Source: Promethearchaeota archaeon
GTDB taxonomy: Archaea > Asgardarchaeota > Lokiarchaeia > Sigyniarchaeales > SOKP01
Assembly: GCA_016839555.1 (NCBI GenBank)
Contig: JAEOUA010000006.1
Coordinates: forward strand, 1 to 64,000
Length of the DNA: 64,000 nucleotides
Direction of reading: 5' to 3'
Below are positions 1 through 64,000 of the stretch, one piece after another. The notes beneath the pieces were generated by a model that was given only the letters and a program-made list of their open reading frames with translations, did not search any database and was not told the origin of the DNA. The position numbers and the translations under genes were made by a program. Numbering within the stretch: the first letter of the stretch is position 1; each line of letters starts with the position of its first letter.

Positions 1-477
1 AATAATGATACTTATGATGATTTCCTCATCGGAGCACCAAATGTTGCGACCGAGGCGGGAAAAGTGTATCTTATTTTTGGGAATGAATCAGACTATTTTT
101 CAAAGAATGTGAATCTGACGAATGCAGATGCCTCCTTTATTGGAGAAGCATTAATGGATGAAGCAGGATATTCAATTGCGGGCGCAGGTGATGTCAATAA
201 TGATGGTTATGATGATTTCCTCATTGGGGCATGTAAGAATTGTGATGGTGGCATTGAATCGGGAAAAGTCTATTTAATTTTTCCTTCCAAAACATTTACT
301 TCCTCTTTCTTCTCCCTTTTACTATTACTTTCGTCCCCCTCTACGGAAGAGGCAATTCCAACTTTTCCTCCACTGATTTTAATCCCAATAACTTTAGGTT
401 CAATTATAATTGGGGCGCTATATCAATTTAGAAAGAAATTAAGAACTATATTCGCTTATGAGTGGATGAAACAATAA
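1..477 (+). CDS. FG-GAP (integrin-alpha-like beta-propeller) repeat surface protein, C-terminal part with membrane anchor; 5' partial
   Basis: The frame is open from base 1 (NNDTYDDFLIGAPN..AGKVYLIFG). A second repeat follows (AGYSIAGAGDVNNDGYDDFLIGA..GKVYLIF), then a C-terminal hydrophobic helix and basic RKKLR. Confidence 0.85.
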   Translation, partial: NNDTYDDFLIGAPNVATEAGKVYLIFGNESDYFSKNVNLTNADASFIGEALMDEAGYSIAGAGDVNNDGYDDFLIGACKNCDGGIESGKVYLIFPSKTFTSSFFSLLLLLSSPSTEEAIPTFPPLILIPITLGSIIIGALYQFRKKLRTIFAYEWMKQ

Positions 478-756
478 GATAAATTATATCTCCAAATCTT
501 TTTTTTTTTTATCTTTTCTTTAGATATTATAAAAATAATAAAAGTACAAAATTTAATTGATGATGCTGTTTTAACTCAAGTAAAAATTTCCAACTTAAAT
601 CTCACAGAATATATAAAAAATAATAATTCAAATAGTTTCTTTAAAAAGGTGGGTACAGAGTTAATAACTTGACCAACGGGATGCAATGTAAATAATATAG
701 TTATAATCTTACTTGAGAATTAAAAAAATAAAATCTTCAAATTAGTTCCATTTTTA

Positions 757-1509
757 CTATTCAAGCTTATTCTTTATAATATCCTTTAACTCTTGAGCAT
801 TTTCAATTGCCCAGCCATACACATCATTATTGAAATAAACGAATATCGTAAGATCTTCTTCTAACCAATTGACTATCTTTTTGCCCCATTGTTCAAGATG
901 CTCTTTGGTATATTTACCATAATAATTACCGTGGGGACCATGAAATCTTATATATATAAAGTCTGCGGTAATTTTCTGAGGAAAAAATTCACCAGAAATA
1001 TCATGGAAACATAATGCTATATTATTATTGTTAAATAAATCATATATTTTATCAACATACCAGCTTGAATTCCTTAATTCGAAAGCATATACAAATTGAG
1101 CAGGAAGAATTTTAATAAATCGTTTTATTCTTTCAAAATTCAAATTCCACTGAGGAGGAAGCTGAAATAAGATCGGCCCTAATTTTTTTTCCATATTGCG
1201 AATTTTATTAATGAAATTATTAACGGGCTCTTTTCCATCTTTTAAGTTTTTCATGTGAGTGATATAGCGATTAGCCTTGAGAGCAAATATAAAATCTTTG
1301 GGTGTTTGATCTCTCCAATTTTCTACAATTTTTTTATCTGGAAGTTTATAAAAAGTATTATTAACTTCTACCGTTCGAAACGTTTTTGAATAGTAGTTCA
1401 ACATATCTTTATTATCAATATCTTCTAGATAAAATGTTTTCTTCCAATGTTTATACATCCACCCAGAAGTCCCTATGAAGAAATTCTCTTTTTGCGAATT
1501 TTTAATCAT
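757..1509 (-). CDS. DUF72 (YecE-like) protein
   Basis: IGTSGW, VEVNNTFY, FALKANRYITH, LFQLPP, YIRFHG and YFNND motifs. Confidence 0.92.
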   Translation of the reverse strand: MIKNSQKENFFIGTSGWMYKHWKKTFYLEDIDNKDMLNYYSKTFRTVEVNNTFYKLPDKKIVENWRDQTPKDFIFALKANRYITHMKNLKDGKEPVNNFINKIRNMEKKLGPILFQLPPQWNLNFERIKRFIKILPAQFVYAFELRNSSWYVDKIYDLFNNNNIALCFHDISGEFFPQKITADFIYIRFHGPHGNYYGKYTKEHLEQWGKKIVNWLEEDLTIFVYFNNDVYGWAIENAQELKDIIKNKLE

Positions 1510-1611
1510 TTTTCAAGAAAAAGAAATATTTTTTTTTACTTAAATAAAACCATATTAATTACTAAATTATTTAGAGCCCATAAACTTTAATTAAATGGGA
1601 TTTAGTATGAA

Positions 1612-2826
1612 TTATTTTATGATATCCTCTAATTCTTTAATATCTTTTTTCTTTCTTTCTATTTTAACTTTTAATTCATCTAAAGCTTTATTTTTAGCAA
1701 ACTCGTAAGGGGAAATGTGTTTCTCAGAGGCTTTTTCTAATATATTTAGGGCTGTTTCCAAAATTCGTGACTTAATATGCTCATCAATGCTAATATTAGC
1801 TTCTACCTTTTTTCTAGTTGATAATGCTAAAATATCACCCGAACTTGATATAAAATCAGGAAAAGCCAATATTTTTCTTTCATACAGCTCTGAAATTATT
1901 TCCTCTTCATAAGGTATATTAATAGCAGGAATTATTGCTTTTGCATTAATTTTTTCAATATTATCTTTATTAATCGAATTGGGTCGAGCACCAGGAATCA
2001 TGAAGTCAATTGAATAATCAGAAGACAATTCAAATAATTTTTCTTTCGGAAGTTTTATGAGATTTTGACTTTCATAATAATTTATGAAGTTATCCCCATG
2101 TTCTTTTTTTAAATCTAATAATTGATCTATATTTAACCCATCCTCATCAAAAACAGCTCCTTCTAATGTGGATATACCCAAAAGTTTATGTCCAAAATTT
2201 TTCAACCATTTAGCAACCTCTCTTTCGGCTCTCCCAAAACCTTCCATTAGAATTGTTATTGGGTCGTTCCATTTAATTTCATTATCTATTATTTTAAATT
2301 TATCCAAATTTTGATGAATTATATTCAAACAATTTGAAACACTTATGCCTATATATTTTTTTTTTAAAGCAATATCATACTTAAAAATACCAATTTTACG
2401 TGATATCAATTCTGGCCTACCAGATATTTTAAATATTTGTTCTATATCTGTATGTTTACTTCCTAGACCTGGTTCAGGATAAAAAATATCTTCTTTAATT
2501 AAATATCTTATTTGTTCCCCAAAGCTCGCAATATAGAGATTTTTTTCTTCACTCTGGGGATCAAAAACTAATCCCGCTGATGCGCCTCCTATTGGTATTT
2601 TAAAACTAGCAGCCTTTAATGACATTGACCTAGCTAATCGAATAATCTCATTTAAACTTAAATCTGGAGCAATGCGAAGATCTCCCATAGGAATACCATA
2701 TTTTGAATTATCGATAACAAGAAATGCTCGCAAATTTATTATTGGCTCTCGAAATATCATAACTTTTTCTGGACCAATCTCATCTAAGAGAATTTCATTT
2801 AAAGTAATATTACTCATTTTAATCAC
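1612..2826 (-). CDS. Glu/Leu/Phe/Val dehydrogenase homologue with degenerate active site
   Basis: GPEKV..LRAFLVIDN..G..RIAPD..RLARSMSLK..PIGGA and PDFI motifs are present. Catalytic GGGK appears as GGAS, PD as PG, and GFGxVG as GFGRAE. Confidence 0.8.
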   Translation of the reverse strand: MIKMSNITLNEILLDEIGPEKVMIFREPIINLRAFLVIDNSKYGIPMGDLRIAPDLSLNEIIRLARSMSLKAASFKIPIGGASAGLVFDPQSEEKNLYIASFGEQIRYLIKEDIFYPEPGLGSKHTDIEQIFKISGRPELISRKIGIFKYDIALKKKYIGISVSNCLNIIHQNLDKFKIIDNEIKWNDPITILMEGFGRAEREVAKWLKNFGHKLLGISTLEGAVFDEDGLNIDQLLDLKKEHGDNFINYYESQNLIKLPKEKLFELSSDYSIDFMIPGARPNSINKDNIEKINAKAIIPAINIPYEEEIISELYERKILAFPDFISSSGDILALSTRKKVEANISIDEHIKSRILETALNILEKASEKHISPYEFAKNKALDELKVKIERKKKDIKELEDIIK

Positions 2827-3132
2827 ATTTTTAAGCTCTTTTTTATCATTTTAGTTTATAAAAGTTATCTTCATCATAATCATTAGATCCCTTCTTTTCT
2901 TTAACAATAATCTTAAAAGAAAGACATAATAAAAAAATGTTGCAATTATAACTTATTGATTTCAATATTAATAATAGCAGAAAAAATTTTTTAAAATATT
3001 TTATTTAATCTTTTTTCTTCTAAAGGCTATAGATATATTCTTACATTATGAAATAAATAAAATTCCAAAGATCCTTCAAATCCGATAGCTAGCTCATTCT
3101 TTTTTTTCATAAATTTAATAATAAATATCCAT

Positions 3133-4401
3133 TCAGTAATAGGTCTCAGGAAACGAAGTTTTTTTAGGGAACAAAACGGAAATCAATGGTTTAGAAGAGT
3201 GCTTAATCATTGCATCTTTTAAAATGTATTTGATCTCTTCAAAATTTTTATCTCCTAAGAGTAATTTGTAAAGCATGGGGCCGGGTATCTGTACACCGCA
3301 GCTTAATTCTGCGGGATATTCTTTAACGGTTTGAAACCCAATAATTTTACCCTCCTCAAAATGAAGTTTAAATGTTTCCTGGTAATTACTGATACTGATG
3401 GTCTGCGAAAGGTTTCTATAGTCTGAATTTCGGATTCTTTCCTCTAATAAATTCTTAATTATGCGAAGATATCTCTCTATACTTGGGATTTTGACCTGCC
3501 ATCCGTAATCCTGATACTGATAGCCTCCTAATTGTAATATTAAATTAGACAAAATCGAATCATTTTGAAGGTCTAGATCTATTTCATTTTTACTGGTATC
3601 ATCATGAAAATCTTTTAGAAATTGAAGTAATTTAATACATTGATCTTCAGTTAAAGAGGAACTTCTAATCTTATAACCCGTTTTATCGTAAGTCATCCCT
3701 AAAGTAAAATAAGCCATATCTTTTCCCTCTTCTTCAATAATATACGTACTTGCCATAAGATCGGAAATATTAGAATTAAAATGTTTGAACGTGAATGATT
3801 CCTTCCAAAAAGCATTCCAAAATAAGAGGTTCTGATGATAATTTTCGTATTTTTCTTCAATAAATTCTAAATCCTGTAATGTAGCATTATGAATGATAAT
3901 AGATTTTAATGTTTGAGAAGGAATTATTGATTTGGGCAATATAAACCGATTATCGAGGGGAAATGAAAATTCATACCCCAATTTTCGATAAAAATAAGGA
4001 ATTCCTCTAAGTACCGAAAAAATATATCCTTTTTCCTGCATAATCTGTTCATAGATCGCATTTAATTCTCTTACTAAACCTCTTCTTCGATAAGATTCGG
4101 CGGTGCCAACAAAGCCCATTTCACAGATAGAAATCGACAGAGGTCCCATCCTCCACTCTAAAGGCAACAACGCAATACTGGAGACAATTTTTTCGGATTT
4201 TAAATCTTTAATATATAGCCAATATATATCCTTTCTTCTCGGATGACGAAAAAATATGTGGTTTAAATATTCTCGTATAGTTTCTTCATGAATACTGACA
4301 TTAAATTCTAGAATCTCCTCAAATTCTTTTTCGTGGTCAGTTGCAATGTGAAGTAGGAATCGATCGTTAATCTGAAAAGTGTCTCCTTTTGATATGACCA
4401 T
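3133..4401 (-). CDS. Eis-like GNAT acetyltransferase
   Basis: VGTAESYRRRGLVREL acetyl-CoA motif, GIPYFYRKLGYE, SCP2-like C-terminus; 422 aa. Confidence 0.85.
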   Translation of the reverse strand: MVISKGDTFQINDRFLLHIATDHEKEFEEILEFNVSIHEETIREYLNHIFFRHPRRKDIYWLYIKDLKSEKIVSSIALLPLEWRMGPLSISICEMGFVGTAESYRRRGLVRELNAIYEQIMQEKGYIFSVLRGIPYFYRKLGYEFSFPLDNRFILPKSIIPSQTLKSIIIHNATLQDLEFIEEKYENYHQNLLFWNAFWKESFTFKHFNSNISDLMASTYIIEEEGKDMAYFTLGMTYDKTGYKIRSSSLTEDQCIKLLQFLKDFHDDTSKNEIDLDLQNDSILSNLILQLGGYQYQDYGWQVKIPSIERYLRIIKNLLEERIRNSDYRNLSQTISISNYQETFKLHFEEGKIIGFQTVKEYPAELSCGVQIPGPMLYKLLLGDKNFEEIKYILKDAMIKHSSKPLISVLFPKKTSFPETYY

Positions 4402-4725
4402 GTTATTATTAATGATAACTTATTGATTATTTTTATGATATTTTAAGTATTAATAAGAATTTACTCGTCTTTTGGACGGAATAGATGAAAAAAAGCGAAA
4501 ATCTAATCAAATTAAAAAATAACTTTTTAATCTATTTCCATTCATCATTCCAAGTTATTGAATATTGTAAAAAGAAGGTTATTCTTTTATGATTCAAATG
4601 ATAATTAGGTTTCTACACGTACATTCATGAGCGATAATGAGATGGAATTTATACCAATGTAAACCTTCATGTCACTTATTAAAATCATCTTCCTTTCCTG
4701 AATCAATAAGACATCTTAAAATAGC

Positions 4726-5655
4726 TTATTTATAACAGAGAGAATACAATTCCTTATTTACAGTTCTAGACGATTTAACATCCTTTACCAATTGATTGAA
4801 ATCATCAATTATTCGTTTCATCTCTTCTTGAGCAGAATTGGCATGCCCCGATAATACAATTCGTCCGAAATCCGAATTTATAAGATTTTTTATCTTGCGA
4901 GCTATCAGTTTTTTCGGAAAATTTTTTAAATACTTATACTTTGAGGGGAGAATGGGAATTTTAAGCTCTTTTAGTGCCTTTAAATTTTCTTGGAATGCAA
5001 GTATAGATTTTTTGATAAGTTGATCCTCATTTCCAAGTATAGAACTTTTATTCCTTGCAGCCTTAGACCCCAAAGCAAGTGCAGATATTAACGCAGCGTG
5101 AGTTTTTAACCACGCATCAATACTTTTTGGTGTTTCTACTTTAATTTTAGACTCTTCTAAGACCTTCTTAATTTTTTGCACTCTTTTTGAGATTTGACCA
5201 TCAATTTCTCCCACATACAAAATACAATCTTCTACGTATGCGCTGATTACCTTTCCATCCTTTCTATAGCCTCCAGATCCTCCGAATCCTAATAAGATAC
5301 GGTTTTTCCCTAATGCTTGAGAATACTCCTTAGCACCGGTAACATTATTACCCACGAAAAGATAACTCGGAATTTTGGTGTTTTTAGCCAAAATTGGCAA
5401 AATATCACTCGTTTGATGGCGAGGCATAATGATAAATACTATATCATAATAATCCTCGGGACTTAGTAACTCGGTCACATCGATCTCTGTGTGATATTGC
5501 TTTTTAAAAAGCTCATCATGAATGATAATTCCATTGTTCCTTAATTGTTTTAAGCGTTCACCCCTCGCTAAGACAGTTATTTCATTTCCTCCAGATTTGA
5601 GCATGTATGCAAATATGGATCCAATAACTCCTGCTCCATAAATTAATATTTTCAT
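4726..5655 (-). CDS. ketopantoate reductase (PanE/ApbA) family oxidoreductase
   Basis: MKILIYGAGVIGS Rossmann motif, VLARG, AWLKTH. Confidence 0.85.
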   Translation of the reverse strand: MKILIYGAGVIGSIFAYMLKSGGNEITVLARGERLKQLRNNGIIIHDELFKKQYHTEIDVTELLSPEDYYDIVFIIMPRHQTSDILPILAKNTKIPSYLFVGNNVTGAKEYSQALGKNRILLGFGGSGGYRKDGKVISAYVEDCILYVGEIDGQISKRVQKIKKVLEESKIKVETPKSIDAWLKTHAALISALALGSKAARNKSSILGNEDQLIKKSILAFQENLKALKELKIPILPSKYKYLKNFPKKLIARKIKNLINSDFGRIVLSGHANSAQEEMKRIIDDFNQLVKDVKSSRTVNKELYSLCYK

Positions 5656-6025
5656 ATTTTAACTTTTTATATCTAATTTGTATATAATTAATTAGATGCA
5701 ACTAATATATAAATTTTATCCTCCTAATAGATTTAAAAAAAATAAAGATCAAAATATTTCTTCAATATTAAAATTTAATTGAAATAATTTCAATGAGATT
5801 TATTATTATGAATAAATTTAATAAATGATTTCTTAGTTTTCTATTTATTATTATATTGATACTACTATATCAAGATAGTGAATAATAGATTATATATTGT
5901 AAAATTAGAAGAGTTAAGAAAAGAAGGAAACTAAACTTTTTACTCTTTTTTAAATATAAATCTTAAAGAAATAGATATAAAAAATAGTATGAAGTGGTGA
6001 TGAGACTAGATGAAAAGGCAAAATA

Positions 6026-6868
6026 TCATTTTTTCAAGAACCCCCATATATCTTTTTGAACCTGCTTTAAATTGGATTGCACAAGATTATGACCATATCC
6101 TTTATATAATATTAATTCTGAATTAGGTATTCCTTCCGCGGTTGTTCTAACATCTTCAGCAGTATATCCAATATCTTCTTCTCCACTTAGTATTAAATTT
6201 GGAACTTTAATTTCCTTTAATCTATCTTTAAAATTCATCTCTCGATCTGCTTGAACCTCAATTAAGAAATCATTGGGATATTCAACTTCTCCTATAATTT
6301 TCTTCCCTATTAAACTGATAAAAAATTTAATAATACTTCTCCATAAGCGAGAAGTGAAAACTAAATCCATTATTGAGGCCAAAGCTTTTCCATATTTTTG
6401 TTGCTTAAAATATTCTGCTGCCTTTCTTTCGAATTCTACACCACGTTCGCTTAATCTATAAGCGGCAGAGATAATAATCAATTTTTTGACAACATCGGGA
6501 TGATCAGCAGCCAAATAGAGAGCAATTTGCCCTCCCGTCGAGACTCCCATTATATCAACAGGCTCTTTAAATTCTCGCCTAATGAGTTTCGCATAATCTT
6601 TTGCCATTTTATCCATCAAATAATTCTCTGGTAAGTTAGGTCTCCGTCCAATTAAATATACCGTATATTCTGAGGTGAATGCTTTAGCTGATTTTATGAA
6701 TTGTTTTAGCATAAAACCTGATGGGGGTTCATGTTTGAATGATAAAGCTTCAATATTTACCATTATCTTAGGTTTATCTCCCATTCGAGCATATGGAAGT
6801 CCATCCTTAAAAAAGCCTGTTTCTACATTATATTTCTGCTTTATTTTTTTATCTTTATCCTTTTTCAT
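6026..6868 (-). CDS. alpha/beta hydrolase
   Basis: GVSTGG nucleophile elbow, ILSGEED, GYGH. Start taken at the ATG of MKKDKD; the ORF extends to 6898. Confidence 0.85.
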   Translation of the reverse strand: MKKDKDKKIKQKYNVETGFFKDGLPYARMGDKPKIMVNIEALSFKHEPPSGFMLKQFIKSAKAFTSEYTVYLIGRRPNLPENYLMDKMAKDYAKLIRREFKEPVDIMGVSTGGQIALYLAADHPDVVKKLIIISAAYRLSERGVEFERKAAEYFKQQKYGKALASIMDLVFTSRLWRSIIKFFISLIGKKIIGEVEYPNDFLIEVQADREMNFKDRLKEIKVPNLILSGEEDIGYTAEDVRTTAEGIPNSELILYKGYGHNLVQSNLKQVQKDIWGFLKK

Positions 6869-6928
6869 AGTTGATTCAAAATTCATAAAAGTTTTCAATT
6901 TTATTTCAAATTTTTTCTTAATAAATGT

Positions 6929-8383
6929 TTATAACCAATCTTCTATTTTGTTTAAACTATTTTTTTGATATTTCTTTTTTAAATTACCGAGTAATTTTAT
7001 AACTTTCTTTGGCTGTTTAGATTTTATTAGTTCAATTAGTTTTTCTCTATCGTCTTTTTTATAATTTATAGGATAGGTTTCAATTAATTCTCTTACTTGA
7101 GTTAATCCTAAATATTTTCTAGTATATTCTGCATTAGAATATTTATAGGTAGTTAAAAATTCGCTATCTAATTTCTTCCTAAAATATTCTAACATCAAAT
7201 TGAAATAGTTTTTCAATAAAACTTGATCTTGCGAAGAAATAATAGGTGTCAAAAAGATTTGAATAGGAGACGTACGATAGGTTGCTTTTGATACATAAAT
7301 TCCATCCACATTAAAATCCTCTTTAATAAAATTTAATCCTACTCTTCTATCTAATGAGCCCGTATCCACAGTTCTAATATAGAGAAGATTTGATTTGACT
7401 TGTTCCTTTAAATAGTTATTTACTTTAAGTACTTTTCTTTTATAGGTATTAGATACATATTCATTGGTATCAATAACTTCAATTTCATTTTCTCCTTTAT
7501 TTCCTTCGACTTCTTTATGTCTCAAATAATATTTCACGACTAAAGGGTTAAAGACCTTAAATTTTTTTGCGAATTCATCGAATTCTGCCCCACCACGATA
7601 TTTAAATTCGGGAGATAAATTATATTTTCGTTCGAGAATTTTATTATTTTTCTTGAATTTAATGCCCGTAAATTTCTGAGGATTAGCATTTTGGGATTTC
7701 TTTCTCTGAAAGAAGCCAATACAAATATTTGTACCAGTAAAATCAAAAATTTGAGTTTCAAAAATTAACATTTTTACTATGTTATAATATTTAAGGAAAT
7801 CCATACGAAACTTATTTGAAACTGAGGCCCCAAAAATAAAGTTCGAGGGAATTATATATATCAGATTTTTGAGCCTATTTCTTAAATCATTGATCATTGC
7901 AATTTGATAGAGATCCTGATAACCCTCGTTTTCGTTTTCAAAATATTTTAAATGCGTTTTTGTCTCTTCATGTTTTCTTATATATCCTAAATATAAATAG
8001 GGGGGATTAGTTATGTGATACAGCGGATAATGAGTTTTTTTTAATTTTTTTGGAAAACTATCCAAATTATCTCTGCGAACGATATTTTCTTCAGCTATTT
8101 CTACAGGAATTTTATAGGACTGCGCTTTTTTTATGCATTTTTGAATCATTTGCTGTTGAATATCTGATAAATAAATATGTTCTTTGAAAAAATCTAATCT
8201 CTCAGCAATAGGAATCTTTTCTAAAATGGGGAAAATTAAATTTCCCTCTCCACAATAAAGATCCATCCATGTATATTCGTAAAGTATATCTTTTATTTCT
8301 GGATAGATATAAGATAAAAAGGTATCTTGAGGCGTTAAATGAATGCCTAAAGCCCTTCGATTAGGATTTTTTTCTTTTGAAAT
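6929..8383 (-). CDS. amino (N6-A/N4-C) DNA methyltransferase, probably starting at an ATT codon
   Basis: Motif I DLYCGEGN, motif IV HITNPPY, YIIPSNF. The frame stays open 5' of ATG 8266, carrying motif-X-like ALGIHLTP up to ATT 8383; an in-frame TAG lies just upstream. Confidence 0.8.
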   Translation of the reverse strand: MSKEKNPNRRALGIHLTPQDTFLSYIYPEIKDILYEYTWMDLYCGEGNLIFPILEKIPIAERLDFFKEHIYLSDIQQQMIQKCIKKAQSYKIPVEIAEENIVRRDNLDSFPKKLKKTHYPLYHITNPPYLYLGYIRKHEETKTHLKYFENENEGYQDLYQIAMINDLRNRLKNLIYIIPSNFIFGASVSNKFRMDFLKYYNIVKMLIFETQIFDFTGTNICIGFFQRKKSQNANPQKFTGIKFKKNNKILERKYNLSPEFKYRGGAEFDEFAKKFKVFNPLVVKYYLRHKEVEGNKGENEIEVIDTNEYVSNTYKRKVLKVNNYLKEQVKSNLLYIRTVDTGSLDRRVGLNFIKEDFNVDGIYVSKATYRTSPIQIFLTPIISSQDQVLLKNYFNLMLEYFRKKLDSEFLTTYKYSNAEYTRKYLGLTQVRELIETYPINYKKDDREKLIELIKSKQPKKVIKLLGNLKKKYQKNSLNKIEDWL

Positions 8384-8578
8384 TTTTTTCTCCCGTCCTT
8401 TCTATTATAATTCCATTAAAATTGATTTAGACAAATATTTGCTTTATTAACTGTAGATAGATCTAACTTATTCTTGAAGTTATATTATTTGTATAGTATT
8501 AATTCAATTTATTTTTATGATGATACCGAATTAATAGTGAACTTTTTTCAATACCTTAATAATTTTATATTAGTAAAT

Positions 8579-10144
8579 ATGGTTGAATCAGAAAAGGAAG
8601 AAAAAATTACATTAGATAAAGAAAAAGATTTAGGACTGGTTATAACTCCACCCAAAACAGCCAATTATATTTTATCAAGATTGAGTCCCTTTGAAAAGTA
8701 TGAAAAAATTTTAGACCCCTGCGTGGGACCGGGTATATTCATCGAGTGTTTATTAGAGGCAGGAGTTAATAAGCAAAATATCTATTGTTATGATATTAAT
8801 CCAGATTATAAAAGAACATTGGAAAAAATGGGAATTAATTTTGAACTAAAAGATTATTTATTATCCTTTACCCCATTATTAGCTAATCAATTTGATGTGA
8901 TTCTCGGGAATCCTCCATATTTAAATAAAGCGAGTGCATACGTTAGAAAACATCGAAATAAATTAAAAAATATTTATGGAAAAATTAACGCCCATGAGAC
9001 TTACTCAATGTTTATTGTAAGCAGCATTTGGAGATTAAAAAATGGGGGCAGATTAGGATTTATCACTAGCGATTCCTTTCTCACCTTAAAAACTCATCAG
9101 AAATTAAGAATATTCATATTAAATACCTGTAAAATAAAGGAAATTCTTATAACTCCCCAAAATCTATTTGATAATCAAAATGTGAGTACAAATACCGTAA
9201 TTCTCATATTAGAGAAATGTTTTGGAAAAAAGAAAGCTTCAGAAAGGATGAATAATATCATGAGAATCATCCTACAGGTTAATAGCGAAGATGAATATTC
9301 AAATCCTAAAAAAATCAATAAGATTATCCAGAAAAAATATTATTCCCTTCCTTTTAATATCTTTTTCACCGATGTGGATGAGGAGGTTATAAATTTATTT
9401 GAAAACTCGTCTAAATTTGAAAAATATGTTAAAGGATATATAGGAATGCATACTCATAATAACCGAAAGTATATAGCTGCAATAGAAGGGACAGATTTAG
9501 CCGAAATTTTTAGAAAAAGGAATGAGAAAATAGAGGATCCTAATAAAAAGTATAAGATTATTAGCATTAAGGAATTCAAATCGGGAGAGTGGAAACCGTA
9601 TCTAAAGCGCGGAGGAGCAGATCAGTATTATAGACCAATTATGGAAGCCTTAGATTGGAGAGAAAAATCAATAAAAATCTATGATATACCTTCTAATGCT
9701 CCTTTTGAAAAAGAAGGAATAGTTATTAGCGGGGTAAGCTCAAGATTAGCCGCACGATATATGCCTGATGGTTGTTATTGGGATTCAAACAAGGCAATTG
9801 GCTTTATCATAAAAGATGATTCAATTTCAATTGAATATGCCTTAGGGCTCCTAAATAGCTCTCTGTATAATTACTTAATGAATGGGATTATTAATAATAC
9901 TAACAGCATCCAATTAACGGGAATACACGCGCTCCCTTTTATAATGCCTGATGATGAGTTAAAAGCCAATATAGAAGTGTTGGTAAAAAAGATCATTCAG
10001 GGATTGAAAGAAGATCCATCTTTTAATTATATCTCTCAACAACAACAAATTAATGAGATAATTTTTAATTTTTATCAGAAGAAATTTAATTTCAGCATTA
10101 AGCTTAAAGAGAAATTAGATAATCATTTCTCTATTTATTCATAA
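8579..10144 (+). CDS. gamma-class N6-adenine DNA methyltransferase (TaqI/Eco57I-like) with C-terminal TRD
   Basis: LGLVITPP (X), KILDPCVGPGIF (I), DVILGNPPY (IV), LKNGGRLGFIT, and a C-terminal LGLLNSSL..LPF TRD-like segment. ATG 8579 preferred over TTG 8474. Confidence 0.88.
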   Translation: MVESEKEEKITLDKEKDLGLVITPPKTANYILSRLSPFEKYEKILDPCVGPGIFIECLLEAGVNKQNIYCYDINPDYKRTLEKMGINFELKDYLLSFTPLLANQFDVILGNPPYLNKASAYVRKHRNKLKNIYGKINAHETYSMFIVSSIWRLKNGGRLGFITSDSFLTLKTHQKLRIFILNTCKIKEILITPQNLFDNQNVSTNTVILILEKCFGKKKASERMNNIMRIILQVNSEDEYSNPKKINKIIQKKYYSLPFNIFFTDVDEEVINLFENSSKFEKYVKGYIGMHTHNNRKYIAAIEGTDLAEIFRKRNEKIEDPNKKYKIISIKEFKSGEWKPYLKRGGADQYYRPIMEALDWREKSIKIYDIPSNAPFEKEGIVISGVSSRLAARYMPDGCYWDSNKAIGFIIKDDSISIEYALGLLNSSLYNYLMNGIINNTNSIQLTGIHALPFIMPDDELKANIEVLVKKIIQGLKEDPSFNYISQQQQINEIIFNFYQKKFNFSIKLKEKLDNHFSIYS

Positions 10145-10210
10145 ATTTCACTTTTTTTATAATTAGATTATAGTAAGACAAAAATTATTATGTGAATATA
10201 TATCTTTCAC

Positions 10211-10230
10211 CGTGAAACTCAGCTTTCACG
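10211..10230. other. 7-bp-stem inverted repeat between convergent genes (terminator or IS-end relic)
   Basis: CGTGAAA-ctcagc-TTTCACG. Confidence 0.3.
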
Positions 10231-10414
10231 AGGATTCTAGGTCTCATTTAGGTATAAGTTTAAATAAAAATTGTAAAATCCAAATATTGGATAGTAAATA
10301 TAGTTTTACTGTATTTTCTCAGTATAAAACAAATTAATAAAAAAAATGGTGATAAAAAAGATTGGTTTTAAAGCAAAACCCAAATAGGAGGGTAATCGTG
10401 AATTATTAGAACAA

Positions 10415-11056
10415 TCAACACTCAATCAATTCCTTTATTTTTTTAACCCCTTCCACGGCATCAGATGCGTAAGCATCTGCACCAATCTCTTCAGCAAAAC
10501 GTTTAGAAACGGGTCCACCACCAATTATTACTTTAATTTTCTCGTGCAATCCTTCTTCATTCAAGGTTTTGATGACATCTCCCATCCCCAACATGGTGGT
10601 GGTCAGTAATGCGGACATCCCTAAGACATCAGGTTGATGTTCTTTAACTGCCTGTAAAAACTTTTCGGTGTCGTTATCCGTCCCAATGTCGATGACTTCA
10701 AAACCAGCACTTTTCAGCAGAAAACCGACCAGATTTTTACCAATATCATGTACGTCACCAGCAACTGTGCCTAAAAGTACCTTGCCAGCCTGCCCTATTG
10801 AGGTTTGTGCCAGATGCGGCTCCAGCACTTCCATACCTGTAGTAAATGCCTCACCTGCCATTATCAAATCGGGAAGGAAGAACTCCTTCTCCTCGAATAA
10901 CGTTCCACATTGTTCAAGCCCAGCGATCATAGCGTTGAATACTTTGTAAGGATCATTACCAGAATCCAGACTGGATTGAACCATTTCTGCAATATCATAT
11001 GAATCGCCATCACGAATGGCTTCAGTAATTGAAATAAATATATTAGTATTTTCCAT
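10415..11056 (-). CDS. corrinoid (cobalamin-binding) protein of a methyltransferase system, MtaC/MttC-like
   Basis: FFLPDLIMAGEA cap, GTVAGDVHDIGKNLV (DxHxxG), MSALLTTTM, IIGGGPVS..IGADAYA. Confidence 0.95.
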   Translation of the reverse strand: MENTNIFISITEAIRDGDSYDIAEMVQSSLDSGNDPYKVFNAMIAGLEQCGTLFEEKEFFLPDLIMAGEAFTTGMEVLEPHLAQTSIGQAGKVLLGTVAGDVHDIGKNLVGFLLKSAGFEVIDIGTDNDTEKFLQAVKEHQPDVLGMSALLTTTMLGMGDVIKTLNEEGLHEKIKVIIGGGPVSKRFAEEIGADAYASDAVEGVKKIKELIEC

Positions 11057-12239
11057 ATTCTTGTACCCTCTTGAATAGGTAGTTTATTTTCTCCAAATCC
11101 GTGCCTGGCGGTATAGCGGTAAGCGCAAATGAAATAGACGTTCGCATTTCTGTAGCCAATGTGCATACCCGCTTGACTAGGGCTTCGATCTCCTGTTCGG
11201 TGGCATCTCTCAAGAACTTACCGTGAACTATATACCCAAAATTCTTCTTATATTCTTTGGCAAGCTCAAATGCCGGGCGGTCATACTCCGGTAAAGCAAT
11301 ACCTTCTGGTGTGGTCGGGAAAGTATAGTTTGACCACATAATCTGATGATTGATGCCAGCTGGCTCAGTCTCGAGGATTTTTCGCATTTGCATGGGAGAA
11401 ATGCAAGGAGCCACAATCATTAGTTTCTTCTTGTGATACCGCCATACTCTTTCTATATAGGGCAATACGTATTTGACAAAATCCTCACGTCCCATAATCG
11501 GGGGGGCCGTATATTGATCAATCATTACAGAACCGAGACGTGACAATCCATATTTGAATGCCAAGTCAAATATCCGGATCGCTGCTTGGGTTGTCAATTC
11601 CATAATTGCAGGATACATATCCGGATCACCGCGTTTTCTTATTTTTTCTTTCTTAATTGGATTGTCCGTTTCAACATAATCCTTGTGAAGACGCATATCC
11701 AAGGGGAGTTTGTCATCTCCTCTCAGCAACATTGCCAGATCCCAAGGACCATCTAGAGTTAGCGGTAGAAACAACTCAGGATGGCGTTTTTGTATTTCCA
11801 AATTTAAATCAAAATACATTTTAAGATGACCCGTAGCTTCCTCTGGAAGCTTAATCTTTTGTATGTCTTCTTTAGTCTTAATCGGATACCCCACTGAGTA
11901 AGGCACCCGTTCTTCGGAGATTTTGAATTCTGTACCCATTTCACACGGACCAAATGACATCAGACCTTGCCATATTGGCATGGTAACCATATCGCAATCA
12001 AAACGTTCGCAAACTATATCAGCTAACTCAACATTTGCTTCAATACTTTCTACGGTTAATTTCCAGTTATATTTCGGGTCCAACATATATGGTTCGATAT
12101 TTGTGGCTGCCAATACTGTCGGTACTCGGTCCGGGAGACTGAATTGAGCGAGCATGAAACGCTCTAACCCATTAAGCTTACCGATACCCAATTTACTTTT
12201 AATTAAGGCTTTCAGCACGGTAACTATTAAATTTGGCAT
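11043..12239 (-). CDS. UroD/MtaA-CmuA superfamily methyltransferase-like TIM barrel, divergent
   Basis: PDRVP, EMGTEF, DGPWDLAMLLRG, FVKYVLPY, IPPGTDLEKI; overlaps the start of the corrinoid gene. Confidence 0.75.
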   Translation of the reverse strand: MPNLIVTVLKALIKSKLGIGKLNGLERFMLAQFSLPDRVPTVLAATNIEPYMLDPKYNWKLTVESIEANVELADIVCERFDCDMVTMPIWQGLMSFGPCEMGTEFKISEERVPYSVGYPIKTKEDIQKIKLPEEATGHLKMYFDLNLEIQKRHPELFLPLTLDGPWDLAMLLRGDDKLPLDMRLHKDYVETDNPIKKEKIRKRGDPDMYPAIMELTTQAAIRIFDLAFKYGLSRLGSVMIDQYTAPPIMGREDFVKYVLPYIERVWRYHKKKLMIVAPCISPMQMRKILETEPAGINHQIMWSNYTFPTTPEGIALPEYDRPAFELAKEYKKNFGYIVHGKFLRDATEQEIEALVKRVCTLATEMRTSISFALTAIPPGTDLEKINYLFKRVQEYGKY

Positions 12240-12323
12240 GAAACTACTCCTAAAAATATTTTTTTTTATTCACTTTTCAAAATTTAAATAATTAGAAACT
12301 TTTTTTTATATAATAATATTTGG

Positions 12324-12337
12324 CTTGAATATTCAAG
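12324..12337. promoter_or_regulatory. perfect 14-bp palindrome, candidate operator in a divergent promoter
   Basis: CTTGAATATTCAAG lies between the methyltransferase operon and the divergent HTH regulator. Confidence 0.45.
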
Positions 12338-12369
12338 TAAACAAAAAAATTATAATTTTTAATAGATAA

Positions 12370-13020
12370 ATGAAAAAACTAAAGAAGATCGTAATGAAAA
12401 TCCCTATATTTTCAAAGTATTATGAATATTTTAATCTATTTAAAAAATTTGAGATAATTAAAATATTCCGTCAAGATGGAGATCATTTTTATATAACACA
12501 AAAGGCAGAATTCAAAGATAGTAAAATGCATCCAAAAATGTTGGAAGGTGAATATTATGGGATACCATATGTAGAAGTTATAGAAGAGAATAAGATGAGT
12601 GGTGAATATATTTTCTTTTCCACAAATAATATAATTAAGGAAACAAAAGAATTATCGGATAATTTAGAATGTTTAATTATCGATGTTCCTATAATTTTAG
12701 ATCAAAATCATCTTTTAACAAGTAGTATAATAGATAGCAGGGATGTCGACAAATTTATTAATTTAGTAAATCTTTTATTTGATGAAAAAGTTGAAATTCT
12801 AAGCATAACTAACTTAATCCCTAACTATGAAGACCTTTTTTTAAAATTGACAGAACGTCAGAAAGAAATTATTTATTATGCCGTTCACCGTGGATATTTT
12901 GAAATACCTCGTGAAATCAAGGCAGAAAAAATAGCCAATCGTTTTAAAATTACGCAGAGTGCGTTTTATGATCATTTACGAAAAATTGATCGAATAATTT
13001 ATCATTCAATATTCAAATAA
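12370..13020 (+). CDS. bacterio-opsin-activator-type (HTH_10) transcriptional regulator
   Basis: C-terminal LTERQKEIIYYAVHRGYFEIPRE..IA..ITQSAFYDHLRK. Confidence 0.9.
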   Translation: MKKLKKIVMKIPIFSKYYEYFNLFKKFEIIKIFRQDGDHFYITQKAEFKDSKMHPKMLEGEYYGIPYVEVIEENKMSGEYIFFSTNNIIKETKELSDNLECLIIDVPIILDQNHLLTSSIIDSRDVDKFINLVNLLFDEKVEILSITNLIPNYEDLFLKLTERQKEIIYYAVHRGYFEIPREIKAEKIANRFKITQSAFYDHLRKIDRIIYHSIFK

Positions 13021-13130
13021 AAATAACATATCAAATTGCAAATTGTCTATCTATTTATTTCTGCTTTACTAATTTAAATAGATATGATTTGATTCATCAA
13101 GATTAAGAACATTTAATACAAATAAAAAAA

Positions 13131-14033
13131 TTAAAATATTTTTTGAAAAGAAATCCTTTCAGAAACGTTTTTTCTTAAAAATCTTTTCCTATAGTAGCTA
13201 TTTATTCCTGAAATCAATGCAATCGAAGGAACTACGCATTTGGCATATTTAACGGGACCAAATAACACGAAATCATTTCCAGCACTAGCACAATACGCCA
13301 TCAAAGACGCAATGGCCCCACACTTTGACCCCTCTCCGTATTTCGTTAGCTTGTTCCACTCGTAGATGGCGTTTGCAGGGGCTAATCCCGTTGGGATACC
13401 TAATTTCGTTTTTATCAATCTTGAGATTTCAATGTTGACATTAATTGATGTTAAGTCCAATACTGCTGTATCCACGATGTAATTATCGATACCTGCTTTT
13501 TCCGCTTTTGGTATTAATTTATTTATAAGAAGATCCACTTTTTGATTTGCATATATGATATTACTTCTAAAAGTAAGTAGAACTGCATGTTTTACACCTA
13601 TTTCTCTCAGGATATCAAGATTTTGGTCGCTTGTATTCTCGTCAATACTATTTAAGATAGCTCTTTCTAACAAACCCATTTCTTTTAAGCTCATCATTGT
13701 GGGGATACGAATATTATCGTTTAATCCATCAACTAAGAATGGTACTTCAATTAAGTCTGCAATAAACTCACACTCCTTTACAAGAGCTTCAGGATACCCT
13801 CCAACAACGTCAATTATGGCTTGTAATCCTAATTCGTCTACGAGGGAAATAAACTCGTTGATCTCCGCCTCAACCAAGTTCTTATCGAATTTTCCAGTTC
13901 TTTCGTTTAATAATGCTTTATGTTTATCATAAAAAACTGAACCCCCAACAACTAAGGGATTTTCTCCAGGTTGTCCACCAATCGAGACGTTAAAAATGTT
14001 CAATACTTTTTGATCTTCAATATAACTCAACAT
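13131..14033 (-). CDS. mtrH: MtrH-family methyl-corrinoid:tetrahydromethanopterin/THF methyltransferase (stand-alone)
   Basis: IGGQPGENPLVVGGSVFYDKH, PFLVDG, ILNSI, IVDTAVLD, PTGLAPANA, DFVLFGP; GAGGTGA SD upstream. Confidence 0.88.
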   Translation of the reverse strand: MLSYIEDQKVLNIFNVSIGGQPGENPLVVGGSVFYDKHKALLNERTGKFDKNLVEAEINEFISLVDELGLQAIIDVVGGYPEALVKECEFIADLIEVPFLVDGLNDNIRIPTMMSLKEMGLLERAILNSIDENTSDQNLDILREIGVKHAVLLTFRSNIIYANQKVDLLINKLIPKAEKAGIDNYIVDTAVLDLTSINVNIEISRLIKTKLGIPTGLAPANAIYEWNKLTKYGEGSKCGAIASLMAYCASAGNDFVLFGPVKYAKCVVPSIALISGINSYYRKRFLRKNVSERISFQKIF

Positions 14034-14046
14034 TCTAAAATCACCT

Positions 14047-14208
14047 CTATTCTGCTTTTTTTTTAATCAAAAATAAGAGTAACCCCATAGATCTGCTCAT
14101 AAATCCTGCAATACTTTTTAAATCTTTTTTCACAAGTTCCTGAGATAAATCTTCCTCCCTTCCAAGTATAGCCTTTTTCAAATCTTTTAAAATTATCATT
14201 TCATTCAT
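14047..14208 (-). pseudogene. 53-codon ORF, probable collapsed remnant of a second corrinoid protein gene
   Basis: Not in the ORF track. AAGGTGA SD + ATG; ILKDLKKAILGREEDLSQELVKK resembles a B12-cap first helix. An alternative frame gives ADLWGYS, resembling the GAD(L/A)Y C-terminus. The stop overlaps the mtrH SD. Confidence 0.5.
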
Positions 14209-14555
14209 CTATAAGTCACCTTGTTATTTATTTACATTTCGGCATTCTATCATAAACTAAATAAATCTATTTTTTTTAAAAATCTTAAGCTTGAATTCTT
14301 GAGTTATTAAATCTTATAAATTTCCACCAATAAATAATGAACACACTAATTCTTATAAAATTTCATTGAAGATTTCTCTGTTTGGTGATAATCATTATTG
14401 AAGTTATGTTTTTTTTTACATTTTGCCATCATTTTAAAGAAACCCTTGATTTTAATTTCTAAATTTATTACTGCTGGGTTTTTGAAAGTTTTTTTCTCAA
14501 TCAGTATGAAAATATATCTCAATCAAAAAATATATAAAAATAAAGAGATAGGTAT

Positions 14556-15797
14556 TTAACTCGATTTTATAGCCTTCTTAATAATCTTAGAGAAGTCAGT
14601 TATTGCAAAGATAATTATGCAAATGAAGAGCATTCCAGCACCATATAAAAATGCTGCAGAATAGGAGAATGTATCATAGATATACCCAAAAATTAGGGAT
14701 TCCGCCAGGGAAATCAATCCAACAGATAAATAATAAAGTCCATATGCTCTTCCTCTCTTTTTTGTACCAGCTAAATCCGCTACATAAGCTCTTGAAATAG
14801 GATCCACTGAACCCATATAATACCCAAATAAGATATATATAAAGATTATTAAAATCAATGATAAAATAGAGATATCTATTGGCAATGCAAGAAGAATACA
14901 ACTTCCAAATAGTAGTGATAAGCCAAGTAAAATTAGAGGTTTACGTCCATATTTATCAGATAAGGCCCCATTAATAGGCGAAAAGATTATATATACTATA
15001 TTTGAAATTAGGTAAAAGACGGGAATTAGAAAAATTAAAGATTCATTTATATAGTCTGCCGCTCGAATAATTATAAAAGAAAGATCAATGCTAGCGAATT
15101 CAATTACACCAAGAATAATAATTAACTTTATAAAATTTCGACTTAATTTTTCCTTTTTAACTTCATTTCCTTTTTTACCTATTTCCGCCTCAAATTTATC
15201 AGGATCTACTTCCTTTACAAATAATATCAAGATAATTGCGATTACACCAGGGAATAATGAAAATAATATAATCTCTCGATATATAAATCCCAAAAAAAGA
15301 AATAGAAATGCTAATAGTGATCCAACGACAGCACCAGTAGTATCTAAGGATCTATGTAGACCAAAAGCCTTTCCCCGATTTTCTTGAGCATAATATGAAA
15401 TCAAAGCATCCCGTGAAGAAGTTCGTATACCTTTTCCAAATCGGTCAGAAGCTTTTAGTGCAAGAACCATCTCCCATGAAGGACTAAGTCCAATAAAAGG
15501 TTTTGAAAGATTGGAAATAATATATCCTCCAGCTACAAATACTTTTCGCTTATTTATTTTATCACTTAAATAGCCAGACAATCCTTTAAAAATATTAGCA
15601 CTCGCAGTTGTAACACCTGAAATCAATCCTAAAAGAACTGCTGTACCTCCAATTTCAAATATAAATAAAGGTAATATGCTTTCAATCATATCGCTTGATA
15701 CATCAGTGAATAAGGATACAAATCCCATTAAAATTATTTGACTAGAGATTCCAAAATAGAGTTTGGTTGATTTATTTTGATTTTGTGTTTCATTCAT
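14556..15797 (-). CDS. MFS transporter
   Basis: VSLFTDVSSDMI, GYLSDK..KRK, DRFGKGIRTSSRDALI, GKAFGLHRSLDTTGA; about 12 TMs. Confidence 0.93.
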   Translation of the reverse strand: MNETQNQNKSTKLYFGISSQIILMGFVSLFTDVSSDMIESILPLFIFEIGGTAVLLGLISGVTTASANIFKGLSGYLSDKINKRKVFVAGGYIISNLSKPFIGLSPSWEMVLALKASDRFGKGIRTSSRDALISYYAQENRGKAFGLHRSLDTTGAVVGSLLAFLFLFLGFIYREIILFSLFPGVIAIILILFVKEVDPDKFEAEIGKKGNEVKKEKLSRNFIKLIIILGVIEFASIDLSFIIIRAADYINESLIFLIPVFYLISNIVYIIFSPINGALSDKYGRKPLILLGLSLLFGSCILLALPIDISILSLILIIFIYILFGYYMGSVDPISRAYVADLAGTKKRGRAYGLYYLSVGLISLAESLIFGYIYDTFSYSAAFLYGAGMLFICIIIFAITDFSKIIKKAIKSS

Positions 15798-16122
15798 AGT
15801 TAAAGTTTTTAATTATTTGTTTATAAAATTCTTTAAGAATTATTATAAATGAATTATAATTTTTTCCTTATAATTAATAAAGAAGATTCCAGCAGTTCCT
15901 CTATAATTTAAAGAGAAATTCAGTTTCTTTTTTATTTTTAAAATTAGGGTCAATTAAAAACTCTTAAAATAAGATTTATTATATTTTTTTACCTTCGAAA
16001 TATTATATTAAAAGTGTTTATTTAAAATAGGTATAATAAATGAAATTTAATTATGATAAGCTTAAAAATAATTGTATAAGAGAAGGAATTGCGGGTTTGA
16101 GAAAAGGATTAGAAGGAGAGAA

Positions 16123-16551
16123 TTAGTCAAAAAATTCTTTTAATTGCTTATCATAAGATTCAAATTTATTTAGTTCGGTAAAGTCAGTGCCTGAATATCG
16201 TTGGATAAAGTGTTGTAAGATTGGTTCAGTTTTCTCAAAAAATTTTCGCACAAATCGGTCTGGATTCCTCTTTTTTTCAGTTAATCCATATAGGATTATG
16301 GGTTCTTTCTTCTCATTAAATTGCGTTTTTATAGACTCAATTTTGAAAATGAATAAATAATTATCCATTTCTAAGTATTCTATCGAGGTACTCATAAAAG
16401 CTTCATATGCAAAAGAATTTATAGCCGATATGAATGCCCCTCTTAAATCTCTGTCTCCATTTCCATTGTTTAAATTTGGTGGTTTCTTGAATTCATGTTT
16501 GGATAAGATGAATCCACGAAAGACAAATCCAACTTCATATAACTCTTTCAT
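16123..16551 (-). CDS. stand-alone longin/roadblock-like Asgard protein
   Basis: beta-beta (EVGFVFRGFILS), helix DLRGAFISAINSFAYEAF, strands IEYLEM/YLFIFK/ILYGL, then a C-terminal helix ending FIQRY. Confidence 0.6.
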   Translation of the reverse strand: MKELYEVGFVFRGFILSKHEFKKPPNLNNGNGDRDLRGAFISAINSFAYEAFMSTSIEYLEMDNYLFIFKIESIKTQFNEKKEPIILYGLTEKKRNPDRFVRKFFEKTEPILQHFIQRYSGTDFTELNKFESYDKQLKEFFD

Positions 16552-16721
16552 ATTGATAAATTGAATATTGTTGAATCGAATCTCAAATTAAAATTCGCTT
16601 ATAATTACTAAAAAAATCGCACTATTTATTTTTAACTCACTTGAACTTCATTTTATATATGATTATTAATTATAATTTGTGTATTACAGAAGTTTTTAAA
16701 ATAAATAGGAGGCTATTATTT

Positions 16722-16919
16722 TTGGGTAAGATATGTAAATGGTATTATTGCTGTCCGATTAAGAGGTTCGTAGATGAAGGAAAGCTAGATAAAAAATGGG
16801 TTGAACATTATTGCTTGATTGGCAATAAAGATTGCGTGCGATACCAGATGGAGGAAAATTGGGAATATCATCCAGATAATATGCTTCCAAATGGCGAAAT
16901 CAGAGAAGACTTAAAATGA
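16722..16919 (+). CDS. small Cys-rich protein (CKWY..CP..WV..YC..CVRYQMEE..HPDNMLP family), function unknown
   Basis: AGGAGG SD followed by TTG at 16722; 65 aa with a conserved-looking Cys pattern. Confidence 0.7.
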   Translation: MGKICKWYYCCPIKRFVDEGKLDKKWVEHYCLIGNKDCVRYQMEENWEYHPDNMLPNGEIREDLK

Positions 16920-17591
16920 AAAGGTATCGCCTACGCATACCTTTCTAAAGTGATCAGGAAAGCGCATACGAATTTCAGACATATATGAAGTACAATGACA
17001 TGCTCCAATGAAATCTATACCTTCCAAGTAAGATAATTTTCGAAATCCGTGAAATCCTCCAATAACCGCTTCGACTTCTCCCATCTCTCTTGCCTTCATG
17101 ATGAAATTTTCCAATCCAGGATGAGTGCATCCCACAAGGATAACAAATTTTTCCTCGTTAGTTTTACAAAAAAGCGCTTGCTCACTAATTGATATTCCTA
17201 TTATACCGGAAACAAATATTGATTCATCAATCTCTTTTACGTCCTTATATAAATACACTTTTGCTTCTGGAAAGTTTTGTTCATAATTTTTAATATTATA
17301 TGGAATAAATAATTCAATATTCGGATTTTGAGCATAAAAACCGCTTAATCCTCCCGCATGATCATAATGGTTATGTGAGATAATTACTTTTTTAATCTGG
17401 GAAGGATTTACTCCAAGTTTTTTAATGTTATGAATCAATACTTCGCCATTCCCTCCTGTATCAAATAATAAATAATTATTGGAGAAATTATTAAACACAA
17501 GAGCGGAAAATCCAAATCCGCTTAAAAATCCTTCATTTACACAATTATTGTCAAATACAATTGAAACATTAAAAGCATTTTTTTCTTTCAT
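16911..17591 (-). CDS. MBL-fold metallo-hydrolase (dihydropterin-methyl-RFA-P synthase-like family)
   Basis: IVFDNN, GFSALV, LFDTG, ISHNHYDHAGG, GCTHPG, IGGFH, ACHCT. Confidence 0.88.
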   Translation of the reverse strand: MKEKNAFNVSIVFDNNCVNEGFLSGFGFSALVFNNFSNNYLLFDTGGNGEVLIHNIKKLGVNPSQIKKVIISHNHYDHAGGLSGFYAQNPNIELFIPYNIKNYEQNFPEAKVYLYKDVKEIDESIFVSGIIGISISEQALFCKTNEEKFVILVGCTHPGLENFIMKAREMGEVEAVIGGFHGFRKLSYLEGIDFIGACHCTSYMSEIRMRFPDHFRKVCVGDTFSF

Positions 17592-17658
17592 TTCTATTCA
17601 TTAATTGAATAATCATTCATTTCTTTTAATGTTTATTCTCCTTCCTTACAAGAAGCAG

Positions 17659-19143
17659 TTAATTCTTAGATTTATTATGCGCCTCATCCAGTAAAACTCG
17701 AAAATTTTTCACGACACTCTCTAAGTTTGAGAAGCTTGGAATATTATTTTCGCTCAATTTTTTTGTTATATATTTCAATTCTTTATTTTCTCCGATTAAA
17801 AAGAAGAATACTGGTTTTGTGTAATTCTTAACAGTATCAATTAATACATCGACCGAACTTAACGCTCTAAATTGCCGAGAACAAAACATAAAATTAATAA
17901 GACCTTCAATTTTAGGCTCACTTAATACTGCGTTAAATGCGGATCTCATTACATCATTCGGATTACTATTGGTGGTGATCGCCTTTTCCATAGCTGGCCA
18001 AATATCAACTAAGGCGAAATTATTGGGGGGCATCCAAATTGGAAAGATTTCTTCTAAAATATTATAAGATTTCTTACTTAAAACGGGGAGTTCAAATCCA
18101 TACTTTACTGTTAAATCAGCCAGAATTGTTCCTGCCCCTCCAGATCCTACGATAATGGATAATCGCCCGTTTTCAGGCAACTTTTTGTTTGAATTATAAA
18201 TCATTGAAAAGGTTCTTGCATATTCAAATAATTCAAAAAAACTATTTGCTTTAATAATTCCAGACTGTTTTATTAGTGCTTCGGTTAGATCTTTATTTTC
18301 CGATATAGCGGCTGTATGAGTGATGGTTGCCTTCTGCCCTTGCTTAGTTAAGCCTCCTTTCACTAATATTATCGTTTTTTTTGGATATTTTTTTGCTTCC
18401 CTACATAATTCAATAAATTTTCTGGGATTCTTAAATGATTCAAGATAAATTGCAATAACATTAACAGTCTCATCTTTGAGAAAATACTCCAAAAACTCAA
18501 TCTCACTGATATCCATCTTATTTCCAATCGTAGCCGAATATCTAAACCCCAATCCAGGATATTTCTGAACTAAATGGGTAAAATAACCACCGTTCAGCAT
18601 TCCTGACTGGCTTATAATTGCAATATTACCACGCTTGTATTCATTAAATACTAAAAATGAAGAGAAGAATCCTCCTTTATTTTCGGAATCGCTTGACCCA
18701 TCAATAGTAGTTAATCCCATACAATTAGGTCCCACTATTCTAATTTTTAAAAAATTATCAGTGATTTTAACGATTTGATTTGTTAATTCAAGTCCATCAA
18801 CCCCAATTTCTTCAAATCCAGAGGCTTCAATTATCGCGCCTTTTACCTTTTTCTCGACACAATCTCCCAAAATTTCAGGAATTATACGATTAGGCACATA
18901 AAAAATAGCTAAATCTACATCATCTTCAATATCCATTATAGTTTTTTTGAACTCTAATCCAAATATCTCACCACTTGAATTTGGATTAACGGGGTATATT
19001 TTTCCTTTGAACTCATTTGCAATGAGGTTATTAAGGATTCGATACCCTCCTTTCATAGGATTTTTTGAAGCTCCAATAACAGCGACCGATTTGGGATGTA
19101 GAAACGTATCTATAATAGTATTATCTTTCATTTCTTTTTTCAT
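17659..19143 (-). CDS. acdA: ADP-forming acyl-CoA synthetase, alpha subunit
   Basis: PKSVAVIGAS, YPVNP, RIVGPNCMG, ISQSG, IGNKMD, phospho-His THTAA, GSGGAG. Confidence 0.88.
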   Translation of the reverse strand: MKKEMKDNTIIDTFLHPKSVAVIGASKNPMKGGYRILNNLIANEFKGKIYPVNPNSSGEIFGLEFKKTIMDIEDDVDLAIFYVPNRIIPEILGDCVEKKVKGAIIEASGFEEIGVDGLELTNQIVKITDNFLKIRIVGPNCMGLTTIDGSSDSENKGGFFSSFLVFNEYKRGNIAIISQSGMLNGGYFTHLVQKYPGLGFRYSATIGNKMDISEIEFLEYFLKDETVNVIAIYLESFKNPRKFIELCREAKKYPKKTIILVKGGLTKQGQKATITHTAAISENKDLTEALIKQSGIIKANSFFELFEYARTFSMIYNSNKKLPENGRLSIIVGSGGAGTILADLTVKYGFELPVLSKKSYNILEEIFPIWMPPNNFALVDIWPAMEKAITTNSNPNDVMRSAFNAVLSEPKIEGLINFMFCSRQFRALSSVDVLIDTVKNYTKPVFFFLIGENKELKYITKKLSENNIPSFSNLESVVKNFRVLLDEAHNKSKN

Positions 19144-19267
19144 TTCCAAACATGACTTTAAGTATATAAAAGAATAATCCAAAAAAGGAATTATTCTTTA
19201 ATCTTTGTTTGTGGTAATGCGATGCACAAAATTAGGTTTTGGTAAATAATTAACACAGCAAAACATT

Positions 19268-21763
19268 ATGATTTGTATGGAAAATATTATTCCAAAAAAT
19301 TATAAGATTATCTTACATCTTGATGCTGCAAAAGATACCTTTAAAGGTAAAACCGTAATCTCTTTAATTAGTAGTGAAGAAACCGAGGAAATTATCCTAA
19401 ATAGTGATGACCTCGAGATTAAAACTTGTCATCTTTTAAAAGAAAAGGAACAAATTCCATGCAAATTTGAAGTGAATCAAGAAGAAAAAGAGATCAATAT
19501 CATATTACCAGAAGAATTAAAAGATGATATTACTTTACATTTGGAATATGAAGGGAAATTTCACTCTGACTTATTAGGGATGTATAAGAGTAAATATGAA
19601 TACAAAGAAGAAGAGGCCTATATTATATCAACGCAGTTTGAGGAAATTTATGCCAGAAGGGTATTTCCCTGCATAGATCATCCTTCTAAAAAAGCTACAT
19701 TTAAAATAGAGTTGATTATTAATCAGGATATAAAGGCGATTTCAAATACTAAAATTGAGGAGGAAAAGTCCCTTAATAACTTTAAAAAATTAGTGGTTTT
19801 TAAAGTAACACCAAAAATGTGCACATATTTACTTTATATTGGTGTGGGTAATTTTGAGATTAGAGAACAAAAGGGAGACCATTTAGTGAGATTAATTACA
19901 ACCCCTGGTAAAACTCAATATGGAAATTTAGCATTAGATATCGCAGAAAAATCCTTAAAATTTTGTGAAACATATACCGAGCAAAAATATCCTTTAGAAA
20001 AATGTGATCTTATTGCCGTTCCAGACTTTCCGTTTGGAGCAATGGAAAATTGGGGTGCAATTACCTTTCGAGAGAACATGTTATTAGTATATCCAGAAAA
20101 AACCTCTAAAATCGGGATTTTTAATATTGCGAGCGTAGTTGCTCATGAAATTAGTCATTTTTGGTTTGGAAATCTGGTGAGTCCTCTTGATTGGAAATAT
20201 ATTTGGCTAAACGAATCATTCGCATCGTATTTTACTTATGCAATTCCTCAAAAATATCATCCAGAATGGCATTCATGGGAGCATTTCATCGTACAATATT
20301 ATGATTCTTCATTAGAACGAGATGGATTAATTAATACTTTTCCAGTAGAATTGGAAGGCGAAGAAGAGATATTTATAACACCTGCGAAGGTGGGGATTTT
20401 ATACAATAAAGGAGCAACTATATTGCGAATGCTGGTTGATTATTTGGGAGATGAGAACTTTAAAAACGGTGTGAGCAACTTTATGCATAAATTTGAGTAT
20501 TCTAATGCAAATAGTCAAAATTATTGGAGTGCGCTTGATGAAGGTACCGGAAAACCAATTAAGAATTTTGCTGACAGCTGGATTCATCAATCAGGATATC
20601 CTCTGGTGACTGTAAAGCAAAAGAATTCCACGTTTACTTTTGAGCAATCACATTTTACCTACCTCCCTCAAACACAAAAAGAAGATAGAAAAATTTGGTT
20701 TATACCTATAAAATTGAAAGTATATAAAAAAAATGGAGATTTTGAAGAGTTTAATTTTACATTTACGAAAAATTCATACAAACTTTCATTTCCCGATGAA
20801 ACTGATGTTATAAAGGTAAATGTTGGGCAAACTGGGTTTTATAGAGTCCAATATGAGAATTCTATGCTTGAACAGTTGGGAGAACTCATTAAAAAAAAAG
20901 GATTAAGCCCTATTGATAGATATGGAATAGAAAACGATCTTTTTTCCTTAGTAAAAAGAGGCTCACTTGATTTAGATTATTATTTAGATTATTTAAACTC
21001 CTATTATTTAGAGGAAAGAGAGTATTTACCCTTATTAAGTATTTTTTCTCATTTATTATATATTTTTACCATTAATGAGTCGCAAGAATCAAAAATCAAA
21101 AAAATAGGAGAGTATATTATTACTCATTTTTTTGAAAGATATGGTTTTGCAGTACAAAAAGATGAGGAAATGAGAATTACTATTTTAAAAAATTTTCTAT
21201 TATTCTCGGGAGCTTTATTTAAGATAAATCCTATTACAGATTTTTGCTTAGAACAATTTGAAACTCTCTTAAATGGTAAGAAAGTCTCTCCTGATATTTT
21301 ATCTAGTGTCTTAAAAGTCGCTTCGATGAAGCATCAAAATGCGATAGGATATTTTCTCAAAAGGATAAAATCGTCAGAGACTCCGGAAGTGGAAAAAACC
21401 TATATTTATGAGGCATTAGGATGTTTTCAAGAAAAAATTCAAATTTTAGAGGCTTTAGATATCGCTTTAAAAGAAGTACCTCCTCAATCTTGGCTCTATA
21501 CTTTCCGCAGATTAGGATCTAATAAAGCAGCTCTGAATTTGATATGGCCATGGTTTAAAGATAATTTAAATATATTTGAAAAAACAAGTCCATTTGTATT
21601 AGCCAGAACAATAGCAACCTTAATATCGCTCGGAGGATTGAATAATAAGAAGGAAGTTGAAAAATTTTTAAGAGAATATGCTGAAAAAAATGAATTTCAT
21701 AAAGATACAATCGATATGACTCTTGAAAAATTAGAGATTAATTCTAGGTTCGCTAAATTCTAA
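19268..21763 (+). CDS. M1 family aminopeptidase (tricorn-interacting factor F2/F3-like)
   Basis: TQFE..ARRVFPC, GAMENWG, HEISH-18x-E, YNKG, ERAP1-like C-terminus. Confidence 0.95.
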   Translation: MICMENIIPKNYKIILHLDAAKDTFKGKTVISLISSEETEEIILNSDDLEIKTCHLLKEKEQIPCKFEVNQEEKEINIILPEELKDDITLHLEYEGKFHSDLLGMYKSKYEYKEEEAYIISTQFEEIYARRVFPCIDHPSKKATFKIELIINQDIKAISNTKIEEEKSLNNFKKLVVFKVTPKMCTYLLYIGVGNFEIREQKGDHLVRLITTPGKTQYGNLALDIAEKSLKFCETYTEQKYPLEKCDLIAVPDFPFGAMENWGAITFRENMLLVYPEKTSKIGIFNIASVVAHEISHFWFGNLVSPLDWKYIWLNESFASYFTYAIPQKYHPEWHSWEHFIVQYYDSSLERDGLINTFPVELEGEEEIFITPAKVGILYNKGATILRMLVDYLGDENFKNGVSNFMHKFEYSNANSQNYWSALDEGTGKPIKNFADSWIHQSGYPLVTVKQKNSTFTFEQSHFTYLPQTQKEDRKIWFIPIKLKVYKKNGDFEEFNFTFTKNSYKLSFPDETDVIKVNVGQTGFYRVQYENSMLEQLGELIKKKGLSPIDRYGIENDLFSLVKRGSLDLDYYLDYLNSYYLEEREYLPLLSIFSHLLYIFTINESQESKIKKIGEYIITHFFERYGFAVQKDEEMRITILKNFLLFSGALFKINPITDFCLEQFETLLNGKKVSPDILSSVLKVASMKHQNAIGYFLKRIKSSETPEVEKTYIYEALGCFQEKIQILEALDIALKEVPPQSWLYTFRRLGSNKAALNLIWPWFKDNLNIFEKTSPFVLARTIATLISLGGLNNKKEVEKFLREYAEKNEFHKDTIDMTLEKLEINSRFAKF

Positions 21764-21804
21764 TTCAATAAATAAAAAAAAATGGGAATTAATAGATATT
21801 TTAT

Positions 21805-22059
21805 CTATTTCTTTCCTTCTTTTCCATAAATACAGAAGTATCCGCCTTTTAAATCATAGTTTTTAAAAACACCACAATTAAAGCAATTACATCCGCTCTC
21901 TTTAATCTCTTTTTTAGGTTTTACTGAGGCTCCTCGAGCGCAAAAAAGCATATGGGGTTCTACTTCATTTAATTTATTTGGCTTAAATGTTGGGCAAGGT
22001 CCACAAAATTTTTTGCATATTTCCATATTCTTTTTATTATCATCCACTTTTTTTGGCAT
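21805..22059 (-). CDS. DUF2769-like small Cys-rich protein
   Basis: C..FCGPCPTF..LFCARG..GCNCFNCGV..Y.L..GYFC. Confidence 0.75.
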   Translation of the reverse strand: MPKKVDDNKKNMEICKKFCGPCPTFKPNKLNEVEPHMLFCARGASVKPKKEIKESGCNCFNCGVFKNYDLKGGYFCIYGKEGKK

Positions 22060-22194
22060 ATAGTTCTTCACTTCAGATGAATTTATGCTATTTTTAATAG
22101 AACTTTACTCTTTTATAAACCTAATTGTAATAAAATATCAATAATAGCATCCCATTAAAAAGGAAAAAAAAATAAAAATGAACTTATTTAATCT

Positions 22195-23553
22195 TTAAGC
22201 TAAAAATACCTCTTTTTCTCCCGCTAAAAGATGATCCAATTCATAATCTTTTATATCTATACGTCGAAACAATAAATAACTCAATAAAAGACATAAAGCA
22301 CAAAATGCAGACACAAGTAAATAAATTACTCCGAAGTTCGAAGTGAATAGTACCGCAATTGATATTATACCTCCACCTAAAATACTCCCGATATTTTGGC
22401 CTAAATTTGATAAACTTACAAGAAACGCAAAATATGTGCTTTTCAGATTAGGATATTCATGTCTTGAAAGATCTGCCCTTATAGTCTGATTGGATACGAC
22501 TAATGCTCCTTGTAGACCCCCAAAGAGAAATAGAAATACTAAGCCAATAAGTAATGCCGGTAAAAATCCTCTAAGAAAGATGAACGGAATTATACTTATT
22601 AAGATAAACGGTATATAAGAGAGAAAAAACAATGAAGCCGCTTTTCTCCGACTCTTATCGGCAAGTTTTCCCGCTATAACAGAAAAGACAAGTGTACCAA
22701 TACCATTTAATAAATAAAAGACCGAATTCCATGCTTGATACCCTACTGGAGTTGTACCACCCGCGAGAGAAACTAATGTTTGGTCCACATTAACGACTCC
22801 CATTGGTATAAGGACTACATATTTGAAGTATTCTAAAATTAAAAGTGCTTGAATCCCCGCTAGAAAAGTATAGAGAATAATTTTCCAATTCTTTTTCGTG
22901 GTAAACATAGAACGTAATGGGGGACCTTTTATCTCTGTTCCAGGTTCCCCTCTAGAGGGTTCTTTTATGAAATAAGGTAAGATGCACGATAGAATCATTA
23001 AGATTCCCGTCAGAATGAATAATATTGGCATTATATCAAGCGCAAGGAAAATTAGCCCAAGAATCATTCCTCCCGCACCCATTCCAACAAGTAGCATTGC
23101 CCATGTATAGCCTTGAATTCTCGCAAGATGATCTTTTGGAACAACATCTAATATTAGTCCATCTAAAGCAGTGTCTGCGAATGCCATTCCCATCATTATA
23201 AAAAAGATGTAGATGGTAAGGAAAATATAGATTGATTCGTCTGTAGGAAGATATATCGATAAAAGAAACCACCATATTGCTCCAAAAATTCCAAAACTTA
23301 TAATCCATGGAAATCTCCTACCATAAAATTTATTACCACCACGATCATTGAAAATACCCACAATTAATTTAAAGGTCCACGGAATATTACTGATTCCCCA
23401 TATAATTAACCAGATATTGAGATCATATCCACCTAAAATTTTAGTTAAATAGGGTTGAAATACTAAGTAGGGTATACCTTGTACAAATCCTTCGATAAAA
23501 TAAAAGATAATGAAAATATAGGAGTAATATTTTTTGTATTCTATTTGTTCCAT
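22195..23553 (-). CDS. MFS transporter (AmpG/BT1-like)
   Basis: YFIEGFVQG, PWTFK..G..ND..GRRFPWI, ADTALDGL; about 12 TMs. Confidence 0.88.
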   Translation of the reverse strand: MEQIEYKKYYSYIFIIFYFIEGFVQGIPYLVFQPYLTKILGGYDLNIWLIIWGISNIPWTFKLIVGIFNDRGGNKFYGRRFPWIISFGIFGAIWWFLLSIYLPTDESIYIFLTIYIFFIMMGMAFADTALDGLILDVVPKDHLARIQGYTWAMLLVGMGAGGMILGLIFLALDIMPILFILTGILMILSCILPYFIKEPSRGEPGTEIKGPPLRSMFTTKKNWKIILYTFLAGIQALLILEYFKYVVLIPMGVVNVDQTLVSLAGGTTPVGYQAWNSVFYLLNGIGTLVFSVIAGKLADKSRRKAASLFFLSYIPFILISIIPFIFLRGFLPALLIGLVFLFLFGGLQGALVVSNQTIRADLSRHEYPNLKSTYFAFLVSLSNLGQNIGSILGGGIISIAVLFTSNFGVIYLLVSAFCALCLLLSYLLFRRIDIKDYELDHLLAGEKEVFLA

Positions 23554-23598
23554 ATAGATAGATTTGCCTTATTTATATTTTAATCTTGTGAATTAAGC
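23548..23598. repeat. 51-bp direct repeat, copy A (MFS start codon plus upstream promoter region)
   Basis: ttccatatagatagatttgccttatttatattttaatcttgtgaattaagc; 48/51 identical to 24895-24945. Confidence 0.9.
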
Positions 23599-23686
23599 CA
23601 ATAATTTTTTTTCTTCTGAAATAAGATTCATATTTTATATGCTATTGCTTTAAATTAAAAAAGCATCTATTTTATTGAAAAAAAGA

Positions 23687-24028
23687 ATTCCTTTATAACA
23701 TGGTTGCAAACAAGTTTCGGGTGAAAATGGCGGTCCTGGAGGATTATTTCATTGTTTACGTGTAATTCCTCCAATTCTTGATATCTGTGAAGATATTCAA
23801 AAAATATGTCCAAATGCATTATTTCTCAATTATTCCAATCCTTTAACAAGGATTTATTTTGCTATTAAGCGCAATTTTCCTGATCTTAAATGTATAGGAT
23901 TTTGTCACGAATTTTATCATTTCAGGCTAATGTTATCTAGAATTCTAAACACATCAGAAAAGAATAAATTTAAAAAGATGAACACAATTTGGTATTATAA
24001 TAAAATATTCAATAGAAGGTTATTATGA
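23687..24028 (+). pseudogene. internal fragment of a GH4 (NAD-dependent alpha-galactosidase/glucosidase) gene
   Basis: Not in the ORF track. [62 protein letters not shown] carries the GH4 GPGG, NYSNP and GxCH motifs; no N-terminus, in-frame TAA at 23696. Confidence 0.85.
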
Positions 24029-24762
24029 CATTACAAGCAATAGATTATGTAAATGGAATTACAAGTATAATTTATATTATGATAAATGCCATCATTGGAT
24101 TAAGAATTGTCTCAAAATATTTTAAATTAGAAGATAAGAACTTCATATATATCGGACTTGCAATAATTGGGATTGGTGAGCCTTGGTTTCCTAGTGGAAT
24201 AAGTTTTCTCTCGAATTTAATAACAGGAAAAGGACTATCCTTGGAGGTCTATGTTACGATTGGATTTATTTTTATTCCTATAATTGTTTTATTCTGGTTA
24301 ATTGGCATTACCAACTTAATTAATCCGCAGAAAACCAAATTGGTAAGTATTATATATATTATTATTGGTGTGTTGGTTGAAATTATCTTTTTTACATTTT
24401 TAATTATCAATCCCACTTTAATAGGAACATTTAGTGCAGAGAGTGCACTAGTTCACATAGATATTGAATATAAAACTTTTATTCTTGGATATCTTTTATT
24501 CGTAGTAGCCAATGTTTTAATATCTATTATTATATTCAGTCGGAAATCTTTAAAATCTACAGTGCCCGAAATAAGATTAAAAGCTAAATTCATTTTATCT
24601 GCATTATTATTGTGGACTATAGGTGCTCTTTTAGATACAGCTATTCCACTAAATCTGATCTCATTACCAATTACAAGAATTTTATTAGTAATTGCTGCGT
24701 TTTTAAATTATATTGGATTTATTATGCCCCAAGGAATTAAAAAATTAATTTTAAAAGAATAG
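24025..24762 (+). CDS. 7-TM membrane protein of unknown function
   Basis: Seven hydrophobic segments; EIRLKAKF before TM6; YIGFIMP..KK at the end. Confidence 0.75.
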   Translation: MTLQAIDYVNGITSIIYIMINAIIGLRIVSKYFKLEDKNFIYIGLAIIGIGEPWFPSGISFLSNLITGKGLSLEVYVTIGFIFIPIIVLFWLIGITNLINPQKTKLVSIIYIIIGVLVEIIFFTFLIINPTLIGTFSAESALVHIDIEYKTFILGYLLFVVANVLISIIIFSRKSLKSTVPEIRLKAKFILSALLLWTIGALLDTAIPLNLISLPITRILLVIAAFLNYIGFIMPQGIKKLILKE

Positions 24763-24894
24763 AATTTAAAATATTATTTTTTCTTTTTTTAATATTTTCT
24801 TCTCTTTTAGCTTGAAAAGGAGTATTAATATAATCATGACCTTCATAGGTTCCAACTTCTCTATAATTATACTTCTTTGAAAAAACTGATTAAT

Positions 24895-24945
24895 TTCCAT
24901 ATAAATAGATTTACCTTAGTTATATTTTAATCTTGTGAATTAAGC
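24895..24945. repeat. 51-bp direct repeat, copy B (just downstream of pmbA)
   Basis: ttccatataaatagatttaccttagttatattttaatcttgtgaattaagc. Confidence 0.9.
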
Positions 24946-24962
24946 AAAAATTTCTATAAATG

Positions 24963-26345
24963 TTATTTAGTACCCGTGGTCATTTTTACATCCTCAATGA
25001 GCATAAAAGGAGCATATACAGTACTATTACTTGGATTTAACCAGGTGGTGACTTGCTTATTCTCCTTCCCAAGCGCCAGCAAATTTTTTATCATATGAAA
25101 GTGGTCTGAATTAATCCGTAATTCTCTAATCGGTTCGAGAATCTTGCCGCGTTTTTTAATCAGAAACATTCCATCCTTCGGAAGAGAGGAAAATACTCCT
25201 GGTGGAGCGAAGCTCTGGTAGCGAGTGTACCATGTTGAGCTGATTAACAAGGTGGGTTTTTCCGAGATTTCCATCAATTCTTCAAGTGAGCAATCTCCCG
25301 GCTTAAAAACAATATTTGTGGGAGTCGGAATTGTTATTCCTGCGTTACCAGTTGAATTTTCATCCCGCTTAGAGAGGGAAGTATTTGTGAAAAATTGATT
25401 AATTACTCCTTCATTAATTAGGAGTGTTTTTTTACTTGAAGCACCTTCATCATCAAAAGGGCGAGTTGCTAAACCATATTCTTTGGTCCCATCATCCCAA
25501 ATCGTAATATTCTCATTACCAATTTTATCTCCTTTCTTTCTCCCAGCTAACCATGATAAGCCCATTTTTCTGATATATTCATTCATGGCAAGTGCGGCGG
25601 TAGGTGCTTGTATTTCGGTACTCACTTTAGGATATATAATGATATTATAAGTTCCAGGCTTTCCCTTTTTCCCTCCAATTGCCTGATGGCATATTCTCCC
25701 TGCCTCTTCTCCAGCTGCGATGGGATCAAATCCCTTATTTAAATGTGTTGAAATTGTTAAGCCCTCTCCCGTTGCATACATATCTTCTGCGAATGCTCTT
25801 ATTCTAAAATTGAGATTAGATTTTTGATATTCTCCAGTTATTCTTTCGCTCGTTTCTAAAAAAAGTGATGATACCCCAAAAAAGAATGATCCGGCAACCC
25901 GTTTGGCTCCTTGTGCGAGACAAGCCTCGGTTGCTTTTTCCACATACTTCACCGCGTCATTATTTAGTTCTCCAACCTTTTCATCAAAAATTGATTTGTT
26001 TATCTTATGATTATAATTGAGGGGACCATGTGGTAAGTTCCTATAAAAGCGGTTTTTTTCTGCAGATTTTAATAATTTCTCACAGTTGGTAAGTGTATCA
26101 TCAATCGAGCTTAATCGCAAATCGTATAAGGTCATTTCTATGGTACGCCTTTTTTCCGACATAAATAGATCTATTTTAATATCCTTCCAATTTTTTTTGA
26201 TATCTATCTGATTTTCAGAAAATCTTATCTGATTTTCATCGTTAATGATTCCTTTAATTACCCAATCTTGGCAAATAGGCTCAATTTTCTTTTTAATATG
26301 GGATGAAATCTCATCTAATGTCTCAACTTTCTTAGATGTGTTCAT
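24963..26345 (-). CDS. pmbA: PmbA/TldE family protein
   Basis: QIRFSENQI, RPFDDEGA, LINEG, STGNAG, TWYTRYQ; abuts tldD. Confidence 0.88.
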   Translation of the reverse strand: MNTSKKVETLDEISSHIKKKIEPICQDWVIKGIINDENQIRFSENQIDIKKNWKDIKIDLFMSEKRRTIEMTLYDLRLSSIDDTLTNCEKLLKSAEKNRFYRNLPHGPLNYNHKINKSIFDEKVGELNNDAVKYVEKATEACLAQGAKRVAGSFFFGVSSLFLETSERITGEYQKSNLNFRIRAFAEDMYATGEGLTISTHLNKGFDPIAAGEEAGRICHQAIGGKKGKPGTYNIIIYPKVSTEIQAPTAALAMNEYIRKMGLSWLAGRKKGDKIGNENITIWDDGTKEYGLATRPFDDEGASSKKTLLINEGVINQFFTNTSLSKRDENSTGNAGITIPTPTNIVFKPGDCSLEELMEISEKPTLLISSTWYTRYQSFAPPGVFSSLPKDGMFLIKKRGKILEPIRELRINSDHFHMIKNLLALGKENKQVTTWLNPSNSTVYAPFMLIEDVKMTTGTK

Positions 26346-27812
26346 TTACTCCCCTCCCGCTAATTTTATATTACGGAGTCGTATATTTGGTCCACCGGTC
26401 CAGACAGGGATTCCTTGTCCCGGTTCTGATTTACCGCAGAATGCCCCCTGCCATTCCAAAGAGTTCATATCTCCTTGAGCATCAATACTATTGAATAGCC
26501 CAACAGAAGAAATCTCGAGTGTTGGTTTCGAAACTAAACCCTTTATTTCTCCATTCTCAATTAAATAGGCTTCCTGTCCAACATATTTGGCTTCTAATCG
26601 TTTATCGTCAATATTCCATTCCGTAAATGATTTCATATAGATCCCTAATTTTATATCTTCAATCATTTCATCAAAAGAAAAGTCTCCTGGAGCGAAATAT
26701 GTATTTGCCATTCGAATTATAGGCTCTCTCTGATATGATGTGGCTCTAGCGGCTCCATTGCTGTTTGTATTGAGTATAGCTGCTGTTTCTCTATTATGGA
26801 GCATCTCATTAAATATGCCATCTTTGATTAGTTCTCTTTTCCGCGCTTTTATTCCTTCGTCATCAAATAGATAGAAACCATAAGAACCCTCAATTGTAGG
26901 GTCATCATACACATTCACACAGTCATTTCCTATTTTAAATCCGAGTTCATGTTCTCTTAGATAGGATTCTCCTGCTTGAGCACCCTCACGACCCAGAATT
27001 CGATCTGCTTCATGGGGATGACCGCAATTTTCGTGAGAAACTATCCCTGATACTTCTGGCCCCAATATTATATCTAATTCTTCTTGTGGTGGCTTTTTAG
27101 CTTTAGTCACAATATCTGACAAAATAGCAACATTCTCTCTCACTTTTTTTACTAATTCCCACGATAATAATTCATCCCAACCCGCCGATGTCGCATAAGT
27201 CTTCATCATTTGCTCATTTTTTCCTCCCGAGACAATTCCAATTATTACAGGAATAAAAGCCACACGTGGAACATAACTGGAAATTCTTGCTCCCTCATTA
27301 TTAATGAAATAATTATTTCTCTCTTCAGTAATCAGCACAAAAATGTGAAAAAATTGAATTGGAAAGGGATAATCAAAAATGGCAATAAAATCTTTTAAAA
27401 AATTAATACGTTCTTCTAATGAAATGTCAATTGGATTTACTTTATAATTACTTGACCATTTTATTTCATAACTTTTTTCTGAACTCATCTTAATGGGTTT
27501 TTTTCGCTGACTAGCATTTCGCTGTGCTGCTTTATATGCATTATCTACCGCAGCTTTAATTGAACTTTTAGAAATAGTATTAGTAGAGCTCATTGCCATC
27601 CCTCCATCCACTAATATCCTAATATTCATCCCAAACATACGGGAAAAAGCGTCTGCGGTTAATTCTATGGGTAAATTCCCAATATGCAATTTTCCGTTTA
27701 AGAAAGACACGGTATCTCGATTATTCATCTCCATTCGTACTTCTGCATAATCAAGCGGTTGTTCTTGAGCATAGTTCAATGCATATTCGGCTAATTCTTT
27801 AAATTCTTCCAT
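26346..27812 (-). CDS. tldD: TldD family metalloprotease
   Basis: HENCGHPHEADR (HExxGH), DDPT..GFYLFDDEG, PIIRMANTY, CGKSEPGQGIPVWTGGP. Confidence 0.93.
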   Translation of the reverse strand: MEEFKELAEYALNYAQEQPLDYAEVRMEMNNRDTVSFLNGKLHIGNLPIELTADAFSRMFGMNIRILVDGGMAMSSTNTISKSSIKAAVDNAYKAAQRNASQRKKPIKMSSEKSYEIKWSSNYKVNPIDISLEERINFLKDFIAIFDYPFPIQFFHIFVLITEERNNYFINNEGARISSYVPRVAFIPVIIGIVSGGKNEQMMKTYATSAGWDELLSWELVKKVRENVAILSDIVTKAKKPPQEELDIILGPEVSGIVSHENCGHPHEADRILGREGAQAGESYLREHELGFKIGNDCVNVYDDPTIEGSYGFYLFDDEGIKARKRELIKDGIFNEMLHNRETAAILNTNSNGAARATSYQREPIIRMANTYFAPGDFSFDEMIEDIKLGIYMKSFTEWNIDDKRLEAKYVGQEAYLIENGEIKGLVSKPTLEISSVGLFNSIDAQGDMNSLEWQGAFCGKSEPGQGIPVWTGGPNIRLRNIKLAGGE

Positions 27813-27902
27813 ATTTACTTATCAGTGGTTAGTGCTTATATACTTTTTTTTAAATCATTTAAATAAAACTTTTTTAGAAGAATTAAGATTTAATTAAGTG
27901 TT

Positions 27903-28706
27903 TTAGTTAGTTCTTTTTAATTCCAATTTAATCGCATCATTTGGACATTTAGAGATACATATCCCGCATCCAAAACAATTTTTCTCATCAAATCGTAATT
28001 TCCCATTTTCAAGATTTCGTGCATTGAAATAGCACCATTCAACACATTTTCCGCAATTTTGACAAAGATTTAAATCTGTATGGGCAATAAAATCACTTTT
28101 TATTACTTTAGGTAAGCTTTCATTAAGAAAGTTGTTTAACACCACACAGCAGCATGGGCAGCAGTTACATATAACATAATAGAAATCTGGAGTTGGAAAA
28201 TATATTAATTGATGTACCAATCCTCTCTTGTCGCATTCTTCTAGCAAGTCTATTACTTCTTGCTTCGTTATGTTTTTAAATTTAATAGTCTTTCCAGCTA
28301 TCTCGTTTAAATCCTTTCCATAGCTTAAATGAATACATGTATAGAGAGGATGGTCACAATTAGGTTCATCATTTGCTCTCTGAACCGTTCTGCAATAGCA
28401 ATATGACACTTTCGCAACATTTGAACGACTTACAATTTCTAAAATTTCTTGAGTAGGAGCGAATTTGGTGCTCACATCTATATTTTTATTGAGAGGGATT
28501 ATACGACCACCCCATCTTCCCTTTAAAAAATGCTTATTTAAAAATTGCATCTCAGATATATTAAATTTGCGGGCGATTCTTCTTCCTAATTCTAAAATAG
28601 GTAATTCTAAAATACCAAAAAGAGAAGTGATTACTTTTCCCAAGAATGAAAATTTATTAAGAACTCTCTTAAAAATAGAATTGAACAAGGTGCGAAAGTC
28701 TCTCAT
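27903..28706 (-). CDS. 4Fe-4S ferredoxin-domain protein (CNCCxCCC family)
   Basis: CYCR, C..P..TC, GLVH, ICNCCPCCC and two C-terminal CxxCxxCxxxC motifs. Confidence 0.88.
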   Translation of the reverse strand: MRDFRTLFNSIFKRVLNKFSFLGKVITSLFGILELPILELGRRIARKFNISEMQFLNKHFLKGRWGGRIIPLNKNIDVSTKFAPTQEILEIVSRSNVAKVSYCYCRTVQRANDEPNCDHPLYTCIHLSYGKDLNEIAGKTIKFKNITKQEVIDLLEECDKRGLVHQLIYFPTPDFYYVICNCCPCCCVVLNNFLNESLPKVIKSDFIAHTDLNLCQNCGKCVEWCYFNARNLENGKLRFDEKNCFGCGICISKCPNDAIKLELKRTN

Positions 28707-28756
28707 AATTATAATTAAATTCTTAATTTCTGATAGAATAGAGTTATTAATAATAG

Positions 28757-29734
28757 TTAAATTCTTAATTTTTTAATTTGAGGAGTATCTAAGATCCTCA
28801 CCTCGAAGCGACAGTGGTCAGATCCCATAGCGTAGCAATCAATCTCTTCTACTGAAATTGGTTGGTTTAGTTTTTTAGTCATAATTTCCGTTAGAATTCC
28901 TTCATCAAATTTACACACAGGTTGACCAATATTGGGCATGTGAGAACATTCAAAGCATTCGTAGACGTTGAAAAAGAGCTTTTTATTTGACTCAAATTGA
29001 ACTTCATCAATTTCTCCAAGTAAATTTCTTTGCCAAAAATCAGCTAATTGGTTTAAGAGTTTATTTAAATCACCCCCTATAAAGAGCGGATGAAGCGTAT
29101 CACCAATATTTACTCCAATATCATAAAGAAGAGCTGCGCCTTCGGGTATTCTGGAATCAATCGAAGTTATAAATGTTTTGAGAATAGTTTTATCTATTTT
29201 ATCGATTGGGATTTCGGAATAATTGTCAACTTTTTCAAGTCCCGTAGTAGGAATTCTTTTAATAAAATTTATTTGGCTAAATTTATTTTTTAGAGAATTA
29301 TATACATCCTTCAGTATTTTTTCAAGAATACCATATTGAATTTTATATTTATTTATTTTTTTTTCTTTTTTCCGAGGACTATAAAAAGCATAATAAATTT
29401 CCGGATAATCTTTTAATTTTTGTTCAAAATTCTGAAAAATATATTCGAGAAATAACGTGTTTATTCCATAAGGTAATATACCTGTTAATAATATCTGCTC
29501 TATATTCCCTCGTGCCAATTTTGAGGGGAATTCTATAAATTTATTTACAAATATCCCTTTTATTTTTCTCTGTATTTCTAATTCAAAAAAAGAATCTGGA
29601 AGGTCAAGGTTCATTAAATTGGTAAGTATTTCCTCCAATATTGAAGGGATTTTTTTGGGAATAGAATGAAATATTCTGGGGCCTTCAATTTGATCGAAAT
29701 AAGTTAAAATCAAATAAATTTGAGAGATTCTCAT
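28757..29734 (-). CDS. uDENN/NPR2-like longin domain fused to a C-terminal V4R domain
   Basis: N-terminal LILTYFDQIEGPRIFHSIP..ARGNIEQILL; C-terminal VYECFEC..PVCKFDEGIL..EEIDCYAMGSDHCRFEV. Confidence 0.75.
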   Translation of the reverse strand: MRISQIYLILTYFDQIEGPRIFHSIPKKIPSILEEILTNLMNLDLPDSFFELEIQRKIKGIFVNKFIEFPSKLARGNIEQILLTGILPYGINTLFLEYIFQNFEQKLKDYPEIYYAFYSPRKKEKKINKYKIQYGILEKILKDVYNSLKNKFSQINFIKRIPTTGLEKVDNYSEIPIDKIDKTILKTFITSIDSRIPEGAALLYDIGVNIGDTLHPLFIGGDLNKLLNQLADFWQRNLLGEIDEVQFESNKKLFFNVYECFECSHMPNIGQPVCKFDEGILTEIMTKKLNQPISVEEIDCYAMGSDHCRFEVRILDTPQIKKLRI

Positions 29735-29893
29735 AGTTTAGTATAATTAAAACATATTTTTAATAAAACTTCTTTCTTATTATAGTAAACATAGGAAAAA
29801 AATAAATTTAGCTTAAATAACATTTTACAACTTGCTTTAAAATGCGCTCTAATAAATCTAAATAATAAATATTTCAAATAATAGATCATAGAA

Positions 29894-30877
29894 ATGACCA
29901 CTAAATGGACAGATATATTAAAATATGATCCTATCGAGCGTTTAAAGAAAATAGATGATATTTTAATACAATACCACATTCAAAAATATTTACTTGAAAA
30001 AAATATTGGCTCTCCTCATACATTATGGAATCATAAGATTGCAAAAAGTATCTTAAAAAATCAACAGGAAAATGGATCTTGGCCAGATAAAAAGAAAAAT
30101 GCTCATAAAAATATTCCAACGGATTATGAGTTATTAGAAACTTATCGATATGTAGGACAGCTTATTGAGTTTTTTAAATTCGATAAATCCCATCCTTCCA
30201 TGCAAAAGGCAGTAGAATTTATATTTTCAACCCAAACTGAAGAGGGAGATTTTCGTGGTATTTATGGAAATCAATATTCTCCAAATTACAGTTCTGCTAT
30301 CTTAGAATTACTCTGTAAGCTAGGATATTTAGACGATAAGCGTATTCATCGCTCATTTGAATGGCTCCTTTCAATAGAGCAAGAAGAGGGAGGCTGGGTC
30401 TTACCAATGGAAAGGCCGCAAGTAAAAAGAAGAGCAATTGAATTATATAATGAGAAACCCATTATCGCAGAAAAATCTCTACTGTTTTCACATTGGGTCA
30501 CGGGAATTGTTATTAGAGCCTTTGCGCAGCATCCTAGATATCGAAATCATCCTTCTGCATTGAGAGCTGGGAAGCTTCTTGCGTCGCGATTTTTTCAAAA
30601 AGATAAGTATTCATCAAGAAGTGCGCCTGACTATTGGACTAAATATTCATATCCTTTTTGGTGGACAGATTTGATTTCAGTATTAGATGCATTATCTATT
30701 ATGAATTTCTCGATTAAGAATAAAGATATTGAGCACGCGCTAAACCATTTTCGCCAGTCCCAAAAGAAGGATGGCTCTTGGGATACCTATATATTAAAAA
30801 ATAAATCCTTTCCCAACCTCAAGTGGTGGATAAATTATCGAATTTGCTTAATTTTCAAAAAATTCTTTAGGATTTGA
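29894..30877 (+). CDS. prenyltransferase/squalene-oxidase (QW) repeat alpha-alpha toroid protein
   Basis: Repeats QQENGSW, QTEEGDF, EQEEGGW, QKKDGSW; YPFWWTDL. Confidence 0.8.
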   Translation: MTTKWTDILKYDPIERLKKIDDILIQYHIQKYLLEKNIGSPHTLWNHKIAKSILKNQQENGSWPDKKKNAHKNIPTDYELLETYRYVGQLIEFFKFDKSHPSMQKAVEFIFSTQTEEGDFRGIYGNQYSPNYSSAILELLCKLGYLDDKRIHRSFEWLLSIEQEEGGWVLPMERPQVKRRAIELYNEKPIIAEKSLLFSHWVTGIVIRAFAQHPRYRNHPSALRAGKLLASRFFQKDKYSSRSAPDYWTKYSYPFWWTDLISVLDALSIMNFSIKNKDIEHALNHFRQSQKKDGSWDTYILKNKSFPNLKWWINYRICLIFKKFFRI

Positions 30878-30984
30878 ATATTCTATTATAAAAATTCTTA
30901 ATATTATTTTATTTCTGTTTTATTAATCTAGATAAAAAAAAAAAGATAATTTTTTAATAATAGTCTATATAAATGATGTTTGGA

Positions 30985-31437
30985 TTAATCAATTAATTCC
31001 TTTACATCCGGTTTTTCCATATTTAAAATATTTTTAATATCTTCTTTTATTGATTCATAATATTTTTCCTTTTCCCGAATTGGTTTATTTTTTAATACCT
31101 TAAGATATTTATTGACAAACAATTCCTTAACTTCCTTTAGAAATGGAATAGCACTCTCAAATTTTTTTTGTATATCCACTTTAAAAATAAAAGTATAATC
31201 AGTTTGCTCTTCTTTCATCATATAAAATTTTTTATTACCAATATTAACTATTTTGATTTCATCATAAGTTAATCCCGCTGCAATAGATTTTAATCCCACA
31301 AGAAGATTAGATAATAAAGCTTCATTAACATTAGTCCTACCTTGTTTATAATTTTCAAAAACAATTACCGGTGTTCCTTTTTCATCAATTATGTGAATCC
31401 AATCAATAAAATCCATATTCAGTACAATTTTATCCAT
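30985..31437 (-). CDS. stand-alone longin/roadblock-like protein
   Basis: WIHIIDEKGTPVI, LLSNLLVGLKSIA, strands IKIVNIG/KFYMMK/YTFIFK, helix ending LFVNKY; overlaps the GTPase stop. Confidence 0.75.
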   Translation of the reverse strand: MDKIVLNMDFIDWIHIIDEKGTPVIVFENYKQGRTNVNEALLSNLLVGLKSIAAGLTYDEIKIVNIGNKKFYMMKEEQTDYTFIFKVDIQKKFESAIPFLKEVKELFVNKYLKVLKNKPIREKEKYYESIKEDIKNILNMEKPDVKELID

Positions 31438-31987
31438 TTGTCATTATCATATCTTTTTCAAATACAGAATATATCGTGGTTTTAAATATCTTGTAAGAAA
31501 ATTGGGCAGGGATTATTTTCACTATTTTATCAATTAATTTTCTTTTTACTATTTCATCAATATTTTTAAATTGTTCTTTTTCTCGTATATTAGGGTCAAA
31601 TTTATGCAAGAAGATACATAGCTCTATTTTTTGAATATTATCTTTAATTAAATGGACAATATCCTTAAAATAATTTAATGCGGAATCATAACGATCAATA
31701 TCTTGAACATCAAAAACAAATATAATTTCATTTGTTTTAGTCAAGTATCGATTAAAATTTTCAATATATTCTTTTATATATTGTTTTTGCCCTCCAAAGT
31801 CCCAGACATTTAACTTAATCTCATCGGTATCGAAATTTTTAATACTTATTCCTTTAGTAGGTCTTAAGGAACAATAGGACAATATATTACTTTGTTTACT
31901 CATACTAACTAGTATAGATGTCTTTCCACTATTATCTAGACCCAATATTAATATTTTATACTTTCCAGATCGTTTCATTATTTCCAT
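31430..31987 (-). CDS. small GTPase, Asgard Rag/Gtr-Arf-like
   Basis: G1 GLDNSGKTS, G2 PTKG, G3 WDFGGQ, G4 HKFD, G5 TTIY; HKxD and T(S/T)I are Rag-type. Confidence 0.9.
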   Translation of the reverse strand: MEIMKRSGKYKILILGLDNSGKTSILVSMSKQSNILSYCSLRPTKGISIKNFDTDEIKLNVWDFGGQKQYIKEYIENFNRYLTKTNEIIFVFDVQDIDRYDSALNYFKDIVHLIKDNIQKIELCIFLHKFDPNIREKEQFKNIDEIVKRKLIDKIVKIIPAQFSYKIFKTTIYSVFEKDMIMTNG

Positions 31988-32020
31988 GATTAAATGCCTT
32001 TGTTTTAATTTATTTTTACA

Positions 32021-34378
32021 TTATGATATTTTAGATTCCAATTCAATTGGTTGGAGAATATCTTTTTCTATTAAATTAAAAATGGCTTCAATTTGTTCCG
32101 GTCTAATTTTCTCTTCAGTAAACAAAAAGGATACGAAAAAATAATCTAAATTATTTTGTTTCATAAATCTATTTGCTGAATTAATGATATCCCTTTCAGT
32201 TGAACTAAGTTTTATATCTTCTGGTTCGCTTATTCGAAGTGGAAAGATGAATGCTGTTTTTAAATGTTTTTGTATTACATCATGTAGTCCGACAAATGCT
32301 CTTGTGTCATAAGAATATTTTTCAATTTTTTCTCCATATTTCTCTCCTATTTCATACGATAATTCATTAAGGTTTTTATAAAATTCTTCTGAGGGTTTAT
32401 CACTCATAATAAAAATTAAGCGGAAATTCTTATATTCGGACATAATTACAATTGAATCCTTGTATTCTAATGAAATAGTTTGGGTTTGGTGGCTAGCACC
32501 GGTGAGTTCAATCCCAAAGGAGCGTATAGCGTCTAAAAATCCCGATACTAAGGTGGCATCAACCGCTCTCCCACTATAATGCTCTTCATACACGTTTAAT
32601 CCTGATTCTTTAGAAATCACTATAACATCTTGAAGATTGAGGATATCATATGCTCTATTTTGTTGCTTTTTTCGATAAAGTTCAAGATTTTTTCTGATCT
32701 TGCGAATAACACTGTATGATACAACACTAATTCCAGCTACGCCACTGATAGTGATAAATATAATTGTAAGCAAAAGGGGATCAATCCCTGTAGTGGTAGA
32801 TTCAGGAGGTAAGAAAGTAATACCAGAAACCCCACCACTTATTTGAAAAGCTTGAGTTTGCATTCCCGCATCAGTCTCATTATTCCAAAATACATAGGTA
32901 GTCCACTCCCCATTTCGAGAATTAGTTGGGAGATTATATTGAAATAAGATATCTGATCCAGAGCTTTCATTTGTTTGCGTATGAAATATTATTCCAATTG
33001 GATCAACTAGAATGATGTTACAATTTCCTCCCGGAGGGGGCTTTTCCACAAAAAACCCAAGAAGCTCCCCAGCTTTATATGAAGTTTTACCTTCTGTGTT
33101 GATTGTTAAATTGTATCTTATTGATGTAGCCTCAATTTTCCAAACACTATCATAAAGGATGGTGCTGTTATTAATATATAATGAACCTCCATCATAAGTA
33201 ATACCTGAATCAGAAGTAACATTATCGCCACCTCTAAAAATATTCCTAATATTCCAATGATCTGGGTAATCATAAATTACGGTATAGTTATATCCAAACC
33301 TATCAAGGAATGGATTTAATATCCAAAGATTATCTTGATTTTTTTTAATATAAACAGAACCCACTGAAGTTAAGGTGTGATTTAATTTAATATGATAACT
33401 CACATTAAAAATTAAAGCATCTGAAACGTTATTTTTAATAGGAATAGACCAATTAGAGGTATTTGGGAATAAAGTATAATTGAATGAAATACTTAGATTT
33501 CCAGTACCACTCTTAGATTTATTTAGGATAGGATAATCATTTCCATTAATTTTAGCGGTCATATTTATTTCTAAGGGATAAAAGGTTTCATTTACTCTCT
33601 GAATTAATTTATAAAGAAAAGGTTCACCAGATTTTCCCGATAGCCATTCCCCATTATAAATAGATCTATTTAAATCAGGATATTTGGGATTTTCAGTACA
33701 AGTAGACCAGTAATATTCGGATTTTGGACTCCCTCCAATTGCATCCCCATTAATAATTATAGAATATTTCCCTCTTGAGAGATTTAAGGTGGGATTAAAT
33801 TTCTGCAAATGCCATCCTTCACCAACTGATTTTGTCATATTCAGAGGATTATCGTGAAAAATAGTTCCATTTGGACATCCCTTAATCTCATCATAATACC
33901 CAATTTGGAATCTTATATCTTTATCTTCGGTTGATGAATTTCGTCCATAGATATATATACCATAAATAATCGTTTTAGCATTAATATTCATCTGAACTGC
34001 CAATCTATCATAACCACTGAATTTTGATATTTCTTCTTCATCTATGGGATTATCTTCAATAACCTTAGTTTCATTTATAAAGGTCATATTAGTTATTTCT
34101 AATTCTAATTGTGAAACATTCCATCGTGAAGTATTCAAATCTATATCAACGGAGCTAACATTTTGCATAGTTCCATTATTTTCAGCAATTTCAAGTATCT
34201 GAAAGCTTTGAGTAATATTAAGAGCCTCATTGCTATATAGAATATCAGAGGATTGTGGATCATTAAACGCAGCTTGAATATCGGCATTGGAGCTCATATT
34301 CTGATTTAAAGAAAGACTTAGCATGAAAAGAATGAAAAATCCTACCAAAATATAATATTTTTTCTTAATTTCAATCAC
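32021..34378 (-). CDS. single-pass membrane protein: signal peptide, beta-rich ectodomain, TM, cytoplasmic longin-like domain and winged-helix-like tail
   Basis: Hydrophobic N-terminus, many N-x-S/T sequons, TM LLLTIIFITISGVAGISVVSY followed by RKIRK. Then VIVISKESGLNVY..DATLVSGFLDAIRSFGIEL..LEYKD..FRLIFIM, ending IEAIFNLIEKDILQP. Confidence 0.8.
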   Translation of the reverse strand: MIEIKKKYYILVGFFILFMLSLSLNQNMSSNADIQAAFNDPQSSDILYSNEALNITQSFQILEIAENNGTMQNVSSVDIDLNTSRWNVSQLELEITNMTFINETKVIEDNPIDEEEISKFSGYDRLAVQMNINAKTIIYGIYIYGRNSSTEDKDIRFQIGYYDEIKGCPNGTIFHDNPLNMTKSVGEGWHLQKFNPTLNLSRGKYSIIINGDAIGGSPKSEYYWSTCTENPKYPDLNRSIYNGEWLSGKSGEPFLYKLIQRVNETFYPLEINMTAKINGNDYPILNKSKSGTGNLSISFNYTLFPNTSNWSIPIKNNVSDALIFNVSYHIKLNHTLTSVGSVYIKKNQDNLWILNPFLDRFGYNYTVIYDYPDHWNIRNIFRGGDNVTSDSGITYDGGSLYINNSTILYDSVWKIEATSIRYNLTINTEGKTSYKAGELLGFFVEKPPPGGNCNIILVDPIGIIFHTQTNESSGSDILFQYNLPTNSRNGEWTTYVFWNNETDAGMQTQAFQISGGVSGITFLPPESTTTGIDPLLLTIIFITISGVAGISVVSYSVIRKIRKNLELYRKKQQNRAYDILNLQDVIVISKESGLNVYEEHYSGRAVDATLVSGFLDAIRSFGIELTGASHQTQTISLEYKDSIVIMSEYKNFRLIFIMSDKPSEEFYKNLNELSYEIGEKYGEKIEKYSYDTRAFVGLHDVIQKHLKTAFIFPLRISEPEDIKLSSTERDIINSANRFMKQNNLDYFFVSFLFTEEKIRPEQIEAIFNLIEKDILQPIELESKIS

Positions 34379-34669
34379 GACTTTATGTGTATTGAAATAA
34401 ACCTAATATCTCAAAAGCTATATTCTTAATATAAGATATAATATTCAATAGGTTATTTAAAATTTTTTTTTATATTTATTAATATAAAATACAAAATAGA
34501 TATGGATTGTAGTATTTCTGATTTAATAGTAATTATTATTTGTTTGAAATAAATTTAAAAAAAATCTAAAATAAAATTCTTAAGAGATTTCTCAATGATT
34601 AAAAATTTTTTTTCGAAGTGAAATTTTAGATGAGTTTTATTTTTTAAACTATTTATAAGGCTTTGATAT

Positions 34670-37168
34670 TTAATTAATTAGATATTGGGCTGTTTTGGAA
34701 TTCGAATTGCTTTTAACTTCGGTAAGACTGCCAGTAGCGATCACTTTTCCTCCTTTAGGTCCTCCCTCAGGTCCTAATTCAATGAGATAATCACAATAAG
34801 AAAGAATCTCGGGGTCGTGTTCAATGATAATGACGCTGTTTCCCTCTTGAACTAGTCTTTGCAATAAATCCATTAATTTAACGGCATCATAAAAGGATAA
34901 TCCCACCGTGGGTTCATCTAAAATATAGAGGGAATGACCGCTTTTACTCTTCCCTAATTCTTTAGCTAGCTTAATTCTTTGTGCTTCCCCCCCACTCAAA
35001 GTAGGAGATGGTTGTCCTAGGGTGATATATCCTAACCCGATACCATCTAAGACTTTCAGCATCCTCATAATACCATTATTAGATTTAAAATATTCTAATG
35101 CTTCTGTGATTGTCATATTTAATACATCAGCGATGGACTTTCCATGGTGTTTTATTTCTAAGATTTCTGATTGGTATCGTGTTCCTTTGCATTTTCGACA
35201 AGGAATGGTATAACCGCTGAGAAAAGATATTTGTAAATCCTGCACTCCTTGCCCTTTACAAGCGGGGCATCTTCCCGAGCTTGAGTTATAAGAAAAATGT
35301 CCTGCTGTATAGCCGCGTTTTTTTGATTGTTCAAGATTAGCAAAAACTTTTCGAATTTTGCCCCATATTTTTGTATAGGAACATGGAGTAGATGTTCTTA
35401 CTCGAGCGATGGGTTTTTGATTAACTACTACAAAATTATCAAGATTTTCATAACCTTCAATAGTTCCCGAATAGTCTGATAACCATTCTTCATCATCTTC
35501 TTCATTATTTGATTTCATAGCTCTTCTTTTTTTAATTCCTCTCCTAAAATGAGGTTTTAATAAAGGAACCAGAGTATCTAATATGAGGGAGCTTTTTCCA
35601 GATCCGGACACTCCCGCAAATCCAATCATCATTCCTAAAGGGATTTTAACATTTAGATTTTTAAGATTATGGGTGTTTACATTTTTTAGGGTAAGAAACT
35701 TAGTATTCTCAGAAATAGTCTTTTGTTGCTCTGTGAGCTTTTTAGGTAATTTTATTTTACCCGCTAAAAATTGACCTGTATAGGAGATTTCTTTTTGTTT
35801 AATTCCATCAATATTCCCTTGATATACAATCTCTCCCCCATAGATCCCAGGTCCAGGGCCAAGGTCAATTATTTCATCTGCGATCTCCATGAATCGTTTG
35901 TCATGCTCTACAATGATTACGGAATTTCCCAAGTCTTTTAATTTTATTAATGTATCGATTAATGCTTCTTTTTCACTTTCATGTAAACTCATACTCGGTT
36001 CATCCAATATGTAAACCAATGAGTCTAATCCAGCATCCAAATGGGTCATAAGTGTTAATCTTTGGAGCTCCCCACCACTTAATGTGGGCATAGGGCGGTT
36101 TATATGTAAATAAGAGAGTCCAACTTTTCTCAACGCTTCTAACCCTTCTAATATTTCATTAAGTATTGATTTTCCTTGGGGGCTTTTGATAAAAGTATCA
36201 TTAAACTCATGTAAAGTTTTAATTAAATCTTCAATAGTCATCATCGCTAATTCTCCGATATGCTTTCCTCCAATCTTTACCTCTCGGGCTTGTTCATTGA
36301 TTCGAAATCCTTCGCATTTCTCACATAAACGGGATGACATATAATTTTTTAATATTTTCTTCCTTCGATATTCACTGGTACTTTCAGACATAGCCCTTTC
36401 CAAATGTGGAATTATTCCTTCAAATTCTCTTTCTAATTCTCCTGTAAAGCTTTTTGAATTCCATTGAAAAGATAATTTTTTTCCGCTTCCGTAAAGAAAC
36501 ACTTCCTTCACTTTTTCTGGCAGATCTTTATAGGGAGTGTCAATATCAAATTCATAGAAGCTTGGAAGTTGCTCCACAAATCGAATTTGGTCAGCAAAAC
36601 AACCAGATCCCGCTTCAGTAATTTCTATTAAATTTCTATTATAATCTTGAACTATAAGATCCTCCGTAAAATGTGTGGTATGTCCCCGTCCTTTACATTC
36701 TAAGCACATTCCAGAGGGTTCATTGAAAGAAAAATGTTTTATTTGGAGACGATCCACCTTCATGCCACACTGCTCGCATTCTAATGTTATTTGATTCACG
36801 GGTTCTTTGCAAATCGGGCATACTAATATACCTTCAGCAGCATATAACATTCTTAACATATTATATAGCCTCGTCCTGGTTCCCACTGTAGAACGAGGAT
36901 TCGATATTTTAGTAGTGCGTTGCTCTATTGCCACCGTTGGACTTAAACCATCTATCCGATCAAAAGGTTTTTCTCCTTCAAATTTGGGGGGAAATCCGAT
37001 TGATTGTAAATAGCGATTCATTCCTTCATCAAATATAATATCAAATGCCAAGCTTGATTTTCCACTTCCACTTACTCCTGTAATTACAATTATTTTACCT
37101 TTTGGAATTTCTACGCTGACGTCTTTTAAATTATGAAGTCTTGCTCCAACAACTTTTATTTTATCCAT
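34670..37168 (-). CDS. uvrA: UvrA-family ABC ATPase lacking the UvrB-binding insert (class II/UvrA2-like)
   Basis: GARLHNLK, two GVSGSGKSSL Walker A motifs, LSGGE signatures, ILDEP, zinc fingers. Only ~10 aa separate CPIC and CEQC; 832 aa. Confidence 0.88.
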   Translation of the reverse strand: MDKIKVVGARLHNLKDVSVEIPKGKIIVITGVSGSGKSSLAFDIIFDEGMNRYLQSIGFPPKFEGEKPFDRIDGLSPTVAIEQRTTKISNPRSTVGTRTRLYNMLRMLYAAEGILVCPICKEPVNQITLECEQCGMKVDRLQIKHFSFNEPSGMCLECKGRGHTTHFTEDLIVQDYNRNLIEITEAGSGCFADQIRFVEQLPSFYEFDIDTPYKDLPEKVKEVFLYGSGKKLSFQWNSKSFTGELEREFEGIIPHLERAMSESTSEYRRKKILKNYMSSRLCEKCEGFRINEQAREVKIGGKHIGELAMMTIEDLIKTLHEFNDTFIKSPQGKSILNEILEGLEALRKVGLSYLHINRPMPTLSGGELQRLTLMTHLDAGLDSLVYILDEPSMSLHESEKEALIDTLIKLKDLGNSVIIVEHDKRFMEIADEIIDLGPGPGIYGGEIVYQGNIDGIKQKEISYTGQFLAGKIKLPKKLTEQQKTISENTKFLTLKNVNTHNLKNLNVKIPLGMMIGFAGVSGSGKSSLILDTLVPLLKPHFRRGIKKRRAMKSNNEEDDEEWLSDYSGTIEGYENLDNFVVVNQKPIARVRTSTPCSYTKIWGKIRKVFANLEQSKKRGYTAGHFSYNSSSGRCPACKGQGVQDLQISFLSGYTIPCRKCKGTRYQSEILEIKHHGKSIADVLNMTITEALEYFKSNNGIMRMLKVLDGIGLGYITLGQPSPTLSGGEAQRIKLAKELGKSKSGHSLYILDEPTVGLSFYDAVKLMDLLQRLVQEGNSVIIIEHDPEILSYCDYLIELGPEGGPKGGKVIATGSLTEVKSNSNSKTAQYLIN

Positions 37169-37215
37169 TTCTTAATCCTTTTAATTATTTCTTTTTTTAA
37201 AAATATTTTATAATT

Positions 37216-37884
37216 TTAACTTTTTTGTAATATGTAAAAGGCAGTATTAAAGTTTTTTGGATTAGATTTAACCATATTAATTTCTTTTTTATATCTGCTT
37301 ATTTCCTTTCTCAAATTTTTATTTAAATTCATTTGACTTAATTCTTTAATCCTAAGTTCCAATGGATTGTAGAATTCATTCCACCATGCGTTATCTGGTA
37401 ACTGAAACCAATCATATAATATAAAGCCAAAGGATGATAAATGATTGATATAATCTTGAATCCCCTTAATTGTTTCATGTAAAACTAAAAACCCTCCTTT
37501 TTTGAGGATTTTATGACACGCTTTAAAACCTCTTTTAAAGCCTATTATATGAATAACTCCTTCCGCCCAAATAATATCGAAAGTTAGCGGTTCAAATTTG
37601 TAGTTTAATAGAGAACCCTGAATTATTTTAATTCTATTTTCTAAACCATACTCAATAATCTTATTTTCTAATTTTCTAAGATCTTTAGAGTTAATATCCA
37701 TTGCATTAATATATCCATTGGTTAATTTTGCTAATTCAATAGTCGGAACACCTGTACCACATCCAATATCTAGAATTTGAGGGTTATATAGTTTTGGAAG
37801 CAAGTGAAATGCCTTTTGTGTATATTTAAGAAAAATTTCACGAAACTCATCTATATTCAGATTTGCTTTATTTTGATCTCTCAT
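37216..37884 (-). CDS. class I SAM-dependent methyltransferase
   Basis: ILDIGCGTG, FDIIWAEG, LKKGGFL. Confidence 0.9.
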   Translation of the reverse strand: MRDQNKANLNIDEFREIFLKYTQKAFHLLPKLYNPQILDIGCGTGVPTIELAKLTNGYINAMDINSKDLRKLENKIIEYGLENRIKIIQGSLLNYKFEPLTFDIIWAEGVIHIIGFKRGFKACHKILKKGGFLVLHETIKGIQDYINHLSSFGFILYDWFQLPDNAWWNEFYNPLELRIKELSQMNLNKNLRKEISRYKKEINMVKSNPKNFNTAFYILQKS

Positions 37885-37898
37885 TTCTCAACCTTTTT

Positions 37899-38345
37899 TT
37901 AATCCATTAATTCGGGATTATAGCTTTTATTACATTTAATACATTTATAATTATAGAATACAATAGGTCCTCCACAAGTATCGCATTTCCACTTATTTTT
38001 TTGAGCTTTAATCCATTGATCATATCCCACTATATTGATATTCTCAACATTATTTGGGATTTCATGTCTGTAGGTAAATTTAATATCATTTGGATGGGAA
38101 TCAAGTAATTTATTTGAAATTTTATCACAGGGAAATTCAGAACATTCACCGCAATATAATAATTTCTTTTCATTTCTACAACAAATTCTTATCTTACAAC
38201 TCCATTTTGAGGTTCTTTTTTGATTTTTATTTTCACTCCTACATCCTAAACATGTTCCTAAATGATAAGAAGGACATGCTCTGCAATATAATCCACAATA
38301 ACTTAATAAATCTAAATTTCTCCTTTCTATTTTACCCACCCACAT
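37899..38345 (-). CDS. DUF3795 Cys-rich protein
   Basis: YCGLYCRACP..CLGC..CKIRICC..CGECSEFPC..WKCDTCG..CIKC. Confidence 0.85.
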   Translation of the reverse strand: MWVGKIERRNLDLLSYCGLYCRACPSYHLGTCLGCRSENKNQKRTSKWSCKIRICCRNEKKLLYCGECSEFPCDKISNKLLDSHPNDIKFTYRHEIPNNVENINIVGYDQWIKAQKNKWKCDTCGGPIVFYNYKCIKCNKSYNPELMD

Positions 38346-38351
38346 TTTTAT

Positions 38352-39488
38352 TCATATTTTTATCTCTAACAAATTATGAAATAATTTTTCTTCCACAATA
38401 CAAATTTTGTTTATTTCTTTTGAAAGCTCGGAAAGATCAACCATTTTTAAACAATCATCTTTAAAATTCTCTGCAGCTTTTTTTAATGTATTCGCAAATT
38501 CCGTCCATTTTTGAGCAGAATCACTGATCATTGGGATACAATTTTCAATAATTTGTATCTCCTCTTTAGTCCATGATTTTGGGCCTTGCGTAAATGTTGG
38601 AGTCTTAATGATTTCTTCTAAGAACGACTTATATAAATTTCGAAATAAAGCACCTCCCGTACCCCATTCCTCAATATAACCATAAATCAATTCAAAATTA
38701 AGTCCCGCAAGTAAATATTCTTTATGATTATAAGGATTTTTAATAATTTTGTTGAAAGTCTCATTCCAAGTTAGAATTTTCTCAGCAAAATTCTTTAATC
38801 CTTGTAAACCATTGTTGCTCATCGAAGGTCGTAGCATATGATTTACTACCTTTTGAATTGCCAACTTTACTCCTGCTGAGAATGGAGGATGTTTTCCATC
38901 TAGGCGAGGTTGCATTGAATATTGGGCATTTTTTGGGTGTAAAAAGGAAGTTCCATACTCTGAGCTTCTTGCTTTTTTTAGATTTTCTAATGGTATTGCT
39001 TGAAAACCCTTAAAATCGCTGTCTCCTACATACGCAATTCCCTGGGTTTCATCAAATCCACCAAGTGTAATAAAATGTCCACCAAAATGAATATTTTCTT
39101 TCAGTTCCATATAATCTAAATATGCTAAATCGACTTGAAGCATTAATGGAATATCTTGGAGTATGAGTTTTTTTGCTTCTTCCCACGCTTTCTCCGAACT
39201 TGTGAATGATTGTTTGCGAAGAGTGATCCCTAAAAGACGGCATGCCAAGGAGTTGGGATTAATAGAGTCTTGTTTCCCTCCTACAAAAAGAGGAAGATCA
39301 GTAGTATCACCTCCTCTAAAATTTGAAATTCCATCAAAAAACCCAAAACCGAGGGTGCCATCCAGTCCAAATGCCATTGCTTCGGTCATTGGGAATCCAT
39401 AAAATTCAAACATATCTCTTAATGAGGAAGATTCACAATGCACTCCAACACTATGCTTAAAATCCTCTATAATATATTTATCTTTCAT
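38352..39488 (-). CDS. BtrH_N/DUF4872 NlpC/P60-like (papain-fold) protein
   Basis: GVHCESSSLRD..TEAMAFGL, VDLAYLDY, HFGGHFITLGGFD, LKKARSS, GTGGALFRNLY..FL. Confidence 0.82.
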   Translation of the reverse strand: MKDKYIIEDFKHSVGVHCESSSLRDMFEFYGFPMTEAMAFGLDGTLGFGFFDGISNFRGGDTTDLPLFVGGKQDSINPNSLACRLLGITLRKQSFTSSEKAWEEAKKLILQDIPLMLQVDLAYLDYMELKENIHFGGHFITLGGFDETQGIAYVGDSDFKGFQAIPLENLKKARSSEYGTSFLHPKNAQYSMQPRLDGKHPPFSAGVKLAIQKVVNHMLRPSMSNNGLQGLKNFAEKILTWNETFNKIIKNPYNHKEYLLAGLNFELIYGYIEEWGTGGALFRNLYKSFLEEIIKTPTFTQGPKSWTKEEIQIIENCIPMISDSAQKWTEFANTLKKAAENFKDDCLKMVDLSELSKEINKICIVEEKLFHNLLEIKI

Positions 39489-40093
39489 TTATATTCACTC
39501 ATATCTTCTTCTTTTTTTGAATAATCTTGTGGACCTATTTGTCCTTTTCCCTTTTTTACTTCTTCTAAAGCCCACCTTAAAAATTTTAAATCTGTTTTTA
39601 ATATTTCAATGGGATGAATGAATAATCCTGTTACATTTATCGGCATCTGAGAGTTTTCCTCAAGCATTTGTTCTAATTCCTTGATATGCGTTTTTATTTT
39701 TTGTATTGAATGAGAAATTGCCTCTATTTGCTGATCTTTGCTGAGGAGTGGAAGCATAGAAAACGCTACATAATAATTTTCATCATTTCTGCCGTAATAT
39801 TCTTTTAATACATTATATGTTTTGTTTTTTAAGATGTCAAGCCCATATGAAGTAATTCTATATACACGTCTTATTCTATTATCTACTTCTTCAGTATAGG
39901 ATTCCACCAATCCATCATCATCTAATAGGTTTAAATCACTATAGATCGAGGAAGTACCGATATTAGTCCAGTCTCTCATTCCTCGATCTTCAATCTTTTT
40001 ATCAAGGAGATACGCATGGCTGGGTTCTTCACAAATGAGGCCTAATACAATATATTGCCTATGTGTTAATTCGTAAGTCTTTTCGTTTGACAT
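39485..40093 (-). CDS. PadR-family transcriptional regulator
   Basis: VLGLICEEPSHAY, MRDWTNIGTSSIYSDL..L..GLV, RRVYRITSYG. Confidence 0.92.
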   Translation of the reverse strand: MSNEKTYELTHRQYIVLGLICEEPSHAYLLDKKIEDRGMRDWTNIGTSSIYSDLNLLDDDGLVESYTEEVDNRIRRVYRITSYGLDILKNKTYNVLKEYYGRNDENYYVAFSMLPLLSKDQQIEAISHSIQKIKTHIKELEQMLEENSQMPINVTGLFIHPIEILKTDLKFLRWALEEVKKGKGQIGPQDYSKKEEDMSEYK

Positions 40094-40559
40094 TGGAGGA
40101 AAAGGTGATTTGAATTGTTATTCAATATTATATTATTATAATATTATATATTAAGAATATTATTGAGCGAGAGTATTTAAAATTATGTATTTTTTAAATT
40201 TTATTTCTATGTGATTTATTAATAACTATTTTAAGTAAATCATTTGAACCTATTTTTTATAAAATAAGAGGATATTTCTCAATATTAATAAAAATAACAA
40301 TTAAAAGATTGTATAGAAGTATTGTAGACTTCTTAATCCTTTAATTATTTGAAATAATATAAATAAATCTAGCTATAAAGAAATTAGAGTTTCTAAATGC
40401 CAAATATAACTAGCTATTAGAGTAATATTGATATATAGAAAGCTTTAAATCTTATAAATTCTGATTTTAATTCATTCTTTATGAATACTAAAAAATATAA
40501 AGATGATTTGTTATTTAAATAAATAAAAATATCAAAAAAACATACTGAGTGTTAACTAA

Positions 40560-42026
40560 ATGGTAGATATAAAATTACAGATATGGGATCCTCCAGGAGA
40601 ACGATATATGTCGTTAAGCTCACTGTATAAAGGATCTCATGGGGTCTTACTTGTTTTTGATTTATCAAATAAAGAGAGCTTTTATGATGCGAAATTGCAA
40701 GAAATAATTGAATTTGTTAAAGAGAATACCTCAGGCCCCATAATACTTATAGCAAATAAAGTAGATTTAGTAAGTTTGGATCAATCTGAGATAAAAAAAG
40801 AGGACATAGCAGCATTTCGATCAAAATATGATATATTAGAGTTTATTATTACTTCTGCAAAAACTGGTGAAAATATTGACTTAGCCTTTCAAACATTAAC
40901 TGATTTAATGGTTAAAGAAAAATTGGAACAAGAAAGTTTAGGTAAAACATTAATTTTTAAAGTTGCTATAGCTGGTATAAATAGTGTCGGAAAAACCTCG
41001 ATAATACAACGCTATATTAATAAATCTTTCCAGAAGGAGTATAAAATGACTATTGGAGTACAATTCTACACTAAAGATGTTAAATATGAACCCGATCTTA
41101 TCTCCGATCTTAGAGGGGAAAAACAATTAGAATCTATTTCAAGAAGGATTGAAACTGAAGAAGAACCAGAGGAATTACTTGAGAAAGTAGATTTTGACAG
41201 AGAAAAAAAAATAGCATCTGCTGTTGAAGAACTGAAAAAGAGAGACGCTATTAAAAAAGCTAGGAAAGCTGAGGAGGATAGAATAAGTTTAGCTAAAGAT
41301 CGAGAGAAAGTTAAAGAACAACTCCAAAAACCTCTTGCAGGAATGCCGAAAATGGCTCCCGCAATGCCAGTACCAGAAGGTGTCGCTAAAAAAGTTGAAA
41401 GAAAGGCGACCGTATTTTATAAAGAGCGAATGAATCCAATGAAATTGAATAGGATGGCAGTAATAATTTCAACAAAAGAATTATATGAAGCTTTAAAAAT
41501 TGAGAGAGAAGAGATTATACGTGCGGCTACTGGTAAAACTTATGAAATTGAAAAGGAGATTCCCATATTATATGTAGAGCCAATAATCCCTGGATGTATC
41601 TGTGTTCCTTCCACAGGAAAGCTGGATGCTAGAAAAGAGTATGATCATGAGCTATTTTTAATTACTCCATTAGAGGCGGGAGAAATTCCTGATGCCAGAG
41701 TTGATATTTATTATAAAGAGAAATTAATCGACTCTATTCCAACTCCAATAGAGGTTGTAAAAACAACTATGGTAAAAATCAGTTCCGCGTTCGCCATAAT
41801 TTTCCCTATAATAGGAGTGTTATTTGATCAGTGGTTAGATACCGTCTTTAAAATCATTATTCCCTTTTATGAGGCAATAGGAGGATTAGAAGGATTTATT
41901 GCGATTTTAACGGGAGCGTTTGCGCTAATGACTGCGATATTTTATTACTTTAGGAAACCCAAAGATGCGAAGCCTGCGGAGTCGAAGTCTCTCCCTGAAG
42001 TAGTAAGTGCGGTCTCTAAGGAGTAA
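40560..42026 (+). CDS. circularly permuted Rab-like small GTPase with coiled-coil, beta-rich domain and two C-terminal TM helices
   Basis: Motif order: KLQIWDPPGE (G3, aa5-14), NKVD (G4, aa66), SAK (G5, aa99), GINSVGKTS (G1, aa139), TIGVQF (G2, aa164). TMs ISSAFAIIFPIIGVLF and FIAILTGAFALMTAIFYYF. Confidence 0.85.
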   Translation: MVDIKLQIWDPPGERYMSLSSLYKGSHGVLLVFDLSNKESFYDAKLQEIIEFVKENTSGPIILIANKVDLVSLDQSEIKKEDIAAFRSKYDILEFIITSAKTGENIDLAFQTLTDLMVKEKLEQESLGKTLIFKVAIAGINSVGKTSIIQRYINKSFQKEYKMTIGVQFYTKDVKYEPDLISDLRGEKQLESISRRIETEEEPEELLEKVDFDREKKIASAVEELKKRDAIKKARKAEEDRISLAKDREKVKEQLQKPLAGMPKMAPAMPVPEGVAKKVERKATVFYKERMNPMKLNRMAVIISTKELYEALKIEREEIIRAATGKTYEIEKEIPILYVEPIIPGCICVPSTGKLDARKEYDHELFLITPLEAGEIPDARVDIYYKEKLIDSIPTPIEVVKTTMVKISSAFAIIFPIIGVLFDQWLDTVFKIIIPFYEAIGGLEGFIAILTGAFALMTAIFYYFRKPKDAKPAESKSLPEVVSAVSKE

Positions 42027-42281
42027 ATTTTTTTTTTAATTTTAATATTTATTTCGAATTATAAAATCTCTTAAGATTTTAAGACACATTTGTTTAGACA
42101 ATTTATTATAAATTAATTATATTATTCAATTTAGATTAATTATTAAGATTTAAATTTAAAAACTAAAAATCTTTCTTCGAATTCATAAATATTTTAATCT
42201 TCCTAATGAAGAGTTGATTAAAGAAAAAAATAAAAAATAGAAATTAGCTTTAAAAGATATGTATTTTAAAAAAATTTTTTA

Positions 42282-43082
42282 TTATACCTTTCTCACGCTT
42301 TTTGGAGCGCGGGGGGGTACTCGATTATATTTCACGCTTGGATATCCGAGGGTAAATGCACAAGCAGTTGTTCCTGAAGCTCGAATCAGTCTTTTTATCT
42401 TATTGTTAATTTCTAGAGCCATTAAAGTCCATCCATGATAGCAAGTTCCTAATCCGAGTGACTGGGCTGCTAATCTCCCATAGGTAAGGATATTTCCAAT
42501 ATTTATGAAGTTCACGGTCATTGGCATGGTAGTATGGACTACTATGAGATGAGGGGCATTGAAAAATAAATTTTTACCTTCTTCTTCCAAATGTTTGAAT
42601 GTAGGCCCAAATCTAGCGTTAAAATTTGGATGACTCTCAATAGCTTCCCGAATGGCACTCGAAATTTCTTCTAATTTTTCAGAGTCAGAGATTACAGTGA
42701 AATTTTCTGATCTTACATTGGCTCCAGTAGGAGCATATTGCATTACATTCAATATTTTTTCAATCATGTCATCGGGAACTTTGTCTTTTTTATAACGTCG
42801 AATAACTCTAAGAGCACTAAGGAATTTAAAAAGGTCATTATATGATATAATACTTTCAAGATTTCTAATACCTTCAAATGTGAAGGTTTCACCCATATCT
42901 TCGTGAAGAATTGCATCCTCAGGGCACACAGAAATACAATGACCACATAATATACATCTATTATTTGGATCAGCATAGATTAATTTTCCCTCTTCATTTT
43001 CATGATAAAGAAAAGCGGGGCATTCTCGGACACATTCCATGCAACTTGTACATTTATCGTAATCTATTCCCAATATTGGCAT
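42282..43082 (-). CDS. nitroreductase family protein with N-terminal 2x[4Fe-4S] ferredoxin
   Basis: CTSCMECVRECP, CILCGHCISVCP, RVIRRYK, YAPTGAN, LGLGTC, LGYP. Confidence 0.92.
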   Translation of the reverse strand: MPILGIDYDKCTSCMECVRECPAFLYHENEEGKLIYADPNNRCILCGHCISVCPEDAILHEDMGETFTFEGIRNLESIISYNDLFKFLSALRVIRRYKKDKVPDDMIEKILNVMQYAPTGANVRSENFTVISDSEKLEEISSAIREAIESHPNFNARFGPTFKHLEEEGKNLFFNAPHLIVVHTTMPMTVNFINIGNILTYGRLAAQSLGLGTCYHGWTLMALEINNKIKRLIRASGTTACAFTLGYPSVKYNRVPPRAPKSVRKV

Positions 43083-43579
43083 ATTTTAAATACCTCTTTA
43101 TAATCTTATCATAATTCTTTTTTATTTCGAAATAGATTAAAATTAATTAAAAATTTTTTAAAGATGATTTAAAATGGGACTATAGAGGTTATTAAGTAAT
43201 TACTAAATATTAATTTTTATATGAAATTAATAGATTTATAAAAATTTTGAATTCTTTCGAGATCTTTAAGATATTTTAATAAGGATTTAAGAAAAATATC
43301 CATGAATTAAGCATTCAGAATCTTTATATGGCATAATATCTTCAGAAAACTCTTTTAATTGCTTTTTAAATTTATTTTCATAAATAAGATGAAAAATTAA
43401 GAGGTGTTAATATAAAAAAACCTATAGATTTGTAAAATTAATTTAGGTATATACTGCTATAGAGTAAAGATTATAAATTCTATCGGTATTTTTATCTTAT
43501 AATAATTTATTCCAGTCTAAAAAAATAATAAAATTGAACTGAATATAATTAATTTCATTATATGCGGAATTTTAGCTGT

Positions 43580-44311
43580 ATGGATTACTATAAACGTATT
43601 ATAAAGGACGAAATTGCTAAAGAATATCCCCTTGGGCTTCCCAGAGGGACTATTAGAGCTTTAACAACCCTTCTTATTGTTACTTTCCCCTTCTCTTACT
43701 TATTGTTTAATCAGGCAATCCCCGGATATATCATAAATGCAATTTTTATTTTGACGGCATTTTATTTTGAGGCGAGAAAAACTATTAAATTCCGAATAGA
43801 AACAATAATTAAAGAGATGAAGCCGGATTTTGACCTAACTTTGGAATAAAAAAAAGAGATATATCCCCTCTATTTTCCTAAGTATTCTGTGCGTATTTCA
43901 TTAGTTCTTATTATCTTCTTAATCCTTATTCTCAATTATTTTGGTCCTCAAGTTGCATTTGAATATACAAATACTCTCTTAGATCTCATGTTTATAATAG
44001 TTGGCTATATTATCGGCTCAATTTTTAGAGCATATAAGAATAAAAAAGAAGCGGAACGAATAAAGGAGCAAATTAGGAATTTAAAGGATTTTGAAACGCT
44101 TACAGATGTTCAAATAATAGAGAAATTAGTAGTTGAGAAGCCTAAAAAATGGCAATTACATGGTAAAGGTATTTTTTCCATTCTAATGTTTAGCGCTATA
44201 ACTGTTGCTTTGATTTTTTACACCATTAATTTCGATATAGAGATTTCTATTTTTTCTCTAAGGGAGATTTTATTATTAACAATAAATCCATATTATGGAT
44301 TTAGAGATTAA
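43580..44311 (+). pseudogene. membrane protein (PLGLPRG repeat type) interrupted by one in-frame TAA
   Basis: ORFs 43562-43849 and 43889-44311 are in the same frame. Read-through of TAA 43847-43849 gives KKEIYPLYFPKYSVRISL, a repeat of EYPLGLPRGTIRAL. Confidence 0.78.
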
Positions 44312-44386
44312 CTAAGAATTTACAAAATTAAAACTCTTTTATTTCAAATTTTTTTTACTTTTTCTCTATTTTTTATTGTTCTTTTT

Positions 44387-44998
44387 CTAAACTTTTTTTC
44401 CAAAGATCCAATATTGATATTCTCCCCCTCTCTGAAGAACTCCCTCAAAAAATATAGAAAAGCCAGCTTTCTGAACAAGCTCTAAGGTTTCCTTAGGAGA
44501 ATAATTACTCCAAAACATTGGCACTCCAAAAAAATTGCTTACTCCTTCTGAACCAGATACGCCTGAATTAATCATTAATATTCCCTCGGGCTTGAGAACT
44601 CTATAAAATTGCTTAAAAATATCCAAATGGTTTTTTCTGGGAATATGAAACAATGTATATACTGAAATAATTCCATCAAATAAATTTTCAGAAAACTCTA
44701 ATTTGTTTGCATCCATTTTAATAAATTCGGCCTGAGGAACATTTTGTCGAGCTAATTTGAGCATAGTTTCTGAGATATCAATTCCGGTGACCTTAATTCC
44801 TTTTTCGCTTAAGAATTTGGCAGTGGGAATCCCAGCACCACATCCTACATCTAATACATGAGCATCTTTTGGTATTAATTTAGAAAAACTTTCCAGCTCA
44901 GAACTAAATTTATTAATATCTCTGTTAGAATAATAATCTTGCGCGATTTGATTATAACCTTTTTCTACCATCTGTGTTTCTAACATATATTTTTTCAT
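44387..44998 (-). CDS. class I SAM-dependent methyltransferase
   Basis: VLDVGCGAGIP, GIDIS, FDGIISVYTLFHIP, VLKPEG, MFWS. Confidence 0.92.
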   Translation of the reverse strand: MKKYMLETQMVEKGYNQIAQDYYSNRDINKFSSELESFSKLIPKDAHVLDVGCGAGIPTAKFLSEKGIKVTGIDISETMLKLARQNVPQAEFIKMDANKLEFSENLFDGIISVYTLFHIPRKNHLDIFKQFYRVLKPEGILMINSGVSGSEGVSNFFGVPMFWSNYSPKETLELVQKAGFSIFFEGVLQRGGEYQYWIFGKKV

Positions 44999-45166
44999 AC
45001 CCTATATTATTATACTTTAAGAAATGAAATCTATATATGCAATTAAGATTATAGCTGATAAATCATAAAATAATCAAACAAACCAAATTACTCTAAAAAT
45101 AGTTAAGACTGATTTTTTTTTAATTTATTAATAGAATTCTTTTCAATTATTCTAAGAATAAATTAA

Positions 45167-46363
45167 TCATTCAATATGAATAGGATAACTTCCATATTCT
45201 TCTAAGGTGTTATACATTGCCAAAAAGTTTTCCAATTTAACTGCGGGATTAATACTATGTCCAGAGCTTAATATATATCCTCCGTTAGGGCCAAGAGTCT
45301 TAATGAGGTTTTTAGTATAATCTCTTATATATTGTGGATCTTTATCAAATAAATCTTGAGGCGATACGTTGCCTATAAACGTTAATTTATCCCCATATTG
45401 CTTATGGAGCTTAAAAATATCATATTCTGGATTGGCGGTGGTTGGTTCAATTGGATGGATGGCATCTACTCCAATATCAACCACGTCTTTAAATAGCGGA
45501 AAAACATCCCCACAACTATGCAAGATGATTTTTACACCGTGTTTATGAGCTATGTTGCAGATTTCTTCTATCCAGGGTAATATATATTCTCTATAATTCT
45601 TAGGACTCATCAATAAGCCAGATTTATAGCCATAATCATCATAAATCAATATTACCCCATCCTCGCCCCAGTCTATAAAGGCCTTCACCAAGTCTACCGC
45701 AAATTGTCCTCTGTCATCAAACACGTTTTTTAGTTTGCCTTCTGACGCTAATAGTTTGCTAAAGTTGGTAAATCCAAAAGATTGCCATGTAGATTCAAAA
45801 ATTCCCCATATTGAAGGAATAACAAATATTTCTCCATTATATTCCTTCTCTATTTTTTTCATGGTCTTAAAATATTTCTCTCTTCTTGGATCTCTAGGTT
45901 CTGGCGATTCAAAATCACTATATTCCTCAAAATTAGAGAAATAACCTGTTTTATAATATGCAATATCCATTTGATCTGAAGGATTCCTCTTTAAATCAAA
46001 AATACGCCCATATTCATCAATAAAATAATCTTTATAGCAAATTTTTGGAAATAAAATATAGCCGGTAAAGGGAACTGTCGCCATATCGATTCCGATTTTA
46101 TGGTATAAATTCAGGTGTTGTTTTAAGGTATTTTTTAAATAAGATTTAGTCTCGGTTGCTTTCAAGATTGTATTAGTTAATGCTTCAATATCTCCTTGGC
46201 ATAACTCATTTGTTTTTTCAAAACTCTCGATAAGCCCTTGGAATACATATTTTTCTCCAAAATGCTCACAAATTTTTAGATTATCAATGGAAAGTTCAAA
46301 AGAAGGAACTTTATCTGGTTCTTCATGATTAATTGCATTTAATACTCTTTCTTTTGCATTCAT
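45167..46363 (-). CDS. uroporphyrinogen decarboxylase/MtaA-like family protein
   Basis: ERVLNAINHEEPDKVP, DEYG, YDDYG, MSP, LHSCGD, HPIEP, GNVS, GGYILSSGHSI. Confidence 0.9.
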   Translation of the reverse strand: MNAKERVLNAINHEEPDKVPSFELSIDNLKICEHFGEKYVFQGLIESFEKTNELCQGDIEALTNTILKATETKSYLKNTLKQHLNLYHKIGIDMATVPFTGYILFPKICYKDYFIDEYGRIFDLKRNPSDQMDIAYYKTGYFSNFEEYSDFESPEPRDPRREKYFKTMKKIEKEYNGEIFVIPSIWGIFESTWQSFGFTNFSKLLASEGKLKNVFDDRGQFAVDLVKAFIDWGEDGVILIYDDYGYKSGLLMSPKNYREYILPWIEEICNIAHKHGVKIILHSCGDVFPLFKDVVDIGVDAIHPIEPTTANPEYDIFKLHKQYGDKLTFIGNVSPQDLFDKDPQYIRDYTKNLIKTLGPNGGYILSSGHSINPAVKLENFLAMYNTLEEYGSYPIHIE

Positions 46364-46486
46364 CGTTATATATAAAATAATTTATGAATTTTAAAAAAAT
46401 CGGAAAAAAAAGAAGATCTTATAGAAGTGAAATTTTTAATCTATCCATCAATTTTTATTTTAATTAAAAGTAGAGGTATATAATAT

Positions 46487-48037
46487 TTGAAAATAGCTAT
46501 AATAGGATCAGGCTTATCTGGACTGACTGCAGCAGCATATTTGGCTCAAAAAGGACACAGTGTAACGGTATTTGAACAATATAAACGGGCGGGAGGGGTT
46601 ACTGCACCTTCAGAAAAGAATGGATATAAATGGGATTTAGGACAATTAATAATAGAAGGATTAGGCCCGAATGAGCCTTTAGGATTAATTCTATCAGAAT
46701 TAGGTATTGAAAATTTAGAGATTGAGGTAGAAGATCGTGGATATGTATTTCCTTCTCTTGAGATTAATAAACCAACTAATTATAAGGGATTCAAATGGCG
46801 AATTAATTATCTAAAGAACTTATTTCCTGAGGATAGTAAAGGTTTAGATCAATACTGGCGAGATTATATTAATTTTACGCGAATCATGACGTATGCGAGA
46901 AGAATGGAACGAGTCTCTGGGATAAAATCATTTTATTGGAAGATGCGATTATTTATTAAATTATTGACCTCAGGTTTATTTTCAAAGAAAGATTGGAGCG
47001 CTACAGAGCTTATGAAACATTACTTTTCTAATGAGACATTACAATTAGTATTTATCTCTATCATTGCGGACTTTTTTACACCCCCAAGTAAATTCTTGGG
47101 ATTAGGAATCTTTAGCTTAAATCCCGAAACAATTTACGATAAGCGTATGCCTAAATTTATCGACAAGAATACAGAACAAATCTATTGTTATAATATTTTG
47201 GGGGGAATAAGTTCGATGGTTGATGCGCTTGTTGATAGAATAGAGAATTTAGGAGGGTCCGTCAAATTAAATACTAAAATTAAGAAAATTCTTATTGAGG
47301 AAAACAAAGTACAAGGGGCAATGGATGATCGAGGAAATAAGAGTTTGGCAGATGTCGTGATCGCAGCAGGAAGCGCAAAAAAGACTTTTTTTGACTTAAT
47401 AGGAAAAGAATATCTTTCCACGGAACTTATTGAAAAAGTAAATAATCTTAAATTAATGGAATCGGTTTTTATGGTTCATCTAGGACTTAATGAAAACTAC
47501 GATCCCTCAAAATTTAATCAAGGATATACTGTAAGATATTATTATGGAATTGATACTACTAAAGAATTGGAAGAAGGAATTAATGATGAACGAAAGGGTT
47601 CATATCACGAAGGCAAAAAGGGATTTGTAGTTCATATTCCTAGCCTTCATTCGCCAGAAATGGCACCTCAAGGACATCATGCAATGACAATATATACCAT
47701 TTGTCCTAATAAATTAAATCAAGGAACTTGGAAAGAAAGAAAAGAAGAATATACTGATAAATTGCTTAATTACGCTGAAAAATATTTTCCAGACTTGAAG
47801 AAACACATTGATACTCAAGTGATTATGACACCCGAAGACTTTCGTAATCGAGTATATGTGGATCATCATGCATTTGGGGGATTAGCTCCATATATCGAAA
47901 ATCCTAGAATTTCGTTTCAAACGCCGATTGAAGGATTATGGTTTATAGGGGCCCAGAGTGAAAGTGGTGGTGGCGTAAATAATGTAATTCCTGGGGCCTA
48001 TAAAACAGCAAAAAAAATAGTGAAATTATCTCACTAA
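46487..48037 (+). CDS. phytoene desaturase (CrtI-like) family FAD oxidoreductase
   Basis: IIGSGLSGL..AA.L..G..V.VFE..GG, SVFMVHLG, APQG, TPEDF, TPIEGLWFIG..GGGV. Confidence 0.85.
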   Translation: MKIAIIGSGLSGLTAAAYLAQKGHSVTVFEQYKRAGGVTAPSEKNGYKWDLGQLIIEGLGPNEPLGLILSELGIENLEIEVEDRGYVFPSLEINKPTNYKGFKWRINYLKNLFPEDSKGLDQYWRDYINFTRIMTYARRMERVSGIKSFYWKMRLFIKLLTSGLFSKKDWSATELMKHYFSNETLQLVFISIIADFFTPPSKFLGLGIFSLNPETIYDKRMPKFIDKNTEQIYCYNILGGISSMVDALVDRIENLGGSVKLNTKIKKILIEENKVQGAMDDRGNKSLADVVIAAGSAKKTFFDLIGKEYLSTELIEKVNNLKLMESVFMVHLGLNENYDPSKFNQGYTVRYYYGIDTTKELEEGINDERKGSYHEGKKGFVVHIPSLHSPEMAPQGHHAMTIYTICPNKLNQGTWKERKEEYTDKLLNYAEKYFPDLKKHIDTQVIMTPEDFRNRVYVDHHAFGGLAPYIENPRISFQTPIEGLWFIGAQSESGGGVNNVIPGAYKTAKKIVKLSH

Positions 48038-48090
48038 GACTTTTTATGACTTTATTCTCTTTTTTTTATTTATCATCTAATATAATTTTT

Positions 48091-49101
48091 TTAAGCACTT
48101 TCCTTATAATTAAACCAAGCAACAATCTTTGGGATTAAAAATGCAATAACCAAGAGTATAAAGAATCCGGTAATAGAAAGTATTAGTTCGAACAAGAAGA
48201 TAAGATTTGGATCTACATAAAGATATATTATAGTACTCAATGAATTACTAAAACCATGATATACAATAGGAGCGACTAAGCTATTGGTTCGTTCGTAGAG
48301 GAAACAACATACAATTGCAAATGGAAAAGTATTTATGACTTTTCCAATGATATATGGAAGATACAAGTTAAATGAGAGATCTGCATTGATTAACCAAGGA
48401 ATATGGAATATTGTAAACACTACTGAGGTAAAAATAGTAGCATACCAGAATGATTTTCCTGCTTTTCGCATTTTAGTGAAAAAATAGCCCCTAAAGATTA
48501 ACTCTTCAGCAACTCCCACCGCCAATACTTGATAGGGAAAGGTGATAAATTGCGAGAGCTCAAATATTTCAATATGGGAAAAAGCATCTGTACCGCTAAA
48601 GCTGAATGAAAGAACAATATGAAGCAAGGTGAATATTACAATATTAATTAACGCAACCACACAGCCGAGCAATATATTTTTACCTAAATTTTCCCGTTTC
48701 AATCCAAATTCAGAGAGATAGAATCCTTCTACTAAAATAATCTGCGTTGTTACCATATATAACAGTGGAAGCTTCTCAAAAGTGATTCCGAATTTCCAAA
48801 TCATAAATTGTCGGGGAACCCATAATACAGCCATAAAGACCGCAAAAAGAATAACTGTTTTTCGAAAATCAATATCTCCTTCTAATCTTTTTAATTCCTT
48901 TTTACTCTTAATAAGGTGAATCAAGTAAAGTAGAACAATATAGAAAATAATTGAAAACACAATCGGCATAATATAGAATCGGGGATATTCTTCAGAGCCT
49001 TGAATCCAAATATTGAAATCGAAGATCAGAATTATCGCGCATAATCCAAAATACAAGAGATATGGAGTAATTTTTATAAATTTATCATATTTTTCATTCA
49101 T
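48091..49101 (-). CDS. CPBP (CAAX/Abi) family intramembrane metalloprotease
   Basis: VAEELIFRGY, FTIFH, HGFSN; multiple TMs. Confidence 0.9.
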   Translation of the reverse strand: MNEKYDKFIKITPYLLYFGLCAIILIFDFNIWIQGSEEYPRFYIMPIVFSIIFYIVLLYLIHLIKSKKELKRLEGDIDFRKTVILFAVFMAVLWVPRQFMIWKFGITFEKLPLLYMVTTQIILVEGFYLSEFGLKRENLGKNILLGCVVALINIVIFTLLHIVLSFSFSGTDAFSHIEIFELSQFITFPYQVLAVGVAEELIFRGYFFTKMRKAGKSFWYATIFTSVVFTIFHIPWLINADLSFNLYLPYIIGKVINTFPFAIVCCFLYERTNSLVAPIVYHGFSNSLSTIIYLYVDPNLIFLFELILSITGFFILLVIAFLIPKIVAWFNYKESA

Positions 49102-49308
49102 AAGATACTCACAACTATTAGTGTTATTTTTTAATTATTGGTTTTTATCATTTAAAATATTTTCTCCCTAAGAGTTTTTATAAAAAAAATTTAGGAAGAA
49201 TTATTCGGTTAAATAAGAGTGTAAATAAACTATTGGAATTTATATGATCATCAAGCTAAAATTTTTAAATTTTAATTTGAAATTTATCTATGAAATAATC
49301 AAAGTGAG

Positions 49309-50115
49309 TTGATAAAGATTTCAAAAAATAATTATGAATATATTTTAACGGACTTTAATAACGGCATCAAGAAAATCATATTAAACCGTCCTAAAAAGCT
49401 TAATGCGTTAAACTATCCCTTAATCATGGAAATAATAAACGTTTTAGAGGATTCCATGAAAAATCGAAAGATAAGAGTTATTGCGATCGAGGGAAAAGGA
49501 GAAGATTTCTGTTCGGGAGATGATATGAAGAGTATGGGTCCTGATGGAGTAAAATTTAAACCATTAGATGATGGTTCGCAGCTTCCCCATCAAAGAATGA
49601 ATAGATTACTTCGAAAAATTCAAAAACCGGTAATAGCTTTATTGCAAGGATATTGTTTAGGCGCAGGCTTTGAATTAGCCTTAGCATGTGATTTTAGAAT
49701 AGCAGCAGATAATTTGGAAATAGGAGATCATCGCGCGTCGCGGGCGATATGCATAATGAGTGGAGCAAGCTGGCTACTTCCTAGAATAGTAGGCTTTGGA
49801 AGAGCTACAGAAATTATTTTCACCGGAAAGCATCTCTCTGCCGAAGAAGCATACAATATCGGCTTGATCACTGAATATTATCCTACGGATACTTTTAGAG
49901 AAAAATCAATGGAATTTGTGGAGAATATCGCAAAAATGCCAACAAAATGCCTTGGATACAATAAAGCAATGCTAAATTTTTCGATGAAAAATGATTTCTT
50001 TCCATCATTACAAAATGAATTCAAACTCTATTGTAAAAATATAGCATCTAAGGATTTTGGGGAAGGAATGAAGAGCTTTTATGATAAGCGGGAACCACAA
50101 TTTATAGGGCGTTAA
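49309..50115 (+). CDS. enoyl-CoA hydratase/isomerase family protein
   Basis: LNRPKKLNAL, FCSGDD, GAGFELALACD, LPRIVG, KREPQFIGR. Confidence 0.92.
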   Translation: MIKISKNNYEYILTDFNNGIKKIILNRPKKLNALNYPLIMEIINVLEDSMKNRKIRVIAIEGKGEDFCSGDDMKSMGPDGVKFKPLDDGSQLPHQRMNRLLRKIQKPVIALLQGYCLGAGFELALACDFRIAADNLEIGDHRASRAICIMSGASWLLPRIVGFGRATEIIFTGKHLSAEEAYNIGLITEYYPTDTFREKSMEFVENIAKMPTKCLGYNKAMLNFSMKNDFFPSLQNEFKLYCKNIASKDFGEGMKSFYDKREPQFIGR

Positions 50116-50158
50116 ATTAGAAAATTTTTTATTAATTTTTACTTATAAATTGTATTGT

Positions 50159-50971
50159 TTAATTAAACGATTTTAAGGCTTTTCTAATGAAGGGTTTTAT
50201 AGATTTTCCTTTGTTCCAATAAAATTTAAACAAATCTTTACACCAATTAATAAATGAAGGATGATTATCTATTAAACATTGACTATAATCAATATCATTG
50301 CCTTTATTTAAAAATAGAATCCCACCTTTTTCGGAAACTACAAAAGAGAGGCTAATTTTCTCTAAGAGTCGAATATTTTCATAAATATTGAGTTTTTTAT
50401 AAAACTTCATGGGCTCTTTAAACTTTTCGGACCATTCTTTTGGGATATGATATGATTTTAATAATGATTTATCAATTAACGCGCGGATTTCTAAATTTTG
50501 ATTATGGATATTTTGTTCTACAATTGGTAAAAGGGAATTTTGAAATTGATCTGTAATAGCATATATAAATTGTTCAGAGTTTTTTACTAAATCTGACCAT
50601 AATTCAATATTTTGTAGAGTTTTTGTGCTTAATTCAAGTGTTTGGAGCTCACCTAATTGTAATATTAAATAAAGTGGAATTGAAGTGATATCATGGATAT
50701 TGAAGAAATCTTTATATTTAATAGACACTTTAAAAAGATTTATAATCCAATAAAATATTTTTCCAATGTTCGAAATGCTGTATTTCCCTTCCTTTGTTTT
50801 ATTAACTAGTTTTTTTTCCCGAAGCCTTTTTAGATGTCTTGAAACTTCTGAACCTGTTATATTTAAATCTCGTTCAATCTCACTATGCTTTTTATCTTTT
50901 TCATAGAGACTTCTAAATACAGCGATTCTATCTTCATTAGAAAATTCAAAAAATAAATCTTTAATCTCCAA
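50159..50971 (-). CDS. ArsR-like wHTH regulator with DUF1724/FilR1-like C-terminal domain
   Basis: LFFEFSNEDRI, SEVSRHLKRL..LV..G.Y.I..IG, C-terminal WCKDLFKFYW. Confidence 0.8.
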   Translation of the reverse strand: MEIKDLFFEFSNEDRIAVFRSLYEKDKKHSEIERDLNITGSEVSRHLKRLREKKLVNKTKEGKYSISNIGKIFYWIINLFKVSIKYKDFFNIHDITSIPLYLILQLGELQTLELSTKTLQNIELWSDLVKNSEQFIYAITDQFQNSLLPIVEQNIHNQNLEIRALIDKSLLKSYHIPKEWSEKFKEPMKFYKKLNIYENIRLLEKISLSFVVSEKGGILFLNKGNDIDYSQCLIDNHPSFINWCKDLFKFYWNKGKSIKPFIRKALKSFN

Positions 50972-51232
50972 GATAACTCAATATTAAATTTTTCAAATAC
51001 TATATTTGAATTGTAATTTTACTTTGTTATTTAAAGTATAAATATTATGAATTTAAATTCATTAGCATTTTTTTAAATTTTTTAATTTTATTTAAAATGA
51101 TTTAATCAAGTTTAACTTAGTCTTATTTTATTTAGAGTCTTTATACGATTTCTTTAAATTTATAGCAATAATACTATATTTTGAGTTATTAATAAAAGAT
51201 TTTAATAAAATAATAAAAGAGTGTATAGTATT

Positions 51233-51529
51233 TTGTCAGAAGAATTAGAAAAAAGAGCATTAAACTTATTAGCAAAAAATTTTGAATACAATCAAGCGTT
51301 GCATATGGAAGCCCCGCAGATGGCAGAATTACTCGGAGTTAAGGAAATAGAAATCCAACCCGTGTTAAAAGTATTGGCAGAAAAAGAATGGGCTAACCTT
51401 TATACGGAAGGAGATAAAGTCAAATTAGCTAAAATTTCGTGGAAAGGATTGAATGAAATTGGAGAGGTTAATTTAAAGTTTGGAATGGGAAAGCATGCAT
51501 ATGATAATTATAGTGCGGAGGGATATTGA
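51233..51529 (+). CDS. small winged-helix-like protein, first gene of the acyl-CoA cluster
   Basis: MAELLGV..IQPVLKVLAEKEWANL..KLAKISWKG; TTG 51233 preferred (the ORF starts at 51221). Confidence 0.55.
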   Translation: MSEELEKRALNLLAKNFEYNQALHMEAPQMAELLGVKEIEIQPVLKVLAEKEWANLYTEGDKVKLAKISWKGLNEIGEVNLKFGMGKHAYDNYSAEGY

Positions 51530-52776
51530 TAATGTTTGATTATATGCCGTGGTGGGATGAAGACACCCGGCAATTTGCTGATGAAGTGGAAAAATTTGTG
51601 GATGAGGAATTAGTTCCACGGACACAAGCCATTATGGAGCGAAATGAAGATCATATGTCAATTCAATGGGAAGCCTCAAAACTATGCGTAGAAAGAGGCT
51701 TTCATCCATTAATGGTCTTAGCAGAGAAGGAATTTGGTGGGCGAGATAAGGGATATGCGGGATATACTATTCTCAATGAAGAAATTGGGCGGTCTAATAT
51801 TAATGTGAACCCCTTACTAACGAGTGTGTTCGGGGCTGGGCCTATCCATTTATTTGGCACAAAATCGCAAAAGGAAAAATTTCTCAAACCGATAGTTCAG
51901 GGGGATAAATGGGCAAGTATTACAGTGACCGAACCTGATGTGGGAAATGATGCAGCAGGAGTACAACTTTATGCTGAAAAAGATGGTGATGATTGGATTT
52001 TGAATGGATGGAAGCGATATATTACCTTAGGATGTCTTTCTGATTATCACTTAGTTTACGCATTAAGCGATCCAGATATGAGAAGTATGTATCGCCATTT
52101 ATCAGCATTCATTGTTCCAGCAGATTCGCCGGGTATTACTACTGAAAAAGTTAATCAACTCATTGGAGACGTGGAAATGGCGAATTCCGTACTTCGCTAT
52201 AAAGATGTGAGGGTTCCTAAAGAAAATATGATCCTCGGCGATGGCGACGGATGGACCGTTATGACCTCAGCCTTGAATATCGAGCGATTAGGCATTGCCA
52301 GTGTTGTGGGCTCCACTAAAAACTTATTTGAAACTGCGAGAGCATATGGAAGACGTAGAGTCCAATTTGGTTTACCTATTTCACGCTATAATGGAGTCCA
52401 ACTTAGAATGGCAAATATCAGCATGAGAATGCATCTCACAAGGGTTTATATTTATTATTTAGCTGAACTATTAGATACTGGAGAAGCAGATATGTTTAGT
52501 TTTGCCTTAAAATCTTCGACTGCGAAGATTTTTGGAACAGAATCTTTAACTGAAAATTCATTAGATGCGCTCTATATCGTTGGAGGCGATGGTTACCTCC
52601 AGGAAACGGGCATTGGGACCATTTTAAAAAATGCTGCCTTAATGCAAATAGCTGGAGGGTCAAACGATATTTTGCGGTTATTTATTGGACGGCAAGAATT
52701 TAAACAGGATGTGGATGAACGCATGATAAATCCATCTGTCAGAGGACCTACCAAAGAGGAAGCAGAAAAATTATAA
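51526..52776 (+). CDS. acyl-CoA dehydrogenase
   Basis: TEPDVGNDA, WILNGWKRYIT, LNIERLG, RVQFG.PI, GGDGY, QIAGGSNDI. Confidence 0.95.
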   Translation: MIMFDYMPWWDEDTRQFADEVEKFVDEELVPRTQAIMERNEDHMSIQWEASKLCVERGFHPLMVLAEKEFGGRDKGYAGYTILNEEIGRSNINVNPLLTSVFGAGPIHLFGTKSQKEKFLKPIVQGDKWASITVTEPDVGNDAAGVQLYAEKDGDDWILNGWKRYITLGCLSDYHLVYALSDPDMRSMYRHLSAFIVPADSPGITTEKVNQLIGDVEMANSVLRYKDVRVPKENMILGDGDGWTVMTSALNIERLGIASVVGSTKNLFETARAYGRRRVQFGLPISRYNGVQLRMANISMRMHLTRVYIYYLAELLDTGEADMFSFALKSSTAKIFGTESLTENSLDALYIVGGDGYLQETGIGTILKNAALMQIAGGSNDILRLFIGRQEFKQDVDERMINPSVRGPTKEEAEKL

Positions 52777-52792
52777 AAAAGAGGATAAAAAA

Positions 52793-53593
52793 ATGGCAAA
52801 TTATAAAGAAATAAAGTTTGAAGTTGAAGATGAGATAGGGTGGTTAACTATTGACCGCCCAGAAAGACGCAATGCATTATGCAGGGACGTATGGGCGAGT
52901 ATTGGTCAAGTATTAATGGATACATGGGATGATATAGGCGTAAGAGTAATTGTCCTTACGGGAAATGATGATAAAATTAAGGGAAAAGCCGCATTTTCTG
53001 CGGGACTTGATATTAAAGAAATGTCAACCACCGGATTCAAGAATTTAGGTGATTTCCTAGGGATATTACTCGATCCTTGTGAATTAATGGCACGATATCC
53101 AAAGCCATTAATTGCGATGATCAATGGATATGCATATGCTGGTGGGCTAGAATTAACACTATGGTGTGATTGCGCGGTTGCGGCAGATGATGCTGTGATG
53201 GGATTCTGGGAGAATCGTAGAGGCCTTGCGAGTGGGGTAGCCTTCCTTTTACTTCCTGAACTAATAGGAATGCGCCAAACTAAAGAGCTTTTACTTACCG
53301 GGAAGATCATTTCAGCTGATGAGGCTTTTCGAATGGGTTTGGTGAATAAGGTGGTACCACACGATCAATTACGACAGGCAACTAAGGAAATGGCAGAGGA
53401 AATGAAGAAGGTTGCCCCATTAAGCCATAAATGGACGAAAAGATGGTTTCAAAAAGGATATCATTATACCAGGACACGAGCAATTGGATCACTTTGGGAA
53501 CCATTCCAAGAATTATTCCATAGTGAAGATGTGATCGAGGGCTTTACTGCTTTCATGGAGGGTAATAGAGAACCAAAATGGAGTGGAAAATAA
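52793..53593 (+). CDS. enoyl-CoA hydratase/isomerase family protein
   Basis: IDRPERRNAL, AFSAGLDI, GGLEL..CD, GFWE..RG, REPKWSGK. Confidence 0.92.
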   Translation: MANYKEIKFEVEDEIGWLTIDRPERRNALCRDVWASIGQVLMDTWDDIGVRVIVLTGNDDKIKGKAAFSAGLDIKEMSTTGFKNLGDFLGILLDPCELMARYPKPLIAMINGYAYAGGLELTLWCDCAVAADDAVMGFWENRRGLASGVAFLLLPELIGMRQTKELLLTGKIISADEAFRMGLVNKVVPHDQLRQATKEMAEEMKKVAPLSHKWTKRWFQKGYHYTRTRAIGSLWEPFQELFHSEDVIEGFTAFMEGNREPKWSGK

Positions 53594-53663
53594 CATAATC
53601 AAATAAATAAAATATTTTTTTAAATTGATAAATTAAAAATTAACTTTAAGGAGGGAAAAAAAA

Positions 53664-53993
53664 TTGGGTAGTGAAGAATTAATAGAAGGTATTAAAAAAA
53701 TGGTAAGCAAACTTGATGATCCGGATATGGCAGAAAGATTTGAAGGATTTGAGAAAACTTTACAATTTCATTTCAATGATACGGAAAATTATTATTTAGT
53801 TTTTAAGGAATCCAAATGCGAAATTAAAGAGGGAGAAACTGATGATCCGGATATAACAATTATTACAGATAGCCAAGTTATTATCGATATTATGAACGCT
53901 GAACTATCCCCGACTAAAGCGTTTATGGGTGGAAAACTGAAAGCGAAGGGGCCGATGAATGATATGCTCAAATTACAGATGCTAATGAAGTAA
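53664..53993 (+). CDS. SCP2 sterol/lipid-binding domain protein
   Basis: PDITI, LSPTKAFMGGKLKAKGPM..LKL; GGAGG SD + TTG. Confidence 0.9.
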   Translation: MGSEELIEGIKKMVSKLDDPDMAERFEGFEKTLQFHFNDTENYYLVFKESKCEIKEGETDDPDITIITDSQVIIDIMNAELSPTKAFMGGKLKAKGPMNDMLKLQMLMK

Positions 53994-54059
53994 AATCTAT
54001 TTTTAATTTTATATTTTTTTATTTTTTAATTAAGAAATACAATAATGGGTGAAAATTAA

Positions 54060-54878
54060 ATGCAATTTAAATATATTTTATGGAAAATTGAAAATAATGT
54101 TGCTACAATCACATTTAATCGAGAAGAGAAACTTAATGCGATCAATGGATTGATGTTTGATGAGATTTATGACGCTTTAGAAGAGATCGCAAATAATAAA
54201 GAAATCCGTGCCGCAATTATCACTGGAAAAGGACGCGCATTTTCAACTGGCGGTGATTTTAATCAAGCAAGCCAAGGAATGGCAGGAGATGTGGAAGATG
54301 TAAAAGATGGGGGTAAAATGCAATCGGGAGAAGCTGAAATTGATGTATCTCAAAAAAAAATTGTCTTAAAAATGCAAAAAACCCCCAAACCTCTTATTGC
54401 GGCAATAAATGGATTAACTTTAGGAGGTGGACTAAATATCGCACTAAATTGTGACTTAATTTATGCCAAAGAAAGTGCTGAATTAGGTACTTTTTTTATC
54501 AAGAGAGCATTAATCCCAGAGATGTCCTCCACGTATATTTTACCAAGAATCGTTGGGATACATAAAGCAAAAGAATTAATCTTTTTTGGGGATCGTTTTA
54601 GTGCGAAGAAAGCTTTGGAAATGGGATTGATAAATGACACGTTTCCAGACAATATTTTTATGGATGAAGTAAAAAAAATAGCAGAGAAGCTTGCGAAAGG
54701 ACCAACATACTCAATAGGATTGGCTAAACTTGCCATAAATAAGATTTTAGAGGAAAAAATAATTGAAGCATGTAATAATGAAGCAGAAGCTTTATTCAAA
54801 TGCTTTGATTCGTTTGATTTTACAGAAGGTTTAATGGCATTTTTTGAAAAGCGAGATCCTAAATTTTTAGGACGCTAA
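54060..54878 (+). CDS. enoyl-CoA hydratase/isomerase family protein (PaaG-like)
   Basis: FNREEKLNAI, AFSTGGDF, GGGLNIALNCD, LIPE..STYILPRIVG, KRDPKFLGR. Confidence 0.92.
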   Translation: MQFKYILWKIENNVATITFNREEKLNAINGLMFDEIYDALEEIANNKEIRAAIITGKGRAFSTGGDFNQASQGMAGDVEDVKDGGKMQSGEAEIDVSQKKIVLKMQKTPKPLIAAINGLTLGGGLNIALNCDLIYAKESAELGTFFIKRALIPEMSSTYILPRIVGIHKAKELIFFGDRFSAKKALEMGLINDTFPDNIFMDEVKKIAEKLAKGPTYSIGLAKLAINKILEEKIIEACNNEAEALFKCFDSFDFTEGLMAFFEKRDPKFLGR

Positions 54879-54896
54879 AGAATGAGGTGATAAAAA

Positions 54897-55313
54897 ATTT
54901 CCAAAACACAATTAAAAAGTTTAAAAATCGTATCATTAATAGGAGGACTATATGAAGTCTTTTTTGGGATATTACTGATGTTTTTTATTATCCCTTTATT
55001 GAATCTTTTGGGATTAGATATAGAAAGCATTAATATGCCCATATTTCATCAAACTGCTGGGTTGCTCGCTATAATTTTAGGTTTGATGTTGCTTTTTTCA
55101 TCTTTTAATGTCGAAAAACATTTAATGAACATTATTTTAATTATATATCTGCGATTTGCCATTCAAATAATAATCGTCATTAATATCTTTTTAATACCTG
55201 ATATTGCGTTTGGCTTGTTGATATTCGGATTAATTAATCTTATTTTTGCGATTATTACTCTATATTTAATAAAATCTAGTAATCTATCTTTGAATATCTT
55301 AAAAAATATTTAA
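54897..55313 (+). CDS. 4-TM membrane protein, probably starting at ATT
   Basis: GAGGTGA SD, 6 nt, then in-frame ATT TCC AAA. The 5' extension SLKIVSLIGGLYEVFFGILLM completes TM1 (first ATG at 54978). Confidence 0.65.
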   Translation: MSKTQLKSLKIVSLIGGLYEVFFGILLMFFIIPLLNLLGLDIESINMPIFHQTAGLLAIILGLMLLFSSFNVEKHLMNIILIIYLRFAIQIIIVINIFLIPDIAFGLLIFGLINLIFAIITLYLIKSSNLSLNILKNI

Positions 55314-55330
55314 TCATGTGAGCTATTAAA

Positions 55331-56053
55331 ATGTCTAAGATAAACAGTATAATTAAGGAGGCATATGATGATGAAAGATTCTTTTTGATGGAGCATGAGA
55401 GCAAAGACTTTATCGCAGAATATAATATACCCGTTGGAAAATATAAACTTGTACAATCACAGCAGGAGGCAATTAAAGTTGCCAATGAAATAGGATTTCC
55501 TGTTGTTGCAAAGGTTATGAGTCCCGATATTTTACACAAAACTGAGGCAGGAGTTATTAAATTAAATATTGGATCTGATTCGGAACTACAAACAGCATAT
55601 TTTGAAATATTAAATAATGCTGAGCAATATAATCCGAACGCACGTATTTCAGGGGTTAATATTCAGCGAATGGCTCAGGAGGGAATAGTAGAAATCATTA
55701 TTGGAGGGATGAGAGATATAAATTTTGGGTCTATTATCATGTTTGGACTTGGAGGTATTTTTGTAGAAATTTTTAAAGATGTAGTATATAGAGTTTGTCC
55801 CGTTGAAATAAAAGAAGCGGAGCGTATGATTCAAAGCATTAAGGCATATCCTTTATTGAATGGTTATCGGGGAAAGAAAAATGGAGATATTAAACAGATC
55901 CAAGAATGTATCTTAAATTGCTGTGTACTATTAATGGAAAATCCTGAAATTAAAGAACTTGACCTTAATCCCGTTATAGTTTTTGAAAAAGGTCAGGGTA
56001 TTATGGTGGTAGATGCAAGAATAATATTAGAGGAGGATAAGAGCCATGAGTAA
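55331..56053 (+). CDS. acdB: ADP-forming acyl-CoA synthetase, beta (ATP-grasp) subunit
   Basis: EHESK, IGFPVVAKVMSPDILHKTEAG, IMFGLGGIFVEIFKDV, ELDLNP, VVDARI. Confidence 0.93.
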   Translation: MSKINSIIKEAYDDERFFLMEHESKDFIAEYNIPVGKYKLVQSQQEAIKVANEIGFPVVAKVMSPDILHKTEAGVIKLNIGSDSELQTAYFEILNNAEQYNPNARISGVNIQRMAQEGIVEIIIGGMRDINFGSIIMFGLGGIFVEIFKDVVYRVCPVEIKEAERMIQSIKAYPLLNGYRGKKNGDIKQIQECILNCCVLLMENPEIKELDLNPVIVFEKGQGIMVVDARIILEEDKSHE

Positions 56054-57497
56054 ACTTGAAAAATTGAAGGGATTTTTTAATCCCAACATAGTAGCCTTTT
56101 ATGGCGTTTCAAATATTATGCAAAAATTTGGCACATTACATTTAACTAATCTCTTATCAGCAGGATTTCAAGGGAAAGTCATTCCTATCCATCCAAAAGA
56201 GAATGAAATTATCGGATTTAAAGCATATCAAACCATCAAAGATGTTCCAGAACAAGTAGATTTAGTGGTAATCGCCACACCTACAGAATATATAAATGAT
56301 ATATTGGAGGAATGCGGTCAAAAAGGAGTAAAATATGCGATAGTATTATCTGGTGGCTTTTTAGAAGTTGGAAATGAGAAAGGACAAATCCGGATGAAGA
56401 GGATTGCTGATCAATATGGGATGAGAATAATGGGTCCAAACTGTTCTGGAGAAGTTGTAACTCCAAATATAAATATTACTCACGTCCCGTGGCCACCAAG
56501 AAAGGGAGGTGTTTCTATTATCTCACAATCGGGAACTTATGCCGTGCAACCCCTAATAGCAATTAGCGAAAAAATTGGCGTGGGAATATCAAAAATCATT
56601 TCTGTAGGAAATGAAGTAAATACTGATTTAGTTGATTATTTAGAAGCTCTGGAGGAAGATGAACAAACAACGTGTATAGGAATATATTTTGAAGCCGTTA
56701 GGAGGGGAAAAGAGTTTATTGAAGCTGTGAAAACAATTAATAGAAAAAAACCAATAGTTATTATTCCTATAGGTCAAACAGAGGCTGGAACCAGGTCCGC
56801 TAAATCCCATACTGCCGCTATTACTTCTCCCGGATATATCATTGATTCTATATGTGAACAAACGGGTGCAATAAAAGTGAAAAACAGTATTGAGATGCTC
56901 AATCTATTAAATGGATTTGATTCTCTGCCCTTACCAAAGGGAAATAAGGTCGGGATCCTCACGATGGGAGGTGGTCCTGGCACCTTAATGTCAGATTTAT
57001 TTGAGAGTAATGAAATGAAAGTACCTATTCTAAGTTCTCAGCTTCAAGAAAAATTGGAACCATGGATGCCTGAAACAGCTTCCACAACCAATCCAATTGA
57101 TTTAACCTATTCAGACGATATGCAGAATTATTTAAATGTTCTTCCGGAGATCCTTCTAAAGAGCGAGGAGATAGATTCTTTGATTATTTATGGGTTAATG
57201 GGCTCTGAATACCATAAACGCCTTGTAAATGTTCCTGATTTTATAAAAGAAAATCCAAGTGTAATAACTTTGAGAAATTTCGGTGAAATGATGCATGAGT
57301 TTTTCATTGCGATTTTTGATGAATTGATTAAATATAAAAAAAAGTATGATAAGCCTATAATTTTAACATGCTATAATATGCGAGAAGAGAAATTTGTTGC
57401 ATATTTACAAGATAATGGAATTCCTGTATATTATCCTGAAGAAGGTGTATGGGTGTTAATTCGAATGTGGCAATATGCCAAATTTCTCAAATCATAA
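56046..57497 (+). CDS. acdA: ADP-forming acyl-CoA synthetase, alpha subunit
   Basis: RIMGPNC, ISQSG, SVGNE, AKSHTAA (phospho-His), GGGPG, NPIDL; overlaps the acdB stop. Confidence 0.9.
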   Translation: MSKLEKLKGFFNPNIVAFYGVSNIMQKFGTLHLTNLLSAGFQGKVIPIHPKENEIIGFKAYQTIKDVPEQVDLVVIATPTEYINDILEECGQKGVKYAIVLSGGFLEVGNEKGQIRMKRIADQYGMRIMGPNCSGEVVTPNINITHVPWPPRKGGVSIISQSGTYAVQPLIAISEKIGVGISKIISVGNEVNTDLVDYLEALEEDEQTTCIGIYFEAVRRGKEFIEAVKTINRKKPIVIIPIGQTEAGTRSAKSHTAAITSPGYIIDSICEQTGAIKVKNSIEMLNLLNGFDSLPLPKGNKVGILTMGGGPGTLMSDLFESNEMKVPILSSQLQEKLEPWMPETASTTNPIDLTYSDDMQNYLNVLPEILLKSEEIDSLIIYGLMGSEYHKRLVNVPDFIKENPSVITLRNFGEMMHEFFIAIFDELIKYKKKYDKPIILTCYNMREEKFVAYLQDNGIPVYYPEEGVWVLIRMWQYAKFLKS

Positions 57498-57675
57498 TAG
57501 ATAAGGGATATATTCTAAATTAAGAACTATATTAACTAATTGAACATGACAGTTAGCATCGGTTTTTCAATATTGTTTACCAATTTGAGAATGATTAAGA
57601 ACATATCTTAATCTTGCTCAGTTATTATAGGTATGTTTATTTTATCCTTTTTCTTTAATATTCCAGCAGTAATCT

Positions 57676-58317
57676 TTATATGTTTGAAAGAGCTTCCTTA
57701 ATGATATATTGATTACTATCTGGATAATGTTGCGCGTAATCCAATATTTTTTCTTTTGAAACATATTTCATAAATTTTGCGATGTCCACGATGATTTTCT
57801 GACTATGTATGCCATTATATCGCCATAAGTACACAAAATCAAGCACAGTTTTTTCAGGATCTGAATAACGCACCTTGCGATTTTCTATCCCGAAGTTAAA
57901 TAAGGAGTATTTTAACTTAATAAATTTAAATTTCCGATTGGCAATCATAATTGGTTTTCCTTTAAATAAGCGGTTGCTCATTATATAAAAGATTTCTTTG
58001 TCTTGATCAATATTAATTCCATTTAATTTAAAGGCAGTATATAAACCATAATACCAATTTTTAATTCCTTTTAATTTTAGCCCTTTTCCCACTAATTCCA
58101 GAAGAGAATATTTTAATTTTTTGGATTCAATTTCTTCAGGAGTTTTCACATAATAAATACCTTCAAATATTTTCACGATATATCCTTGGGTGAGTAAATA
58201 TCGAATAACATTGTTATAGTTATAGTAAAGTTCTCTACTGTATTTTTTAATCTCGTCAGATGTACAAAATTCTTTTTCATCTTCTTGTAATTGTGATAGA
58301 ACTTTTCGCATTGACAT
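57676..58317 (-). CDS. AbiEi-like (type IV TA antitoxin-like) wHTH protein
   Basis: YLLTQGYIVKIFEGIYYV, WYYGLYTAFKLNG, YSDPEKTVLDFVY. Confidence 0.7.
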   Translation of the reverse strand: MSMRKVLSQLQEDEKEFCTSDEIKKYSRELYYNYNNVIRYLLTQGYIVKIFEGIYYVKTPEEIESKKLKYSLLELVGKGLKLKGIKNWYYGLYTAFKLNGINIDQDKEIFYIMSNRLFKGKPIMIANRKFKFIKLKYSLFNFGIENRKVRYSDPEKTVLDFVYLWRYNGIHSQKIIVDIAKFMKYVSKEKILDYAQHYPDSNQYIIKEALSNI

Positions 58318-58633
58318 GGTGGAAATTAAACCTTATGACTATAAAGAGTATTTTTCCCAATTTGTGGGGTAATGTTATGACAATTAATATAATTTATTAT
58401 AATTTTTATCTTTATCCAAAATGTTATGTAAGTTAATAATTCAAAATAAAGTATTCTTCAATTAGTTATTTTATAAAATCCAAGTTCAATATAAGATTAA
58501 CCTTATATGAGGCAAAAAAAAAAAGGAAATTTACTAATTCCATTGGTGTTTGAAAAAGGATACTATGAGATTCTTTCATTTTATGGGACTTTTTCTATTT
58601 AAAGATTTCATCAATATAAAGTGTGTTGACATC

Positions 58634-58774
58634 TTAATTAGTATTTATAGGTTGGAGGATTTTATGAGCCTTATCTTTATCTTCAATTAATTGATATTCT
58701 GCTTTACATATCCTACATACAAGCTTGTTATCCTTTGGAATTAGAAGATTATTACAAACTGGACAATAATTCAA
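58634..58774 (-). CDS. 46-aa single zinc-ribbon protein resembling the N-terminal ribbon of TFS/RpoM (Rpb9/Rpc11)
   Basis: Not in the ORF track. AGGTG SD + TTG; MNYCPVCNNLLIPKDNKLVCRICKAEYQL... Confidence 0.65.
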   Translation of the reverse strand: MNYCPVCNNLLIPKDNKLVCRICKAEYQLIEDKDKAHKILQPINTN

Positions 58775-58908
58775 GAATTATTTTGCACCTAGATTAAAAT
58801 AGATTAAGATTTTAAGTAAGCTTTATATATAATAGGGTTTTATACCTTAAAAGTTTTAAATTTAAAGGGAAATCTGATTAGTGAATTAAGATTTTATTAA
58901 TCCTATTC

Positions 58909-59483
58909 TTAAGATATTTTTAAAAGCACCTTACCGAATTGTTTCCCTTCTTGAAGATATCTTTCGGCCTCCGCTGCTTGATCTATAGAAAACACTTTAT
59001 CAATAACCGGCTTTATTTTCCCCTCAAAAACTAATTTAATTACTTCCCGAAATTCTTTTTGATTACTCATCGTGGATCCCTTTATTTGGAGTTGGTTCCA
59101 AAGAATTCTGCGAATGTCCCATCGATATGCTCTCCTTTTATTACAACTTTAGGACATAGATTTTGTTGACCTGCCAAGCAATAAGAACACTTCCCACATG
59201 AAAGTCCTGGATTTATTAAAACTCTATCTCCAGGTTTAAATAATGTAACATTATCACCTACTTCTTTAATCACGCCACTCCCGTCTGAACCCATAATATG
59301 GGGCATTTTCAAGCGTAATCCTGGCCATCCTTCAAGTATAAACAAATCAAGATGATTTAATCCCCCATATTTTGTTTCAATTAGAACTTTATCAGATTGG
59401 ATGGAGGGCATAGCTATGTCACCAACTTTAATGTTTTCAATTCCGCCATGCTCTTGAAAAAAAGCTGTTTTCATAGATAGCAA
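58909..59483 (-). pseudogene. MDR (Zn-ADH/quinone oxidoreductase) gene with internal deletion and frameshift
   Basis: The N-part (GLNHLD, GSDGSG, CGKCSYC..NLC, DGTFAEFF) is joined at ~59100 to an out-of-frame C-part, WNQLQIKGSTMSNQKEF..IKPVIDKVF..EGKQFGKVLLKIS*. The Rossmann domain is missing. Confidence 0.88.
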
Positions 59484-59652
59484 TTAGAGACACAAATATA
59501 TAAAAAAGTTGATTATAATTCATAATTACGTAATTCAAAATTCAATTATTTTATTCAGAGTTTTAAACTATATCAAAAATATTTATCGACAATAGAAAAT
59601 AGTCAAATATTAAAAGAAATCTTGATTAAATGATTTAAACTAAGGATTAATA

Positions 59653-60282
59653 ATGACCTTTATTAAAGTTTATATCGCATTTATTAATTTTGGCTCATTA
59701 ATATTATCCTTTATTCTGTTAGGAATTCTCTATACTATAAGCCTTCAGCCTATGACGCGAGCCGAAAAATATGGTGAAAAAGCGTGGAAGCAATGTGAAA
59801 TTTATCGATCTATAGGAGGATTTTTTGAATTACTTTCGGTTATAAATTTAATTTTATGGATTTGGTTTCCGCTCCCTATTGTAGGTGAATGGAAGATTAA
59901 TGACAATATATGGGTTGGGATTATAATAGGGGTCTGTATTTTGATACCATGCGGAATTATTATGGTTAAAGGTATTATTGATGCAGGTTCGGAGGCGTTA
60001 TCCCCCTCAAAAGAGACAGAAATGTATGGAGGTATTTATAAATATATTAGGCACCCTCAGACTCTTGGAGAATTTCCCATGTTTGTTGCCCTTGGATTTT
60101 TATTTAATTCATGGTTTCTGGTCCTCATTTGCTCAGTGTTCATTATATTCTATACCCCAATTATGATTCACTATGAGGAAAAAGATTTAATTAAAAGGTT
60201 CGGCAATAAATATATTCAATATCAAAAGACAACAGGCGCATTATTTCCAAAATTTAGAAAAAAGAATTATATAACTACTTAA
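59653..60282 (+). CDS. isoprenylcysteine carboxyl methyltransferase/PEMT family membrane protein
   Basis: GGIYKYIRHPQ..G, EEKDLIKRFG..Y..Y..T..LFP; TMs. Confidence 0.88.
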   Translation: MTFIKVYIAFINFGSLILSFILLGILYTISLQPMTRAEKYGEKAWKQCEIYRSIGGFFELLSVINLILWIWFPLPIVGEWKINDNIWVGIIIGVCILIPCGIIMVKGIIDAGSEALSPSKETEMYGGIYKYIRHPQTLGEFPMFVALGFLFNSWFLVLICSVFIIFYTPIMIHYEEKDLIKRFGNKYIQYQKTTGALFPKFRKKNYITT

Positions 60283-60297
60283 TTAGAGATTTTTTTC

Positions 60298-61092
60298 TTA
60301 ATTTATTGAAATAAATTCATTATAAGATAAAATTCCTTGTTCAATATTCCATTTTTTATATAAATTCATAATAAATTGAATATTTTGATTACAATGAAAA
60401 TTCCCTGGATAAAATTGCTCCCAATGGACCCACCATATTTTAGATATAGCCAATTGCTTTATATGATAGTCTATATCTTTTAAAAAATCTCTGGCGGTCC
60501 ATGATATGAGATGGTCTATTTGATTAAAGTAGGGTTTAAAAGGATCTATACTGTGTGTATCTCCCACATGTAATACTCCAAAGAGATTTCCATTTTTTCT
60601 TTCTTGAATTAAGAAAGCAACTTTCTTAGGATTTTTACTAAATAATTTTTTCTTTAATGGAATTGCCCTTAAAGTTTTTTCCTCACTAGCATCTAAAAAT
60701 TCATATATTTTATTTACGTTTATTATATATAATCTATTTGCCAAATCAATAGATCCTGATGAATCTTTTTTAATCCGAGATTTTAGGGATTTAATTATTA
60801 TTCTTGGAGCTATTATATTCACTTCTTTATTAATAGCAAGAATTTTCTTCAAAAATGAAAAATCATAATGATCTTTATGCTTATGTGTTATTGCTATTAA
60901 TTTAAGGTTTATACCTATTTTCTGAATAAATTCTTCAATTTTATGGGGGATTCCAATCCAAGGTGACTTGCCGTGATATATATTGGTTTTTCCATGCCAT
61001 TTAAAGGATCCTGAAAGAAAAGGATCAATAGCAATATAGAATTCAGAAAATTTTATTACAACACCAGCATGACCAATCCAAAGTAACTCCAT
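60298..61092 (-). CDS. MBL-fold metallo-hydrolase (UlaG-like)
   Basis: WIGHAG..IAIDPFLS, ITHKHKDHYD, HVGDT, VHWE. Confidence 0.8.
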   Translation of the reverse strand: MELLWIGHAGVVIKFSEFYIAIDPFLSGSFKWHGKTNIYHGKSPWIGIPHKIEEFIQKIGINLKLIAITHKHKDHYDFSFLKKILAINKEVNIIAPRIIIKSLKSRIKKDSSGSIDLANRLYIINVNKIYEFLDASEEKTLRAIPLKKKLFSKNPKKVAFLIQERKNGNLFGVLHVGDTHSIDPFKPYFNQIDHLISWTARDFLKDIDYHIKQLAISKIWWVHWEQFYPGNFHCNQNIQFIMNLYKKWNIEQGILSYNEFISIN

Positions 61093-61114
61093 CTGAAATC
61101 GCTATGATAGTATT

Positions 61115-61969
61115 TTATTCTTTATTTTTTTGATAGGTATCTTTCTTATAGATATCCATCAATAATATTCCCGCAATGATAACAATGATTGCTAAAATTT
61201 TAAATATTGAGATGGATGCCCCCAAAACTATTATCAATTCAAAATAGATGGGCGTTATAATATAGAAGGAATTAGAGATGGGTACTAATTTTGAGGCATC
61301 TGCACCTTTCGCAAATCCGAATTGTGTCACTACAAGAGCACAAAATCCTATGAGAAAGCTTAACATAAAGATGGGAAATGTAGAAATATTAAAAATCTCA
61401 GAAAATCCCGCTTTAAGACCGATACGCTTAAAAACATTATCAATAGCACCTAGGGATCCTGATACAAGTCCAAAAATAAATGAGACTGCTAATATTGTTT
61501 TTTTGAATATTGCGATTAAGACAAAGAAAAAAATAAAGATAATTGCACATAATATAATAAAATTCATAAACAATACATTCTCAGTAGTGGGGGGCTCAAG
61601 AATTTGAATAACTCCCACGAATGTCGTTCCTATAATTATAAGCACTATTCCTAATGCACTCCTGCTCGAAATTTGTTCCTTTAAAACGAAATAGGAGTAT
61701 AACATTAAAATTATTAATCCTAATCCAAACATAGAGGAATAAACCGAGGCAGTAGAATACTGAGTTCCTAGCATTTGCCAGATAAATACAGTATTATTTA
61801 GGGCCATTCCAATTATATAAATTAAAGGTTTTTTCCCTTTTTCCTTAAAACTTTTTTTTTTAGAGAAGATTTCGATACCTTGACGCTCTAAGGCCTTTGC
61901 TAAATGAATTTGAAATGTATCAATAAGACCAAATAATAAACCCAAATATACGACATTAACTTCTGCCAA
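61115..61969 (-). CDS. DMT/NIPA-like membrane transporter
   Basis: About 9 TMs; YFVLKEQIS..GIVLIIIG; Q.GF.KG.DAS.LVP. Confidence 0.7.
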   Translation of the reverse strand: MAEVNVVYLGLLFGLIDTFQIHLAKALERQGIEIFSKKKSFKEKGKKPLIYIIGMALNNTVFIWQMLGTQYSTASVYSSMFGLGLIILMLYSYFVLKEQISSRSALGIVLIIIGTTFVGVIQILEPPTTENVLFMNFIILCAIIFIFFFVLIAIFKKTILAVSFIFGLVSGSLGAIDNVFKRIGLKAGFSEIFNISTFPIFMLSFLIGFCALVVTQFGFAKGADASKLVPISNSFYIITPIYFELIIVLGASISIFKILAIIVIIAGILLMDIYKKDTYQKNKE

Positions 61970-62094
61970 TTTTATTCCTTTTTTTTATTTAGTAAAAAGA
62001 TCAAATATTTTCCCTAATTTATTGTTTTTTATTTGATTTAAGAATTATTAAATGTTAGTCGATCAAAAAAGCAAGCATTTTATAAAATAAATGG

Positions 62095-63384
62095 TTATAT
62101 AATGATCTTTTCTAATTGAGCTGCTATTTGAGCTCCTGAAATAATCGATAATCCTAATCCCGTCCCATATTTAATCTCATCTTCTCCATCAAGGTGTTTC
62201 ATAAAGGAGAAGAGGGCTGATCCACACACAAATATATTTGATTTCCTATCATTGTTAAACAATAATTCAAATGAACTTGAAATTTTATTAGGAATAGAAA
62301 TAGAATTTTTTTCGAATAATTCTTTAAATTCTCTGACTTCAGCAAGGGGTCCTTCTTGAAATAAAGTGCCGACTGCAAATACTATGAATCTCGACCTAAC
62401 ATTTATAATTTTTCCATCCTTATTGAGAAGCTTTAATTTCCAATTGGTATCTTGATCATCAATTTTATCAAATTCTATGAAAGTGAAATTATTATGAATT
62501 GGGATTTCCAACTCCTTAACTTTTTCACTAATACTGTTATTAAATCTTTTAGACATTAAAGATGGTGATAAGGCAACTAATTCCCTGCATTCTATATTTA
62601 AATATTTTGAGAGAAGATTAATAATCTTTCTTTCAGCTTTTAATCCTAAAATTGGTGGAAATAAAATAGAAGTAATTTTATCTAAATTAATCTCTGAGTT
62701 TTGATTTTTTAATTCTTTTTGAATATAATCTCCAAAGATAATAACCTTATCTGAATGTGTATCGAAATAATTTGCAATCTTGTATTCCGATAATTTTCCT
62801 TTTATTTCGGTTTGATTTTCATTTTCTTCCCAATAATCAAAAAGTTTTTTGAGAGAGAGCTTTAATATTTTATAAGTGCAAGAAAAGGTCTCTTTAAGAT
62901 TTTTAGCTACAAGATACATCGCATCATTATTAAATTCAGAAAAATCAACAAGAATTACAATTGAACTATTATCTAATTGCTCAAATTCGTGGAAAATCGT
63001 ATTCCACATTCCAACACAAGGTTTTAAATTGCCTAATGTTGTTAATACATATTTATTTGTTATCTTATCATTCTCAATTGAAAATGTAAATTCAGGAAAC
63101 TGGGCGGAGAATTCTATAAAGGCTCTATTAATTTGGTTGAAATTTAAATACCCATAAGGGTGATGAGGGATTTCTTTCTTAAACTCGTTAAAAGATGACT
63201 CTAAATCCTTATTATGATGATAATCAAGAAAATCCATAGTGCCAACCCAAAATTGGGATGCTCCCGTTCCGCTATTAAAAATTTCGCAATTTATTCCTTT
63301 CATTTTTAATAAAATCCCTAAATATAACCCAGAGAATCCACCCCCTATAATACTCACATCAATAGCTTTTTGATTTTCGTTCAT
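62095..63384 (-). CDS. glpB: anaerobic glycerol-3-phosphate dehydrogenase subunit B-like
   Basis: DVSIIGGGFSG, G.MDFL, LTTLGNLKP, FPPILG, PSL, GTGLGLSIISG; overlaps glpA. Confidence 0.75.
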   Translation of the reverse strand: MNENQKAIDVSIIGGGFSGLYLGILLKMKGINCEIFNSGTGASQFWVGTMDFLDYHHNKDLESSFNEFKKEIPHHPYGYLNFNQINRAFIEFSAQFPEFTFSIENDKITNKYVLTTLGNLKPCVGMWNTIFHEFEQLDNSSIVILVDFSEFNNDAMYLVAKNLKETFSCTYKILKLSLKKLFDYWEENENQTEIKGKLSEYKIANYFDTHSDKVIIFGDYIQKELKNQNSEINLDKITSILFPPILGLKAERKIINLLSKYLNIECRELVALSPSLMSKRFNNSISEKVKELEIPIHNNFTFIEFDKIDDQDTNWKLKLLNKDGKIINVRSRFIVFAVGTLFQEGPLAEVREFKELFEKNSISIPNKISSSFELLFNNDRKSNIFVCGSALFSFMKHLDGEDEIKYGTGLGLSIISGAQIAAQLEKIII

Positions 63385-64000
63385 TTTAAGTTTCCTCCTA
63401 AAAGATAGATATATTTAGAGAGTTTAATTTGTCTTTTAAGTATATTATTAGCAGAGATTTGGATTTTCCATCGTTTTTCTAATGCTTTTTTCAATTCGGT
63501 CATAATTTGAGAATGTATTTTTTCCGTAAGTTTTGCTTCTAAATTTGCTAATTTATAATAGCAAAACAGCCCTTGGCACGGCCCCATACCCTGGCGTGTT
63601 CTTCTTCTATAATCGTCTAATACTCTTACATTAAGGTTTTCCCTTACCCAAGATAATTCAGGCTCGGTCACATTTTCACATTCACAAATTTTTTGTGGTC
63701 CCTCATCAGAAGAAAAAGGATCTAAACAAGTTTCGCACATCTCAAAAATTTCCTTATAAAAGGTACCCCATTTAAATTGCATATCAAATGCAGTCTTTTT
63801 ATCAACATGAAGCTCCTTCTCGAATACTTTTTTAGTTATTACCCTATCCCCTCCAGGTAGTGGTAGCTCGGCAGTTTGGCATTGCGCATTTATGTCAAGT
63901 TTTTCGGCGACAAGATCCGATATTTGTTCTGCCATTAACCGATAGGTTGTTAATTTTCCTCCTATAATAGTTAATAGACCAGAATATCCTTCCTCTTCAT
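63381..64000 (-). CDS. glpA: anaerobic glycerol-3-phosphate dehydrogenase subunit A, 5' partial (runs off window end)
   Basis: Frame open to the window end: EEEGYSGLLTIIGGKLTTYRLMAE..CQTAELPLPG..ICECENVT..RRRTRQGMGPCQGLFC (BFD-like Fe-S). Confidence 0.88.
   Translation of the reverse strand, partial: EEEGYSGLLTIIGGKLTTYRLMAEQISDLVAEKLDINAQCQTAELPLPGGDRVITKKVFEKELHVDKKTAFDMQFKWGTFYKEIFEMCETCLDPFSSDEGPQKICECENVTEPELSWVRENLNVRVLDDYRRRTRQGMGPCQGLFCYYKLANLEAKLTEKIHSQIMTELKKALEKRWKIQISANNILKRQIKLSKYIYLLGGNLK

Follow-up and report, generated by a model that had tools for sequence, protein, structure and literature searches.

A candidate membrane-associated small-GTPase module built around two longin domains in a Promethearchaeota archaeon

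Introduction

In eukaryotes, TRAPP, Mon1-Ccz1, Ragulator, GATOR1 and FLCN-FNIP each provide a two-lobed longin platform that serves as the docking site of a small GTPase and determines the nucleotide state of that GTPase. Such longin/roadblock platforms are peripheral and are anchored by lipidated LAMTOR1/Ego1. Bacteria hold analogous gene sets. The conservons, or actinobacterial G protein systems, comprise the sensor histidine kinase CvnA, the roadblock/MglB protein CvnB, CvnC and the GTPase CvnD, and have been described as G-protein-coupled-like regulatory systems (PMC4316618, PMC13343842, PMC13621833; Komatsu 2006, as cited in PMC4316618). In Group 1 Rup neighbourhoods, as in the MglA-MglB polarity switch, a small GTPase gene adjoins the gene for a roadblock-superfamily regulator, and Rup1 neighbourhoods also encode a membrane protein and include a gene for signalling output (PMC4316618).

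Asgard genomes encode dozens of Ras-superfamily GTPases and longin/roadblock proteins, almost none of which has an assignable partner. Tran et al. 2024 (PMC10933270) described Asgard longin and roadblock proteins (8yqg, 9jue and 7f8m), and the genome layout of their cultured strain yielded no matches between GTPases and regulators. Here we describe a locus of a Loki-type Asgard archaeon, in a 64,000-nucleotide stretch of Promethearchaeota archaeon DNA (GCA_016839555.1 JAEOUA010000006.1:1-64000; hereafter the window) that presents a matched trio of anchor, second longin and GTPase. This set, whose function we infer, offers a testable system for asking how eukaryote-like regulators of GTPases operated at the membrane of a prokaryote.

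Results

An earlier note on this DNA had described three co-oriented, closely spaced genes, and this anatomy proved correct in coordinates, gap and overlap. Three ORFs lie on the minus strand, as do all features of the locus given below: the receptor gene R (32021-34378, 785 aa, GTG start), the GTPase gene G (31430-31987, 185 aa) and the free longin gene S (30985-31437, 150 aa). The spacer between R and G measures 33 bp and contains no run of five or more T, and G and S overlap by 8 bp (ATGGATAA). A possible alternative start of S is Met8 (31416), the start site of most homologues, which would give a protein of 143 aa and turn the overlap into a 13-bp gap. The gene spacing alone suggests that R, G and S are co-transcribed. 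A T11 run at 30934..30944, a candidate archaeal terminator read from the sequence 41-51 nt past the S stop codon, would end transcription after S. The 291-bp intergenic region 5' of R (34379..34669), extremely AT-rich with T-runs and TATA-like tracts, probably holds the gene's own promoter region, and its T-runs may form the terminator of an upstream UvrA-like operon.

R opens with a short K-rich N-terminus and a hydrophobic signal peptide or signal anchor (aa 1-28, 34295..34378; hydropathy windows aa 7-28). All R homologues open in the same way, with a basic stretch and a hydrophobic segment, and the public gene call P0010 (758 aa, ATG start) is without this N-terminal hydrophobic segment of R. 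The ectodomain (aa 29-528, 32795..34294) covers ~500 aa rich in N, S, T and G, is kept along its full length in homologues at 33-44% identity, and carries 29 N-x-S/T sequons, compared with 8.8 ± 2.6 in shuffles (maximum 18 in 2000); the 234-aa tail carries none. Fold searches with the ectodomain gave weak Ig-like and lectin-like family leads and nothing stronger, and identified no ligand-binding fold in it. A single transmembrane helix follows (~aa 529-558, 32705..32794; Kyte-Doolittle windows up to 2.49), and after it comes a K/R-rich stretch whose basic RKIRK patch, together with the sequon asymmetry, points to an N-out/C-in topology. With a signal segment, one transmembrane helix, a positive-inside tail and sequons on the outside only, an asymmetry that recurs in nine R homologues, R is probably an N-glycosylated type-I surface protein.

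In the AlphaFold2 model of the R tail (pLDDT 83), a helix spans tail residues 2-29 (pLDDT 77-90). Its juxtamembrane part (aa 559-580, 32639..32704), which leads from the transmembrane helix into the longin domain, gave a weak coiled-coil-type Pfam match (Seryl_tRNA_N, E 0.0026). The predicted cytoplasmic longin domain (aa 581-711, 32246..32638) has the topology of solved longins and resembles them in VIA-align, with Z 11.9 for Sec22b (rmsd 3.1, 121 aligned) and 11.4 for the VAMP7 longin, and with the top 50 rows all belonging to the longin/roadblock superfamily; Foldseek matched it to Fuzzy, AP sigma, Ykt6, SEDL, Rag C-terminal domains and LAMTOR. The motif LVSGFLDAIRSFGIE and one arginine (tail R102, that is, R653), both within this domain, are invariant. 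The last ~75 aa (aa 712-785, 32024..32245), termed a wHTH-like tail in the earlier note, are modelled as a small alpha/beta domain, a beta-alpha-alpha-alpha-beta unit (pLDDT 77-94). This unit matched nothing in Pfam or the Atlas and always accompanies the longin domain in homologues (query coverage to ~residue 230).

The AlphaFold2 model of S (30985..31437; pLDDT 80) places its elements in the exact longin order, beta-beta-alpha-beta-beta-beta-alpha-alpha, which assigns the predicted structure to the longin fold of the SNARE-like superfamily. VIA aligned it with VAMP7 (Z 12.1, rmsd 3.7, 121 aligned), sedlin (Z 11.7) and the Loki longin 8yqg (Z 10.7), the best Foldseek matches were Tca17, MP1 and VAMP7, and the S profile matched Bet5 (E 0.012). 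Neither P0003 nor the R tail matched a Pfam longin family (Longin PF13774, Fuz_longin_1 PF19036, Clat_adaptor_s) at E ≤ 1; because the Pfam longin cutoffs are not reached, both S and the R tail are placed among longins by fold and distant profile signals only. Relatives come nearer: the S' of L083 falls just under the Fuz_longin_1 cutoff (25.9 vs 26.1), and the L090 fusion reaches 24.1 with Fuz_longin_1 and 21.9 with Longin. Profile comparison indicates that the two longins of the locus are distantly homologous: hhalign aligned their equivalent elements at E 5e-4, both profiles matched the same ORF (G000:C12:41066-41791), and the S profile also matched three receptor ORFs.

G (31430..31987) is a stand-alone small GTPase that sits equally well, by score, with the Pfam models Arf (PF00025; 83.2 bits, E 2.1e-23) and Gtr1_RagA (PF04670; 82.3 bits with a cutoff of 22, E 4.6e-23, residues 11-174); it also matched SRPRB at 3.6e-9. 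Its motifs are G1 GLDNSGKT, G3 WDFGGQ, G4 HKFD and G5 TTIY, which combine the WDxGGQ switch II motif of Arf with the HKxD and T-[ST]-I-[WY] of Rag/Gtr proteins. The G1-G5 motifs are conserved across 13 relatives, HKFD and TTIY appearing as HK[YF]D and [ST][ST][IV]Y, and the nearest solved relatives, LokiRagO (8yl2, 9e-24) and LokiRagM (8zla/9m28, 4e-21), are identical to G in HKFDP and TTIY. The obligate Rag dimer is mediated by a C-terminal roadblock domain. This domain is absent from G, whose chain stops 9 residues past G5 and whose close relatives are all 171-192 aa long; G is therefore Rag-like and not a Rag, and would not form a Rag-type dimer by itself. The N-terminal amphipathic helix of Arf proteins usually comes with a myristoylated Gly2. 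In G, the short N-terminus, unconserved among relatives, reads MEIMKRSGKYK ahead of beta1, with neither Gly2 nor an Arf-type amphipathic helix. Phylogenetically, G falls in a clade of ~180-aa GTPases (support 100/98), and the S-linked GTPases all group together with weak support (80/86). The main protein-level readings of the earlier note are upheld by these results: a longin-like R tail by the AlphaFold2 model and two independent structure comparisons (Foldseek and VIA-align), a free longin by predicted topology, Foldseek and VIA, and a GTPase with Rag-type motifs and no roadblock by G4, G5, the Gtr1_RagA match and the length of the chain.

The receptor family occurs in 110 of the order's 121 genomes, where it reaches up to 9 copies and includes tandem arrays, and surface proteins with longin tails form a family of roughly 500 clusters. 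We scored the linkage of partner genes within 1.5 kb downstream of receptor paralogues from related genomes, 65 of which were informative. An S-family gene was found at 10 of these 65 and a P0002-like GTPase gene at 7, and 54 had neither. The 3.74-Mb genome G000 gave 16 longin, 19 GTPase and 3-5 receptor-like matches; from the longin and GTPase counts we estimate a chance rate of ~0.6-0.8% per 1.5 kb, and by simple arithmetic partners occur downstream of receptors ~15-25 times above expectation. The arrangement of R, G and S exceeds chance.

In a tree of R tails, all 14 partner-linked receptors fall in one 16-row group, apart from 52 rows of receptors alone; support for this split is moderate (SH-aLRT 84) and the tail from the window sits on a long branch. 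S and/or G thus adjoin 14 of the 16 sampled members of the subfamily to which R belongs, across four genera and with unrelated flanks, and adjoin none of the other 52 sampled paralogues. The order R-G-S recurs in genomes G118, G069, G092 and G094, the last with a duplicated G-S, and in G010 it is divided between the ends of two contigs; at a blastp threshold of 1e-10, the window and these related loci have R, G and S alone in common. R-S without G was found at four sampled loci and in G008 and G020, and G-S without R in G074, G094:C143, G111, G001, G113 and G005, S being the common denominator. The conserved linkage expected in the earlier note therefore stands for one subfamily, whereas an operon as a trait of the receptor family at large was overstated, given the 54 of 65 paralogues without a downstream partner gene. 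Because of these same paralogues, an R tail needs no partner encoded alongside, and tails of the family may bind something else.

Further associations were seen beyond the locus. S-like longins are fused to Arf/Ras-like GTPases in ~300-aa proteins from at least 10 relatives and in G000:C10:330601-331509, an architecture consistent with contact between longin and GTPase; the same genomes commonly encode longin-GTPase and GTPase-roadblock fusions (cf. PMC10933270). Sister GTPases of the G clade adjoin MASE3-PAS-HisKA-HATPase kinases or a REC protein. Another neighbour is a polytopic membrane protein, with a C-terminus to which the S profile can be aligned (E 0.0033). In G005 the G-S pair follows a membrane protein other than R, again with a longin-like region at its end. 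Such neighbours would be consistent with a signalling role.

Discussion

We favor, with a probability of roughly 60%, a reading in which R, G and S form one membrane-associated small-GTPase module whose longin platform controls a Rag-like switch. R would be a glycosylated type-I surface protein whose transmembrane helix runs on as the juxtamembrane helix into the cytoplasmic longin. This longin and S would most likely assemble, as a heterodimer or as paired homodimers, into a two-lobed platform, with G, a complete Rag/Arf-like switch, as its client. Because G has no lipid anchor, amphipathic helix or roadblock domain, it would reach the membrane via protein partners only. The module would tie a GTP/GDP switch to one particular surface protein, and information could flow either way: an outside ligand could set the nucleotide state, or the nucleotide state could govern how the surface protein behaves. 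We infer physical contact among the three proteins, GEF, GAP or scaffold activity, and ligand sensing; a shared longin fold does not in itself imply GEF or GAP activity. The linkage contrasts with the cultured relative MK-D1, where GTPase genes generally lie outside operons with roadblock or longin genes (PMC10933270), an observation that counts against the module, as do the 54 of 65 paralogues without a downstream partner gene, the moderate support for the partner-linked split, the long branch of the R tail from the window and the weak support for grouping the S-linked GTPases.

A sub-case of the module fixes the direction of signalling: a ligand on the ectodomain would rearrange the platform of tail and S via the continuous helix, and G would be switched and act on effectors. 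We regard this as a tentative possibility, and give the same standing to its sharper wording, in which a ligand would make the glycoprotein tail and the free longin act as GEF or GAP for the Rag-like GTPase. If true, such a receptor-coupled switch would be a prokaryotic forerunner of Ragulator/GATOR/FLCN-Rag logic, at the cell surface instead of the lysosome. The modelled helix, which would join a large conserved ectodomain rigidly to the longin, speaks for this direction, as do the multi-copy, diversified receptor family (up to 9 copies, tandem arrays), of a kind often seen for sensors, and the sister GTPases encoded beside a receiver protein and MASE3-PAS histidine kinases, which are bona fide membrane sensors. 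Longin domains are also fused to two-component modules in Asgard archaea (Liu et al., 10.1101/2020.10.19.343400). However, the ectodomain offers weak Ig-like and lectin-like leads in place of a recognizable ligand-binding fold, and the operon shows no apparent effector of G.

Alternatively, G and S could serve the insertion, sorting, clustering, positioning on protrusions or turnover of R, with no external signal involved. By analogy, the pair would resemble the SRX longin of SR-alpha, which pairs with SR-beta, or longin adaptors that handle cargo: SRX-SRbeta complexes match both longins (5ck3, 1nrj, 2go5; Z 8.6-10.6), G matches SRPRB, and the longins of AP sigma/mu and coatomer zeta rank high in the structure comparison. 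Most receptor paralogues have no G or S of their own, as would be expected if a few sets served many cargo-like proteins. Yet the partner-linked receptors are a distinct subfamily and not a random subset, and the sensor kinases and receiver protein beside the G clade favor signalling over protein targeting, which leaves this explanation rather doubtful.

We consider it unlikely that G and S are self-contained, with S replacing the missing roadblock or longin of a split Rag-like switch and the R tail binding another partner. G-S pairs without R in at least six genomes would fit such an arrangement, as would the fused longin-GTPase and GTPase-roadblock proteins, but R-S without G also recurs, the G-S pair of G005 again follows a membrane protein with a longin-like end, and 14 of 16 subfamily members retain a partner although their flanks are unrelated. 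Chance adjacency of three abundant, functionally unlinked Asgard gene families, each of them multi-copy in G000, is highly improbable in view of the excess over expectation, the order held in four genera with unrelated flanks, and the tight spacing of 33 bp and an 8-bp overlap.

For the favored module of R, G and S, natural variants exist beside the trio (R-S only, G-S only, fused longin-GTPases and kinase-linked sisters), and these lend themselves to expression and assay. Should the pair of tail and S regulate G, the control of Rag/Arf-like switches by longin platforms would predate eukaryotes and would have operated at the plasma membrane, tied to a surface glycoprotein, which would bear on the origin of endomembrane GTPase regulation. 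If it does not, the large family of longin-tailed surface proteins still calls for explanation.

The earlier note knew of no functional description of this wiring, a claim that went too far, as bacterial analogues have been published in the conservons and the Group 1 Rup neighbourhoods (PMC4316618, PMC13343842). Like a conservon, the locus brings together in one prokaryotic operon a sensor-like membrane protein, a protein of the roadblock superfamily and a small GTPase of the Ras superfamily. It differs in that the host is an Asgard archaeon, R has no kinase domain and carries a longin itself, G is Rag/Arf-like with a DxxGQ switch II and does not belong to MglA group 2, and its partner is a longin in place of an MglB-type roadblock. 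Because R, G and S gave no match to HisKA, HATPase or DUF742 (CvnC), the set is an analogue of the conservons and not a member. The adjacency of GTPase and regulator genes is shared with MglA-MglB and the Group 1 Rup neighbourhoods, although with each of the two models MglB ranks below longins (Z 8.0 and 8.9), G is unlike MglA and the neighbourhoods differ in gene content.

The SRP receptor (5ck3, 1nrj) likewise brings a longin domain, the SRX of SR-alpha, together with an Arf-like GTPase, SR-beta, at a membrane. There the transmembrane anchor belongs to the GTPase, with a soluble longin; in the present set the anchored partner is the longin and the soluble one the GTPase, and no SRP-related domains are present in R, G or S. 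Among Asgard proteins, the longin 8yqg matches both the R-tail longin and S (Z 10-10.7), and LokiRagO (342 aa) and LokiRagM (385 aa) each combine GTPase and C-terminal roadblock domains in one chain, in contrast to the 185-aa GTPase and separate longin gene described here.

The comparison extends to the eukaryotic systems. No Pfam match to NPR2, NPR3, FLCN or LAMTOR was found in R, G or S, and the likeness to NPRL2/3 drawn in the earlier note is supported for the shared longin fold. Proteins of the NPRL2/NPRL3 type add to the longin winged-helix-like C-terminal domains and a catalytic arginine finger, R78 in NPRL2 and R164 in FLCN being the arginines with which R653 would be compared. As in Ragulator-Rag, GATOR1 (NPRL2/NPRL3) and FLCN-FNIP (Lst7-Lst4), two longin-fold units stand beside a Rag/Arf-like GTPase, and G shares with the Rag systems the G4 HKxD and G5 T-T/S-I-Y/W. 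The structural matches of both longins fall among eukaryotic platforms, including the TRAPP core (Bet5/Trs23, sedlin), Mon1-Ccz1 and Fuzzy-Inturned. Unlike these platforms, the locus has one of its two longins as the predicted cytoplasmic tail of a single-pass, probably glycosylated surface protein.

Gene layout and translation starts

The module is encoded on the minus strand by three ORFs, namely, a receptor-like gene of 785 aa with a GTG start (R, 32021-34378), a Rag/Arf-like GTPase gene of 185 aa (G, 31430-31987), and a free longin gene of 150 aa (S, 30985-31437). These correspond to the three genes that an earlier note had placed at 30985-34378, and the 33-bp gap between R and G and the 8-bp overlap between G and S that it described could both be read from the sequence. 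Upstream on the same strand, a UvrA-like gene is separated from R by a 291-bp AT-rich spacer with T-runs; a T11 run lies 41-51 nt 3' of the S stop codon and is followed by a convergent prenyltransferase/cyclase-like gene. Judged by gene spacing alone, the trio thus looks like a separate transcription unit. Nothing in its flanks pointed to defence or to a mobile element. Two genes away, a 325-aa protein ending in a V4R domain (28757-29734, minus strand; Pfam 2.9e-21) is grouped, apart from the triad, with a co-oriented ferredoxin-domain protein and a PmbA/TldD peptidase, and its position beside the triad was not conserved in five other genomes checked.

The public gene call for R (758 aa, ATG at aa 28) leaves out a hydrophobic N-terminal segment that the GTG at 34378 gives back (34295-34378). 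The GTG start was preferred because a basic-plus-hydrophobic N-terminus opens every R homologue checked. Translation of S may start at Met8 (31416), as in most homologues, instead of at the ATG overlapping the GTPase stop codon (31416-31437); the longer N-terminus is kept in three close homologues (P0005, P0006, and P0009).

The receptor tail is predicted to contain a longin fold

R carries an N-terminal hydrophobic segment (aa 7-28) and, just ahead of a basic patch, a single transmembrane segment (aa 529-558). Its 498-aa outer part holds 29 N-x-S/T sequons versus 8.8 +/- 2.6 in shuffled sequences, whereas the 234-aa tail holds none, an asymmetry repeated in nine homologues. Taken in combination, these features predict a type-I, N-out/C-in topology for R, which is probably glycosylated. 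For the ectodomain, an Ig- or lectin-like fold is a weak lead: lectin-like and Ig-like clusters appeared in the Atlas features search among matches scoring 0.75-0.77, below the usable level, and Pfam searches of 36 homologues gave scattered weak Ig-like matches, with Big_13 and MG2 in 2 members each.

The tail sequence alone had no significant match in the PDB or Pfam. Modelled with AlphaFold together with 35 homologues, the tail (aa 552-785) reached a pLDDT of 83 and a pTM of 0.77, and showed a long juxtamembrane helix, a beta-beta-alpha-beta-beta-beta-alpha series, and a small strand/three-helix/strand unit. Foldseek matches of this model in the PDB were nearly all longin/roadblock proteins, including Fuzzy, coatomer zeta, AP sigma, Ykt6, SEDL, Sec22b, LAMTOR, GATOR1, and Mon1-Ccz1, as well as the C-terminal domains of RagA/C. 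VIA, which is independent of Foldseek, gave Z 11.4 to VAMP7-type longins, Z 11.9 to Sec22b on a second look, and Z 10 to the solved Lokiarchaeal longin 8yqg. The predicted structure therefore supports the longin-like domain proposed for this tail (aa 581-711). For the wHTH-like tail of the earlier note, searches with aa 700-785 gave no usable match among the named Atlas clusters or in Pfam at E <= 10; the longin domain took up the VIA and Foldseek lists, whose matches do not extend to the final ~75 aa. In the alignment of tail homologues, R653 is an invariant Arg of the longin and offers a lead as a candidate catalytic finger.

Tails combining the longin and the C-terminal unit end proteins of 500-2,200 aa across the phylum (88 of 201 genomes) and account for 531 cluster representatives in a 1.84-billion-protein library. 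The same genome as R also encodes a 1887-aa protein (G000:C2:36230-41893) with a receptor ectodomain-like region and an internal longin tail (aa 1420-1687), and elsewhere giant proteins bearing this tail, the largest of them reaching ~2,250 aa, are common.

S is predicted to be a free longin distantly related to the receptor tail

No significant Pfam or PDB match was obtained with the S sequence alone. A database search returned five relatives besides S itself, and an S-paralogous family was found in 26 of 41 related genomes. Given 21 relatives, AlphaFold produced a model of S (pLDDT 80) whose order of elements, bb-a-bbb-aa, is exactly that of a longin. This model matched VAMP7 (Z 12.1), sedlin (Z 11.7), and 8yqg (Z 10.7) by VIA, and Tca17, MP1/LAMTOR3, and VAMP7 by Foldseek, in line with the free longin claimed for S. 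At the profile level, the S family reaches Bet5 at no better than E 0.012, and two relatives score just below the Pfam Fuz_longin_1 cutoff.

Profile comparison makes S a distant homologue of the tail longin, since hhalign aligned the two across equivalent elements (E 5e-4), a single protein of the same genome was matched by both profiles, and three receptor ORFs also matched the S profile. Moreover, many relatives, as well as this genome, encode ~300-aa proteins in which an S-like longin precedes an Arf/Ras-like GTPase domain in the same chain, providing Rosetta-stone evidence for longin-GTPase contact. Two adjacent ~680-aa proteins (G000:C7:303317-305398 and 305901-307922) both end in an S-like longin domain.

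G has Rag-type motifs without the accessory features of Rag or Arf

Pfam scored G almost equally as Arf (83.2 bits) and Gtr1_RagA (82.3 bits). Its closest solved relatives, named after their structure titles, are LokiRagO (8yl2, 9e-24) and LokiRagM (8zla/9m28), and all five G motifs are kept in 13 relatives. The HKFDP and TTIY motifs are common to G and LokiRagO and the roadblock domain is absent, confirming the Rag-type motifs without a C-terminal roadblock reported earlier. G is thus Rag-like by its motifs and, by defining accessory features, neither Rag nor Arf, because its sequence has no Gly2, amphipathic N-terminus, C-terminal lipidation motif, or roadblock domain. Lacking its own membrane anchor, G would need a protein partner to act at a membrane. 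An MglA/MglB-type reading was rejected in view of the standard DxxGQ switch II and the Arf/Rag scores of G, and of the rank of MglB under longins in the structure matches.

The linkage is retained in one group of receptors

The receptor family, with ~360 genes in the order, occurs in 110 of its 121 genomes, in up to 9 copies that are frequently tandem. Gene searches of related genomes and inspection of downstream neighbourhoods yielded 65 informative receptor genes, 54 of which have no G- or S-type gene downstream. The others are arranged as R-G-S (4), R-S (4), R-S-G (1), R-S beside a Ras-like GTPase gene in convergent orientation (1), and R-G interrupted by the contig end (1). In the R-tail tree, all 14 partner-linked receptors, including two extra R-S loci reached via S, fall inside one 16-row group (SH-aLRT 84), and the remaining 52 rows are all without a partner. 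The claimed linkage, to S, to G, or to both, therefore holds for 14 rows of this group and not for most sampled paralogues. The group spans four genera with tail identities of about 35-52%, and the flanks of five triads share no genes with the window at blastp 1e-10. From these divergent tails and unrelated flanks, the R-G/S unit is judged to have been kept through rearrangement.

Several neighbourhoods showed variations. At one locus (G094:C220, 7304-11919 of L076), the GTPase-longin pair is tandemly duplicated behind one receptor gene (R-G-S-G-S). At two others (L080, G020:C133, 1057-7475; L078, G121:C5, 7094-10530), receptor-longin pairs lie beside Ras/Rab-like (PF00071) GTPases, which replace the Rag/Arf-like type; two such GTPases lie upstream of a 1605-aa receptor in G020. 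Most partner-less paralogues are followed by a convergent gene for a ~195-aa four-TM protein without a Pfam match (P0191; L019:2249-2833, minus strand, with equivalents in L021-L040 and L096-L132), and then often by a 4Fe-4S ferredoxin-domain protein.

Seen from the GTPase, the nearest relatives of G are encoded in R-G-S or in G-S pairs, and the S-linked GTPases, 13 in all, form a single, weakly supported group (80/86). The sister clades of these GTPases belong to a recurrent operon, which by gene content is a second tie of the GTPase clade to a membrane sensor. It comprises an ArsR-type HTH (111 aa), a G-like GTPase, and a MASE3...HisKA histidine kinase, and was found in at least 13 related genomes (L051-L072, e.g., L058:1-2397; own-genome entry G000:C6:197396-197932). 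G-S pairs without R adjoin a divergent 964-aa MASE3-PAS-HisKA-HATPase kinase in two genomes (G074 and G094) and are preceded by a receiver-domain protein in G113 and, in G005, by a 420-aa polytopic membrane protein with an alignment of its C-terminus to the S profile (E 0.0033). P0190, a REC-domain protein encoded upstream of a G-S pair, seems longin-like in its C-terminal half, but hhalign gave no match between it and the S profile.

Proposed mechanism and comparison with known systems

In TRAPP, Ragulator, GATOR1, FLCN-FNIP, and Mon1-Ccz1, paired longin units serve as docking sites for GTPases. In the best-supported reading, the R tail and S would form a membrane-anchored longin platform that binds the Rag-like switch G and probably sets its nucleotide state. 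This reading is favoured because R and G alike have S as their constant partner, because both longins resemble the units of those GTPase-docking pairs, and because G has no anchor or dimerisation domain. A sensory role is plausible given the signalling company kept by the GTPase clade. The interpretation of the earlier note is partly supported, in its longin calls, GTPase motifs, and linkage, and all of its functional steps are inferred.

In a literature search of incomplete coverage, no paper described an operon in which a longin-tailed single-pass glycoprotein is joined by a GTPase and a longin, none brought together Asgard archaea, longins, and transmembrane and extracellular domains, and no relevant paper gave the PDB codes 8YL2, 8ZLA, and 9M28. 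For Asgard archaea, Liu et al. (10.1101/2020.10.19.343400) described longins fused to two-component domains as well as an operon of the LAMTOR1-like/Rab-like/DENN type. Longin- and roadblock-fused GTPases have also been described, and MK-D1 GTPase genes generally lie outside such operons (Tran et al., PMC10933270). Functionally, the nearest analogues are longin/roadblock platforms of eukaryotes and conservons of actinobacteria, the latter made up of a sensor kinase, a roadblock protein, CvnC, and a GTPase (PMC4316618, PMC13343842, PMC13621833). Unlike conservons, R-G-S has neither kinase nor CvnC, and G lacks the roadblock domain of Rag and the Arf helix, so that the features defining each of these families leave R-G-S and G outside it. 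By its components, R-G-S belongs among the longin/roadblock-regulated small GTPase modules, and its matched, testable partners make it clearly interesting to students of eukaryogenesis.

What the first reader, a model, noticed from the sequence alone, without database searches (positions are those of the whole stretch)
40560..42026. Membrane-anchored Rab-like GTPase circularly permuted in the order G3-G4-G5-G1-G2
Seen: the protein begins at strand beta3 (IKLQIWDPPGE), continues through LVFDLS, NKVD, SAK and helix alpha5, then after a short linker (KEKLEQESLGKT) supplies beta1/P-loop (FKVAIAGINSVGKTS) and switch I/beta2 (YKMTIGVQFYTK). Counterparts of all five RabF motifs occur once each (IGVQF, KLQIW, RYMSLS, LYKGS, LVFDLS), so one complete G-domain is encoded in permuted order. 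An in-frame TAA directly precedes the ATG, and I found no P-loop in the AT-rich upstream DNA. Established: characterised cpGTPases (YlqF/RbgA, YjeQ/RsgA, cpRAS) have the order G4-G5-G1-G2-G3. Inference: a break in the beta2-beta3 interswitch loop is structurally plausible, because the native Ras-fold termini are adjacent. It would couple switch I/beta2 directly to the following charged coiled-coil, a beta-rich domain and a C-terminal two-TM hairpin. This is loosely reminiscent of atlastin- or Miro-type anchoring without prenylation, and could be a nucleotide-driven tether. DTAGQ is replaced by DPPGE, so hydrolysis may be atypical.
Basis: partly seen in the sequence, partly recalled or inferred. 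Interest (0 to 1): 0.92.

Follow-up and report, generated by a model that had tools for sequence, protein, structure and literature searches.

The report
Permuted membrane-anchored Rab-like GTPase, Lokiarchaeal family
This gene encodes a real, conserved Asgard-archaeal protein whose Rab-like GTP switch domain is wired in a rearranged order (it starts at strand 3 and ends at strand 2) and is tied to the membrane by a two-helix anchor. The rearranged order is not unprecedented, because eukaryotic cpRAS proteins have had it on record since 2008, but I found no description of it in archaea.

Summary
ORF 40560-42026 (488 aa) has one complete Ras/Rab-like G-domain in the order G3-G4-G5-G1-G2, cut in the beta2/beta3 turn. 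Next come a charged linker of about 100 aa, a beta-sandwich and a two-helix membrane hairpin.

It is not an assembly or truncation artefact:
- About 45 homologues from independent Lokiarchaeal/Promethearchaeota assemblies start at the same strand and keep the same order.
- In-frame stops lie 3-39 nt upstream in four loci, and the upstream DNA holds no P-loop.
- A contig from a second sample spans the junction without a difference.

AlphaFold2 folds aa 1-188 as one domain (pLDDT 86, pTM 0.83). It superposes on Rabs over beta3-alpha5. It also aligns collinearly with the classical permuted GTPases YqeH and RbgA over beta4 to beta2.

The novelty claim fails. cpRAS (Elias and Novotny 2008) has exactly this order and this break point. 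This family is Rab-like (TIG, not TIE), archaeal, never joined to VWA, and confined to one Asgard order, so it is most likely an independent second invention. I found no paper describing it.

Best reading: a membrane-tethered nucleotide switch with intact GTP-binding motifs but an atypical G3 (DPPGE, no catalytic Gln). This scan logged the same stretch once more in an overlapping window.

The parts
40094..40559 (+). AT-rich (17% GC) intergenic region upstream, shared with the divergent PadR gene. A TTTAAATA string lies about 40 nt before the ATG and is a possible archaeal TATA box (inference only).
   Evidence: no ORF longer than 48 codons, no P-loop in any frame, and an in-frame TAA at -3.
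40560..40931 (+). aa 1-124: beta3 (with G3 WDPPGE), alpha2, beta4, alpha3, beta5 (G4 NKVD), alpha4, beta6 (G5 SAK) and alpha5 of the G-domain.
   Evidence: Pfam Ras aa 3-117 matches profile 47-160. The AF2 secondary structure gives this order. It superposes on Rab32, Rab3A and Rab8a with Z 11.7-11.9 and rmsd 1.9-2.2 A over model residues 1-123 to 1-126.
40932..40946 (+). aa 125-129: the short new loop joining alpha5 to beta1, that is, the native C- and N-termini of a Ras fold. In the wider sense the connector is KEKLEQESLGKTLI.
   Evidence: AF2 places alpha5 at 106-124 and beta1 at 130-139. This is a variable-length region in alignment A2.
40947..41087 (+). aa 130-176: beta1, the P-loop (G1 GINSVGKTS), alpha1, switch I (G2 T164) and beta2.
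   Evidence: Roc PF08477 aa 134-175 matches profile 1-42. My own HMM matches aa 130-194 to positions 2-70. Model residues 14-176 align collinearly with YqeH and RbgA, Z 12-13.
41088..41390 (+). aa 177-277: charged, proline-ended linker. It is 48% K/R/D/E and its length varies from 46 to 353 aa in the family.
   Evidence: There is no Pfam G-domain hit here and pLDDT is low from aa 177 on.
41391..41756 (+). aa 278-399: conserved beta-sandwich (ERKATVFYKERMNP ... PGCICVP ... ITPL).
   Evidence: AF2 of aa 268-488 gives pLDDT 86.4 and pTM 0.78. There are 46 invariant columns in A1. PDB matches are only generic Ig/PapD/MSP-like folds. No Pfam family matches.
41766..41954 (+). aa 403-465: two-helix membrane hairpin. 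The first hydrophobic helix is about 403-421, then an amphipathic stretch 423-433, then the second helix 442-465.
   Evidence: AF2 helices and Kyte-Doolittle windows above 1.6 starting at 402-407 and 432-446.
41955..42026 (+). aa 466-488 and the stop codon: conserved basic cytoplasmic tail (RKPKDAKPxESK). There is no Cys, so no prenylation site.
   Evidence: P467, D469, A470 and P472 are invariant in A1. The rest is read from the sequence.

Best explanation
The gene encodes a member of a Lokiarchaeal protein family: a membrane-tethered, Rab-like nucleotide switch whose G-domain is circularly permuted at the beta2/beta3 hairpin.

Shown here (in silico):
- One polypeptide supplies beta3 to alpha5, then a short new loop, then beta1/P-loop/alpha1/switch I/beta2. 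Together these fold into a single Ras-like domain.
- The residues that bind guanine nucleotide are conserved: the G1 Lys and Thr, the G2 Thr, G4 NKxD and G5 SAK.

Inferred:
- The protein binds GTP and GDP.
- Hydrolysis is atypical. In the window's subfamily G3 is DPPGE, with two prolines and Glu in place of the catalytic Gln. The sister subfamily keeps DLGGQERF.
- The chain leaves the G-domain at the tip of the interswitch hairpin. A flexible charged linker then leads to a cytoplasmic beta-sandwich and a two-helix membrane hairpin, so both termini are cytoplasmic. The G-domain is therefore held at the inner face of the membrane without a lipid anchor. It would recruit or release still unknown effectors according to the bound nucleotide.

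Origin (inferred): a single permutation event inside the large Asgard Rab-like GTPase radiation. The likely route is fusion of tandem GTPase genes followed by loss of the outer pieces. This would be independent of eukaryotic cpRAS.
For: - Permuted order: Pfam and my own HMM.
- Family conservation: 18 full-length relatives plus a sister clade, all starting at beta3.
- No N-terminal extension is possible: upstream stops and AT-rich DNA in four independent loci.
- Assembly: a contig from a second sample covers 40464-41726 with 0 differences.
- Fold: AF2 gives pLDDT 86.3 and pTM 0.83, with the element order b3-a2-b4-a3-b5-a4-b6-a5-b1-a1-b2.
- Superposition: VIA-align gives Rabs Z 11.9 and rmsd about 2 A over aa 1-123. 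YqeH 3ec1 gives Z 13.0 over 142 residues and RbgA 6g0z gives Z 12.1 over 144 residues, both over aa 14-176.
- Conserved binding residues: G139, G144, K67, D69 and S99 are invariant; K145, T146, T164 and A100 are at least 90% conserved.
- Membrane module: AF2 and hydropathy. The same C-terminal module follows every permuted G-domain found.
- One origin: a tree constrained to keep all 29 permuted domains together has a log-likelihood 41 units higher than the free quick-search tree, AU p 0.81.
- Rab-like, not Ras-like: 69 of the 112 canonical G-domains taken from the nearest hits have a TIG-type G2 and none has TIED; the other 43 are unclassified.
- Raw material: tandem canonical GTPase gene pairs exist in relatives (L019).
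Against: - There is no biochemical or expression evidence of any kind.
- Some subfamily members lack the G3 Gly (DPPA, DPPV, DPTI, DPES). P0070 and P0080 lack the P-loop Lys. P0018, P0056 and the L015 ORF have a degenerate G-domain. So part of the family may not cycle nucleotide at all.
- No GEF, GAP or effector gene is conserved next to it. Synteny holds only in the closest relative.
- The structure is a prediction, and I could not obtain coordinates for a true permutation-aware superposition.
- The canonical sister group is unresolved; the backbone of the tree is a polytomy.
- No cpRAS sequences could be fetched, so independence from cpRAS rests on motifs, architecture and distribution only.
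Confidence: 0.72

Rival explanations
1. Pseudo-GTPase scaffold. The permuted domain still binds nucleotide, or nothing, but no longer cycles. It would serve as a constitutive interaction platform on the membrane module.
For: The window protein lacks the catalytic Gln and has a rigid Pro-Pro in switch II (DPPGE). Close relatives have lost the G3 Gly. P0070 and P0080 have lost the P-loop Lys. P0018, P0056 and the L015 ORF keep the C-terminal module intact while the G-domain decays.
Against: In the window protein and most relatives G1, G2, G4 and G5 are strictly kept, which is hard to explain without nucleotide binding. The sister clade has a fully canonical DLGGQERF. From memory, and not checked here: Ras Q61E hydrolyses GTP, so Glu at this position need not abolish catalysis.
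Confidence: 0.15
2. Domain-swapped oligomer. The beta1-alpha1-beta2 piece of one chain completes the beta3-alpha5 piece of a neighbouring chain, so the G-domain forms only in dimers or chains on the membrane.
For: A cut interswitch hairpin and a short alpha5-beta1 connector of about 5-12 aa could in principle favour swapping. The proteins are concentrated on a membrane. Nothing tested here supports it directly.
Against: AF2 builds a confident intramolecular domain, pTM 0.83. In a Ras fold the native termini are adjacent, so a short connector is enough (stated in PMC2430557 for cpRAS).
Confidence: 0.06
3. Artefact. The ORF is a truncated or mis-assembled tandem of two normal G-domains, or a gene with a mis-called start.
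For: Tandem small-GTPase genes and tandem-domain proteins do exist, and they align collinearly with the query (P0019, P0073 and others; L019).
Against: Dozens of independent assemblies give the same N-terminus and the same order. Stops lie 3-39 nt upstream in four loci and there is no upstream P-loop. A second sample's contig spans the junction with no difference. There is no G3, G4 or G5 after G2.
Confidence: 0.01
4. Homologue of eukaryotic cpRAS. The permutation happened once, and CPRas, which may go back to LECA, descends from an Asgard permuted GTPase or was transferred from one.
For: The motif order and the break point are identical (PMC2430557). CPRas is considered potentially present in LECA (PMC13393502). 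Asgard archaea are the closest archaeal relatives of eukaryotes.
Against: cpRAS is a RAS-family domain with a TIE G2 motif and is joined to VWA or macroglobulin-like regions. This family has TIG and Rab-like motifs. Its nearest canonical relatives are Asgard Rab-like proteins. It is always joined to the beta-sandwich/2-TM module. It occurs in only 12 of 400 genomes, all of one order. Searches in the length range of cpRAS-VWA proteins retrieved none, which is weak evidence.
Confidence: 0.04

Closest known systems
cpRAS / CPRas proteins of eukaryotes (Elias and Novotny 2008, Biol Direct 3:21, PMC2430557)
   Same: Same motif order, G3-G4-G5-G1-G2. Same break between strands beta2 and beta3. Helix 5 is joined directly to strand 1. 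Both are Ras-superfamily small-GTPase domains embedded in a larger protein.
   Different: cpRAS is a RAS-family domain (TIE G2 motif) and eukaryote-specific. It has a short N-terminal extension and is joined to a VWA/Sec23-trunk domain or inserted in a macroglobulin-like protein. This family is Rab-like (TIG, KLQIWD) and archaeal, starts exactly at beta3, and is joined to a beta-sandwich plus 2-TM hairpin. A common origin was not supported but could not be tested with sequences.
YlqF/RbgA, YqeH, YjeQ/RsgA (YRG/YawG circularly permuted GTPases)
   Same: A circularly permuted P-loop GTPase fold. The model aligns collinearly with YqeH 3ec1 (Z 13.0, 142 residues) and RbgA 6g0z (Z 12.1, 144 residues) from beta4 through G4, G5, G1 and G2.
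   Different: Their order is G4-G5-G1-G2-G3, with the cut between strand 3 and helix 2, so G3 is C-terminal. They are TRAFAC ribosome-assembly factors with RNA-binding domains, not Ras-superfamily proteins. Sequence matches to their NCBIfam models are far below the cut-offs.
Asgard Rab-like small GTPases (for example Thorarchaeota Rab, PDB 7ezd; Promethearchaeota 'GTP-binding proteins' with a C-terminal zinc ribbon)
   Same: These are the nearest sequence relatives of each half (30-43% identity). The G2 and G3 flavour is the same (YKxTIG, KLQIWD). There are 50 canonical paralogues in the same genome.
   Different: They have the canonical G1-G5 order. They have no beta-sandwich/2-TM module.
Membrane-anchored GTPases without lipid anchors (Miro, atlastin)
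   Same: Only the general idea: a G-domain held on a membrane by transmembrane helices.
   Different: There is no sequence or domain relationship. Atlastin is a dynamin-like GTPase and Miro has two canonical G-domains with EF hands. This was not tested beyond the absence of these proteins from all hit lists.

Membership tests
Ras superfamily small GTPase (Pfam PF00071/PF08477) | All five G motifs (G1 GxxxxGK[ST], G2 Thr, G3 DxxG, G4 NKxD, G5 SAK) within one Ras-like alpha/beta domain. | tested here: met
   Pfam Ras E 3.1e-29 in two stretches. The motifs are at aa 139, 164, 10, 66 and 99. The AF2 model is a single domain, pTM 0.83. Rab superposition gives Z 11.9.
Ras superfamily small GTPase (Pfam PF00071/PF08477) | Canonical linear order G1-G2-G3-G4-G5. 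| tested here: not met
   aa 3-124 match HMM positions 52-172 and aa 130-194 match positions 2-70.
Rab family (eukaryotic sense) | RabF motifs. | tested here: inconclusive
   RabF-like strings are present but divergent: IGVQF, KLQIW, RYMSLS, LYKGS, LVFDLS.
Rab family (eukaryotic sense) | C-terminal Cys prenylation motif. | tested here: not met
   The protein ends ...VVSAVSKE, and there is no Cys in the last 130 residues.
Rab family (eukaryotic sense) | Placement inside the eukaryotic Rab clade. | tested here: inconclusive
   The backbone of the tree is unresolved.
cpRAS (Elias and Novotny 2008) | Order G3-G4-G5-G1-G2, with the break between strands 2 and 3. | tested here: met
   compared with the description in PMC2430557.
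cpRAS (Elias and Novotny 2008) | RAS-family affinity, for example the TIE G2 motif. | tested here: not met
   G2 is TIG (KMTIGVQF). Of the 112 canonical G-domains taken from the nearest hits, 69 have TIG and none has TIED.
cpRAS (Elias and Novotny 2008) | Association with a VWA/Sec23-trunk domain or a macroglobulin-like (COG2373) region. | tested here: not met
   No such Pfam hit. Every permuted relative carries the beta-sandwich/2-TM module instead.
cpRAS (Elias and Novotny 2008) | Phylogenetic monophyly with the cpRAS domains. | not testable with these tools
YRG / YlqF-YawG circularly permuted GTPases | Order G4-G5-G1-G2-G3, with G3 after G2. | tested here: not met
   G3 (WDPPGE) is at aa 9-14, before G4. 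No DxxG follows G2, only the charged linker. The NCBIfam YlqF score is 22 bits against a cut-off of 208.

The most novel reading that the evidence does not exclude
A second, independent evolutionary invention of the beta2/beta3-split (G3-G4-G5-G1-G2) Ras fold. It would be the first in prokaryotes, and it sits in Asgard archaea. There it would be the dedicated switch head of a lipid-anchor-free, transmembrane-tethered Rab-like GTPase that works on the archaeal membrane. A still bolder version is that eukaryotic CPRas descends from it.
Probability: 0.55. Interest if true: 0.65.

Novelty: new variant of a known kind. Interest (0 to 1): 0.55.

Why it matters
Anand and colleagues (cited in PMC2430557) argued that a cut in the beta2/beta3 turn should stop a GTPase from folding. 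cpRAS was the only counter-example, and it has no solved structure and no assay.

A compact archaeal family with the same topology shows that this cut has been tolerated at least twice. It also offers a small soluble prokaryotic domain (aa 1-185) that should be much easier to express, assay and crystallise than the 840-3900 aa eukaryotic CPRas proteins.

For Asgard cell biology, it is a small GTPase with a built-in transmembrane anchor. This bears on an open question: how the many Asgard Ras-superfamily proteins, which lack prenylation sites, meet membranes.

The C-terminal beta-sandwich/2-TM module is itself an unnamed unit. It recurs in bacteria behind MshEN, FHA and ubiquitin-like domains. 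By fold match it also recurs behind TIR, protein-kinase and EAD11 domains.

Tried and rejected
- Homodimer or domain-swap test (complex prediction, two copies of aa 1-188 with alignment A2): no verdict, score 0.00. This is not evidence either way.
- RNA evidence: no RNA holder was listed among the public runs.
- Contigs of runs X3, X4 and X5 cover the gene only in pieces. Only X2 bridges the start, and it comes from the same study as the probable source sample.
- Looking for cpRAS sequences or long fused forms: the 'longer' search with aa 1-185 and a search with the canonical-motif relative P0053 returned only canonical or tandem eukaryotic Rab-like proteins. P0198, a Filamoeba Rab-VWA protein, has the canonical order.
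- Suspected intermediates in the window's own genome (C12:8656-10182, C10:309481-310485, C10:403744-404514) turned out to be canonical G-domains followed by low-complexity tails.
- PADLOC found no defence-system family for this protein or for bacterial proteins sharing the C-terminal module. Scanning the 42 C-terminal modules one by one against Pfam gave only scattered chance hits. The NCBIfam hits of the full-length proteins were to their N-terminal domains only (small_GTP, PilB/MshEN-like, OdhI/FHA-like).
- Foldseek and VIA-align of the beta-sandwich against PDB gave only generic Ig/PapD/MSP/ZU5-like matches, TM 0.3-0.4.
- Conserved gene neighbourhood: none beyond the closest relative.
- Free tree searches did not recover the permuted domains as one clade and did not resolve a canonical sister. 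Only the constrained-tree test was informative.
- Literature searches for an Asgard permuted GTPase found nothing. The library holds open-access papers only.
- An EAD11 literature search was uninformative.
Full report
**1. What is in the sequence**

The ORF is at 40560-42026 on the + strand. It is 488 aa long (P0001), starts with ATG, and has a TAA directly in frame before the ATG. It stands alone between two genes on the other strand:
- a PadR-headed operon, 466 nt upstream;
- a ferredoxin-nitroreductase gene, 255 nt downstream.

The upstream spacer is 17% GC. Its longest stop-free stretch is 48 codons, and no frame holds a P-loop.

**2. The permutation is real**

Pfam Ras (PF00071) matches at E 3.1e-29 in two stretches. 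aa 3-117 correspond to profile positions 47-160. The Roc model places aa 134-175 on its positions 1-42. An HMM I built from 112 canonical G-domains gives the same picture: aa 3-124 match positions 52-172 and aa 130-194 match positions 2-70. The other 50 Ras-superfamily ORFs of the same genome are all canonical.

The motifs read directly from the sequence are:

| Motif | Sequence | Position |
|---|---|---|
| G3 | WDPPGE | 9-14 |
| G4 | NKVD | 66-69 |
| G5 | SAK | 99-101 |
| G1 | GINSVGKTS | 139-147 |
| G2 | T164 in KMTIGVQF | 164 |

**3. It is not an artefact**

- A word-indexed search and an exhaustive HMMER search found a family of full-length relatives from independent metagenomes and MAGs. 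Where named, they are Lokiarchaeota or Promethearchaeota. All begin MV(D/N)IKLQIWDPPG or M.D..L.IWDLGGQERF, that is, at strand beta3. All have G4, G5 and then G1.
- In three further loci the nearest in-frame stop lies 21-39 nt before the start, and the upstream DNA is AT-rich and non-coding.
- A contig from a second sample of the same study covers 40464-41726 without a single difference.
- Nothing after G2 resembles a second half-domain. aa 177-277 are 48% charged. This region varies from 46 to 353 aa between relatives and is modelled with low confidence.

**4. Fold**

I ran AlphaFold2 on aa 1-188 with the 29-row family alignment. It gives mean pLDDT 86.3 and pTM 0.83. The element order is beta3-alpha2-beta4-alpha3-beta5-alpha4-beta6-alpha5-beta1-alpha1-beta2.

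Sequential aligners can follow only one connectivity at a time, and the two kinds of hit complement each other:
- Rab32, Rab3A, Rab8a, Rab11 and Sec4 align to model residues 1 to about 123, with Z 11.4-11.9 and rmsd 1.9-2.2 A.
- The classical permuted GTPases YqeH (3ec1: Z 13.0, 142 residues) and RbgA (6g0z: Z 12.1, 144 residues) align collinearly to residues 14-176. That span runs through G4, G5, G1 and G2.

Together these hits cover the whole domain. They show that the P-loop piece sits where it sits in real GTPases. I could not obtain coordinates for a formal CE-CP run.

**5. The rest of the protein**

I modelled aa 268-488 with 42 homologous modules. The result has pLDDT 86.4 and pTM 0.78: a beta-sandwich (about aa 278-399), then two hydrophobic helices (about 403-433 and 442-465), then a conserved basic tail RKPKDAKPxESK.
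- Lys and Arg flank the hairpin on both sides. Because the G-domain must be cytoplasmic, both termini are inferred to be cytoplasmic.
- The module has no Pfam family and only generic Ig/PapD/MSP-like structural neighbours.
- By sequence it recurs behind MshEN, FHA and ubiquitin-like domains. By predicted fold it also recurs behind TIR, protein-kinase, EAD11 and YukD domains in bacteria.
- Every permuted G-domain I found carries this module, including the short 410-443 aa forms (hhalign probability 99.2%).

**6. Conservation and likely chemistry**

Across the 29 permuted domains:
- G139, G144, K67, D69 and S99 are invariant.
- K145, T146, T164 and A100 are at least 90% conserved.

Guanine-nucleotide binding is therefore the parsimonious expectation.

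G3 splits the family. One clade keeps a textbook DLGGQERF. The window's clade has DPPG(E/D/K), and some members have lost the Gly (DPPA, DPPV, DPTI, DPES). A few proteins have lost the P-loop Lys or the whole P-loop while keeping the C-terminal module. So hydrolysis in the window protein is probably slow, assisted by a GAP, or assisted by the Glu. Parts of the family may be pseudo-GTPases.

**7. Distribution and origin**

The window lies in a 3.74-Mb, 12-contig genome (92% complete) with 51 Ras-superfamily ORFs, only one of them permuted.

Among 400 genomes of the phylum, 12 have a match, counting the window's own. [quoted passage not shown] Two matched through the C-terminal module only, so their G-domain was not verified. 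One of these two, the L015 ORF, has the module behind a decayed G-domain. In the last two genomes the match is not a permuted protein but a pair of neighbouring canonical GTPase genes read through stop codons. All 12 belong to three families of one order, and occurrence is patchy even within the genus. Each genome had only three candidates scored, so some copies may have been missed.

I moved the beta1-beta2 piece back to the front in silico and built trees with canonical domains. The two main permuted clades are each well supported, but the backbone is a polytomy. A tree constrained to keep all 29 permuted domains together has a log-likelihood 41 units higher than the free quick-search tree (AU p 0.81). 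One origin is therefore the best reading.

Of the 112 canonical G-domains taken from the nearest hits, 69 have a TIG-type G2, none has the Ras TIED motif, and 43 are unclassified. The named ones among the nearest hits are Asgard.

Adjacent canonical GTPase genes occur in a related genus (L019). They also occur in this genome (C6:97013-98321). This is the arrangement that a duplication, fusion and truncation route to a permutation would need. That route is inference.

**8. Comparison with what is known**

That is wrong. Elias and Novotny (2008, PMC2430557) introduced cpRAS precisely as a G3-G4-G5-G1-G2 domain, with helix 5 followed by strand 1 and the missing bond between strands 2 and 3. They presented it against the claim of Anand and colleagues that such a cut should prevent folding. 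It is the only paper in the library that contains this motif-order string. CPRas is now considered a possible LECA gene (PMC13393502).

The present family shares the topology but fails the other cpRAS features:
- It is Rab-like (TIG), not Ras-like (TIE).
- It has no VWA or macroglobulin context.
- It is archaeal and narrowly distributed.

I could not fetch cpRAS sequences, so common descent is judged unlikely rather than excluded.

Two recent surveys of Asgard small GTPases do not contain the words 'permut' or 'transmembrane'. No paper combining Asgard, GTPase and circular permutation was found.

**9. Verdict**

The mechanism I favour is a membrane-tethered, permuted Rab-like nucleotide switch with atypical hydrolysis (confidence about 0.7).

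The topology itself has been known since 2008, so this is a new variant of a known kind, not a new kind. It is the first prokaryotic instance I could find, it is probably convergent, and it has a new anchor. It is a tractable object for the first structure and first assay of a beta2/beta3-split GTPase.

The same stretch was noted once more by this scan in an overlapping window. No look-alike on other DNA was on record.

Noticed in passing
window 41391-41954 (aa 278-465); alignment A3: The beta-sandwich + two-TM-hairpin + basic-tail module has no Pfam family. By sequence it recurs behind MshEN, FHA and ubiquitin-like domains (several such proteins look bacterial). By predicted fold it also recurs behind TIR, protein-kinase, EAD11 and YukD domains in bacteria. 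It is a widespread, unnamed membrane-anchor module of signalling or conflict-type proteins.
   Followed up: partly
L019 1324-1857 and 1879-2391 (G209, same family); own genome C6:97013-97543 and 97791-98321: Pairs of canonical small-GTPase genes lie head to tail, 21 nt apart in L019 and about 250 nt apart on C6. Read through the stop, the first gene's beta3-alpha5 followed by the second gene's beta1-beta2 aligns collinearly with the permuted domain at 40% identity. This is the substrate that a fusion-and-truncation route to permutation would need.
   Followed up: partly
whole genome G000 (12 contigs): There are 51 ORFs with Ras-superfamily G-domains in a 3.7-Mb genome. Several have long extensions (zinc ribbon, 300-570 aa forms). 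Only the window's gene is permuted.
   Followed up: partly
P0070, P0080; P0018, P0056; L015 250-2175: Some family members have lost the P-loop Lys (VGTTS, VGCTS) or the whole P-loop and NKxD, while the C-terminal module stays highly conserved. The G-domain has decayed repeatedly into a probable pseudo-GTPase.
   Followed up: no
window 34670-40093 (- strand); L001 1-4583: A PadR / BtrH_N-DUF4872 / DUF3795 / methyltransferase / UvrA-like ABC ATPase gene string lies divergent from the GTPase gene. The PadR-BtrH-DUF3795-methyltransferase part recurs next to the orthologue in GCA_008080765.1, with BtrH and DUF3795 duplicated. It is absent next to more distant orthologues, so it is probably unrelated to the GTPase.
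   Followed up: partly
window 40514-40521: A TTTAAATA string lies about 40 nt upstream of the ATG, inside the 17% GC spacer. It may be the archaeal TATA box of this monocistronic gene. This was not tested.
   Followed up: no
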